From Armatimonadota bacterium (GTDB lineage Bacteria > Armatimonadota > UBA10988): 44,944 bases of DNA. The notes beneath the pieces are model-generated. The model searched no databases. It had not been told where the DNA came from and worked only from the letters and a program-made list of their open reading frames with translations. The position numbers were made by a program, and so were the translations under genes. Location: NCBI GenBank assembly GCA_016235455.1, contig JACRKZ010000135.1, positions 1-44,944 on the forward strand, read 5' to 3'. Of the stretch, positions 1-44,944 are shown piece after piece (the first letter of the stretch is position 1; each line of letters begins with the position of its first letter).

Positions 1-2
1 CC

Positions 3-563
3 GACGGCTCGGCCTGGCAGCGCGACGATGCCGGCCTGACCGGGCCGGTCTCCGCGCTGGCCTGGTCGGACGGCCTGCTGGCCATCACCGACGGTGCCAA
101 GGGCCAGCCGGGCGGCGTCTGGAAGCGCGCGCCAGCCGGTTGGCAGCGGCTCGACCAGACGCCGTTCGCCGCCTCGCTGCGCGGCCTGGCGACAGCGCCC
201 GGCGACCCCCGTCGGCTGTATGTGGCCGCACGCGACGAGTACATCGCGCCCACCTTCTGGCCCGGCGGGCTGTATGGCTCGACCGACGGCGGTGCGAGCT
301 GGAAACGCCTGTTCACCGACCGCTTCGTCGCCTGCGTGGCGGTCGACCCGCGCGACTCACAGCATGTGGTGGTGGGCACCAACGACCATCCGTACCACGA
401 TGAGCCCCTGGGCCGTGGCGTGCACGAGAGCCGCGACGGCGGGGCGACCTGGCACGATATCACCGACAACCTGGCCCTGCCGAACATCGCCTGCCTGGCA
501 TTCGACGCCAAAGGGCGGATGCTGGCGGGCACGGGTGGGTGCAGTTTGTGGTGGCGCAACTGA
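3..563 (+). CDS. BNR/Asp-box beta-propeller protein, 5'-truncated by the window edge (glycosidase-like)
   Basis: Frame is open from position 3 to TGA at 561-563. It has two Asp-box motifs (STDGGASW, SRDGGATW) and propeller-type segments (VAVDPRDS, LAFDAKG...LAGTGG). Confidence 0.75.
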   Translation, partial: DGSAWQRDDAGLTGPVSALAWSDGLLAITDGAKGQPGGVWKRAPAGWQRLDQTPFAASLRGLATAPGDPRRLYVAARDEYIAPTFWPGGLYGSTDGGASWKRLFTDRFVACVAVDPRDSQHVVVGTNDHPYHDEPLGRGVHESRDGGATWHDITDNLALPNIACLAFDAKGRMLAGTGGCSLWWRN

Positions 564-674
564 GGGACGAGGGACGTAGGACGTGGGCAACAGGCATGAC
601 CGCCTTGTGTGCCCGGGCGCGCATTCCCACGTCTCACGCCCCACGCCCCACGCCCCACGCCGCACGTCGCCACG
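563..674. repeat. Inverted blocks of 7-nt tandem repeats (aggGACG-type x3, then cccCACG-type x6-7)
   Basis: 563-587 reads agggacg agggacg taggacg tggg. 626-674 reads cccacg tctcacg ccccacg ccccacg ccccacg ccgcacg tcgccacg. The two blocks are imperfectly complementary. Confidence 0.7.
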
Positions 675-705
675 GCGTGACTCGCCCGCATTGACCGTTG
701 CAGCC

Positions 706-734
706 TTGACCCCGCGAGTCCGTCGGCATAGACT
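706..734 (+). promoter_or_regulatory. sigma70-type promoter for the GH16 gene
   Basis: TTGACC (706-711), 17 nt, TAGACT (729-734), about 60 nt upstream of ATG 798. Confidence 0.6.
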
Positions 735-797
735 CCGAGCCGCCTGCCCGTACTGAGATGGCCCATCGTCAGCGCCGGCACGGCCGGAGTTCCGTTG

Positions 798-2735
798 ATG
801 GCGCGAGTTCGACTACCCCTGTGCGCGCTGCTGCTGGCCCTATGCGCCGGCCTGGCGCAGACCGCCGATGCCGGCAAGACGCTGACTCTGCTCGACCCCA
901 AGGCTCTGCCGCTGGACCGGCTCAAGCCCTCGTCAGACGAGGTGACCGTGGCCGCCAGCGCCGACGCCGCGGCGCCCGGGCTGATCATCAACGCCGCCGT
1001 GGGCAAGGACTCCTGGCCGGGCGTGAGCCTCAAGCCCGAGGGCAAGGTCTTCGACCTGTCCGCCTACGGCCATCTCGAGGCCAAGGTGGCCAACCTGGGC
1101 ACCAAGAACACGGTCATCGCGCTGCGCGTCGACAACGAAGGCGACTGGCAGGCCAACCCCTGGAGTTGCGAGCAGGCCTGGCTCAAGCCAGGCGAATCGG
1201 CGGTCATCAAGGTCATCTTCGGTCATTCGTATGGTCAGAAGGCCACCTACCCGATCAGGACCAACGCCGTCAACAACATCCTGATGTTCAGCCAGAAGAC
1301 CGACGCGCCGCAGGTGCTGCGGGTGGAGTACATCATCGCCGCCGGGCCCGCGGGCGAGAAGCCGCCGGTCGACCCCAAGTCGCTGCGCACGGAGCCGGTC
1401 AAGGGCTTCCTGTTCGGTGGCGGGGTGGGCCTCGACCCGGCCAAGCAGCTCGAACTCAAGGGCGGCGCCACGGCCAAGGTCGACAAGGCTGGCCTGGCCA
1501 TTGCGCTGCCGGCGGCCAAGGGCGAGCAGTGGGTGGCCATCAAACCCGAGCTGTACCGCTGGGACCTGCGCCGCGCCTGCGAAGTGCGGGTGGTCGTCCT
1601 GAACAGCGGCACGAAGCCGCTCACGCCGAGCGCGCAGGTGTTCAGTGATCCCGGCCCGACCGACCCCGCGGTAGCCGCGAAGCCCCTGGCGCCGGGTGCG
1701 CAGACCGATCTGGTCATCCCGTTCATGCCGGCGGTGCCGGTTAAGATCAAGCCGATCGCCGCCGACGGCAAGGCGCCCGGACTGGAGCCCAACACCGGCA
1801 CGCGGTTCATCAGCGATGCCGCCAGCGCCGTGCGCATCAGCGCCACGCATGAGGGTGACGCCGCGCTGACGGTGGTGTCGGTCAAGGCTCTGGCCACGCC
1901 GATGGCGCTGCCCGCCTGGGTGGGCACGCGCCCGCCGGTGGCCGGCGACTGGGTGCCGACGCTAAACGACAACTTCGATGGCACCGCCATCAACGCCAAG
2001 ACCTGGAACATCTACGGCCCGAACTACTGGGACAAGGTGAGCCACTGGAGCAAGGACAATCTGATCGTGAAGGACGGCCTGGTGCGGTTGCGCCAGACCA
2101 GGCAGACCGGGCACCACAACGACGACCCGAAGGAGAAGGAGTCGCCGTATGCTGGCGGCTACCTCGACACCTATGGCAAGTGGGTGCAGCGCTACGGCTA
2201 CTTCGAGGCGCGCCTCAAGGCACCCACGGCGCCGGGCATGTGGCCGGCGGTGTGGATGATGCCCGACCGCGGCGCCAATGTCGGCGAGCAGTGGCAGCGG
2301 GCCGACACGGGCAACGGCGGCATGGAGTTCGATATCTGGGAGCACCTGACGCGCTGGGGACCGTACCGCTACAACATCGCCATGCACTGGGATGGCTATG
2401 GCGACAAGCACAAGTCCTCGGGCAGCCCGGTGGTCTACGTGGCGCCGGACAAGGACGGCTTCATCGCCGCGGGCCTGTTGTGGCTGCCGGGCCAGGCCGT
2501 CTACTATGCGAACGGCGTGGAAGTGCTGCGCTGGGAAGACCCGCGCGTGAGCAGCGTGCCCGAGAACTTCATCATCGACATGGTGCATGGCGGCTGGGAC
2601 AACAACAGCGTCGACGACAAGCAGCTGCCATGCGATTTCCCGCTGGACTACATCCGTGTCTGGCAGCGTCGCGATCTGGCCTCGGCGGTGGACGGCTACC
2701 AGCCGCAGCCCAAGCCCGCGCCCAAGGCCCCGTAG
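798..2735 (+). CDS. Secreted GH16-family glycoside hydrolase with N-terminal CBM-like beta-sandwich domains
   Basis: Signal peptide (MARVRLPLCALLLALCAGLAQTADA). C-terminal GH16 motifs: QRYGYFEARLK, GMWPAVWMMP, catalytic E-F-D-I-W-E (ExDxxE), DYIRVWQ. GGAG RBS at 786-789. Confidence 0.85.
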   Translation: MARVRLPLCALLLALCAGLAQTADAGKTLTLLDPKALPLDRLKPSSDEVTVAASADAAAPGLIINAAVGKDSWPGVSLKPEGKVFDLSAYGHLEAKVANLGTKNTVIALRVDNEGDWQANPWSCEQAWLKPGESAVIKVIFGHSYGQKATYPIRTNAVNNILMFSQKTDAPQVLRVEYIIAAGPAGEKPPVDPKSLRTEPVKGFLFGGGVGLDPAKQLELKGGATAKVDKAGLAIALPAAKGEQWVAIKPELYRWDLRRACEVRVVVLNSGTKPLTPSAQVFSDPGPTDPAVAAKPLAPGAQTDLVIPFMPAVPVKIKPIAADGKAPGLEPNTGTRFISDAASAVRISATHEGDAALTVVSVKALATPMALPAWVGTRPPVAGDWVPTLNDNFDGTAINAKTWNIYGPNYWDKVSHWSKDNLIVKDGLVRLRQTRQTGHHNDDPKEKESPYAGGYLDTYGKWVQRYGYFEARLKAPTAPGMWPAVWMMPDRGANVGEQWQRADTGNGGMEFDIWEHLTRWGPYRYNIAMHWDGYGDKHKSSGSPVVYVAPDKDGFIAAGLLWLPGQAVYYANGVEVLRWEDPRVSSVPENFIIDMVHGGWDNNSVDDKQLPCDFPLDYIRVWQRRDLASAVDGYQPQPKPAPKAP

Positions 2736-2742
2736 CCTGGCG

Positions 2743-2782
2743 AGCCGAGGAGGTCCGACGGCGCGACCGGACCTCCTCGGCT
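2743..2782. terminator. Perfect 15-bp inverted repeat after the GH16 gene (terminator/stabiliser hairpin)
   Basis: agccgaggaggtccg (2743-2757), 10-nt loop, cggacctcctcggct (2768-2782). Only a weak T tail follows. Confidence 0.6.
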
Positions 2783-2784
2783 TC

Positions 2785-2793
2785 TGCTACAAT
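2785..2793 (+). promoter_or_regulatory. Extended -10 element (TG-C-TACAAT)
   Basis: tgctacaat, about 22 nt upstream of ATG 2816. TACAAT recurs upstream of other genes in the window. Confidence 0.5.
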
Positions 2794-2815
2794 CCGGCCA
2801 CGCCGGAGTCGTGCC

Positions 2816-5800
2816 ATGCTCACGCTGTTGCTCCATCTGCTCCTCGCCGCGCCCCAAGGCGGCCCGCTGGTCACGCTGGCCGTGCCGCTCGATACCAGCA
2901 TCGACGCCGTCACCAGCGCCGGCATCGCCACCGGCACCGCCCACCACGACCCCGTCGGTGGAGCGGCTTGGGCCCTGCGCGGCGGACGCGACGTGCTTGG
3001 CTGGTCGGCGCGCGGCAACGTCGGCAAAGCGCGCGGCACGCTCTCCCTGCGGCTCAAGCCCGCCTGGTCAGCGGACGACGTCACCTGGCGCGCCATCGTC
3101 TGTGACGACCGGCCCATGGACCCCAAGACCGAGAACGGGTTCCGGCTGTGGAAGTACGAGCGCAGTATCCGATTCGACCTGCGTTCACCCGAGGATCGCT
3201 ACGTGACCTTCCCCGCCGACGCACTGACGCCCGGCGCATGGCATCAGATCACGGTCACCTGGGACGCCGAGGTGGGCACGCGAGTCTACCTGGACGGCCG
3301 CAAGCGCGGCAGCGCCGACTACCAGTTCACACCCACGGAGTCGCGTTGGCTGTTCCTGGGCGGGCCCGACTGGCAGCCGGCACTGGGCGACTACCGCGAT
3401 CTGGTGGTCTTCGACCGCATGTTGAGCGACGAGCAGGTGGCCCAGCTCGCCACCGGCACGCTGACGCGCACGCCGGCGCCCCGGGCAGCCGTGGTCCCGC
3501 CGCCACCCGCACCCACCGTCGACACGACGCCGGCCAAGCCGGTCTTCCACGCCAGCCTGATCGGCGATCTGCAGGCCGACCTGGCCGCCAACGGCGCCGC
3601 GCCGAGGCGTACGGACAAGGTGACCTTCGTCGACTCGCCGTTCGGCAAGGCTGCCCACTTCGGCCCCGGCGCGGTGCTCGAGTACCCCGGCGGCGCCAAC
3701 CTGCCGCACGACCGCGGCGCGATCAGCGTGTGGGTCCGGCCTGACTGGTCGACCGCCGACGCGCCAGCCGACCGTTACTTCGTGCGCGAGCCGGAGCCCG
3801 AGGCGGTCGGCGGCGATGCACGCTGGATGTGGTTCTGGAGCAACAGCCGGCAACTCCGCTTTGACGTGCGCGACCCGGCCGACGCGAACATCAGCGCCAG
3901 CGCCGACGCCTGGGAGGCCGGCAGTTGGCACCACCTGGTGCTCTCGTGGGATGTCACGCGCGGTGAGCATGAGGCCTTTGTCGACGGCCGCTCCATGCGC
4001 CCCATGTCCGACGCGGGCAACCTGTTCGGCGAGGGTCGCGGCTGGACACCCAAGCCTCGGCCGTTCTTCTGGGTTGGCAGCTGGGGCGGCAATGCGCCAG
4101 CCATGGCCGCCATGGCCGACCTGACCATCTACGACCGGGCACTGCGGCCGGCCGACGTGGCCGCGGCCTATGCGCGGCTGGCGCCGGTGGTCGCGGCGAC
4201 GGCGCAGCCCTACTTCGCGCCCGGCACACGCGCGCTGGTCGTGCAGGTGACCAACGGCTCGGCCGCGCCGGTGCGCGACCTGCGGGCCCGCATCGCCCAC
4301 GACGGCCGCGCCGACGAGGTAGCGCTGGCCGGTGTGACTCTGGCGGCGGGCGAGACGCGCACCGTGACCGTGCCGCTGCGCGAGTCGCAGCCGGGCGCGT
4401 ACCTGGTCAGCGTGGCCCCGGCCGATCGCGTGCCGGGCCCGTCGGCCTTCTGCTACCTGCGCGAGACGCCGCCGCCGGTGGTCACGACGGCACCCGGCGA
4501 GAAACTGGTGCAGAGCATTGACTTGACCGCGGCGCTGGGCGACGAGTTGCTCGCCGATGACGGCGCGAGCCGCGTCGTGGAGTCGGCCGCCGGCCGCTAC
4601 CGCGAGGCGGGCACCAAGCGCGGCAGCCGTTTCGCCGTGCGGCTCCGGCTGGCCAACCTGGGCGCCTGGCACCGGCTGGAATGGGTCTGGCCCGACGACA
4701 GGCCGCGCACCGTCGATGTCATCCTCAACCGCAGCCAATACGACGTGGCCACGGGCACGCTGTCGGGCGACGAGTACCCGACCACCGGCGCCATGCGCAC
4801 ACAGTCGGCCTACTTCTGGCCGCGCGCAGCGGACGACGCGGCGGTGTTCATGACCGCCGAGGCTGGCCGGCCAGCGGCGGTCGCCAGCCTGAAAGTCTAC
4901 GAGCTGAGCGGCCCGCCGGCGGCGCTGCAGGCGCCCAAGCCGCGCTTCCGCGGGGCTGAGCCGCGGCGCGTGGGACTGTACTACGAAGACCCCGTGCTGC
5001 ACATGAACCTGGGCGGCGAACCGTCCTTCCCCAGCTTCGCGGCCGTGGCGGACCGGCTGGTCGCCTACATGGAGGCCACGGGGCTCAACACGCTGTACTA
5101 CCCCGCGGTCTGGTACCACGGGCCGCTCTTCCCCACGGCCAGCCAGGGGCCCGGAACGCACTCGGGCCGGCCGCATCCCCAAGACTTCCTGCGCTACCTG
5201 CTGTCGCGCTTCGAGGGTCGCGGACTGAAGCTGCTGGTCACCTTCAACGTCCACGACGTGCCCAGCCTGGCCGGCGCCGAGAGCAACGAGGACCGCGTGC
5301 GGGCCGGCGCGGCCACGCCGGTCACCGTGCAATGGAACGCCGGGCTGAAGACCACCGGCTGGCATGGCACGGCCAGCAACTACAACCCGCTCGACCCGCA
5401 GGTGCACGGCGCGCTGCGCGGGCTGGTCACCGAACTGGCCAGCCGCTACGCCGACAGCCCCGCGTTCGGCGGGCTCTGCCTGCACTTGCCGGTCCATTCG
5501 CTGTTGTGGTTCGGCTCGCTCGAGACCGGCTACAACGACATCAACCTGCGCGGCTTCGAGCGCGACACGGGTCTCTCGCTGGGCCTTGACCCGAAGGACC
5601 CGTTCCGCGCCAACCGCGCCTATCGCCAGCTCACCGGCCGCTACCGCGACCGCTGGATCGCCTGGCGCACCCAGCGTATCGCCGCGCAGTGGGGCGAGTA
5701 TGCTGGCATCCTGCGCGCCGCGCGGCGCGATCTGAGCCTGTCGGTCAACCCCTATAGCTCCATCGACAAGACCGACTTCCCGCCTGACACGCCGCCCGAG

Positions 5801-6742
5801 CAGGTGGACTACATCGCCGAGATGCGTGAGTACGGCGCCGACCCGGCCCTGCTGGCGCGCATCCCGGGCCTGCGGCTGATGTACACGCTGTCGCCCAACC
5901 TCTACCGCTGGGAACGCGCGCACGGCAACACGCGACCCGAGTCGCGCGTCTACCGCGACTTCGGCTTCAGCCCGTCGGTCTACGAGCCATTCGCCCGGCT
6001 CGGCGTGCCCTATGGCATCCAACTCCACGACAAGTACTGGGAAGACGACATCGGCCGCGAGAGCCTGCCGGGCCTGCGCGCCTGGGGCCAACCCGAGCTG
6101 GGCTGGCGAGTCTCGACACCGGTGCCGCCGGCGCCGTATGCGCTGGAGAACTACGCCGCGGCGCTGGGCAATGCCGATGTCACCACGCTGACCAAAGGCG
6201 GCTTCGTCATCGGCACGGTGGGCATCGAGCCACAGCTCGCGCCGTGGGCCGTGGCCTTCGCGCAGTTGCCGGCGGCGCCATTTGCCGAGGTGCCGGGCCT
6301 GGCCGACCCCGTGCGCGTGCGCTCCTGCCGCCGCGCCGATGGCGAATGGGCCTATGCCCAGAACCGCCTGGCCGTGCCGCTGGAACTGGTGCTGAGCGTG
6401 GCGGGCCAGGGCAAGCTGACCGACCTGGTGACCGGCACCGAGCTGCCCGTCGCTGACGGCCGCGCGACGATCAAGCTGCCAGCCTACGGGTTGGTGGCGC
6501 TGTGGTCGCCGGCTGGCGGCCTGCGCGTCACCGGTGGCGCCGTGCGCGGCACCGGGCCGGTGCGCGAGTCGTTGGCCGGGCGCCTGACGGCCCTGTCAGC
6601 CAGACTGCCCGCCGCGCCGGAGGCCCAGCGCGCCGTCGCCGCGCCGCGCCTGGCGCTGGCACAGAAGCTGGTGAGTGACGGTCGCTTGGCGCGCGCGCTG
6701 GAGGTACTCGGCGAGCCATGGGAGGCGCGGCTGGCCCAGTAG
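2816..6742 (+). CDS. Large secreted protein: two LamG/concanavalin-like domains plus a GHL10/DUF187-like TIM-barrel glycoside hydrolase
   Basis: Start placed at ATG 2816 (GGAG RBS at 2805, hydrophobic leader MLTLLLHLLLAA), not at 2180. LamG motifs: GAWHQITVTWD...VYLDG, and WHHLVLSWD...AFVDG...DLTIYDRAL. TIM-barrel motifs: GLNTLYYPAVWY, YNPLDPQV...ELASRYADSPAFGG, GYNDINLRGFERDTG. Confidence 0.7.
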   Translation: MLTLLLHLLLAAPQGGPLVTLAVPLDTSIDAVTSAGIATGTAHHDPVGGAAWALRGGRDVLGWSARGNVGKARGTLSLRLKPAWSADDVTWRAIVCDDRPMDPKTENGFRLWKYERSIRFDLRSPEDRYVTFPADALTPGAWHQITVTWDAEVGTRVYLDGRKRGSADYQFTPTESRWLFLGGPDWQPALGDYRDLVVFDRMLSDEQVAQLATGTLTRTPAPRAAVVPPPPAPTVDTTPAKPVFHASLIGDLQADLAANGAAPRRTDKVTFVDSPFGKAAHFGPGAVLEYPGGANLPHDRGAISVWVRPDWSTADAPADRYFVREPEPEAVGGDARWMWFWSNSRQLRFDVRDPADANISASADAWEAGSWHHLVLSWDVTRGEHEAFVDGRSMRPMSDAGNLFGEGRGWTPKPRPFFWVGSWGGNAPAMAAMADLTIYDRALRPADVAAAYARLAPVVAATAQPYFAPGTRALVVQVTNGSAAPVRDLRARIAHDGRADEVALAGVTLAAGETRTVTVPLRESQPGAYLVSVAPADRVPGPSAFCYLRETPPPVVTTAPGEKLVQSIDLTAALGDELLADDGASRVVESAAGRYREAGTKRGSRFAVRLRLANLGAWHRLEWVWPDDRPRTVDVILNRSQYDVATGTLSGDEYPTTGAMRTQSAYFWPRAADDAAVFMTAEAGRPAAVASLKVYELSGPPAALQAPKPRFRGAEPRRVGLYYEDPVLHMNLGGEPSFPSFAAVADRLVAYMEATGLNTLYYPAVWYHGPLFPTASQGPGTHSGRPHPQDFLRYLLSRFEGRGLKLLVTFNVHDVPSLAGAESNEDRVRAGAATPVTVQWNAGLKTTGWHGTASNYNPLDPQVHGALRGLVTELASRYADSPAFGGLCLHLPVHSLLWFGSLETGYNDINLRGFERDTGLSLGLDPKDPFRANRAYRQLTGRYRDRWIAWRTQRIAAQWGEYAGILRAARRDLSLSVNPYSSIDKTDFPPDTPPEQVDYIAEMREYGADPALLARIPGLRLMYTLSPNLYRWERAHGNTRPESRVYRDFGFSPSVYEPFARLGVPYGIQLHDKYWEDDIGRESLPGLRAWGQPELGWRVSTPVPPAPYALENYAAALGNADVTTLTKGGFVIGTVGIEPQLAPWAVAFAQLPAAPFAEVPGLADPVRVRSCRRADGEWAYAQNRLAVPLELVLSVAGQGKLTDLVTGTELPVADGRATIKLPAYGLVALWSPAGGLRVTGGAVRGTGPVRESLAGRLTALSARLPAAPEAQRAVAAPRLALAQKLVSDGRLARALEVLGEPWEARLAQ

Positions 6743-6839
6743 GCCCCCTGCTGGGCGGCGGCGCTGGCATGCGTAGCACGCCACACCGGCCCACCTTGCC
6801 CGATACTCGTAACATTCGCCAACTCAAAAAGAATCTCAG

Positions 6840-6868
6840 TTGCATTGACGCCCTGAACAGACTACATT
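6840..6868 (+). promoter_or_regulatory. Possible sigma70 promoter in an AT-richer intergenic patch
   Basis: TTGCAT (6840-6845), 17 nt, TACATT (6863-6868), with an A-rich tract (caaaaagaat) just upstream. Confidence 0.4.
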
Positions 6869-6918
6869 CCTAGAAGAATGGAAGGCCGGCAGGCCTTGTC
6901 TACGCCAGGGAGGATCAC

Positions 6919-7194
6919 ATGCCACTCAAAGACTACGGCGTCCTTAAGGGCCGCCCGATCGCCTGCCGACGGGCCGTGAAGACCAATCCGCACTACCAAG
7001 TGCACATGGTGGATGACCAGGTGGACTACCGACTGGCCATCAATGCCATGCCCCAGCTATCGCCACCCGAGGTCGAGTTCGTGGTCGAGGGGACGTTCGA
7101 GCGCCCGATCCGCGACGCCGGCAGGCTCAAGGTGGACGGCGTTGCCTTCACAGCCGAGCAGGCCGCTCGTGAGGGCTGAAGTGTCGTGTTCTGA
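6919..7194 (+). pseudogene. DUF2278/YukJ-like gene remnant (internal deletion plus premature TGA)
   Basis: The N-terminus MPLKDYGVLKGRP...PHYQV...YRLAIN resembles DUF2278 proteins as I recall them. It jumps after about 64 aa to LKVDGVAFTAEQAAREG*SVVF*, which resembles the usual C-terminus (...KVDGVSYT...EGWxxVF) with TGA (7177-7179) at the Trp position. GGGAGG RBS present. Confidence 0.65.
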
Positions 7195-7211
7195 CCACCA
7201 AGGAGGCAACC

Positions 7212-8738
7212 ATGGAATCGAGAGTGATCAATGTCGACCTGGCCCGGGTGTGGGAGCAACCGACCGGCAAGGGCTTCATCCGCACGATGGGTTGGGGAGA
7301 CTACGTCACATGGGTCGCCGACGCTGACGACCACGTCGTCATCCGTACGCACCGGTTCGTGGAGCAGCCCGATCGGAGCCTGAAGGCCGAGCAGGTCGAC
7401 GGCTACATCAAGGTGCCCCGCGGCCTGCGACCGAGCGACATCACCAAACCCAGGTCTGACAATCGAGTGCTCAAGGTGAACTTCGTCGATGTGGCCCAGG
7501 GCGACGCCACCGTCATTGAGACGCCTGATGGCCAGGTGATGCTGATCGACGGTGGCCAGAATCAGCTTCTGGCGCGGTACCTGGCCGGGCGCTACCGAGA
7601 CACGGCCGAGACGCCTTTGGAGGTCGCCTGCATCGTCGTCACGCATGGCGATGGCGATCACTTCTCGGGTCTGGTGGAGATCCAGAAGTCGGAGACGCAT
7701 CACGAACCGGGCAAGCGGCTCCGCATCCACCCGCAGCGCGTCTACCACAGTGGCCTGGTAAAGCGCCCGTCGACCAAGGACGGGCACAGCGTTGGCGAGA
7801 CGCAACTCCTGGGGCCAACGGTCGCTGGCCCGCAGGGCCCGGTCATCGTCGACCTGTGCGACGATCTGCGGTCCATGGACCCGGCCGAGCTGAACGCTCC
7901 GTTCAGAGCCTGGCAGGCGGCGCTGGCCCGCTACAGCGAACGTGGCACCATCGATGTCCGCCGGATCGAGCGCGGTGACAACAGCGCGTTCAGCTTCCTG
8001 CCGGACGGGCTGAAGATGGAGGTGCTGGGGCCGATCACCACGACGGTGGAAGGGCAGACGGGCCTGCCCTTCCTGGGCACGCCACCCAATGGTGTGCATC
8101 TGGACTTCGAGCCGCTACAGCCGACGGGTCAGCGGTTCCCCAATCCGTCCGCGTCGCACACCATCAACGGTCACTCGGTGGTCTTGAGGATGACCTATGG
8201 CGGTTGGCGCTTCATGTTCGCCGGCGACCTCAACCAAGAGGCCGAGCTGGAGCTGGTGCGCGACCCGGCGCAACTGCGGGCCGAGGTGCTCAAGGTGCCA
8301 CACCACGGCTCGGCCGACTTCTCAATCGACTTCCTCAAGGCGGTGAGCCCGGTCGTGTCCGTGGTCTCGTCGGGCGACGAGAGCATCGCGCAGGAGTACA
8401 TCCATCCGCGCGCGTCGCTGGTCGGCGCATTGGGCCGCTGCTCGCGCATCGACACGCCGCTGATCCTGGTGACCGAGCTGGTCGCGTTCTTTCAGGTCGA
8501 AGGGTACGTCCAGCCGGAGCACCACAAGGAAGGTGCCGGTGGTCTGGTGGAGGACGCGGCCGCGCGCGACCGCTTCTTCGCCTTCAGCCGGGCCGCGTTC
8601 GGACTGGTCAAGGTGCGCACCGACGGCAAGCGCCTGCTGGTCTACACCGACAGCGGCAACGTCAAGCTCAAGGAAGCCTACGCGTACACCATGGGCTGCA
8701 ACGGTACACCCATACCCACGGACGTGGTCCAGGCCTGA
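7212..8738 (+). CDS. ComEC/Rec2-like metallo-beta-lactamase-fold hydrolase with an N-terminal SH3-like extension
   Basis: Motifs: FVDVAQGDA, MLIDGG, THGDGDHFSG (HxDxDH), NGHSVVL...FMFAGD, LKVPHHGS, YIHP. AGGAGG RBS at 7201-7206. Confidence 0.8.
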   Translation: MESRVINVDLARVWEQPTGKGFIRTMGWGDYVTWVADADDHVVIRTHRFVEQPDRSLKAEQVDGYIKVPRGLRPSDITKPRSDNRVLKVNFVDVAQGDATVIETPDGQVMLIDGGQNQLLARYLAGRYRDTAETPLEVACIVVTHGDGDHFSGLVEIQKSETHHEPGKRLRIHPQRVYHSGLVKRPSTKDGHSVGETQLLGPTVAGPQGPVIVDLCDDLRSMDPAELNAPFRAWQAALARYSERGTIDVRRIERGDNSAFSFLPDGLKMEVLGPITTTVEGQTGLPFLGTPPNGVHLDFEPLQPTGQRFPNPSASHTINGHSVVLRMTYGGWRFMFAGDLNQEAELELVRDPAQLRAEVLKVPHHGSADFSIDFLKAVSPVVSVVSSGDESIAQEYIHPRASLVGALGRCSRIDTPLILVTELVAFFQVEGYVQPEHHKEGAGGLVEDAAARDRFFAFSRAAFGLVKVRTDGKRLLVYTDSGNVKLKEAYAYTMGCNGTPIPTDVVQA

Positions 8739-8821
8739 GCGCACTGCCCGGCGGTGGGCGAAGTGAGGATGGCTTGACGCGACCGGCCGAGTCGCCGACA
8801 CTCGGCACTGGGAGCGTTCAC

Positions 8822-11398
8822 ATGGCCATCCTGGCGTTGTTGTGCTCACTGGTCCAAGCCGATGCCGGCGCCTGGCAGGTGCGGTACGCCCAGCAGGCCG
8901 ACCAGACGCCCGAGTGGACCGCGGCCGGCTACCTGCCGACCTGGCAAGTGAACTGGGTCGACCGAGACAGGCCCGAGGTCACCTGGCAGGAGCCGGCCGA
9001 CGGTCGCTGTCGCGGCTTCCTGCTCCTGGCCCGTCGCTGGACCGTGCCCGACCCCGCACCCCGCGAAGTCGAGGTCAAACTGGCCTATCGCACCGCCTGT
9101 GCGTTGCCCGAGCGCAGCGGCAGCCTGTCCGTCTTCGCGGTGACCGAGGCCGCCTGGGAAGAGCTGCCGACACAGCCAGCGCGGGCTGCCGGCCTTAATT
9201 GGGCGGCGTTGCCCGGCGTGGTCGCCACCACGGCCATCCGCGGTCAGGGCGATGACGCGGCCGAATGGACGACGGCCGAGCCAGCCGTGCTGACCGGGAA
9301 CTGGGCACGCCTGGCCGGCCAGACGGTACGCCTGGGCGTGGCTTGGGGCTGCGCACATTTCACGGCGATGGAGACCGGCGGGCTCCGCGATGTGGTGGTC
9401 AATGCCATCGACGAGCAGGGGCAGCGGGCGCGCCTGTTCGAGCGACTGGACCTCGACCGGGCCGAGCTGGCGGCGGTGCGCGCCGCATGGCGAGCGGGAC
9501 GGCGGGCCGAGGCCGAGGCCGCCTTGGCGGCTCACTACCGACAGCGGCGCCGGCCCGTGCTGGGCCGGCCGTTGACGCCGGCCACCGACAAGGAGATCGT
9601 CGCGGCGGACGAGGTGCTGGCCCGCACCTACCGGCTGGCCGGCTGCCCGGCTTACACCTTCGCTGGGCAGGTCGTCTGGAACGCCGATCCGTTCAACTAC
9701 GACCAGTGGGCGATTGCCCTCAACCGGCACTTTGAGTGGCGGCGGTTGGCCTCGGCCTGGCTGACCACCAAAGACGACAAGTACGCCCGCGAGTGGCGCG
9801 ACCAGGTGCGTGACTGGGTGGCCAAGATGCCCGTCATCATCGAGCCAAAGTGGATCGAGGGCCCGTACGACGATACCTCCCACGGGGCGCTCTCACTGGA
9901 TGCGGGCATCCGCATGGGCCAGAGCTGGTTCCAGTCGTTCGAGGTGCTCAAGCGGTCGCCCGTGGTGGACGACGAGACGCTGTTGACCTTCATCGCCAGT
10001 TGCCTGCGCCATGCCGACTACCTGATGGCACCGGCGCACTTCAAGCACGGCAGCAATTGGGGCTGCATGGAGTCCAACGGGCTGTACCACCTCGGCGTCA
10101 TGCTGCCCGAGTTCCGCGAGGCCGCGCTCTGGCGCGACACAGCGGCGCGGCGGATGGCCGGCGAACTCGACTACCAGGTCTACCCCGATGGCGCGCAGGT
10201 GGAACTGGCGCCCGGCTACCATGGCGTCTCGCTGTCCAACTTCCTGGGCGTGCTCTACCTGGCGCGCGCCAACGGTGACACGCTGCCCGAGAGCTACGTG
10301 CGCGGCCTGGAGCGGATGTTCGAGTACTACGTGAAGATCGCCAGCCCCGACCTGCGCTATCCGCCCCTCAACGACAGCGGCGCCGCGACCGCGCTGGGGA
10401 TCATGGCCGATGGCATCGAGCTGTTCCCGAACAACGCCGCGCTGCGCTGGTACCAATCCAACCGCGCCGCGGGCCAGCCGCCAGCCGAGACGTCGCTCGC
10501 CATGCCCTGGGCGGGCTGGGTGGTCATGCGCTCCGACTGGTCCGCCCAAGCGCGCTGGCTGCTGTTTGGCGCAGGACCGTTCGGCACGGGGCATCAACAC
10601 GAGGACAAGCTGGGCCTGCTGGTCCAGGCCGACGGCCAGCCGCTGCTGGGTGAGGCGGGCATCTACGCTTACGATACCAGCGCCTGGCGCCGCTATGTGC
10701 TGAGCACACGCGCCCACAGCACCGTACGCGTGGACGGCCGCGACCAGAACTGTGCCGCCGACCGCGCCGAGTACCGGGCCGCGGCGGCCGACACCCATGG
10801 TTTCCAGACGAACACACTGTTCGACTACGCACGCGACAGCCACACCGCCGGTTACGGCACGCCGCCCGACAAGTCGGTGGTGCATCGGCGGCGCGTGCTG
10901 TTCATCAAGCCCGTCTATTGGCTGGTGGTCGATGATCTGGCCGCGGCCGACGCCAGGCCGCATGTCGCCGAGGCGCAGTTCCTGTTCGACGCACCGAGCG
11001 CGCAGGCGCTACCCGACGGCACCGTGCTCGGCGCCGCCGGCGCCAAGGGCGTGCGGCTGGCCGTCGTGCCGCTGGAGGCGGGCGCCGCGCCGCGTATCGT
11101 GCTGGGCCAGAAAGAACCCGAGGTGCTCGGGTTCATCGCCGAAGGCTTCGAGCGCCTGCGGCCGGCGCCGGCCGTGCTCTACACCGTGCCGTTCACCGGC
11201 ACTGCAACCCGTACCTGGGCGCTCGTGCCGTTCACCGGCGAGGTGCCGCCGGTCGCGGTCCGCCGCGGCACCACGACGGAACTCGACTGGGCCACGCGCG
11301 ACAAACACCGCGTCACCGTCACGCCGACCTCGCTGGCCGTCGAGACGGGGCGAGGCCGGATCGAGATCGCCGAGCCAAACATGACACCCAAAGGCTGA
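8822..11398 (+). CDS. Heparinase II/III-family polysaccharide lyase-like protein, probably secreted
   Basis: Start ATG 8822 (GGGAG RBS, short hydrophobic leader). Motifs: LNRHFEW, SNWGCMES, QVYPDGAQVELAPGYH, PPLNDS, GWVVMRSDW, GHQHEDKL, STRAHSTVRVDGRDQ, HRRRVLF...LVVDDL. Confidence 0.8.
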   Translation: MAILALLCSLVQADAGAWQVRYAQQADQTPEWTAAGYLPTWQVNWVDRDRPEVTWQEPADGRCRGFLLLARRWTVPDPAPREVEVKLAYRTACALPERSGSLSVFAVTEAAWEELPTQPARAAGLNWAALPGVVATTAIRGQGDDAAEWTTAEPAVLTGNWARLAGQTVRLGVAWGCAHFTAMETGGLRDVVVNAIDEQGQRARLFERLDLDRAELAAVRAAWRAGRRAEAEAALAAHYRQRRRPVLGRPLTPATDKEIVAADEVLARTYRLAGCPAYTFAGQVVWNADPFNYDQWAIALNRHFEWRRLASAWLTTKDDKYAREWRDQVRDWVAKMPVIIEPKWIEGPYDDTSHGALSLDAGIRMGQSWFQSFEVLKRSPVVDDETLLTFIASCLRHADYLMAPAHFKHGSNWGCMESNGLYHLGVMLPEFREAALWRDTAARRMAGELDYQVYPDGAQVELAPGYHGVSLSNFLGVLYLARANGDTLPESYVRGLERMFEYYVKIASPDLRYPPLNDSGAATALGIMADGIELFPNNAALRWYQSNRAAGQPPAETSLAMPWAGWVVMRSDWSAQARWLLFGAGPFGTGHQHEDKLGLLVQADGQPLLGEAGIYAYDTSAWRRYVLSTRAHSTVRVDGRDQNCAADRAEYRAAAADTHGFQTNTLFDYARDSHTAGYGTPPDKSVVHRRRVLFIKPVYWLVVDDLAAADARPHVAEAQFLFDAPSAQALPDGTVLGAAGAKGVRLAVVPLEAGAAPRIVLGQKEPEVLGFIAEGFERLRPAPAVLYTVPFTGTATRTWALVPFTGEVPPVAVRRGTTTELDWATRDKHRVTVTPTSLAVETGRGRIEIAEPNMTPKG

Positions 11399-11466
11399 GG
11401 CAGGAAGGATCCGTCGACCCGCGAGCCAAGGAACAGCGCAAGCGGGAAGCCGCTGGAGGTGTGGCC

Positions 11467-12489
11467 ATGGTGCCTTGGCGCCTGTGTATGGTGGCAGCGC
11501 TCTGCTCATCCGCGTGCTGCGTCGCGCAGCCTGCCCAGCCGATTGCGCTGACCAAGTGGTACCCCGGCCACTACCTGACCTTGGCGCTCACCCAGAAGGC
11601 CGAGCGCTGGGCGCAGATAAAGGATCAGCCCAGCTTCGCGGGCGGCCAGCGCATCGTCACCTGGCGGCAACTGGAGCCTGAGGCGGGCCGGTACGACTTC
11701 ACCGCCATCGAAGCCGACCTCGCCTACCTGCGTGCGCAGCGCCAGCGGCTGGTCCTAGAGGTGTGGGACAACTCCTTCGACGGCCGGCTGATGCCCGTGC
11801 CCGACTACCTGCTCACGCCGGAGTACGGTGGCGGCATCGCCCGCGAGGCCCGTGGCCAGGAGCCGCCGCGCGTGGTGCGTACCAAGCGCTGGCTGCCGCG
11901 AGTGATGGACCGTTACCTGCTGCTGCTGGCCGCATTGGGTCAACGGTTCGACGCCGACCCCGACTTCGCCGGATTCGTCCATACCGAGACCGCGATGAGC
12001 GGCAAGGGGCCGGGCTTCGAGGACTTCGATGCCGCGGCCTACGATGCCCAGATGAGGCGGCTCGTGGTGGCCAGTCGACAGGCGTTCCCCCGCACACCGG
12101 TCATCGAGTATGGCAACTGGTACCCCTACCGCGGCAGCCAAGGGCTGACCGACCTGGCCAAGCTGGCGCGCGAGCAAGGCGTCGGCTGGGGCGGACCGGA
12201 TCTGCTACCCGGCAACACGATCTGGGGCTATCCGATCCTGCGCGCCAACGCCGGGCAGATGCCGCTGGCGCTCTCGGCGCAGTGGGCTTCGTACGACGGC
12301 AAGTCGACGGCCCAGCAGCTTCTCGACCTGGCCATCGGTGAGATGAAGCTCAACTTCGTGTTCTGGGGCGACTTCAACCGGCGCGGCACCGGTGGTCTGT
12401 CGTTCGCCCAGGATGTGCTGCCGACGGTCAGCGCCAGCACCGCGACGCTGGTACTGGCGCGACCGGCGAACCTGGATGCGGTACCCTGA
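11467..12489 (+). CDS. Secreted TIM-barrel glycoside hydrolase-like protein (GH42/clan-A-like)
   Basis: Signal peptide and GGAGGT RBS at 11455. Motifs: KWYPGHY, WRQLEPEAGRYDF, VPDYL, LGQRFDADP...HTETA, GWGGPD. Confidence 0.55.
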   Translation: MVPWRLCMVAALCSSACCVAQPAQPIALTKWYPGHYLTLALTQKAERWAQIKDQPSFAGGQRIVTWRQLEPEAGRYDFTAIEADLAYLRAQRQRLVLEVWDNSFDGRLMPVPDYLLTPEYGGGIAREARGQEPPRVVRTKRWLPRVMDRYLLLLAALGQRFDADPDFAGFVHTETAMSGKGPGFEDFDAAAYDAQMRRLVVASRQAFPRTPVIEYGNWYPYRGSQGLTDLAKLAREQGVGWGGPDLLPGNTIWGYPILRANAGQMPLALSAQWASYDGKSTAQQLLDLAIGEMKLNFVFWGDFNRRGTGGLSFAQDVLPTVSASTATLVLARPANLDAVP

Positions 12490-12496
12490 CCCACGC

Positions 12497-14851
12497 CTAC
12501 GGCGCGGCTTGGCCCTTGCTCGGCACGCGCGCTGCCAGCGACTTGCCCTCGGCGCTGACCCAAGGCCCGCCGAACCGCCCGCGCTGCGCCGCCGCGGGCA
12601 CCAGCCGCGCATCGGCGAAGCTACCACCGGCAGGGATCTCCGTCTCGACGAACATGCCGTCGGCGGCCATGGCCAGCGTGGCCTGCTCGGGGTGCGGCGC
12701 GATGCTGCCATCGGCGTTCACGGTGAAACGCCAGGTGCGCACGGGCCGCTGCTGGTGCAGGTACTGCACCTCCCAGCGGCCGGGATGATCCTCGAGCACG
12801 ACATAGCCTGGCGCCTTCTCGGCACCCCAGGTCACCGGCAGGCGTGAACTGAGCCGGCAGAAGCGCAGTTCCTCGAAGTAGGACCCGGCGCCGCCACGCG
12901 GGTCGGGCTTGGCCCACGAACTGTGCGTCACCACCGCGTTGGCCTCGACGCCGGTGCGCACCTTGTCGTCGGTCAGCGTCAGGCGCTGGCCGTCCACGCT
13001 GATGCGGCAGTAGCCCTCGTTGGCCAGATGCCAGCCCGCGTCGGTCGGCGACAGGTGCCAGACGATGTTCAGCGCGTTGTCGCGCGAGGTGTTGGGCGCG
13101 AAGTCGTAGGCGGGGTCACGGCCGTCGATCTTGAGCAGCGCGCTCGACAGCGCATCGGCGTGATGGTCCAGATAGTAGTGCTCGGCATCGGCCTGCGGCG
13201 TGTTGCGGCTGCCGCGCACGCGGGTGACCTTGCCCACCACGATGTGCTGCACGGCCACCTGGGACTCCGCGCCAGCCGCCGACCGATGGTACAGCTCGAC
13301 CTCGACCGGTCCGGTCGCCGTGAACAGCGTCGGGTTGATCGGCGGGAAGGTGACCGCCAGGCCGCGCTGGCTCCGCTCGGCGCTGGCCAGGAACCCGCCC
13401 AGCTCCTTGCCCGGCACGGTGAGCCGCACGCGGAAGGTGTCGCGCGGGCCGACATCGCCCAGGACCCGCGCCGATCCGTGCAGGCTCCAGCCCTTGGCAT
13501 ACGGCTTGCCGTCGCGTGTGTCCTCGTGCGTCTTGACCTCCAGCCACAGGCCCGCGGCATCCAGCCGAGGCGCGGCCGTCGGCGTCGGCGCGGCGCCAGC
13601 GGGCCCCGCGGCAGTGGTCACCGTCGCGGCCGGCCCACCGACGCCGGCGGCCGTGTTGCGATCAGGCACTCGCGCCGCGGAAGCCTGCATGTCGGGCGTG
13701 GTCCAGGCGCGGCCATAGAACGCGCCGCGCTTGGCCTCGTCGGGCGAGAGTCGCGCATCGAGAATCGACCCGCCACCGGGGATGACCGTCTCGCACAGCG
13801 TCGCGTCGGGACAGAAGTTGGCCGGCGCCAACTGCAGGCCGGCGGCTTCCTCGGGATGCTGGGCGATGTGGCCGTCAGGCTGGACGCGGAAGCGCCACGT
13901 GCGCAGCACATTGGTGCCCTGCACCCAGGTCACTTCCCACGCGCCGGGATGGTCGTCGATCGCGGTCCAGTCGGCGCGCCGGCCGCGGTCGCCGTCCTTG
14001 CCCCAGGTCAACGGCAACACCACGTAGTACTGCCGGCTGGCGAAGGCGGTGCGGTCCAAGGGGCCGGTCTTCGACGCGGGCACGCTGGTCGCCTCGGCGC
14101 GCTCCTGTCGGTCACTGGTGAACCCGCCGACCACCTCGTCGTGCGCCAGCCGCAGCGGCTGGCCGTCCACGGTGACCACGGCATGGCTCATGTGCGCTGG
14201 ATTGTCGAACAGCTCGGGCGCATGGGTGAACAGCACTTCGACCACATTGTGGTCGTAGCGCTGGCTGTTGTCCCACACATAGGACGGATCGCGCGGCCAG
14301 CGGCGATGGATGATGCTGGCCAGCACCTCGCCGCCGCGCGCCAGGTAATAGACCGGCGCATCGGGCGACGGATTGGACCCCGAGCCCGAGAAGCGCGCCA
14401 CCCGGCGCACATCCAGCGTGTAGGTGCGTAGCAACGTCTCCTCGTCGGTGTCGCCATTGATCAGGTAGACCTTGACCGGCACCAGCCCCACGGCGGGAAT
14501 GACCACGTCAGTGTTGCGCAGCCCGACAATGACCAGGCAGGCGTTCTTGCCGTTGGCGTCAGGATAGACCTGGCCCTGGAACTGGTACACGCCAACCTTG
14601 CCGCCCGGCGGCTCAACGACGACCTTGAAGGCACTGCGGTTGGGGATGGGCCCCCAGGCCCGCAGGTTGCTGAGCAGCGACCAGCCGTCGCTGACCGGCT
14701 GGCCGCCGCGCACCGCGCGATGGCTGGTCAGCGAGAACCAGGTGTAGCCGTCGTCGAGATAGACGCCGTCGCCGGCCTGCGCGGACGCCCCGCCGGCGGC
14801 CCCCAACAGCGCGCAGCAGACCCAGACCAGCCCGCACAGTCGCCCCAACAT
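12497..14851 (-). CDS. Secreted hypothetical protein built from two tandem copies of a ~350-aa domain
   Basis: Start ATG 14851 (GGAGGG RBS, signal peptide ending ASA-QA). The two halves align clearly and are joined by an Ala/Pro/Thr linker. Confidence 0.75.
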   Translation of the reverse strand: MLGRLCGLVWVCCALLGAAGGASAQAGDGVYLDDGYTWFSLTSHRAVRGGQPVSDGWSLLSNLRAWGPIPNRSAFKVVVEPPGGKVGVYQFQGQVYPDANGKNACLVIVGLRNTDVVIPAVGLVPVKVYLINGDTDEETLLRTYTLDVRRVARFSGSGSNPSPDAPVYYLARGGEVLASIIHRRWPRDPSYVWDNSQRYDHNVVEVLFTHAPELFDNPAHMSHAVVTVDGQPLRLAHDEVVGGFTSDRQERAEATSVPASKTGPLDRTAFASRQYYVVLPLTWGKDGDRGRRADWTAIDDHPGAWEVTWVQGTNVLRTWRFRVQPDGHIAQHPEEAAGLQLAPANFCPDATLCETVIPGGGSILDARLSPDEAKRGAFYGRAWTTPDMQASAARVPDRNTAAGVGGPAATVTTAAGPAGAAPTPTAAPRLDAAGLWLEVKTHEDTRDGKPYAKGWSLHGSARVLGDVGPRDTFRVRLTVPGKELGGFLASAERSQRGLAVTFPPINPTLFTATGPVEVELYHRSAAGAESQVAVQHIVVGKVTRVRGSRNTPQADAEHYYLDHHADALSSALLKIDGRDPAYDFAPNTSRDNALNIVWHLSPTDAGWHLANEGYCRISVDGQRLTLTDDKVRTGVEANAVVTHSSWAKPDPRGGAGSYFEELRFCRLSSRLPVTWGAEKAPGYVVLEDHPGRWEVQYLHQQRPVRTWRFTVNADGSIAPHPEQATLAMAADGMFVETEIPAGGSFADARLVPAAAQRGRFGGPWVSAEGKSLAARVPSKGQAAP

Positions 14852-14942
14852 TCGTGGTCCCTCCTCGGCACGCAGGCCTTGGCCGGCCTGCGATGCATCG
14901 TTATGGGACCCGCGGATGCTTTTGTCCGCGACACAATCGGGG

Positions 14943-16499
14943 CTACGGCGCGTCGGCGGGCTCGGCCAGGAGCGCCGCGATGTGATCGCCAAACAGCTTC
15001 TCGCCGCCGGCGCCTTCCCAGTTCAGTTCGCCATACCACCAACTGCGCACATATCCGGCCTTGTCGATCAGGTAGACCGATGGCCAGGTGTGGTTGGCCC
15101 AGGCATCCCAGTTGGCCTTGTCGTTGTCCACGGCCACCAGGTAGTCCACCTTCTGCTCGTCCAGGCCCTTGCGCACGTTGGCCTGGTCGCGCTCACCCTC
15201 GGTCTCGGGAGTATGGATGCCCAGCACAACGACGTCCTTGCCCACAAAGCGCTGGCGCCAGCCGAGGACCGGCGGCTGGTTGTGCACGCAGTTCACGCAG
15301 CCCACGGTGAAGAACTGCACCACCACCACCTTGCCGCGCAGCGCGGCCAGCGTGGTGGCCTCGCCATTGAGCCAATTGGTCACGCCGCGCAACTCGGGCG
15401 CCTTGGCGAAGCGCGTGTGGGCGCTGGAGAAGTCGAACGCTTTGCCGCCGAGCCGGCCGTAGGCCAGGTTCTGCTCGGGCCCGAGCAGGGCCAGCAGCCG
15501 ATTGCGCTGGTTGGTCAGGTACTCGGTGACGCGCGCGTCGAGCCCGGCGGAGCCGGCCTCCTTGGCGCGCATGACCCGCTCGCCCTCGCGCGTGGCGGCG
15601 CGCATCTGGCCGATGCGCTTGAGCTGCTCGGCGGTCAGCTTGAGCTGCTCAGCCACGCGCGGCGCCAGCAAGGCGTCGAGCGCGCGCGCCTGCGCGGCGA
15701 TCTGGTCGAGACGAATGCGCTGCTCTGGGCGCAGCACCTGGCGCACGTCGACTTCGACCTGGTCGACCAGCGCCCAGGCTTCGGCCGCCGCATCGGGCTT
15801 GACCAACTGCGTATCGCGCAGCTTCCAGAGCGCGCTGTCGCAGGCGTCGAGCACCTTGGCCACGGCCGCCTGCTGGTCGGCGTCAAGCGCGAGTTCGCGG
15901 AGCACCAACGGCTCGCGTAGCGACAGCAGCAGGCCGTCGGACAACGCGTCGCCGCGCGGCTCGCGGAAGACCTTGTTGATCAGCAGCGCATCGGACAGCC
16001 GCGCGCGGAACTCCTTGATGGGCAGCCGGTCGGCGGCATCGCGCGCCTCGTAGCGGAACATCTCCTCACCAGCGGAATCCAGCGCGATGATCGCCGGATG
16101 CACCGAGGTCTGGCCGCGGTAGCGATAGTCGTCGACCAGGCCGAACTGCTTGGCCACGGCGTAGTCTGCATCGCGGAAGACCAGCCGGCTGGCGACGGCG
16201 CTGAGGCGGTTGGCCCAGTCGTTCAGCACGTCGCCGCTGTCGGCTTTGAGGAAGACATGCGCCACGCCGGGCATGGTCTTGGCCAGGGCCAGGTAGTCAC
16301 GGATCTCGTTGCGGTCCTCGGTGACGTCACCGCGCAGCAGCCAGTGCAGCACCACGACCCGGCCGCGCTGGTGCCCCAGCACAAACGGCGGCCCGCCCAC
16401 CGCCGCGGGCAAGGTGAAGTCGACCGGATTGGCGGCCTGCGCCGAGGTCAGGGCCAAGGCGACGACAGCACAGCAACGAGCCAGCTTAGCCAGGCGCAT
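14943..16499 (-). CDS. Secreted double redoxin protein: Cys-less AhpC/TSA-like domain, helical Spy/CpxP-like region, and TlpA/DipZ-like thioredoxin
   Basis: Start ATG 16499 (GGAG RBS, signal peptide to AQA). C-terminal APEL...WLN...LRGKVVVVQFFTVGCVNC...GIHTPE...VAVDND...WPSVYLIDK...YGE. Middle has LKLTAEQ / LLGPEQ helical repeats. Confidence 0.8.
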   Translation of the reverse strand: MRLAKLARCCAVVALALTSAQAANPVDFTLPAAVGGPPFVLGHQRGRVVVLHWLLRGDVTEDRNEIRDYLALAKTMPGVAHVFLKADSGDVLNDWANRLSAVASRLVFRDADYAVAKQFGLVDDYRYRGQTSVHPAIIALDSAGEEMFRYEARDAADRLPIKEFRARLSDALLINKVFREPRGDALSDGLLLSLREPLVLRELALDADQQAAVAKVLDACDSALWKLRDTQLVKPDAAAEAWALVDQVEVDVRQVLRPEQRIRLDQIAAQARALDALLAPRVAEQLKLTAEQLKRIGQMRAATREGERVMRAKEAGSAGLDARVTEYLTNQRNRLLALLGPEQNLAYGRLGGKAFDFSSAHTRFAKAPELRGVTNWLNGEATTLAALRGKVVVVQFFTVGCVNCVHNQPPVLGWRQRFVGKDVVVLGIHTPETEGERDQANVRKGLDEQKVDYLVAVDNDKANWDAWANHTWPSVYLIDKAGYVRSWWYGELNWEGAGGEKLFGDHIAALLAEPADAP

Positions 16500-16515
16500 C
16501 ACGAGACTCCGCGCT

Positions 16516-16559
16516 TCGGGGCTGGTCGGGCCGCCCGAGGGTGGCACGCCCAGCCCCGA
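16516..16559. repeat. Nested intergenic hairpin (REP-like)
   Basis: Outer arms tcggggctgg (16516-16525) and ccagccccga (16550-16559). Inner arms gccgccc and gggtggc. Confidence 0.45.
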
Positions 16560-16581
16560 TCCGCTCATATCGAGCTACTAC

Positions 16582-18981
16582 TCACTCGGTGACGATAGCG
16601 TGCACATCGATGCTGCCCGCGCGCACCTCGACGAACGGATGGCCATCACGGCGGCCGACCAGCCCGTAGCCCGTCGCGGTGCTCAGGAAGCAGGCGAAGT
16701 CGCCCTCCAGGGCCGGCTTCAGGTACAGTGTGCGATCGATCGCGTCGTAGCGCGCCCCGCTGAGCGACTGCAGCAGCGCATAGCTGGCCAAGGCGCGAGC
16801 ATACCAGTGGCCGCACTCATACTCATTGAACGGGTTGCGCACGCGGCCGTCGTAGCGGTCGCGGCAGACGCGCACCACTTCCAGCCCGGCATCGAGCTGG
16901 CCCGTGAGGATGAGGTGCGACGCCACCTGGTACTCGATGCCGGTCCAGACCTCATCCGAGTAGACCATCGGCAGCGCCAACTCACCACCCTTGGGCCACG
17001 AGCAGAGCAGCAGGCCGCCCTCGTCGCCACAGGCGAAGGTCGGGCGCTGCGGGTTGGCGTGGTCGCTCAGGTCGCGCTTGAGGTTGTAGCGATGCACCGC
17101 GCCCAGGTGGCTGGCCACCTTGTCCGCGTCGAGCACCTGACCCACACCGCACACCGCCGCCATCCACTCGCCCAGCACGCCATCGGACAGGCAGCCCAGG
17201 CCGTACTGGTACTTGGGGCCTTCCTTGGCCAGGATGGCCAGCGCCTCGGCCGAGTAGGCCCCGCCGTAGCTGGACACCTGGGTCGGGTCGGGCGCGCGCA
17301 GGCCGGTCCACTGCACCTTCTGGATGAAGTACTCGCCGTCGTACAGCTCGGTCTCGGTGCGCTCGATGCCCCGCGCGAGCAGCTCCGCGTACAGCGCCAC
17401 GTCGTCGTCCAGCGCCTCGCCCATGAGCACCGCGGCCCGCAGCGCGCCCAGGTAGAAGCTGGTGCACATGCCGTCGGGTCCCCAGAACTCGATGTCGTAG
17501 GTGTTGTGGTGTGGCTCCTCCAGCCAGCCGCGGCCCTCGGGATCCCAGGCTTCGATGCAGTAGTCGAGGCTGCGGCGCACGCTGGCCCACAGGCCTCGCA
17601 GCCACTCGGTGTCGCCGGCGATGCGCCAGTCACGATAGACCTTCAGAATGCCGCCGAGCTGGCCGTCGGCCGCGGCATGGAAGCCGTGCCCGATGACGCG
17701 GATAGGCAATGCCGCGCGAAAGCCCTGATGGCCGCGCTCGTCCTGGCACGGGCCGAACTCGGTCTCGCGCAGCGTGCGCTCCAGGGCCGGGAAGAGATGC
17801 GGGATGGCCTGTGCGTAGTTCCACACGTGGGTGCACGAGCCGTGGCAGCAGCCGTCGCGGTCGCCACAGCCCTCCCAGCCCCACAGCCGGCCATCGCTCT
17901 GGCGCAGCACCGTCGGCGACTTGAGAATGCCCAGGTTGGCCGACACCGCCTCGACCACCTCGGCCGGCAGAGTCGAGTCATAGAAGCAGTCGGCGAAGCA
18001 CTGCGAGTTGGCGCGCAGCCGCGCGTAGCTGTCCCGCCAGTAGGCATTGACGGCCTCGATGTCGGCGAACCGGCCGGCATACCACGGCACGTAGGCCGGG
18101 TCGGTGTCTGGCACACCCTCGGCGCGCTGGGTCGACTGGCCCACATACCAGGTCAGCCGCACGGTGATCGTGCGCGACTCGCCGGCGGCCAGCGCCAACG
18201 GCACTTGCAGCGACGCGCCCGGCGAGGCGGCACCGTCGCTGTACGGCGCGCGGTTCTCACAGCGACCAGCCTGAATATCGCGCCACAAGATGGTCAGCGG
18301 GTCGAACCAGCCACCGCGGAAGTAGGCGCAGTCGACGCACGTGTCGGGCTCGCTCACGGTCGCCGAGAAGGCCCCCTCGTCGTGGGGCTTGCCCTCGCCC
18401 GGCCCACCCCACAGCACGAACCCGCCCTCGACAGCGCGTACCGCCGAGGGGTTGCCCGAGACGGACATGAAGTTGCGCGCGTTGAACGAGAAGACCGCCT
18501 CCAGCGGTGCGCCGCTGGTGTTGGTGAAGGTGTATTCCAGCCCCACCGCGGGCAGGCTGGCGTTGTCGGCGTCGTTGGGCTCGAACGGGCTCCAGCCGGT
18601 GATGGTCGCCGTCAGCGGCAGTGAGCTGTCGCTCAGCGCAACCTCGCCAAACGGAAATCGCGCGCGGAAGGTCGCGCTTCTAAAGCGCGGCAGACCGAAT
18701 GATGTGCCACCCAGACCATTGGCCGCGCCGGGCGTGCCGTAGAGCTTCCAGGTGGGTACCGGGCCCTCGACCACGCGGGCGGTGTGGCGTTCGCCCTTGA
18801 TGCACACCGCGGCGAACATCAGCGGCTCATTGAACACATCGGGTCGATGCCGCAGGGACACATGAGACAACGCGCCGCTGCCCTCCAGGCAGATGGTGCC
18901 CGCGCCCATGCCACCCATGGGGAAGGCCACGCGGCTCAGCCGCTCACCCGAGTACTCGCCGTTGTAGGTCTTGTGCGCCAT
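16582..18981 (-). CDS. GH116 family (non-lysosomal glucosylceramidase-like) beta-glycosidase, no signal peptide
   Basis: Motifs: FPMGGMGAG, GWEGC...CCHGSCTHVWNYAQ, AADGQLG, HHNTYDIEFWG, GCLSDGVLGEW, YSDEVWTGIEY, RNPFNEYECGHWYARA. Confidence 0.9.
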   Translation of the reverse strand: MAHKTYNGEYSGERLSRVAFPMGGMGAGTICLEGSGALSHVSLRHRPDVFNEPLMFAAVCIKGERHTARVVEGPVPTWKLYGTPGAANGLGGTSFGLPRFRSATFRARFPFGEVALSDSSLPLTATITGWSPFEPNDADNASLPAVGLEYTFTNTSGAPLEAVFSFNARNFMSVSGNPSAVRAVEGGFVLWGGPGEGKPHDEGAFSATVSEPDTCVDCAYFRGGWFDPLTILWRDIQAGRCENRAPYSDGAASPGASLQVPLALAAGESRTITVRLTWYVGQSTQRAEGVPDTDPAYVPWYAGRFADIEAVNAYWRDSYARLRANSQCFADCFYDSTLPAEVVEAVSANLGILKSPTVLRQSDGRLWGWEGCGDRDGCCHGSCTHVWNYAQAIPHLFPALERTLRETEFGPCQDERGHQGFRAALPIRVIGHGFHAAADGQLGGILKVYRDWRIAGDTEWLRGLWASVRRSLDYCIEAWDPEGRGWLEEPHHNTYDIEFWGPDGMCTSFYLGALRAAVLMGEALDDDVALYAELLARGIERTETELYDGEYFIQKVQWTGLRAPDPTQVSSYGGAYSAEALAILAKEGPKYQYGLGCLSDGVLGEWMAAVCGVGQVLDADKVASHLGAVHRYNLKRDLSDHANPQRPTFACGDEGGLLLCSWPKGGELALPMVYSDEVWTGIEYQVASHLILTGQLDAGLEVVRVCRDRYDGRVRNPFNEYECGHWYARALASYALLQSLSGARYDAIDRTLYLKPALEGDFACFLSTATGYGLVGRRDGHPFVEVRAGSIDVHAIVTE

Positions 18982-19042
18982 AGTGCCGACTCCGTGACTG
19001 GACTGGAGCCGGGCTATTCGCCAGTTCGACCCTCGGCACCTG

Positions 19043-19070
19043 CGCGGATCGCGATCCGCGGTGGATCCAC
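19043..19070. promoter_or_regulatory. Two abutting perfect palindromes (18 bp + 10 bp), candidate operator
   Basis: cgcggatcgcgatccgcg (19043-19060) directly followed by gtggatccac (19061-19070), in the divergent GH116/rnd intergenic region. Confidence 0.4.
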
Positions 19071-19072
19071 GC

Positions 19073-19078
19073 TACAAT
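19073..19078 (+). promoter_or_regulatory. -10 box TACAAT for a probably leaderless rnd transcript
   Basis: TACAAT, then 7 nt, then ATG 19086. No Shine-Dalgarno sequence is visible. Confidence 0.55.
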
Positions 19079-19085
19079 GGGCCCC

Positions 19086-20240
19086 ATGCTCATCCAGACC
19101 AACAGCCAGCTCGTCTCGTTCGTCGACTCCCTGTGCGACGAGCCCGCCATCTTCATCGACACCGAGTTCGTCGGCGAGGGCCACTACTACGCGCGCCTCG
19201 GCTCGGTCCAGATCGGCACGCCGACACAGGCCGCGCTGGTCGACCCACTGGCTGTCAAGGATCTGTCGCCGCTCGGCCCGATCCTGGCCGACCCGGCGGT
19301 GGTCAAGGTGTTCCATGCCGCCGGCCAGGACCTGCAGATCCTCACGCGGCTCTATGGCCGGCCGGTGGCGCCGGTGTTCGATACCCAGGTTGCCGCGCAA
19401 CTGCTGAGTGGCGACGAGCAGATCTCGTTCGACCGCCTGGTGACACGCATCACGGGCAAGTCGCCGGCCGCCGGCCACGGCTTCACCGACTGGCTGCGCC
19501 GGCCGCTCACGCCGGGCCAGATTGAGTACGCGCTGGACGATGTGCGCCTCTTGGTGCCGGTCTATGAAGCGCAACGCGGCCGGTTGGCCGAGCTGGACCG
19601 CGAGAGCTGGGCGCGCGAGGAGTTTGCCAAGCTCGAGGAGCCGACGCGCTTCGCCCCGTCCGACCCCGAGCAGCAGTACATGCGTGTGCGCGGTTTCGAC
19701 AACCTGTCTGGCCCGGCGCTGGCCTCGCTGCAGGCGTTGGCCGCCTGGCGCGAGTACACGGCGCGCGAGATGGACATCCCGGTCGGCCGCATCGCCCGTG
19801 ACGAGACGCTGTCGGAACTGGCCATGCGCCCGCGCAAGTCGACCCGCGAACTGCGCGACATCCGTGGCCTGCGACCCGACCAGATCGACCGCTACGGCGC
19901 CGACCTGCTGCGCGTGGCCCAGGAGGGCCGCGCCCAGACTCCGCCCGCGCGCCGGCCGCGCATCAGCGTGTCGGCGGCCTTGGAGCCGACGGTCGACTTC
20001 ATGGGCCTGTGCCTGCGATCGCTCGCCGAGCAGGCCTCCGTGGCGGCCACGGCCGTGGCCACGCGTTCGGATCTGGTGGCGCTCGTCCTTCTCGGCGAGG
20101 AGGCCGACATCGCCCTGCTGCGCGGCTGGCGCCGGCCGGCCTTTGGCGAGCCACTGCTCGACGCGTTGTCCGGCAAAGCCGTGGCGCGCGTGCTGCCCGA
20201 TGACCACACCGTGCATCTGGTCTGGGATCAGGGGCACTAG
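19086..20240 (+). CDS. rnd: Ribonuclease D (DEDDy 3'-5' exonuclease with HRDC domain)
   Basis: Motifs: IDTEF, KVFHAAGQD, FDTQVAA, TDWLRRPL...YALDDV, WARE E, HRDC LAAWRE..AR..D.P, C-terminal GWRR..FGE. Confidence 0.92.
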   Translation: MLIQTNSQLVSFVDSLCDEPAIFIDTEFVGEGHYYARLGSVQIGTPTQAALVDPLAVKDLSPLGPILADPAVVKVFHAAGQDLQILTRLYGRPVAPVFDTQVAAQLLSGDEQISFDRLVTRITGKSPAAGHGFTDWLRRPLTPGQIEYALDDVRLLVPVYEAQRGRLAELDRESWAREEFAKLEEPTRFAPSDPEQQYMRVRGFDNLSGPALASLQALAAWREYTAREMDIPVGRIARDETLSELAMRPRKSTRELRDIRGLRPDQIDRYGADLLRVAQEGRAQTPPARRPRISVSAALEPTVDFMGLCLRSLAEQASVAATAVATRSDLVALVLLGEEADIALLRGWRRPAFGEPLLDALSGKAVARVLPDDHTVHLVWDQGH

Positions 20241-20261
20241 ACCGCGTCCGTCAAGCAGGCA

Positions 20262-22319
20262 TCACTTGACCGGCGCCACCACCTTGCCCTCGACCTGCGC
20301 GCGAGCCAGGCGAGACGCCTGGTAGAGCTCGTCCAGCCGCACCACCTTGAAGCGCTCGGGCGGCAGCAGCCGGGCGATCCCCGCGAACCAGGAGGGATCG
20401 CCGGCGTACAGCAGCGTGAACCACGGGCCCTGGACCCCGTCGGTCTCGCGCCGCAGCTTGTCGACGAACTGACCCGGGCTGCCTTCCTCGTAGTAGTGGT
20501 TGCTGTGCACCAACGGCGGGCAGCCTTCTGGGTAGGTCACGCGCTGATCCTTGTGCCACAGAGAGACGCCCTGCAGACCCATGCTCGCCAGCCAACGCAG
20601 GCGCTCGGCCTCCGGATTGAGCGGGTAGAAGTACCACAGGTCGGCAAAGGGCGCGTCGGCCAGCTTGGCGCCATCGCGCGTGCGCTGGGCGAACAGATTG
20701 CGCACGGCGGGCGGCAGGAAGGTCGGCGCCGCGTAACCATAGCCGCTGGGTCCGATGAAGAAGCAGTCGTTGGGTGTGGCCTCGGCGTAGAAGCGCTGCA
20801 TGACCGCGGGGAACCGCTCGCACAGGTATGGCGACATGCCCCAGTTGATGGGCAGCTTGCCGCGATCGGCCTGCAGCCAGCTCCCGCCGTTGTACAGCGA
20901 GCCGGCGCACTTGGCGGTGTCGCCTTCGTTGACCATGAAGGCCACGTAGACCTTGGTCTCGAGCTTCACCTCGGCCGGCGTGATGTGGCGCTGGCGGAAC
21001 GCCGCACGGGCCGGCCGGAGCGCGGCCAGGAACGACAGGTTGGGCACCTGACCGCACTCGACGAACAGGCCGGCGCGCGACACACGGAACAGGTACGACT
21101 GCTCGCTCGGCTTGCCCCAACCCCACACCGGACTCAGCGGCTTGGGGTGCGCGAGGATGCGGTCGAGCTGCTTGGCGCCCGGTGGGTGGAGCCCGCCCGG
21201 CCTCTTCTCCAGCCACTCGCGCACGTAGTCCTCATGGACCGTCTCGGGTAGCGCATGGCTCAGGTCGTAGACGAACAGCCGCTGCGCGACCGCCACATCG
21301 AGGGCAAAGTCGTCGATGGCCTCGCAGTAGGAGTACAGGCCGTCGCGTGAGCAACGGGGCAGCAGGTTGGTCAACGCCCAGTCGTACAGCGGCTCCTTGG
21401 GCGCCTGTGCGCCACCGCTCAGCTCAGCGCGGACGGACCTGACCCAGACGCTCTTGCCGCGCCCGATGATCCACAGGTGCAGGCTGATCTCGCGCTCGCC
21501 CTGCCAGTTGGGCACCGTGCTCAAGTCGAACTCGAAGCGGCCCGTGGCGTCGGTATCGCGTTGGATGACCTCGTCGCCCGCGCCGGGCCGCGAGATCTTC
21601 AACGACCACTGGCCCTCCGCTCGCGGCACCTCGATGACCACTTTGCCGCTGACCGCGTGGAACGGCAATTCGATGCGGCGGGCCGCCGCGGAGTAGGGCT
21701 CGGTGGCGTCGCCCTTCAGGGCGAAGCGCGCCAGATCGCCCTCGCGGGTCACGGTCACCTGACCACCGGCCCACTCGGCGGGGTTAAGGTCGAAAGACTG
21801 CCGCGCCAACTCGGGCTGCCCATGGGCAACAGTGGTGTCGAACACCACCGGCAACGCCGTCAGAGCCGGTACGCTCTGACGCAGCTTGGCGGTCACGGGC
21901 ACGGCATCGAGCAGCCCTGCCTGGGTCACACCGACCTCGAAATCGCCGGGGTAGCCGGGGTCATAGAGCACCGCGCCCTTGACCACGCCGCTCACTTTGC
22001 CGAGCAGCGCCGCCAGGTCGGCCACCGGCTCGAACGTCAGCTTGTGCACGCGCCGGCAGTACGCCATCCAGTCGTCGGCCACCGACCTCATGCTGGCCAG
22101 CGCCGCCGGTAGCGCCTCGCGCTTGGGCATCATGAACGGATTGGACCCGCCCGGCTGCAGGTAGACGTGTGGCCCCTGGCGGTTGGCCAGGCCCTGGATG
22201 GCGGTGGCAGCGACGCGTTCAGCGTGGTCGAGCTTGTCGATGTCGAGGACCCAGACCTGCGCCCGCGCGGCGCTGGTCAGGGCCGCGACGAGGAGCAGAC
22301 TGCAGACGATGGACCGCAT
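20262..22319 (-). CDS. Secreted GxGYxYP-family putative glycoside hydrolase/deacetylase-fold protein with an inserted beta-sandwich
   Basis: Start ATG 22319 (GAGGTG RBS, signal peptide to ARA). Motifs: AIQGLANR, NLSF, YVAFMVNEGD, RGKLPINW, ATPNDCFFIGPSGYGYAAP. Confidence 0.75.
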   Translation of the reverse strand: MRSIVCSLLLVAALTSAARAQVWVLDIDKLDHAERVAATAIQGLANRQGPHVYLQPGGSNPFMMPKREALPAALASMRSVADDWMAYCRRVHKLTFEPVADLAALLGKVSGVVKGAVLYDPGYPGDFEVGVTQAGLLDAVPVTAKLRQSVPALTALPVVFDTTVAHGQPELARQSFDLNPAEWAGGQVTVTREGDLARFALKGDATEPYSAAARRIELPFHAVSGKVVIEVPRAEGQWSLKISRPGAGDEVIQRDTDATGRFEFDLSTVPNWQGEREISLHLWIIGRGKSVWVRSVRAELSGGAQAPKEPLYDWALTNLLPRCSRDGLYSYCEAIDDFALDVAVAQRLFVYDLSHALPETVHEDYVREWLEKRPGGLHPPGAKQLDRILAHPKPLSPVWGWGKPSEQSYLFRVSRAGLFVECGQVPNLSFLAALRPARAAFRQRHITPAEVKLETKVYVAFMVNEGDTAKCAGSLYNGGSWLQADRGKLPINWGMSPYLCERFPAVMQRFYAEATPNDCFFIGPSGYGYAAPTFLPPAVRNLFAQRTRDGAKLADAPFADLWYFYPLNPEAERLRWLASMGLQGVSLWHKDQRVTYPEGCPPLVHSNHYYEEGSPGQFVDKLRRETDGVQGPWFTLLYAGDPSWFAGIARLLPPERFKVVRLDELYQASRLARAQVEGKVVAPVK

Positions 22320-22341
22320 GAGTGAACCCACCTCGCGCGGC

Positions 22342-22347
22342 ATTGTA
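22342..22347 (-). promoter_or_regulatory. -10 box TACAAT for the GxGYxYP gene
   Basis: attgta on the + strand (TACAAT on the - strand), 22 nt upstream of ATG 22319. Confidence 0.45.
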
Positions 22348-22564
22348 GACGATCACCCCGTCAGGCGCGACTCGGCCGTCGGCTGCCACCACCGGTGGCC
22401 CAAAGCATCAGGGCATGTCTGTATCTTTGCCCCAGGAACCGCTCACTCTCGCCGCAGGCCCCCGACGGTGGGGAGCCGCGCGATATAGTGCACTCAAGGC
22501 CCACGCGTTCGTGCGGACCGACAACGCCCGGCGGGTGAGTGATCGATGGGGAGAAGGACCGGCC

Positions 22565-24292
22565 ATGGTTGAGCATTCCGTCAGCGCAGTGATGACGCCC
22601 CCCGGCATCGCCAAATGCCCGACCGGCATCCGTGGGCTCGACCAGATCACCGGTGGCGGTCTGCCGCGCGGCCGGTCGACCCTGGTCTGCGGCAGCGCCG
22701 GCAGTGGCAAGACGCTGCTGGCCATGGAGTTTGTCGTGCGCGGGGTCCGCGAGTTCGGCGAGCCGGGCGTGTTCATGGCCTTTGAGGAGACCCAGCGCGA
22801 GCTGACCGACAATGTCCATTCGCTCGGGTTCGACCTGGCCGATCTGGTCCAGCAGAAGCTGATCGCCATCGACTATGTGCAGGTCGAGCGCAGCGAGATC
22901 GAAGAGACCGGCGAGTACGACCTGGAGGGCCTGTTCCTGCGCCTCAACTACATGATCCAGCAGACCGGCGCCAAGCGCGTGGTGCTGGACTCGCTGGAGG
23001 CACTGTTTGCCGCGCTGCCCAACGAGGCCATTCTGCGCGCGGAGCTGCGGCGGCTGTTCCGCTGGCTCAAGGACCAGGGCGTGACGGCCGTGATCACCGC
23101 CGAACAGGGCGCTCAGACGTTGACGCGCCACGGGCTCGAAGAGTACATCAGCGACTGCGTCATCTTCCTCGACCACCGCGTGACCAACCAGATCGCCACC
23201 CGCCGGCTGCGCGTGGTCAAGTACCGCGGCTCGGCGCACGGCACCAGCGAGTACCCGACCACCATCGACGAGCGCGGTCTGAGCGTGCTGCCGCTCAGCT
23301 CGCTGGGGCTGGCCTACGAGGTCAGCGACGAGCGCGTGCCCAGCGGCGCGGAGCGGCTCGACACGATGCTCGGCGGCAAGGGCTACTTCCGCGGCAGCAG
23401 CATCCTCGTCTCGGGCACCGCCGGCGCGGGCAAGACCAGCCTGGCGGCGGCCTTCGTCGACGCCCAGTGCCGGCGCGGCGAGCGCTGCCTGTACCTGGCG
23501 TTCGAGGAATCACCCCATCAGATCCTGCGCAACATGCGCTCGGTCAGCTACGACCTGGAGCCGTGGGTCAAAGCCGGCCTGTTGCACTTCCACGCCGTGC
23601 GCTCCACTCTGTATGGGCTGGAACAGCACCTGGTGGCCCTCCACAAACTGACCGACGAGTTCCACCCCGCGGCCGTGGTGGTGGATCCGGTCACCAATCT
23701 GTTGAGCATGGGCGTCACCGACGAGGTGAAGGCCATGCTCACGCGGGTCATCGACCACCTCAAGACCCTGGGCGTGACCGCGCTGTTCACCAGCCTGACC
23801 AGCGGCGGTGAGGCCACGGAGCGGACCGAAGTCAACATCTCCTCGCTGATGGACACCTGGGTGCTGCTGCGCAACCTCGAGGCCAGCGGCGAGCGCAACC
23901 GCCTGCTCTATGTGCTCAAGAGCCGCGGCATGGCTCACTCCAATCAGGTGCGCGAGTTCTTGCTGACCAGCGAGGGCATCCAGTTGACCGATGCCTATGT
24001 AGGGCCGGGCGAGGTGCTGGCCGGGTCGGCCCGCCTGCAGCAGATGGCGCGGGACCGGGCCGAGGTGCTCACCGCGCAGCAACGCACGGCACGCCGCCAG
24101 GCCGAGATCGCCGAGCAGCGCCGGCAGGTGCAATCCGAAGTGGATGCGCTGCAGGCCCGAGCGGCGGCGCTGACCGACGAGTTACGGCTGATGGCCGACG
24201 AGGAGCAGTGGCGTTACCAGGCGACGGCCGACACGCGCGCCGCGCTGGAGAGCGCGCGCCAGACCGACGTCAACGGCGAGGTGAAGCCATGA
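22565..24292 (+). CDS. kaiC: Circadian clock protein KaiC homologue (double RecA-like ATPase, KaiC2-like)
   Basis: CI Walker [36 protein letters not shown] Walker [18 protein letters not shown], phosphosite [22 protein letters not shown]. Start placed at ATG 22565. Confidence 0.95.
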
Positions 24293-24624
24293 TGGGCACG
24301 CAGCACGGGCCGGTCGACGACCTGCCCCCGACAGCGGCATCAGGCGAGCATTGGGACCTGCGACTGTATGTGGCGGGCCGGACGGCACGCGCCGTGGCCG
24401 CTCTCGACAACCTCCAGCGGCTGTGCGACGAACGCCTGGCCGGCCGCTACAGCATCGAGGTGATCGACTTGGTGCAGAACCCGCGGCTGGCCGTCGACGA
24501 CCAGATCCTGGCCATTCCCACCTTGGTGCGCAAGCTGCCCGAGCCGATCAAGAAGATCATCGGCGATCTGGCCAACGAAGAGCGACTGCTGGTCGGTCTC
24601 GACCTGCGACCGCGCCGGCCCTGA
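24289..24624 (+). CDS. kaiB: KaiB homologue 1
   Basis: ATGA overlap with the kaiC stop and GAGGTG RBS. Sequence LRLYVAG...[34 protein letters not shown]...GLDL. Confidence 0.93.
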
Positions 24625-24639
24625 GAAGGCAGCCACCCC

Positions 24640-24972
24640 ATGCACGACAATCCATCCGACCCAGATGACTGGCAGGCACCCAGCGGCGCTGCGCGGAACT
24701 ATGTGCTCAAGCTGTACGTGTCGGGCATCACACCGCGCTCCGAGGAGGCCATCCGGTGCGTCACAGCGATCTGCCGCGAGCGATTGGCCGGGCGATATGA
24801 CCTGGAGATCATCGACATCTACCGGCATCCCGCGCTGGCCAGGGATGGCCAGATCGTCGCCGCGCCGACGCTGGTCAAGCAACTGCCGCTGCCTCTGCGC
24901 CGGATGATCGGCAGCATGGCCAACGAGGAACGGCTCCTGGCCGGTCTCGATCTGCGTCCACGAGCCGACTGA
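24640..24972 (+). CDS. kaiB: KaiB homologue 2
   Basis: YVLKLYVSGITPRS...LEIIDIY.HP.LA...QIVAAPTLVKQLPLPLRRMIG...GLDL. Confidence 0.9.
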   Translation: MHDNPSDPDDWQAPSGAARNYVLKLYVSGITPRSEEAIRCVTAICRERLAGRYDLEIIDIYRHPALARDGQIVAAPTLVKQLPLPLRRMIGSMANEERLLAGLDLRPRAD

Positions 24973-25003
24973 ACCAGGGCCGCCGGGCCAAGGAGCTTGT
25001 CTG

Positions 25004-27076
25004 ATGGCCCAAACCGCGAGCGACATACCCGCCAGGGCGGAGTTGCTGGCTGAGAACCTGCGGCTCGCCGCGCGCCTCGATGAGGCCGAGCAGACGCTGG
25101 AGGCCATCCGGACCGGCGATGTGGATGCCTTGCTGGTCAGCGGGCCGCACGGCGAGCAGGTCTTCACGCTCGACGGCGCCGACCGCGTCTACCGCACCAT
25201 CATCGAGACGATGAACGAAGCGGCGCTGACCGTGGATGTCGACGCGACCATCCTCTTCTGCAACCCTCGTTTCGGCGAGCTGATCGGCTCGCCGCTGGCG
25301 GCCATCGTGGGCCAGCCGTTGACCGCGTTCGCCGCGCCGCCGCAGTATGACCCGCTGCGGCGCCTGTTGGCCGACGCGCGGCAGGCACCCGTGCAGCGCC
25401 GACTGACTCTGCGCGCCGCCGATGGCCGCCCCGTGCCCTGCCAGTTCGCCGCCAGCCCGCTGGTCACCGAGACCGGCCCTCAGGTCTGCTTGACCGCCAG
25501 CGACCTGTCGGAGCTGGAGGCCGCGGCCGGTTCGGCCCGCGTCCTGCGCGAACAGCAGCAGGCGCTGGAGGCCAGCCAGGCCACCCTGCGCAGCTTCTAC
25601 GACAGCTCGACGTTCATCATGGGCGTCGCCGAGCTGGCCGGCGACGAACTGCTGGTGGTGCACACCAACGCCGCCACGGCCAGGTTCTTCGACACGACGA
25701 GCCGCGACCTGGCGGGCCGCTCCTTCGCGGCGCCCGAGATCAACGGACCATGGCTCGACCGCTGCCGGCACAGCCAGGTCCGTCGCGAGCCCGTGGAGTT
25801 CGACTATGAGCATCCCACGCGGGCCGGGCCGCGCTGGCTCCACGCGACGGTGGCCTACCTGGGCGACAACGACGCCGGCCGCCCCCTGTTCAGCTACGTG
25901 GCCGAGGATGTCACCGAGCAGATGCGGGCCAAGGAATCGCTGATCCAGCTCAACGAGACGCTCGAGCGTCGGGTGGCCGCGCGCACCGCGGAGGCCGAGG
26001 AGCGGGCACAAGCCCTGCGCCAACTGGCCGGCGAACTGGGCCAGGCCGAGCAGCGCGAGCGCAAGCGCGTGGCCGAGCTGCTCCACGATGGTTTGCAGCA
26101 GGTGCTGATCGCCGCGCAGCTCCAGACCGAGATGCTGCGCCGCCAGCTCACGGACTCGCCGCTGGGGTCCACTGCGGGCCGGCTGGACGACCTGCTCCGG
26201 CAGGCGCTGACCACCTCGCGCGGGCTGACCGCGGAGCTGGCGCCGCCCGCGCTCTACTTCGGCGACCTGCTGGCCGCGTTGCAGTGGCTGGCCCACGCCT
26301 ATCGCGACAACCACGACCTGACCATCGAGCTGACCGTCCCGCCGACCGTCGGCCCCATCGAGGAGTCTGTCAAAGTGCTGCTCTTCCAGGCCGTCCGCGA
26401 GCTGCTGCTCAACGTGGTCAAACACGCCGATGTGACCGCCGCACAGGTCGGCGTGGCCTATCGACCCGACGGGCAGATAGAGGTCAGCGTCGTCGACCGT
26501 GGTCGCGGCTTTGCCCTGTCGCCCGGATGGTCGGCGGGCCAGCCAGGCAGCGGGTTTGGTCTGTTTGGCGTGCGGGAGCGCATCGCCCTGCTGGGCGGCG
26601 AGCTGCGTCTCGACAGCCAGCCCGGCACAGGCACCCGCGCCACCCTCATCGTGCCCGTCGACTCCCCGCTGCCGCGCGAGAGCGCACCCGCGGCCGCGGC
26701 CGACGAGACGACACCGCCGATCCGGGTGCTGCTGGTCGATGACCACCAGGTGGTGCGTGAAGGGCTGGCCGCGGTCCTCTTCGGCCACGACGGCCTGCTC
26801 GTGGTGGGCGAGGCGGCTGATGGCCTGGAAGCCTTCGAGCAGGCCCGCCGGCTGCGGCCCGATGTGGTCGTCATGGATGTCCGGATGCCCCGCATGGACG
26901 GTGTCGAGGCCTGTCGCCTGATCACCCGCGAGCTGCCCGGCACGGTCGTCATTGGCCTGTCGATGTCCGACGACCCGCACACCATCGCCCATATGAAGGA
27001 CGCCGGCGCCACCGAGTTCGTGAGCAAGTCGAACGTGGCGGAGCAGTTGCTGCCGCTGATCCGGCGGTGTGTGTGA
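25004..27076 (+). CDS. Cytoplasmic hybrid histidine kinase: N-terminal coiled segment, two PAS domains, HisKA_3, HATPase, NarL-type receiver
   Basis: PAS segments end in ASDLS and AEDVTEQ. H-box ERKRVAELLHDGLQQ; N-box RELLLNVVKHA; G-boxes DRGRGF, GFGLFGVRER, GTG. Receiver VLLVDDH...DVVVMDVRMP...GA..FVSK. No transmembrane helix seen. AGGAG RBS. Confidence 0.9.
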   Translation: MAQTASDIPARAELLAENLRLAARLDEAEQTLEAIRTGDVDALLVSGPHGEQVFTLDGADRVYRTIIETMNEAALTVDVDATILFCNPRFGELIGSPLAAIVGQPLTAFAAPPQYDPLRRLLADARQAPVQRRLTLRAADGRPVPCQFAASPLVTETGPQVCLTASDLSELEAAAGSARVLREQQQALEASQATLRSFYDSSTFIMGVAELAGDELLVVHTNAATARFFDTTSRDLAGRSFAAPEINGPWLDRCRHSQVRREPVEFDYEHPTRAGPRWLHATVAYLGDNDAGRPLFSYVAEDVTEQMRAKESLIQLNETLERRVAARTAEAEERAQALRQLAGELGQAEQRERKRVAELLHDGLQQVLIAAQLQTEMLRRQLTDSPLGSTAGRLDDLLRQALTTSRGLTAELAPPALYFGDLLAALQWLAHAYRDNHDLTIELTVPPTVGPIEESVKVLLFQAVRELLLNVVKHADVTAAQVGVAYRPDGQIEVSVVDRGRGFALSPGWSAGQPGSGFGLFGVRERIALLGGELRLDSQPGTGTRATLIVPVDSPLPRESAPAAAADETTPPIRVLLVDDHQVVREGLAAVLFGHDGLLVVGEAADGLEAFEQARRLRPDVVVMDVRMPRMDGVEACRLITRELPGTVVIGLSMSDDPHTIAHMKDAGATEFVSKSNVAEQLLPLIRRCV

Positions 27077-27238
27077 GGGCGGGTCGCCTGGCTGACCGCC
27101 GCCCGCTGCCGACGTCGGCACACACCGACCTCACGATGATGCTGGGGCCGGAAGCCCGCCCCGCCAAGGATCCGCGTGCCCAGTGGCGGGCTGGCACTGC
27201 CGCCGTCCTCGGTGCATACTCGGCAAAGGGGTAGTGCC

Positions 27239-28240
27239 ATGGCGCCAGAGGCGTGCGACTGCAGCGCGACCGGTGTTCGACCGCGCACCAGGCCGGGTCG
27301 CTTGGCGATCTCGCTCACTGTGGCGATGCTGAGTAGCCTGGCCGTGTCAGGATGCAGCAACAGCGTTGCCATGTCCGTGACGTACGATGTGTCGAGCGAC
27401 GGCCGACACATTGTATTCACCGGCGGATCGGACGGCGGCAGGCGCCTGTACGACCTTGACCTGACCAACTACCAGGTCACACCGCTCACACGCAGCAAGG
27501 CGGATGAGTCTCACCCCGCCTTCGGGCCGGGCGACGATGGGATTGTCTTCAGCCGCAAGAGGTCTGGCCGTGGCGCGAACCGGGAGATCATCTGGTTCCG
27601 CGTCGCCGATGGCCACGAAGTGCGGCTCACGGACGGCCGGCATCGGGACTTCTATCCGCGTTGCTCAGCCGACGGCGCCGCTGTGGTCTTCATCCGCTAC
27701 CGCGAAGCCGATGAGCGGCCCGACAGAGCGGCCGGTTGGGACGTCTTCCAACTCGATCGGACTACGCTGGCGATCAAGCGCCTGACCGACTGCGTCTATC
27801 TGGACGCTGGATCGACAGGCTTCGTGGGCGACACACGCACCGTCGTCTACGACGCCACGGTCCGCGACAGGCACCACAGCGCTGATCTGTGGCTGGTCGA
27901 CCCAGGCGCCGAACCACGCCGGCTGAGCCGCGACGGCCGCAGCTGGCAGCCCTCGGTCGGCGCTGACGGCCGGCACATCGCCTACTCCAGCGCGGGCGGA
28001 CGCAAGAAACCGCAGATTTGGCTCGCCGCTCTCGCCGACGGCAGAGGCCACCGACTGACCGACGGCCGAAGCGCTCTGGAGCGACCCCGCCTGAACGTCG
28101 CGACGGCACGTATCTACTACCTCAGACGAGAACGACGGGGGCCAGAGCTGTGGCGCATGGCCATGGACGGCACGAGCCCTGAGCGCCTGGCTGGACCAGA
28201 CCTGTTCGTTGCGCCCGAGCGCTGGCGTCCTGGGCGGTAG
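27239..28240 (+). CDS. TolB-like PD40/WD40 beta-propeller lipoprotein
   Basis: Lipobox LAVSG-C. Repeated P-x-x-S-x-D-G-x-x-I-V-F/Y motifs (SSDGRHIVF, PRCSADGAAVVF, PSVGADGRHIAY). The start codon is uncertain. Confidence 0.75.
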   Translation: MAPEACDCSATGVRPRTRPGRLAISLTVAMLSSLAVSGCSNSVAMSVTYDVSSDGRHIVFTGGSDGGRRLYDLDLTNYQVTPLTRSKADESHPAFGPGDDGIVFSRKRSGRGANREIIWFRVADGHEVRLTDGRHRDFYPRCSADGAAVVFIRYREADERPDRAAGWDVFQLDRTTLAIKRLTDCVYLDAGSTGFVGDTRTVVYDATVRDRHHSADLWLVDPGAEPRRLSRDGRSWQPSVGADGRHIAYSSAGGRKKPQIWLAALADGRGHRLTDGRSALERPRLNVATARIYYLRRERRGPELWRMAMDGTSPERLAGPDLFVAPERWRPGR

Positions 28241-28375
28241 CCTAGAGCGCTACACCCTCGGCGGCCACACAAGCACGGCGGCGCCAGCGTCGCCGCTGAG
28301 GCAAAGCCCTGGCGAGCCGGCGGCGCACGGCCCAAAGCCGTGATCCTCAGAGAGCCAGCGCCGCCTCCGCCGACC

Positions 28376-28714
28376 CTACTTCCCCGGCAGCCACTTGCGC
28401 ATCAAGTACTGCTCCACCTGCCGCCGCGCCTCATCCGCCAAGGGCGCGGAGTAGATGAGCACCTCGCCCAGCCGGCCGCCGCCCACGTTGTAGCCGCGGT
28501 CGCGCAGGAAGTTGGAGGCCACCGCGCCGCTCGGCACGATGATCGAGGCCACCCGCGTGCCGGTCGACACGCGAGTGGTCGTGGCGTCGACCTTCTGGCC
28601 GTCCAGGTACAGCGTGCCACGCTGGCCCAGCGTCTGGCCCGACCAGAACCAGATCGCCGGCGGCTTCTCGTAGTCCGCCGGATGGAAGTCGCAGTGCTCC
28701 AGATCGCCGAGCAG
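28376..28714 (-). pseudogene. Out-of-frame C-terminal half of a LamG/concanavalin-like domain belonging to the upstream GH36-like gene
   Basis: Reads LLGD...DFH...LYLDG...GGGRLGEVLIYSAPLADEARRQVEQYLMRKW, a typical ending for this domain. It lies in a different frame from the domain's first half (FWVDA...VQLWKD...VDFGK). Confidence 0.65.
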
Positions 28715-30908
28715 ACTTGCCGAAATCGACCAGCCGCAGGCCGTTGACCTCGGCGCCGCCGGTGACCAGCACCGGCCGCGCGGGAGCGCTCCACTGCCGC
28801 GCGCGCGGGTGCGTGTCGCTGGGCGCCGTGTCGCGCGCGTCCTTCCACAGTTGCACATGGCCGGTGGCATCGGCGCCGACGTTCTGGTTGGCATCCACCC
28901 AGAAGGTCAGGCCCTGCCGCAGCGCCTCGGGCAGCTGCTGGTCGGCGCGTAGCGGCAGCGACGTGAGCTTGGGCACCACGGCCCGTGGCACCGCCGGCTC
29001 GGGCGTCAGCTTGGCCTTCGGCGTCTCCTCGATCCAGATGATCTCCGAGGCGTTGGCGCCGGTCATGCCGGTCACGTAGATACCGTTCGTCCGGAGCTGG
29101 GCGCCGGTGCGCACGCAATTGAGCGGCTTGCGGTCCTGGAAAGTCAGTGTATAGACGCCCTTGGGCTCCAGGCCCTTGAGCCGGATGACCCGGCTGTCGG
29201 GCACATCCTCGCCCGGCTTGAACAGGAACACCGAGCCCCGGCGGATATCGGGGTTGTAGAACTCCAGCCCGTCCCAGTTAGCGCCGTCAGCCATGGGCAG
29301 AATGTGGTAGACGTTGGCGCCGCGCAGAATGGGCCGCTGCTTGCGCTTGTACAGCGCAATGTGCTCGCGATAGAGCGGCGTGTCGAAGGCCCAGGTCAGG
29401 ATCGGCCCCATGATGGCCGAGCGGAAGAGCGTCGTCGGGTCGGGTCCGGCGCCGATGTCCGACTTGAGCTGCACGGGGTTGATGGCATAGCTGTTCGAGT
29501 AGTAGGTCGTGCGCGTCCGCCACGGGTTGTGGTCGTCGTCGTTCATCGTGCAGTAGGTCATGCGCCGACAGATGGCGAAGCCCTTGTAAGTGCCGCCATT
29601 GCAGCAGTTCTCGTAGCGGTAGCCGGGCCGGCTGGCGATGAGGCGGTCCTGGATGTGCAGGAAGTTCGTCACGCCCTCGTAGGTCTGCGGCATGGGTTCG
29701 CGCGGCGCGGTGTAGAGGTCGGTGCGCCACATGTCGAACCAGCCCTGGTCGTAGCGGCTGAGCACGGCCTCGAGCTCGGCATCGCGCCCGGCGATGGTGG
29801 TCAGGTCGACGTCGTTGTAAGTGCCGCCCATGTAGAGCGATGCCTTGAGGCCGGCGCGGTGCGCCTTGGCCGCGAAGTCGAAGCCGTTGGGCCAGACCTC
29901 ACGGTGGTACATCCAGTCGCGATTGGTGTACCAGCCCTGGCCCGAGCCGTCCCAGAAGTCCATCTTGACGCACTCGACGCCGGTGGCGGCCAGCCGGTCG
30001 TAGACGCTCTGGGGCGTGCCGCCGACCACGCCGGCGCTGCCGCTGGGCGTCGTGATGTCCTGCATGCAGACCTCGCTCCACGGCTCATCGGCGTGGTCGT
30101 GCAGGCTGCGCGTGATCTTGTGGTTCCAGAACCAGCGCTTGAAGCGGTTCGAGCCGTCGTCCAGATCCCCCTGGTAGGTGCCGTAGTAGACCGACGGCAC
30201 AAGGAACGTGGCGCCCGGCGCGCGCGTGACGTTCTCGGTGACCGGGTGGACCGCCACGCCGAACTCGCGCGGATTGGCGCCCGAGTTGACCCGGAACCCG
30301 CCTAACTCCCACTCGAAGCCGAAGTACGCGCCATGCTTCTCGCCGACGCCGAGCAGGATGAACGGGATGATCGAGTTGTCGGTGGCATACGCCGCGTTGG
30401 CGCCAATCTCGTCGACGAACACCTCGCCCACGCCGACATTGGTCTTCCGCGCGCGATGCAGTGTCACGGCGCCGTCGGCCCGCAACGCGACCTGAGCCGC
30501 CGCCAGCGTCGCCGGGAAGACCACATCGCCCGCCGAGCGGTTGACGACGGTGACCTCGTTCTCCACCGGCCCCGGCCCGGGCCAGGCGCGCCACACCGAG
30601 GTCAGCTCCAGCGCCGGCTCGGCGCTGTCGAAGCGAAGCGTCAGCACCTGGCCCTGCGTGCGGTCCTCGGCGGCGCCGCGGAAACGCCAGACCGCCGTGC
30701 CGACGGCCGGCAGGGGCACGCGCGTCGGCGCGGCCAGCCAGTTCCAGCGCTGCCCCGGGTGCCGCAGGCTGGTCACGGTGAGCGCCGCGTCGCGCAGGCC
30801 CAGGGTCAGTTCGGTGTCCGCGGTGGCCAGCGTCCAGGTCGTGGGTTGCGGCGCGGCCTGTGCGGCCACGGCCAGTGCGGCGAGCAGTGCCGAAGCCAGG
30901 GCGTTCAT
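28431..30908 (-). CDS. Secreted GH36-like alpha-galactosidase (melibiase-type), C-terminal accessory domain frameshifted near 28715
   Basis: Signal peptide. Motifs: GVECVKMD...GW, VWPNG...AHRAGLK, DMWRTD, YENCCNGG, and C-terminal IRLKGLEP..VYTL...TGAQL...GI. Translation becomes Arg/Gly/Pro-rich junk after VDFGK. Confidence 0.7.
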   Translation of the reverse strand: MNALASALLAALAVAAQAAPQPTTWTLATADTELTLGLRDAALTVTSLRHPGQRWNWLAAPTRVPLPAVGTAVWRFRGAAEDRTQGQVLTLRFDSAEPALELTSVWRAWPGPGPVENEVTVVNRSAGDVVFPATLAAAQVALRADGAVTLHRARKTNVGVGEVFVDEIGANAAYATDNSIIPFILLGVGEKHGAYFGFEWELGGFRVNSGANPREFGVAVHPVTENVTRAPGATFLVPSVYYGTYQGDLDDGSNRFKRWFWNHKITRSLHDHADEPWSEVCMQDITTPSGSAGVVGGTPQSVYDRLAATGVECVKMDFWDGSGQGWYTNRDWMYHREVWPNGFDFAAKAHRAGLKASLYMGGTYNDVDLTTIAGRDAELEAVLSRYDQGWFDMWRTDLYTAPREPMPQTYEGVTNFLHIQDRLIASRPGYRYENCCNGGTYKGFAICRRMTYCTMNDDDHNPWRTRTTYYSNSYAINPVQLKSDIGAGPDPTTLFRSAIMGPILTWAFDTPLYREHIALYKRKQRPILRGANVYHILPMADGANWDGLEFYNPDIRRGSVFLFKPGEDVPDSRVIRLKGLEPKGVYTLTFQDRKPLNCVRTGAQLRTNGIYVTGMTGANASEIIWIEETPKAKLTPEPAVPRAVVPKLTSLPLRADQQLPEALRQGLTFWVDANQNVGADATGHVQLWKDARDTAPSDTHPRARQWSAPARPVLVTGGAEVNGLRLVDFGKSARRSGALRLPSGGLREAAGDLVLVGPDAGPAWHAVPGRPEGRRHDHSRVDRHAGGLDHRAERRGGLQLPARPRLQRGRRPAGRGAHLLRALGG

Positions 30909-30910
30909 CG

Positions 30911-31972
30911 CTACTCCTTGGCCGGCGCGGCCACCAGATCGTATCGCGCCAGCTCACCCTCGACCGGCGGCACCTCGGCCGTCAGCGCGCGATCCCCGAC
31001 GGCGTCGTCGAGCGCGCGCCAGACCAGCAGCGAGGAGCCCAGGCGCTGCGCTGCCCAGTGGCGCACCTCGTCGAACCCGCCGTCGGAGGCCACCGTCAGC
31101 ACCACTTGCAGGCCGTCCACCCGCCAATGACCAGTGCCCAGCACGCGCGTACCGCGCTCGATCGTCAAGCGGCCGTCGGCACCGAAGGTCAGCGCGTGGG
31201 CCAGACCCGACGTACCGATCATCTGGAAACGGCCGAGCAGCAGCGGCGCCGCGGGCGGCTCCAGGTCACGGCGCCAGATGGCCTGGTCGGACAGGCACGG
31301 CGGCATCTCAGCCAGGTCGCCCGTGGGCTCGGGTCGGTCGTCGGGCATGCGGCGCAGCAGCAGAGTCCAGGCCCGGTTGCTCAGCCGCAGGCGAGCCGCC
31401 AGCCGCCGCGTCAGTCCGTCGGCCACGAGTTCGATCACGCCGGCTCGCCAGGTCGCATGGCCGCGCGCGATCAGCCCGCCCGGGCCGGTGTAGGTGAAGA
31501 AGCCGTCGGCGCCGAGGTCGAGCCGATCGACGCGGCCCGGCGCGCTCTCCAGGCGCCAGCCACCGGCCAGATCGGCGGCGCCGCGCACGCTGATCTCCGG
31601 CGGGTCGGGCACCCAGCCGGGCCGGCGCCAGATAACCGCGGGCATGCCCACGCGCGGCGCCATACGCGCCAGGTCGCCACTCATGGCGGCCGCCGGATCG
31701 GCCGCGGGCGCGGCCAACTCCAACCCCTCGTCGAGCAGCCGGCAGCCCAGCAGGCGCTCCGCGCTACGTGCGCGCAGACGCAGGCTGCCGTCGCTCAGCG
31801 TCATCTCGCCCGCCGCCGCGCCGGCGTCGTCACGCCACACGAAGCGACCGCCGGCGATGAGCTCGAGGACCTCGCTGGTGCCGTCGGCCCGACGATAGCG
31901 CCAGACACCAGACACCGACGGCTCCGCGGTCAGGGCCGACAGCGCGAACAGCACGACCAGGGCGCATCTCAT
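30911..31972 (-). CDS. Secreted hypothetical protein with three lipocalin-like beta-barrel repeats
   Basis: Signal peptide. Repeats begin VSGVW.., LAGGW.., LLGRF.., each followed by L-x-[LF]-x-A-[DG]-G-[RF]. ATGA overlap with the upstream gene. Confidence 0.6.
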   Translation of the reverse strand: MRCALVVLFALSALTAEPSVSGVWRYRRADGTSEVLELIAGGRFVWRDDAGAAAGEMTLSDGSLRLRARSAERLLGCRLLDEGLELAAPAADPAAAMSGDLARMAPRVGMPAVIWRRPGWVPDPPEISVRGAADLAGGWRLESAPGRVDRLDLGADGFFTYTGPGGLIARGHATWRAGVIELVADGLTRRLAARLRLSNRAWTLLLRRMPDDRPEPTGDLAEMPPCLSDQAIWRRDLEPPAAPLLLGRFQMIGTSGLAHALTFGADGRLTIERGTRVLGTGHWRVDGLQVVLTVASDGGFDEVRHWAAQRLGSSLLVWRALDDAVGDRALTAEVPPVEGELARYDLVAAPAKE

Positions 31973-34900
31973 GGCTGACCGATTCGCTCCAGCGCGCGCG
32001 CCACCTCCAGCCGCCGGGCCTCGATGGGCGCCGGGTCCCGCGTGAACGTCACGGCATCGGTGGTGATGGCCGCCGGCACCGTGAGCAGCGCCTCGTAGGG
32101 TGCCCGCTGCGCGGCCGGCAGCTTGGCCACGGCGCGCTTGAGCATGGCCAGGTACTCGTAGTCCTCGATGCCGTCGCGCAGCATCTCCCAGCGCTGGCTG
32201 TCCACCGGCCCGTCCAGCACCGTCGCGGCCGGGTTGGCGCCCGCCGCGAGCTCTGGCGGATAGACGAACCGGCCGTCGCCATTGCCCCAGGCCTGCTTGG
32301 TGCCGACCGCGGTGTCGTAGCCGCTGACCCAGCTCATGCAGTCCTCATACGGGTTCTGGCGCGTGGTGGGATAGGCGGACGGGCTGGTCCAGTAGGTGCT
32401 CTCCCAGACCAGGATGCCGCTGATGCGCCGCTGCCAGGTCTGCCACAGCCAGGTGCGCAGCTCCGTGCCGGGATGGTCGATGAACAACGTGCAGTAGGGC
32501 GCCTTGGGGCCGGTGCAGACATACCACCAGAACTGGTCGCCCGCCGCCATGCGCTGGTCGGCCGGCGCCTGCTTGAACTCGTTGCTGATCGGGCACCACA
32601 GGTTGGGCCCGCCCACCAACTCCGGCTCCACCTGCTCGGTCAACATGCGGCGGATGCCCGGCGCAGCCTGCTTCAGGCGCTTCATGCCGGCCATCACGAA
32701 CTCGTAGTCCTTGGGGTCCGGCTCGTCGAACCAGTAGGTATAGGTCTTGTCGAGCCAGCCCTTGGCCCGCAGATGGTCCTCGATGCCGCGCCAGTAGGCC
32801 GTGAACGCCGCCTCGAACTCCGGCGTGCCGGCGCGGAAACCCAGCAACTCGGGCTCCACACGGCTGAAGAACGTGCCGCCGCCCAGGCCCTGGACCGGCA
32901 CCGCCAGCCCCGTGAAGTGGTACTCGTCGAAAGCCTTGGCCAGCCCCTTGTCCCAGGCCGTGAAGTCGAACGTCGGCTTGAGATCCTCGGGCTTCATGCC
33001 GGCCTCGAAGTCGGCGGTCAGCAGCACCTTGCCGCCGGTCAACGCGGTGATGGCCAGATCGTCATACCAGGTGGTGCCCGTGGCCGCGCCCGTCTCGCTC
33101 CACAGCGTGGCCCACAACCCCACGGTGAACGCCTTGGCACCCTCGGGGAAGGTCGGAATGTCGCGCTCGAAGTGCTGCCAGGTGCCGTCACCAGTGAACG
33201 GCATGTCGTTGTTGCGGCCCGACATCCAGGCGTCGTTGGCGTCGCGATGCCCCAAGGTCACCAGCGCCTGCGCACCGGTGTCTTTGGTCTTGTACCAGAA
33301 CGACAGCTTCACGCCGCCCGCGGGGATGGCGATCGGCTGTTCGTAGTTGGCGGCGAACGTCTGGTTGGGGCTGGCGTCGACCACCTTGCGGCTGTACTGG
33401 CCACCATGCTTCTCGGCCGTGTCGCGTTCGCCGCCCTGCCACGAGCCGCCGCCCTTCCAGCTCACCTTCAGCCCGTCCAGCGGCGCGGGATTGTACGGCG
33501 AGATGTGGTGCTCGCTGTAGTTGCGCAGGTACTTGTCCAGCACCAGTCGCTGCTGCGCCGCGTCGGTCACCTTCTGGTAGTCAAAGGCATTCTGCGGCGA
33601 AAAGCCAAACGCCGTCTGGCAGGTCATGGTGTCGGGCAACGTGAAGCCGAACACCTCCACCTCCACCGGCACCGACGCCTGCCAGCCCTCGGCCGACAGC
33701 GCCACGGTGCCGCGGTAGACGCCCTTGGCCTGCGCGGCGGGCACTTTGACCCGCAACCAGAGCGGCTGGTTCGAGCCGCCTGGCAGATCCAGGCCAGCGC
33801 CCAACGGCGGCAGCGGATCGGGCCACATGCCCGGCGTGCCCGTGCCATCGGTCGGTTGCCGCACCTCCACGTAGCGCGCCCGCAGCACCTCCATGCGGTC
33901 CGCGGGCAGCGTGGCGCCGTTGGGGCCGCGCAGGACACCGGGCACCACCTTGAGGCCGCGCAGATCGCGCGTTGGCCGTATCACCAGTTGGGCGGCCTCG
34001 GCTTCGTTGCGCGCCGCGCGAATGGTCACCGCGCTGCCTTTGGCGGCAGGCAGCGGCCGGCCGCGGCTGACCTTCCAGCCGGAGCTGCACCACCACAGGC
34101 CGACCTGCTCGGTCGAGCCCGGGACCACCTCGCCATAGCCGCTGCGGTGCAACTCGGCCACGGACAGCGTGGTCTCCGCCTCGTAGCCGGCCGCGCTGCG
34201 CAGGCGCAACACCCAGGTCCCCGCGTCGGGCAGCTTGTAGGGCAGCGTCGCCCGCCGGCCGACAGCCAGCGCGGTGACCGGCGAGGTGTCGACCACGCGG
34301 CCGCGCTCGTCGCTCACTTCCGCCACCAGGCTGGCGCCCGCCGGGGCCTGCGCCACATCCACAGCCACGGCATTGCGCCCGCCGGGCAGACCCTCGCCGA
34401 GCGAGACCAGCTTGAGGTCCAGGCCCGGCGTCGTGCGCCGCACCGCGACGAACCGGGTCGCGCCGGACCAGTCCAGCGCTGGGCCGCTGACATTGGCGCG
34501 ATAGGTGTAGCCATGGACCTGCAACGAGCCGGGATCGCTGTTGGCGCCCACCTTCTGCTTGGCGCGCGCGGTCAGCCGCACCCACACCGCCTCGGTGGGC
34601 AAGAGGTCGGCCGGCACGTCGAACGACGCCGACTTGAGCGCGTCAAGCGTGCCCAGGTCGCGCCAGGTCTTGCCGTCGACACCCGCCTGCACCACCAACT
34701 CGCCGCCGGCGTACCAGCCGACGGTCACCTCGATCGTGGCCTTGGTCTGCAGCCGCTGCGGCAGTTGATGCCGGTAGACCACATCGCTGTCAGCACCAAA
34801 TGCCCAGCGGTTGGTGTTGTAGTAGCAGCGCTGATCGACCAGTGGCCGACTCTCGTTGCCCGACTCCCCGCCGTACGGCGCCGTGAACGAGTAAGCACTG

Positions 34901-35460
34901 CCTTGCAGTCGCTCGCCTTCGCCCAAGGCCAGCCCCGACTCGTGGGCCGCGTAGACCGGCTGGACCGGCGTCACCTCGACATTATCGAAGGCCAGCTGCC
35001 CATTGACCTGCCATTGGCCGAAGCGCAGCCACGACTCGTCGCGGCGCAGGTCGCGCGGCGTGCGGAACACCGACCCGTAGGTCTGCCAAGCCTCCGACAG
35101 CGTGCCACGATCGCAGTTGGCGAACACCGGTCCGCTGATGGCCGTGCCCCCCGAAGCGCCCAGACCGCGCCCCCGGAAGGCCACGCGGTAGACGCTGTTT
35201 GATTTCATCTCAAGCGGGTCAGATCGCCAGTAGTTACTGTCCTTGCCGTCGCCCTTCACCGTCACCGCGCGGCCGCCGCCATCGCCCGCTGTGTGACTGC
35301 CCTGACCGCCGGACAGGGCCCATCCGGCGGGCTGCGCGCCGCCCTGTTCAAAGCCACCGTTGGCCACCGCGACCGGCCGCGCCGACTCTTGGGCCCCCAC
35401 CCAGGCCGCCAGGCCGACCACCACCGCCAGCAACATCGCCACGCGCCGTCTTCGGTTCAT
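31969..35460 (-). CDS. Secreted GH123/DUF4091-like glycoside hydrolase with CBM4/9-like domains
   Basis: Start ATG 35460 (GGAG RBS, signal peptide). Motifs: NGGFE...GW, AARNEAEAAQL, NQPLWL.V.VP...G.Y.G, YWFDEP, WWYVC, GNGDGRFVYP, SQRWEMLRDGIEDYEYL. Confidence 0.75.
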   Translation of the reverse strand: MNRRRRVAMLLAVVVGLAAWVGAQESARPVAVANGGFEQGGAQPAGWALSGGQGSHTAGDGGGRAVTVKGDGKDSNYWRSDPLEMKSNSVYRVAFRGRGLGASGGTAISGPVFANCDRGTLSEAWQTYGSVFRTPRDLRRDESWLRFGQWQVNGQLAFDNVEVTPVQPVYAAHESGLALGEGERLQGSAYSFTAPYGGESGNESRPLVDQRCYYNTNRWAFGADSDVVYRHQLPQRLQTKATIEVTVGWYAGGELVVQAGVDGKTWRDLGTLDALKSASFDVPADLLPTEAVWVRLTARAKQKVGANSDPGSLQVHGYTYRANVSGPALDWSGATRFVAVRRTTPGLDLKLVSLGEGLPGGRNAVAVDVAQAPAGASLVAEVSDERGRVVDTSPVTALAVGRRATLPYKLPDAGTWVLRLRSAAGYEAETTLSVAELHRSGYGEVVPGSTEQVGLWWCSSGWKVSRGRPLPAAKGSAVTIRAARNEAEAAQLVIRPTRDLRGLKVVPGVLRGPNGATLPADRMEVLRARYVEVRQPTDGTGTPGMWPDPLPPLGAGLDLPGGSNQPLWLRVKVPAAQAKGVYRGTVALSAEGWQASVPVEVEVFGFTLPDTMTCQTAFGFSPQNAFDYQKVTDAAQQRLVLDKYLRNYSEHHISPYNPAPLDGLKVSWKGGGSWQGGERDTAEKHGGQYSRKVVDASPNQTFAANYEQPIAIPAGGVKLSFWYKTKDTGAQALVTLGHRDANDAWMSGRNNDMPFTGDGTWQHFERDIPTFPEGAKAFTVGLWATLWSETGAATGTTWYDDLAITALTGGKVLLTADFEAGMKPEDLKPTFDFTAWDKGLAKAFDEYHFTGLAVPVQGLGGGTFFSRVEPELLGFRAGTPEFEAAFTAYWRGIEDHLRAKGWLDKTYTYWFDEPDPKDYEFVMAGMKRLKQAAPGIRRMLTEQVEPELVGGPNLWCPISNEFKQAPADQRMAAGDQFWWYVCTGPKAPYCTLFIDHPGTELRTWLWQTWQRRISGILVWESTYWTSPSAYPTTRQNPYEDCMSWVSGYDTAVGTKQAWGNGDGRFVYPPELAAGANPAATVLDGPVDSQRWEMLRDGIEDYEYLAMLKRAVAKLPAAQRAPYEALLTVPAAITTDAVTFTRDPAPIEARRLEVARALERIGQP

Positions 35461-35721
35461 GCCAACCACTCCGATCACCCAAATGAGCCTATCAGACTCA
35501 CGTTGGCTGAAAACTACGGCGCACCTGCCCCGCGCCGAGGCAACAGATCGGCAACAAGATGGCTAGCGGGACGTAGCGGACGGCCCATTGAGACGGGAGC
35601 ACCATGAGGAAGCACTGGCGCCATAGCCAGTCTTGGCTACACTGTGGTAAGAACAGCAGGGCGGTAAGCGGTTGAGCGGAAGTTTCGGGCCGGCGGCCAA
35701 AATAGTGAAAAAGGGCCATAT

Positions 35722-35738
35722 CTGGCACGGCATTTGCA
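35722..35738 (+). promoter_or_regulatory. sigma54 (-24/-12) promoter
   Basis: CTGGCACGGCATTTGCA matches YTGGCACGRNNNTTGCW exactly. An A-rich tract (35699-35712) lies just upstream. Confidence 0.8.
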
Positions 35739-35778
35739 CCGGAGAGCAGCGACCCCGCGGATGGGCTGGAACGAGCGG

Positions 35779-36549
35779 ATGAAGCGATACGACACCAGAG
35801 CCGAGCGAGTTGAGCAGAACACCGCATCAGCGGCGCATCTGCATGTGGTTGAGGCCCCATTGGCGGTGGTTCTGCCGCGCGTCGGTGCCTATGCCATGGT
35901 CAAGCGCATGGTCGACCTCGTGGCGTCCTCGATCGCACTGCTCGCCCTGTGGCCGCTGTTCGTCGCGGTGGCCGTGGCCATCCGGTTGGACACCAAGGGT
36001 CCGGTGCTCTTCCGTCAGGTGCGCGTCGGCCGCAACCGGCGCGTGGCCGCCAAGGCGCTGCGGCGCTTTGAGAATGTCGTGCAACTCGATGTGCGGCGCG
36101 AGGACTGGCATGGCGAGTTGTTCACCATGTTCAAGTTCCGCACCATGCGCTCGGATGCCGAAGCCTCGACCGGCGCGGTGTGGGCCCAGGAAGGCGACCC
36201 CCGCGTCACGCGCGTCGGGCGCTTCCTGCGCGACACCCGGCTCGACGAACTGCCCCAGCTCATCAACGTCCTGCGCGGCGAGATGAGCCTCATCGGCCCG
36301 CGGCCCGAGCGCCCCGAGTTCGTGCGGCAGTTCGTTCATCAGATCGCCGGCTATGACCTGCGGCATGTGGTTACCCCCGGCATCACCGGGCTGAGCCAGG
36401 TGCGCCAGGGCTACGATCGTTGCCTGGATGACGTGCGACGCAAACTGTGCCATGATCTGGAGTACATCCGCAGCCGTTCGCTGTGGATGGACCTGTCCGT
36501 GGCGCTGCGCACGCTTGGGGTGATGATCGGCCATGTCGGAGCCCGCTGA
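35779..36549 (+). CDS. Sugar transferase (priming polyprenyl-phosphate hexose-1-P transferase, Bac_transf family)
   Basis: KRMVDL + one TM helix, GPVLFRQVRVG, FKFRTM..DAE, DPRVTRVGRFLR.TRLDELPQLINVLRGEMSLIGPRPERP, PGITGLSQV, DLEYI. Start could also be 35761. Confidence 0.9.
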   Translation: MKRYDTRAERVEQNTASAAHLHVVEAPLAVVLPRVGAYAMVKRMVDLVASSIALLALWPLFVAVAVAIRLDTKGPVLFRQVRVGRNRRVAAKALRRFENVVQLDVRREDWHGELFTMFKFRTMRSDAEASTGAVWAQEGDPRVTRVGRFLRDTRLDELPQLINVLRGEMSLIGPRPERPEFVRQFVHQIAGYDLRHVVTPGITGLSQVRQGYDRCLDDVRRKLCHDLEYIRSRSLWMDLSVALRTLGVMIGHVGAR

Positions 36550-37321
36550 ACAAAAGCCTCGCCAGACACCGCCCGCCGGTGGCCTGCGTCACTACTTCGC
36601 CGTCACCCGCGGTCCGTGGTATGGCTTCGTCTTCGCCCTACCCGTGCTCGTCGCGTACGAACTGCTGATCTGGGTGTTTGGCGGCCGCAATGTCGTCAAC
36701 GGCGCCGACGCGGTGATGAGCAGCCTGCTGGAACCGCTGACGGCGCTGCTCGGCGGCTCGCGCGAACACCTGCTGGCCGTGCTGCTGGCCGCGGGCGGAC
36801 TGGGCTGTTGGCTGAGCCATCGCCGGCGCTATGCGGGCCAGGATGGCGGCCGCTTGCGCCCCGGCTACTTCCTCGCCATGCTCGTCGAGAGCAGCCTCTA
36901 CGCGCTGTTCTTCGGCGTGGCGGTGAACCGCATCATGGCCGCGGTGCTGCCACAAGGACTGCTACAGATCGGTGGTGGTCAGGGCGGCGTGGTCTTCAAC
37001 CTGACCATGGCACTGGGCGCCGGCATCTACGAAGAGCTGTTCTTCCGTGTCGTCGTCATGGGCGGACTGGCCGTGCTCATCATCCGCACGGGCAAGGCCG
37101 CGCCCCTGGCCGGATGGCTTGTGGCGGCGCTGGTCAGCTCGTTCGTGTTCTCCGCGTTCCACTACGTGGGCAATCTGGGCGACACGTTCGAGATCCAGAG
37201 CTTCGTGTTCCGCTTCGTCGCCGGTCTGCTGCTGGCCTCGCTCTATGGCCTGCGCGGTTTTGGCGTCGCCGTGTGGACCCACGCGCTGTACGATGTCCTG
37301 GTCATGGTCCTCAAGGCCTGA
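36533..37321 (+). CDS. CPBP (CAAX/Abi) family intramembrane glutamic endopeptidase
   Basis: Multiple TM helices. Motifs EELFFR (EExxxR), FSAFH, THALYD. Overlaps the upstream gene by 17 nt. Confidence 0.85.
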   Translation: MSEPAEQKPRQTPPAGGLRHYFAVTRGPWYGFVFALPVLVAYELLIWVFGGRNVVNGADAVMSSLLEPLTALLGGSREHLLAVLLAAGGLGCWLSHRRRYAGQDGGRLRPGYFLAMLVESSLYALFFGVAVNRIMAAVLPQGLLQIGGGQGGVVFNLTMALGAGIYEELFFRVVVMGGLAVLIIRTGKAAPLAGWLVAALVSSFVFSAFHYVGNLGDTFEIQSFVFRFVAGLLLASLYGLRGFGVAVWTHALYDVLVMVLKA

Positions 37322-37343
37322 CGAGCGATCTCGGAGACACAGC

Positions 37344-38312
37344 GTGAGACGAACCATCCCCTGGTGTGCGGCACTGGTCTGCCTGCTCAGCGGTGCTCTC
37401 GGCGCGCAGCCGGTGGTCGACCCGGCCCAACCCGGCCTCGACGCCGACGCGACGGTCAGGCCGGGCTATGCCTTCATCACCGGCGACCTGGGCCTCAACC
37501 GCATCACCAAGTACGACGCGGCCGGCAAGCCCTACTGGTACTACACCCAGATCAGCCCGATCGACGTCTGGCCGATGCCGGATGGCACGGTGCTGGCGGC
37601 CTATCTGCCCTCGCCGTTGACCGCCGGCAAGGGCGGCGTGCGCCTGATCAACCCCGACCAGAGCACCGTGTTCGACTTCGCCTTCGACGACGAGATCATG
37701 TCCGTGCAGCCGCTGACCAACGGCCACTTCCTGCTGGCCGAATGCCATTTCGGGCGGATCACCGAGTTCGACCGTCAGGGCCAACGGATCAAGTCCTTCA
37801 ACGTCCTCACGCCACCGTCGGGCCACACCACCATGCGCCAGATCCGGCTGATGCCCGACGGCTCACTGGTGGCGGCCGAGTGCTACTCGCACAAGCTCCG
37901 CACCTACAGCCGCGACGGCAAGTTGTTGCGCGAGATCGACCAGGAGTACCCCTACTGCCCCTTCGTGCTGCCCAACGGCAACGTCCTGGTCGGCTGCTGG
38001 AACCATCCCAAGGCCAAGGTGGTCGAGTTCGATGCCAAAGGGCAGCTGATCTGGACGCTACTGCCCGCCGAGCTCCCGCCGGCCATGAATGTCACCCACA
38101 TCTCGGAGGCCATCCGCCTGGCCAGCGGCAACACGCTGGTTTCGGTCTGTTGCGGAGCCGGCGGCGCGGGCGTCGCGCGGGCCATGCTGTTCGAGGTCAC
38201 TCCCGAGAAGAAGGTGGTCTGGCAGATCACCGACCGCGTGAGCGCCACGCGCGTGTCCACGGTGAAGGTCATCGGGCCTGAGCATCTCAAGGCCGCGCCA
38301 CCGGGCGGGTAG
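37344..38312 (+). CDS. Secreted beta-propeller protein (PQQ/NHL/arylsulfotransferase-like)
   Basis: GTG start with GGAG RBS and a signal peptide. Repeats of [LM]P[DN]G-x-x-L and V-x-E-x-D-x-x-G-x-x-x-W. Confidence 0.7.
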   Translation: MRRTIPWCAALVCLLSGALGAQPVVDPAQPGLDADATVRPGYAFITGDLGLNRITKYDAAGKPYWYYTQISPIDVWPMPDGTVLAAYLPSPLTAGKGGVRLINPDQSTVFDFAFDDEIMSVQPLTNGHFLLAECHFGRITEFDRQGQRIKSFNVLTPPSGHTTMRQIRLMPDGSLVAAECYSHKLRTYSRDGKLLREIDQEYPYCPFVLPNGNVLVGCWNHPKAKVVEFDAKGQLIWTLLPAELPPAMNVTHISEAIRLASGNTLVSVCCGAGGAGVARAMLFEVTPEKKVVWQITDRVSATRVSTVKVIGPEHLKAAPPGG

Positions 38313-38325
38313 CCCCCAAAATGGG

Positions 38326-38356
38326 CGCGGGCCAGGCCACGGTGGCCCGGCCCGCG
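38326..38356. terminator. GC-rich hairpin between convergent genes
   Basis: cgcgggcc-a-ggccac / gtggcc-c-ggcccgcg inverted repeat between the stops at 38312 (+) and 38377 (-). Confidence 0.55.
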
Positions 38357-38376
38357 TGGTGTGGTCTGTCGAGAGT

Positions 38377-40305
38377 CTAGAAGTCATCCTCTGACAGGTG
38401 GACCACCTGCGTACCCGACGCCGGGCGGCGTGCGGCCAGGCGGGGCGCCGGCCGCGACGCGCCGACCATGCGCACGTTGGCGCCGTGCGTGCTGCCCGTG
38501 CCGCCCTCCACCACGCCGACCAGCATCAGCACCATGTCACGGAGTTGCACGGCCTGCGCGCTCAGTTCCTCGCTGGCCGACGCCGATTCCTCGGCGCTGG
38601 CGGCGGTGGACTGGGTCACCTGGTCCATCTGGGTCACCGCCGAGGTGATCTGCCCGATGCCCTGGGCCTGCTCGTCACTGGCCGAGGCGACCTCGCTGGC
38701 CAACTGCACCACGCTGGTGACGCTGGCCAGGATCTCCTTGAGGATGTTGCCGACCTCGTCGCTGGCGGCGACGCCTGCCCCAGCGTTCTCCTGTGATTCA
38801 CTGATCAGCGCGGCCGTGTCCTTGGCCGCCTCGGCGCTGCGCTGGGCCAGGTTGCGCACTTCCTCGGCAACCACGGCAAAGCCCTTGCCGGCGTCACCGG
38901 CGCGGGCCGCCTCGACCGCCGCGTTGAGCGCCAGCAGGTTGGTCTGGAAGGCGATCTCGTCGATGGTCTTGATGATCGCCGCGGTCTGGTTGGCGGACTC
39001 GCGCACCTTCCCCATGACGCCGGCCATGCGCGCCATGGCGCTGTCGCCGGTGGTCGCTGCCCGCTGCGCACGCTCGGCCATGGCCCGCGCCTGCGCGGCG
39101 CTCTCGGCGTTCTGCCTGGTCGTGGCGGCCATCTCCTCGAGCGAGGCCGATGTCTCTTCCAGACTGGACGCCTGCTGGCTGGCACCGGCCGCCATAGACT
39201 GGCTGGTGTCGCTCAGCTGCGCCGAGGCCGAGGTGACCTGGTCGCTGCTGCTGGTCAGCCCGGTGATGGCCGTCTGGATGCTGTTGGTCGTGTCGTTGGT
39301 GATCGAACGCGATAGCGCCAGACCCAGGAACAGCGCGGCGATCAGCCCGATGATCTGCACACTCAGCGCACCCTTGAGCCGCACACTCGTGCTGCTGGCG
39401 GCGACCTTGGCCTCGGTCAGGCCGGTCTCCGACATCTTCTGGGCCGCGGCCAGCAAGGCGTCGCCGGCCACGCCGCGCGCCTTGTCGACTTCGACCTGCG
39501 CGGCCAACGCCGCCACGATGGCGTCGATGCTCTTCTTATAGGTCAACAGCCCGCCACGGATGGTGTCCAGGTCCTTGATGTCCGCCGGCTTGCTGGTCAC
39601 CGCCTTGATGCTGTCGATCTGCGGCGCCGCCTTCTCAACGTTGGCGGCCTGGGCCACCAATTCGTCGCTGGACCGTTCCGCCAGCGCCTTCCAGACCGCG
39701 GTGGTAGCGGCACCCACAGTGTCGGTCACCAGCGTCATCGTCTTCAGCTTGCCCGCCCGCTTGGCCAGTTCGTCGGCCGGAGCGGCCGAGGCGATCTCCG
39801 TCTCCAGCTTGCCGCATTGGCCCGTGCGCCACTCGACCAACGCCTTGGTCAGCGTGGCACCGGAACTGGCGATGTCGGCTTTGGCCTGATTGATGGCTGA
39901 CCAGTTGGCCTTAGTGTCCGCCGCGCATTTGTTGTAGGCGTCACTGGCAGCCCGGGCCGCGTCGACGCCCGACTTGAGCTGTCGGAGCCCAGCGCTGGTC
40001 CCGGCCAGCTTGCCGGCCTCGCCCAGCGACTTGTCGAGATCCGCGCCCGCCGCCTCGACCTTGGCGTAGTCTTTGTCGTCGCCGGTGCGCGAGTAGGTGC
40101 GCATGGCGTAACGCTGCTCTCGAGCATGCCGCTCGATGGTGTTGCCGCTGATCACCTGCGGCACTTGCTCACCGGCCAGCCGCGCGGCCTGCGAACTGGC
40201 GCGGCGCATGTTGGCCGCCGCCACCAGGCCGAGTAGCATGGCGATGCCCAGTACCACACTGAACCCGCCGCCGATACGTCGTCGTAGTGAAGCGCCCTTG
40301 AACAT
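38377..40305 (-). CDS. Methyl-accepting chemotaxis protein
   Basis: Two TM helices flank a long helical periplasmic domain. Signalling hairpin [43 protein letters not shown]. Ends ...LSEDDF. Start ATG 40305 with GGAGAG RBS. Confidence 0.92.
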
Positions 40306-40355
40306 GCTGATCGCTCTCCCTGACCGCGATCGCGTTCCGACCACGGTTCAGTGGG

Positions 40356-40382
40356 ATATCGACCGGTAAACTCGGTGCTTAG
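40356..40382 (-). promoter_or_regulatory. sigma28 (FliA/SigD)-like promoter for the MCP gene
   Basis: Minus strand reads CTAAG, 14 nt, GTCGATAT (consensus approx. TAAA/TCAAG...GCCGATAA), 50 nt upstream of the ATG. Confidence 0.6.
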
Positions 40383-40491
40383 GGCGAAACAATGAACGGC
40401 ATGTCACATGCGGGCATGCCCCAGCTCGCACCGGCACTACCGGCGCCGGGCCTGTCCCGCGCCCGGCGCGGCGGAGCCCGCAGGCATTTGC

Positions 40492-40520
40492 TTGACCAAT
40501 CCGTGAGTCTGGCATATAGT
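40492..40520 (+). promoter_or_regulatory. sigma70 promoter of the tRNA
   Basis: TTGACC (40492-40497), 17 nt, TATAGT (40515-40520), 11 nt before the tRNA. Confidence 0.8.
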
Positions 40521-40531
40521 AAGGGTGTTGA

Positions 40532-40605
40532 CGCGGGGTGGAGCAGTCCGGTAGCTCGGCGGGCTCATAACCCGCAGGTCACAGGTTCGAATCCTGTCCC
40601 CGCTA
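40532..40605 (+). tRNA. tRNA-Met(CAT), initiator (fMet) type
   Basis: Cloverleaf CGCGGGG...CCCCGCT-A with a C1:U72 mismatch. Anticodon stem GCGGG/CCCGC carries three consecutive G-C pairs; loop CTCATAA; T-arm ACAGG TTCGAAT CCTGT. Followed by TCA, not CCA. Confidence 0.96.
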
Positions 40606-40613
40606 TCACAGAG

Positions 40614-40651
40614 ACGGCTCGCAGCGCAAGCTGCGGGCCGTTTTTTCGTTT
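40614..40651 (+). terminator. Rho-independent terminator after the tRNA
   Basis: acggctcgcagc, GCAA loop, gctgcgggccgt, then tttttcgttt. Confidence 0.88.
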
Positions 40652-40708
40652 GGGGCCGATCAACAGGAGCGCGGCGGGCGGCGCCGAATCAGAGCGCCGG
40701 AGATGTCC

Positions 40709-41530
40709 ATGGACCGACCCGCGCGCGTCATGATGATCGGTGCGCACCCCGACGACTGCGATTTCCGCGCCGGCGCGACCTCCGCGCTATGGCGGCAGGC
40801 CGGCATGGCCGTGCTGATGGTCAGCGCCACCAACGGCGACGCCGGCCATCACGAGCAAGGCGGTGGCGCCCTGGCGCGGCGGCGCGCCGCCGAAGCCAAG
40901 GCAGCCGGTGCCGTCATCGACATCGACTACGTGTGCCTGGACTTCCATGACGGCGAGCTGGTGCCTGGCCTGGAGCAGCGCAGAGCCATCATCCGCGCCA
41001 TCCGCGAGTTCGCGCCCGACCTGCTGTTGACCCACCGGCCCGGCGACTACCACGCCGACCATCGCTACACCAGCCAGCTCGTGCAGGACGCGTCGTTCCT
41101 GCTTACGGTACCCAACCTGTGCCCCGATGTGCCAGCCTTATATGACATGCCGGTAATCATGCACTTCGAGGACGGGTTCTCCAAGCCCGAGCCCTTCGCG
41201 CCCGACGTCGTCGTGGGCGTCGACGCGACCATCGGCCTCAAGGGCCGCATGGCCGACTGCCATGTGTCGCAGTTCTATGAGTGGCTGCCCTGGCTGGGCC
41301 GCTACGAGGTGCCCGAGTCGGCGGAAGAGCGACTGGCCTGGTGTGCACAGCGCATGGCCGCCTTGGCCGAGCGCTGCGCGGACCGTTTCCGCGACCGACT
41401 GATCGCGCTGTATGGGCAGACCGCCGGCGCGGCCGTGCGTCACGCCGAGGCCTTCGCCATCACCGAGTATGGCGCGCCACTGACTGACGAGAAGCGAGCG
41501 CTGCTCTTCCCGTTCGTCTCGCGCGACTAG
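40709..41530 (+). CDS. PIG-L/LmbE family N-acetylglucosaminyl deacetylase
   Basis: Motifs: GAHPDD, TNGDAG, RRAAEA, DGEL, THRPGDYHADH, HVSQ, AEAF. ATG 40709 is better spaced from GGAG (40699) than ATG 40703. Confidence 0.88.
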   Translation: MDRPARVMMIGAHPDDCDFRAGATSALWRQAGMAVLMVSATNGDAGHHEQGGGALARRRAAEAKAAGAVIDIDYVCLDFHDGELVPGLEQRRAIIRAIREFAPDLLLTHRPGDYHADHRYTSQLVQDASFLLTVPNLCPDVPALYDMPVIMHFEDGFSKPEPFAPDVVVGVDATIGLKGRMADCHVSQFYEWLPWLGRYEVPESAEERLAWCAQRMAALAERCADRFRDRLIALYGQTAGAAVRHAEAFAITEYGAPLTDEKRALLFPFVSRD

Positions 41531-41533
41531 CGA

Positions 41534-42382
41534 TCACCGGCCGGCGCGGCTCAGCCCGCGCTCGGCCGGCTCGTCAGTCAGGCGCGCCGGCGACAGCGAC
41601 GTGTCGGGGATGGGCTCGTCACCGGCGGCATGGAATGCAGCGCCGTTGATCTCCGCGGTCCGCTCCAGCGTGCGCAGCAGCGGCCCCAGCCCGCGCGCGA
41701 GCGCGGTGAAGCGGCGCGGTCCCTGGTTGGTGGCCAGCCGAACCGTGGCCAGGTCGAGCAACCCGAGCACCGGTCGTATCTCACCATGTACCGCGCGGAT
41801 GTCGTGCCACTCGACCTCCCACGCGCGGCCGCTGACCTGGCAGGAAAGGCTCCGGCCGTCGGCGCTCAGGATGGTGCCCCGTCCGCTGACCGCATAGCAG
41901 CCGACACTCAGCAGTGCCAGCACCGCCGACCAGCCCAGCCATTGCAGCAGCGGTGCGCTCGCGCTGTAGACGACGACCGCCAGCGCGATGCCCAGGCCAA
42001 AACCGCCGAGCGCGGCGAGATAGTTGGAGTTGTGCGACCAGGCGCCACGGGCGCCGATCTCGAGCCAGCCGCGGATGAGGTTGTGCGGAATGCCCACCTC
42101 CTCGCGCTGCCGCTGCGAGTCCTCGGCCTGCTGTTCGATGGCGGCGACCAACGCGTCGATGTCGGGTGTGCCCTGCGGCAGGCGGATGGGCCGCCGGTCG
42201 CGCAGGCGCACCTCGGCTTCGCCGTGGCGCAGCCAGCGGACGCCAGTGACCCGAGTCCACGGCGTGGTGCGCGAACGACCCAGTCGCAGATGCTCGGTCA
42301 GCCCACGCGGACCCGCGCTGAGCGCGACGCGGGGTGAGAAGAGGTTGCGCTTGAGCCGGTAGCGGTGCTGTTGGGACGACAC
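41534..42382 (-). CDS. Hypothetical membrane protein (two TM helices flanked by PH-like segments)
   Basis: GTG start with GGAGAGG RBS. Central hydrophobic pair. Two segments of the type PWTRVTGV / VEWHDIRAV. Confidence 0.55.
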   Translation of the reverse strand: MSSQQHRYRLKRNLFSPRVALSAGPRGLTEHLRLGRSRTTPWTRVTGVRWLRHGEAEVRLRDRRPIRLPQGTPDIDALVAAIEQQAEDSQRQREEVGIPHNLIRGWLEIGARGAWSHNSNYLAALGGFGLGIALAVVVYSASAPLLQWLGWSAVLALLSVGCYAVSGRGTILSADGRSLSCQVSGRAWEVEWHDIRAVHGEIRPVLGLLDLATVRLATNQGPRRFTALARGLGPLLRTLERTAEINGAAFHAAGDEPIPDTSLSPARLTDEPAERGLSRAGR

Positions 42383-42409
42383 AGGAACACCTCTCCCGAG
42401 GCACGACGG

Positions 42410-42850
42410 TCACCGGGCGGCGGCACACTCGGGGCACAGCCCGCTGAACTCGAGGACATGGCCGGTGATCGTCCAGCCATCGGCGCCGAGCGGCTCGGTG
42501 AGCGGCTCCACGGCGTGTCCGTCGATCTCGGCGATGCGCCCACAGCCGGCGCAGATGATGGGATGATGGTGGCAACCGTCGACGCGCAGCCGGCTGCAGG
42601 CCACATATCCGTTGACGGTATGAACACGGTGGGCCAGATCCAACGTTTCAAGGAGGTCGAGCACGCGGTACACTGTGACCACGTCGGGCGGCGCGCCGCT
42701 CTCGGTGGCCCGCAGGCGCTCGATGATGGCATAGGGCGAAAGCGCGCGGTCGGCCTGGGCCAAGGCGGCAACGACCACGCGACGGGCGCGCGTCAGGCGA
42801 TAGCCGGCAGCCTTGAGCCGGCCCTCGGCATGGGCGGCAAAGTCATCCAT
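42410..42850 (-). CDS. Fur-family transcriptional regulator (Zur/Fur-like)
   Basis: YRLTRARRVV, DVVTVYRVLDLL, HHHPIICAGCG, GLCPEC (two CxxC motifs). Start ATG 42850. Confidence 0.9.
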   Translation of the reverse strand: MDDFAAHAEGRLKAAGYRLTRARRVVVAALAQADRALSPYAIIERLRATESGAPPDVVTVYRVLDLLETLDLAHRVHTVNGYVACSRLRVDGCHHHPIICAGCGRIAEIDGHAVEPLTEPLGADGWTITGHVLEFSGLCPECAAAR

Positions 42851-42856
42851 AGCGGG

Positions 42857-42862
42857 ATTGTA
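42857..42862 (-). promoter_or_regulatory. -10 box TACAAT for a probably leaderless fur-family transcript
   Basis: Minus strand reads TACAAT-cccgct-ATG (6-nt gap). No Shine-Dalgarno sequence. Confidence 0.55.
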
Positions 42863-42905
42863 AGTGGGCACGGTGGCCGCCGCAAGAGCCGCCAAGGATG
42901 AACCG

Positions 42906-43400
42906 ATGAGACGATGGATTGCCTGGATCGCGGCGTCGCTCTGCGTCCTGAGTCTGTGCGGCTGCAGCGCGCTGGGCCTGATCGACATCATTGACACCGG
43001 CAGCAACGACGGCAACACCGCGGCGATCGTCACCGCGCTGTCGGACAACTGGACGGTCACCAGCTACACGGGCACCGAGACCGGCTCGGTCACCGTGCCC
43101 TCGGCGGCAACCATGCGCTGGCGCTTGCGCACCGACGGCACCTTCGCCGTCACCTCGTCGCTGCCCGTGTCCATCGGCACCGACGCCACGCACACCTACG
43201 ACGAGGCGGGCACCTGGCGGGTGATCAGCGGCGCCACCGGCACGCTCGGTTTCACTTTCAAGCGACTGGACGGCGCCACGGTGGCCACGGCCGACCAGCA
43301 CGAGATGGTGGTCATGTACTCGCGGCCCGACACGCACCAGCTCGTGCTGATCACCGACGGCATCGGGCCGGGCAGCGTGCGCTACGTGCTCTACCGCTGA
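42906..43400 (+). CDS. Lipoprotein with a lipocalin-like beta-barrel
   Basis: MRRWIAWIAASLCVLSLCG-C lipobox. Motifs DNWTVTS, TDGTF, EAGTWRV. AAGGA upstream of ATG 42906. Confidence 0.6.
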   Translation: MRRWIAWIAASLCVLSLCGCSALGLIDIIDTGSNDGNTAAIVTALSDNWTVTSYTGTETGSVTVPSAATMRWRLRTDGTFAVTSSLPVSIGTDATHTYDEAGTWRVISGATGTLGFTFKRLDGATVATADQHEMVVMYSRPDTHQLVLITDGIGPGSVRYVLYR

Positions 43401-44374
43401 TCGACCACGGACACGCGCAGCTCGTGCGCGCCATCGGGCCGGGTCATCTCGTAGTAGTAGTAGAGCCGTTCGCCCACCGTGATCACGTCCACGTACCTCA
43501 CCGAGCCGCTGCCGTGCGGCACGGTGAGGATGGGACCGTCGGTCGACACCCGCTCATAGGCTCGTAGATCGAAGCTCTGCGCCAGGCCGCAGCGCTCCTC
43601 ATAGTTCTCCGCCACGCTGGCGCTGCCGTCGTAGAACGCTGTGAAGACCGGCGGCGTCCACAGCAGGCTGTTGACCCGCAAGCAGTACGGGTCCCACGCG
43701 CCGCGCGGCGCATCGGTCACCCCCAGCCAGCGGAAGCTCACGCCGTCGCTGCTGACCGACAGGCCCGTGGACGAGATGGTCAGCCCGGTGTTGAAGATGT
43801 CGCCCGTGGCGTGTTTGTCGCCGCTCTGCTCGGCGGCCACATCCACCGTGAGGCCAATGCTGCTGATCAGGTAGTAGAGCCGGCCGATGAGGCAGATGTA
43901 CGGGTCCTTGACGCCCTCGATGCCCGGCAGATCGGCGCAGGTCCAGACCGGCTGCCGCTGCTCGACGTCCAACTGCTCCGGGCTGTCGCCCATCACCAGG
44001 TCGGTGCGCCACTGGCTGGTGGCGGGGTCCACATAGCTGATGAACCACCGCCACCGCCCGTCGAGACCGCGCAGAATGGCACAGCGCTCGATGCTGTCGC
44101 TGCCGAGTTGCTCGCGCCGCAGCTCCAGCAGGTCGCGATAGTGGATGCCATCGTCACTGACCGCGATGCGCGAGACGGCGCCGCGCATGGGCCGCGGCCC
44201 GCGCAGGCGATAGGTCAGGTAGAAGCGCCCGGTGGCGTCGTCGTAGAATGCGCCGGGCGCGCCGGCCCACCAGCCGCCGCCGGCGCTCAGCGGTTCGCGT
44301 ACCACCGTGCCGGCCAAGGGGTCGAACAGTGGCGCGGCCGAGCCGAAGCGGCGGCTGTGGGTCGGGCAGGTCAT
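43391..44374 (-). CDS. Five-bladed beta-propeller glycosidase-like protein (GH32/43/130 clan-like)
   Basis: Start ATG 44374 (GGAGGG RBS). Motifs: WAGAPG, IAVSDDG, SIER, GVKDP, SSDGVSFRW, RYVD, YYYE...DGAHEL. Confidence 0.65.
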   Translation of the reverse strand: MTCPTHSRRFGSAAPLFDPLAGTVVREPLSAGGGWWAGAPGAFYDDATGRFYLTYRLRGPRPMRGAVSRIAVSDDGIHYRDLLELRREQLGSDSIERCAILRGLDGRWRWFISYVDPATSQWRTDLVMGDSPEQLDVEQRQPVWTCADLPGIEGVKDPYICLIGRLYYLISSIGLTVDVAAEQSGDKHATGDIFNTGLTISSTGLSVSSDGVSFRWLGVTDAPRGAWDPYCLRVNSLLWTPPVFTAFYDGSASVAENYEERCGLAQSFDLRAYERVSTDGPILTVPHGSGSVRYVDVITVGERLYYYYEMTRPDGAHELRVSVVDQR

Positions 44375-44483
44375 GGTCAGAACCCTCCACCTTGAGCTGA
44401 TGATGATCGCCGTGGCGACCATCGCGTGTTGGTTGTCCAGTTCGCTGTGGCGGCCTCCGGCCCAACTCAGATGGCCGGCGTCG

Positions 44484-44942
44484 CTACGCCTCTTTCGGCG
44501 CTGGCTTGAGGTCGCCCGAATCCACCATGTCGCGCAGCGGATTGCCGACCGACGGGTCCAGCGGGAAGTCGATGCGGCCGCGCTGGCGACTGGACTCATA
44601 CGCGCCGAAGATGATCTCCGTGGCGATCAGCGCGTTGGCGGCATCGAGGATGCACTTGCGACCGGTCTTGAGGCAGTCGATGACGTCCGCGACGGCCCGC
44701 TCGATGAAGTCCGGGCCGTGAATGCTGTGGCCGTTGGTGTCGGGATACTGCCACTCGGTCTCGCCGTACTTGCGCCAGCGGATGGCCCCCTTGGCCCCGT
44801 GGCCGAAGCCCCAGTCGATGATGCCGCTGCTGCCGAGGATGCGGTTGACCGTGCCAATCGGCCGACCGGCGCCCGGCGCACCGCTGGCCACGAAGCCCAT
44901 GACGCCGTTCGCATACTCGAACAGCACTACCTGCTGGTTCTC
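44484..44942 (-). CDS. Gfo/Idh/MocA-family oxidoreductase, C-terminal part (5' end outside the window)
   Basis: Frame is open to the window edge. Motifs: FEYANGV.G, RILGSSG.I, DVIDCLKTG...A..ATEIIFGAYESSRQRG.IDFPL. Confidence 0.7.
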   Translation of the reverse strand, partial: ENQQVVLFEYANGVMGFVASGAPGAGRPIGTVNRILGSSGIIDWGFGHGAKGAIRWRKYGETEWQYPDTNGHSIHGPDFIERAVADVIDCLKTGRKCILDAANALIATEIIFGAYESSRQRGRIDFPLDPSVGNPLRDMVDSGDLKPAPKEA

Positions 44943-44944
44943 GC

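Follow-up and report, generated by a model that had tools for sequence, protein, structure and literature searches.

A KaiA-free kaiC-kaiB-kaiB-kinase cassette of the Rhodobacter sphaeroides type, with two KaiB types and a tagged sensor kinase, in an Armatimonadota genome

In cyanobacteria, the KaiABC system has SasA and CikA as outputs. Both are histidine kinases that dock on KaiC or KaiB-KaiC and are regulated by this docking; CikA ends in a receiver-like domain. [quoted passage not shown] For KaiBC of Rhodobacter (Cereibacter) sphaeroides, a mechanism has been described in which a coiled-coil tail replaces KaiA, KaiB accelerates the ATPase and the system is driven by ATP:ADP (Pitsawong et al., 2023, PMC10076222). 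An operon in which kaiC and kaiB are followed by a PAS/histidine kinase gene has been reported in Rhodopseudomonas palustris (Ma et al., 2016, PMC4794148), and a gene context in which a histidine kinase or GGDEF/EAL gene follows kaiC-kaiB has been described by De Luca et al. (2011, PMC3164672). In addition, variant pockets favouring the fold-switched state have been found across the KaiB tree (Wayment-Steele et al., 2023, PMC10808063).

The window analyzed here, the whole 44,944-nt stretch of DNA, contains four ORFs on the + strand, lying where an earlier note on this DNA had placed them and encoding KaiC, two KaiBs and a PAS/HisKA_3/HATPase/receiver kinase:

22565..24292, + strand: kaiC, KaiC2 (R. 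sphaeroides) type, 575 aa (NF006799; PF06745 twice)
24035..24289, + strand: KaiC C-terminal extension, residues ~491-575 (alignment with the 8dba_A tail extends to residue 557)
24289..24624, + strand: kaiB type I, position 1, 111 aa (PF07689, 90.3 bits; type I orthogroup)
24640..24972, + strand: kaiB type II, position 2, 110 aa (PF07689, 77.6 bits; separate old orthogroup)
25004..27076, + strand: hybrid histidine kinase effector, 690 aa (Pfam domains and motif positions)
25004..25189, + strand: cassette-specific N-terminal element of the kinase, residues 1-62, a helix then AIRTGDVDALLV...QVFTL (conservation)
25190..25513, + strand: PAS domain 1, residues 63-170 (PF13426, PF00989, PF08448)
26057..26254, + strand: HisKA_3 dimerisation/phospho-acceptor domain, residues 352-417 (PF07730, 33.4 bits)
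26375..26662, + strand: HATPase_c, residues 458-553 (PF02518, 53.2 bits)
26726..27058, + strand: fused receiver (Response_reg), residues 575-685 (PF00072, 89.3 bits)

The tight, co-oriented packing claimed in that note is borne out by the ORF coordinates. The kaiC stop and the kaiB-1 start overlap as ATGA (start at 24289, within ...GCCATGATGG...), a 15-nt gap containing GAAGG separates the end of kaiB-1 (24624) from kaiB-2 (24640), and a 31-nt gap containing AAGGAG separates the end of kaiB-2 (24972) from the kinase start (25004). A Shine-Dalgarno sequence, GGAGAAGGA, lies upstream of kaiC. No promoter or terminator calls support or bound the cassette as an operon, and a hairpin past the kinase stop (z 0.10) is no better than in shuffled sequence. 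The neighborhood had been read as that of a polysaccharide degrader, and polysaccharide-degradation genes (GH16, LamG, GH116, GH123 and GxGYxYP) are indeed found nearby in the window. The order kaiC, kaiB, PAS signaling protein (kinase or c-di-GMP enzyme) is the one described in PMC4794148 and PMC3164672, where KaiC is likewise ~50 residues longer than the cyanobacterial protein, and a PAS kinase gene also follows in the R. sphaeroides operon as described. The cassette is a genuine four-gene copy of the purple-bacterial KaiA-free "hourglass" module and represents a testable variant of a known system, not a novel one. In contrast to R. sphaeroides, the host is not a purple bacterium but a non-phototroph with polysaccharide-degradation genes.

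KaiC exceeds the NF006799 cut-off of 408 bits by a wide margin (715 bits), with two PF06745 stretches, and its best PDB match is RsKaiC (8dba_A, 621 bits, residues 14-557 aligned including the tail), compared with ~322 bits for S. elongatus KaiC. Like KaiC-RS of the solved KaiC-RS/KaiB-RS system (8DBA, 8FWI, 8FWJ), it is a double-domain protein, the only such KaiC in the genome, with Walker A motifs at residues 43-50 and 284-291, catalytic EE pairs at 74-75 and 314-315, an SS phospho-site (S426/S427) aligning to Rs S413/S414, and a long C-terminal tail. By alignment, it is assigned to the R. sphaeroides type. An alternative start exists at 22592, a database copy of the same protein (566 aa, P0005) beginning nine codons later. 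The C-terminal extension corresponds to the coiled-coil tail by which two hexamers of RsKaiC are held together, and it may likewise form a coiled coil and support a dodecamer. Among complete KaiC ORFs of related loci, 65 of 76 carry a tail of at least 76 residues past the same point, while 11, including some of the closest relatives, do not, so the tail-based mechanism is not universal in the clade. The earlier view that no mechanism was established for this arrangement is outdated, since the R. sphaeroides mechanism has been published (PMC10076222) and the KaiC studied here aligns to that protein through the tail.

The label KaiA-less is also supported: a search for the KaiA family (PF07688) had no match at E<=10, either in the window or across the 6.5-Mb assembly; as this genome is 93% complete, kaiA is probably absent from it. 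R. sphaeroides KaiBC has no KaiA either. The only KaiB-domain matches in the genome are the two cassette kaiBs, and neither Photo_RC nor PHY domains were found in it. Since the host shows neither a phytochrome nor a photosynthetic reaction centre, the cassette more probably reads energy state than daylight.

The conservation of the gene order was assessed on 80 related loci, four of which end at kaiC, leaving 76 with room for further genes. At least two kaiBs are present in 55 of these and one in 21. The downstream protein could be assessed in 73 loci, the other three lacking room, and in 70 of them it is a homologous signaling protein starting with a ~60-residue motif: in 68 the ORF matches kinase residues ~1-170, and in two more the motif is followed by GAF in place of PAS. 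Only L057, L060 and L062 are devoid of it. The second, different KaiB and the sensor kinase with a cassette-specific N-terminal tag thus appear, from this survey, as a widespread form of the module. Compared with R. sphaeroides KaiBC, the cassette differs by a second KaiB from a separate orthogroup and by a HisKA_3-type kinase to which a receiver is fused. In their available text, PMC4794148 and PMC3164672 describe one kaiB and mention neither a second KaiB orthogroup nor a downstream N-terminal motif. What the survey adds to the published operon is two KaiB orthogroups, a modeled, low-confidence fold contrast between them and the shared ~60-residue downstream motif.

The kinase has H361 within the H-box LHDGLQQ, an N-box (467-475) and G1 (498-503) and G2 (515-520) boxes. 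In its receiver, the acidic pocket (D579, D580, D625) is intact and the lysine (K) of FVSKS is present; no output domain follows. Unlike SasA and CikA, this protein is without a KaiB-like N-terminal domain, belongs to the HisKA_3 family and has a receiver that keeps the phospho-acceptor aspartate. Within the N-terminal element, two residues, A34 and D41, show no variation among 48-52 loci, and the element is retained where GAF substitutes for PAS; PAS domain 1 is conserved along with it (tblastn identity of 28-50% to the 68 loci). No solved structure matches the positions of the element by sequence. A profile of the N-terminal module scores 216 bits in its own genome and 193, 182 and 82 bits in three of 40 relatives, the first two of these directly following kaiB genes and the third lying at a contig start; elsewhere, scores are at most 66 bits and involve the generic PAS part only. 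By contrast with this constant module, the output domains of the 68 proteins vary: 55 are kinases (HisKA, with 7 HisKA_3 and 2 HisKA_2), 5 carry GGDEF/EAL or HD-GYP, the kind of output found in KidA, and 8 are PAS-only or cut. HisKA_3 and HATPase_c can accordingly be regarded, at the level of domain composition, as the variable output part of the kinase. What had been called a dedicated kinase is dedicated in its N-terminal motif and sensor domain, while the kinase core is interchangeable across loci. As the motif regex has a single match in the whole-genome six-frame translation (25103-25138), the downstream protein is most likely the output, and its N-terminal element is proposed to be a Kai-coupling module.

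Our favored interpretation, which we consider reasonably probable, is that of a horizontally spread, KaiA-independent KaiBC signaling module of the KaiC2 (R. sphaeroides) type, in its common four-gene form, with KaiC state reporting energy or elapsed time and the fourth gene as output. By homology with RsKaiC, KaiC would autophosphorylate unaided because its C-terminal tail would take over the role of KaiA, and KaiB bound to the CI ring would speed ATP hydrolysis and drive dephosphorylation as the ATP:ADP ratio drops. Through this response to KaiB and ATP:ADP, KaiC state would be a readout of energy status or of the time elapsed, and the system would be an hourglass and not a free-running clock. 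The reading as an energy sensor, advanced in the earlier note, is in line with the dependence on ATP:ADP that has been published for the nearest relative of solved structure (Pitsawong et al., 2023, PMC10076222). In the fourth protein, the constant part comprises the first ~60 residues and the adjoining sensor domain, the catalytic part being exchangeable. The N-terminal module may dock, like the KidA PAS domains in Synechococcus, either on KaiB in its fold-switched state or on KaiB in complex with KaiC, and this docking would gate autophosphorylation of the HisKA_3 kinase, whose phosphate may pass to its own fused receiver and possibly also to a NarL-type regulator; neither Hpt nor a NarL-type regulator is encoded within the window. 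Control of the kinase by KaiC state via the KaiBs is suggested by synteny, output-domain swapping and the KidA precedent. KidA itself is not encoded beside kaiB and acts within a KaiABC oscillator.

The PAS kinase could instead be an input, its PAS domains sensing redox, oxygen or another ligand and informing KaiBC, as suggested for the R. sphaeroides operon. Ligand binding is common among PAS domains, and a profile comparison places the heme or oxygen sensors DosP and FixL (32-41 bits) nearest among solved PAS cores. Schmelling 2017 and a R. rubrum proteomics paper both cite the idea of a redox input, and the next gene is redox-themed in two of 26 loci, encoding a peroxiredoxin (L016) or a hemerythrin (L050). 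However, the N-terminal module stays constant while the catalytic end may be a kinase, GGDEF/EAL or HD-GYP. The target of an enzyme that produces c-di-GMP or phosphorylates a receiver is the cell and not KaiC, and Kai proteins have neither receiver nor c-di-GMP-binding domains. A pure input role is unlikely, and the two roles are compatible, as PAS could feed a further signal into an output gated by Kai.

The second kaiB bears on another alternative, namely that it is a redundant duplicate, that the system works like the single-KaiB one of R. sphaeroides and that the predicted difference in fold was produced artificially by AlphaFold2. The two KaiBs are both full-length, share core residues and score well above the PF07689 cut-off (27 bits), and a single kaiB suffices in the 21 loci mentioned above (15 type-I-only and 6 type-II-only); since either type can be the sole KaiB next to the module, coupling does not depend on type II. 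The known fold-switch residues do not distinguish the types, G and D of ...GLDL being present in both. Tree placement nevertheless recovered two orthogroups (SH-aLRT 99.9), the 55 position-2 KaiBs forming one clade apart from 54 position-1 rows (SH-aLRT 99-99.9), and the types hold the same gene order across at least 13 phyla, including three archaeal ones. They also differ in conserved residues (W/Y, I/L and R/K, with Y61 and Q62 in addition in type II) and in evolutionary rate (mean distances of 0.37 and 0.66). Because both types persist over so many phyla, a redundant copy kept so long is unlikely, and this alternative appears more doubtful than the preceding one; on phylogenetic grounds, the two KaiBs are assigned to two old orthogroups and are not redundant copies.

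The type I KaiB is closest to RsKaiB (8fwj_M, 104 bits), and the 17 best Foldseek matches of its AlphaFold2 model (pLDDT 60.5) are ground-state KaiBs (TM 0.65-0.72, rmsd ~2.1 Å). For the type II model (pLDDT 52.8, below 50 in the C-terminal half), the 11 best matches are fold-switched, thioredoxin-like KaiBs (TM 0.61-0.70), with Legionella Lpp1115 (4KUN), KaiB-TV4 (8UBH) and KaiC-bound KaiB as best superpositions, and ground-state entries fit with an rmsd of ~7 Å. A ground-state type I and a fold-switched type II are only hinted at, because both models are of low confidence. The local-alignment AlphaFold2 approach was validated on KaiB (PMC10808063), while the reliability of predictions from clustered alignments is described as under debate (10.1101/2024.07.29.605333); the available text of PMC10808063 does not tie fold-switched variants to the second position of kaiC-kaiB-kaiB operons.

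It is very improbable that the cassette serves as an ATPase system for general stress responses, as reported for Legionella KaiBC, and plays no part in timing or energy sensing. In favor of this view, no phototrophy genes were seen in the host, the KaiC2 type is patchily distributed (two of 40 relatives), Schmelling 2017 cites a stress role of Legionella KaiC2 and the crystal structure of Legionella KaiB (4kun) is similar to the type II model (TM 0.70). Against it, none of the catalytic and phospho-site features of the RsKaiC hourglass is missing from KaiC, which aligns far better to RsKaiC than to other KaiCs, and a stress phenotype and energy-state sensing are mutually compatible. As for the receiver, 21 of the 68 downstream proteins of related loci have one fused to them, and among the 26 next ORFs tested, 7 encode it as a gene of its own.

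The cassette at 22565..27076 is formed by four plus-strand open reading frames, whose coordinates proved to be exactly those claimed in an earlier note made from the sequence alone:

22565-24292, + strand: kaiC, 575 aa, with GGAGAAGGA upstream
24289-24624, + strand: kaiB-1, 111 aa, sharing a 4-base ATGA overlap with kaiC, with GAGGTG upstream
24640-24972, + strand: kaiB-2, 110 aa, after a 15-nt gap to kaiB-1 containing GAAGG
25004-27076, + strand: hybrid kinase, 690 aa, after a 31-nt gap to kaiB-2 containing AAGGAG

All four cassette genes score well over the Pfam or NCBIfam cut-offs, and they show the same-strand order and short gaps by which the non-cyanobacterial kaiC-kaiB-PAS/HK operon is recognized. 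In a database copy, KaiC begins nine codons further downstream than in the frame considered here. [quoted passage not shown] Thus neither the base system nor the order of its genes is new. No description of a second, tandem or duplicated kaiB, or of a kaiC-kaiB-kaiB operon, was found in the literature searched; subscription journals and supplementary figures (S1 Fig of Ma et al., 2016; Fig. S6 of De Luca et al., 2011) may show such arrangements. The cassette thus genuinely belongs to a known system, of which it is an intact copy in a widespread four-gene form. Two features have no counterpart in the literature searched, namely a second orthogroup of KaiB, predicted to rest in a different fold, and a motif-tagged, exchangeable effector; they represent a testable variant of the system, not a new kind. 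The window alone adds little beyond a HisKA_3-plus-receiver output and a non-phototrophic host. The models studied outside cyanobacteria (R. sphaeroides, R. palustris and Legionella) have each one KaiB and an uncharacterised kinase, and the comparative picture (two KaiB orthogroups with different predicted resting folds, a motif of ~60 residues occurring once in this genome, and swappable outputs) bears on how such systems may convey the Kai state to the cell.

In KaiC, PF06745 matches twice, in line with two RecA-like domains in tandem. Walker A motifs occupy residues 43-50 (GSAGSGKT) and 284-291 (GTAGAGKT), and the catalytic glutamate pairs are at 74-75 and 314-315. Its phosphorylation site is Ser-Ser rather than Ser-Thr, S426/S427 in NISSLMD being aligned with LSSLMD of R. 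sphaeroides KaiC (KaiC-RS, 8dba_A; S413/S414). The alignment with KaiC-RS scores 621 bits over residues 14-557, long C-terminal tail included, versus ~322 bits for the cyanobacterial KaiCs. By sequence, the C-terminal extension comprises 85 residues, and its alignment with the 8dba_A tail reaches residue 557. The nearest database KaiCs are ~70% identical, the named ones originating from Phycisphaerales or Planctomycetes bins. [quoted passage not shown] Among the related loci (best 80 of 260), 11 of the 76 complete KaiC frames stop near the window-equivalent residue 480-509 and are devoid of the ~80-100-residue coiled-coil segment (loci L007, L008, L013, L015, L016, L020, L022, L024, L027, L047 and L078), so tail-based regulation is not universal in this KaiC clade. 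This tail-less set takes in the three KaiCs most similar to that of the window (71-75% identity; best 80 of 260) and three loci with a HisKA_3 output.

The assembly (6.5 Mb in 185 contigs, 93% complete, the window being one entire contig) contains a single double-domain KaiC, the cassette copy, and KaiB matches in the two cassette genes only. The KaiA profile (PF07688) gave no match at E<=10 in this 93%-complete assembly while the S. elongatus control scored above the cut-off, which supports the KaiA-less label proposed in the earlier note. Hence, in contrast to the cyanobacterial KaiABC oscillator, this genome has no detectable KaiA. It also differs by lacking a kinase that, like SasA, has a KaiB-like domain at its N-terminus, the two kaiB genes accounting for all KaiB-domain matches; the search for sasA elsewhere in the genome, suggested by the same note, was thus negative at the level of the KaiB domain. 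The KaiA3-KaiB3-KaiC3 system relies on KaiA3, which combines a NarL-type receiver with a KaiA-like C-terminus and is encoded directly upstream of kaiB (PMC11372060). The present cassette differs from it in that nothing lies between kaiC and kaiB and that a divergent GxGYxYP gene is found upstream of kaiC.

The conservation of gene order, the survey of which had been proposed, was assessed on the best 80 of 260 confirmed loci retrieved with the window KaiC; these span many phyla, are skewed to close relatives of this KaiC, and were read by tblastn with the four window proteins. Downstream of kaiC, two kaiBs were found in 54 loci, three in one and a single kaiB in 21, while in four loci the sequence stops no more than 61 nt after kaiC (best 80 of 260). 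The two-kaiB form extends over at least 13 phyla, including Methanobacteriota, Thermoplasmatota and Bathyarchaeota, and cultured carriers among the related loci include Methylotetracoccus oryzae, Larkinella, Nibrella, Mucilaginibacter calamicampi and Methanoculleus. In 68 of the 76 loci with room for it (best 80 of 260), the next frame is 28-50% identical to the window kinase over residues ~1-170 of the latter, which means that the order kaiC-kaiB-PAS protein is kept in these 68 loci. Among the other eight, less than 270 nt remain in three (L047, L053 and L073), two encode kinases which start with the N-terminal motif and carry a GAF domain in place of the PAS domain (L027 and L033), and in three the module is absent downstream (L057, L060 and L062). 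The GAF variants, located after a single type I kaiB (L027:7765-9654, L033:8075-9919 and L030:8006-9907), keep the sequence AEETLRAIxEGEADALVI..GExVYTLKS, which suggests that the constant element is formed by the first ~55 residues and not by the PAS core.

The catalytic ends of these proteins are more diverse. Pfam analysis of the 68 downstream proteins (best 80 of 260 loci) assigned 55 of them to kinases, mostly HisKA with seven HisKA_3 and two HisKA_2, and five to c-di-GMP enzymes (GGDEF-EAL in L040, L043 and L049, GGDEF in L072 and HD-GYP in L071); the other eight have PAS domains only, are split or run into a contig end. A fused receiver is present in 21 of the 68, and the combination of HisKA_3 with a fused receiver, as in the window, was found again in L016 and L024. 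Among 26 frames tested immediately after the cassette, six encode stand-alone receivers and one a receiver-GerE regulator, the latter in L078, directly after a HisKA_3 kinase. Two others of these 26 positions are occupied by a peroxiredoxin gene (L016:11164-11859) and a hemerythrin gene (L050:5641-6210), too few cases to be interpreted.

The window kinase itself is composed of PAS (residues 63-170), HisKA_3 (352-417; PF07730, 33.4 bits for a cut-off of 24), HATPase_c (458-553; PF02518, 53.2 bits) and receiver (575-685) domains. The H-box with H361, the N, G1 and G2 boxes and the acidic pocket of the receiver are intact. No GerE domain of a receiver-GerE (LuxR-type) regulator was found in the 19 neighbouring ORFs scanned, and the genome contains three Hpt domains, each within a large ORF on another contig. 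Ahead of the PAS domain, the N-terminal module (residues ~1-60 of the kinase) follows the consensus of a helix, then ...AEETLxAIRxGEVDALVV..G..VYTLxGA..YR, then the sensor domain, with A34, D41, R64 and N87 invariant. When a profile of this module was searched in the host genome and 40 relatives, it scored 216 bits in the host and 193, 182 and 82 bits in three relatives (G032, G035 and G039), the remaining relatives reaching at most 66 bits through the generic PAS part only. The matches in G032 and G035 directly follow kaiB genes; G039 has a partial match after kaiC-kaiB at a contig end, and its 82-bit match lies at a contig start with the flank cut off. Among the genomes searched, high-scoring module matches adjoin kai genes only, the 82-bit match of G039 being placed at that contig start. 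When the whole genome was translated in six frames, a regular expression of the motif matched once, at 25103-25138; it also matched in 60 of 80 loci (best 80 of 260). A profile search of the PDB with the module returned generic PAS cores only, from profile position ~54, and no solved match for the first ~55 positions; in the ESM Atlas, residues 1-180 found nothing beyond generic PAS clusters. Against 1.84 billion representatives, the module profile gave 285,029 matches at E<=0.001 and 10,334 at E<=1e-30, scores which are inflated by multi-PAS proteins and do not represent a family size. A constant N-terminal module joined to exchangeable catalytic ends argues that the Kai proteins have the downstream protein as their output, with the module as a candidate coupling point.

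KaiB-1 and KaiB-2 are both recognized by PF07689 (90.3 and 77.6 bits, cut-off 27) and fall below the NCBIfam equivalog cut-off, which is based on cyanobacterial KaiB (92 and 86 versus 110 bits). KaiB-1 is nearest to R. sphaeroides KaiB (KaiB-RS, 8fwj_M, 104 bits), and KaiB-2 is about equally close to cyanobacterial KaiBs (82 bits) and KaiB-RS (79 bits). In a quick-search tree of 134 rows and 100 columns (loci from the best 80 of 260), one branch (SH-aLRT 99) has on its type II side all 55 position-2 KaiBs, including that of the window, six single KaiBs, the third KaiB of L035 and one position-1 row, L034. The latter had been extended past its stop codon during extraction and is type I by its residues; without it, the 55 position-2 and 54 position-1 rows separate at SH-aLRT 99.9. 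Placing both KaiBs on a family tree, another check put forward by the earlier note, thus resolved them into two orthogroups. Type I is the more conserved (mean column identity 57% versus 50%, mean distance 0.37 versus 0.66). The types are told apart by W/Y, I/L and R/K and, in type II, also by Y61 and Q62; KaiB-RS has type I residues at three such positions (A, R, KII). Three successive kaiBs were observed before a PAS kinase in L035 (7749-8757; two of type I and one of type II) and in L088 (G035:C151, 3233-4373; a divergent copy, type I and type II).

Structural models point to a further distinction. Following the AF-Cluster logic, which has been validated on KaiB (Wayment-Steele et al., 2023, PMC10808063), AlphaFold2 was run on each KaiB using the 48-row alignment of its own orthogroup. 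The type I model (pLDDT 60.5) has the order β-α-β-α-α-α-β, and its 17 best Foldseek matches are ground-state KaiB crystals (TM 0.65-0.72, rmsd ~2.1 Å over 82-93 columns); against fold-switched entries, its N-terminal half alone matches. The type II model (pLDDT 52.8, with the C-terminal half below 50) has the order β-α-β-α-β-α; its 11 best matches are fold-switched or KaiC-bound KaiBs and the Legionella KaiB (TM 0.61-0.70), while its rmsd to ground-state entries is ~7 Å. These models, of low confidence, hint that type I and type II may rest in different folds, ground-state and fold-switched, respectively. Single-type loci beside the module include 15 with type I only and six with type II only (best 80 of 260). 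Since either type can stand alone beside the module, type II is not essential for coupling. Mirror-tree distances between KaiC, KaiB-I, KaiB-II and the module correlate with r of 0.46-0.67, and the partial correlations with the module given KaiC are 0.39 (type I) and 0.24 (type II); these values are confounded by shared descent and consistent with co-inheritance.

Based on its homologue, the KaiC autokinase would be KaiA-independent, and its dephosphorylation would depend on the ATP:ADP ratio and be aided by KaiB. An experimental precedent for the output step is KidA from S. elongatus, which carries GGDEF and EAL domains behind N-terminal PAS domains and uses the latter to bind fold-switched KaiB (PMC9478674). 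Considering this precedent and the genomic context, the N-terminal module may dock on fold-switched KaiB or on the KaiB-KaiC complex, and docking would gate the kinase. The fused receiver might serve as a sink, a relay or a docking domain, and the PAS domain might contribute a ligand signal. A more speculative proposal, which we regard as rather unlikely, is that type II KaiB naturally rests in the fold-switched state and permanently occupies the KaiC CI ring as an adaptor or competitor, either holding the effector motif at KaiC or displacing it once the slow-switching type I arrives. The three Kai proteins would then constitute a KaiA-free delay circuit, read out by whichever enzyme is fused behind the motif, and in a non-phototrophic host this circuit would measure the duration of low energy charge and not the time of day. 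If true, this would give Kai systems outside cyanobacteria a general output route of modular design.

The distribution of the cassette is patchy. Of 40 relatives, two were found to carry KaiC2-type genes (at least 57% identity), with none in a same-genus genome (80% complete) nor in four same-family genomes, one of those relatives having a KaiC of another type (38% identical). In a tree of 81 KaiCs, the window falls within a set of 16 rows (SH-aLRT 99) mixing Planctomycetota, Verrucomicrobiota, Pseudomonadota, Kiritimatiellota and others, and the number of kaiBs changes at least 11 times. This pattern fits a cassette which spread horizontally and repeatedly lost one kaiB. The flanking GxGYxYP and PD40 proteins, used as queries, had no match in the five nearest relatives. 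Regarding light input, domain searches of the genome found neither a photosynthetic reaction centre nor a phytochrome PHY domain; the rhodopsin search gave no match, its control likewise remaining without match.

At the level of transcription, no RNA run was listed as containing 22400-27200. DNA runs containing this interval belong to a study labelled groundwater metagenome (shares 0.87-0.97), which may be the source of the assembly itself, and to one labelled freshwater metagenome (0.30-0.39); smaller shares (0.09-0.15) were disregarded. A scan of 22000-28600 found no promoter-like site and one terminator-like site, inside kaiB and on the wrong strand, and the hairpin past the kinase stop is not distinct from shuffled sequence (z 0.10). 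The neighbours of the cassette, in a window of ~69% G+C, include GH16, LamG, GH116, GH123 and GxGYxYP genes, which bears out the earlier impression of a polysaccharide degrader, along with an RNase D-like gene, an MCP gene and a Fur-family gene. The Fur-family frame (42413-43063, - strand, 217 aa) has its Fur domain at residues 86-206 only and may have an over-extended start or an N-terminal extension. A 543-residue frame (14946-16574, - strand) matches AhpC/TSA/Redoxin in its C-terminal ~120 residues only, its N-terminal ~390 residues having no family match. A tRNA-Met (CAT) gene (40532-40605, + strand) overlaps the start of the stop-to-stop frame of a PIG-L family gene (40571-41527), whose real start therefore lies further downstream. 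Four frames with high third-position GC and no Pfam match at E<=1e-5 are found among the glycoside-hydrolase genes:

12500-15022, - strand: ORF of 841 aa
28434-30953, - strand: ORF of 840 aa
41537-42409, - strand: ORF of 291 aa
43394-44626, - strand: ORF of 411 aa
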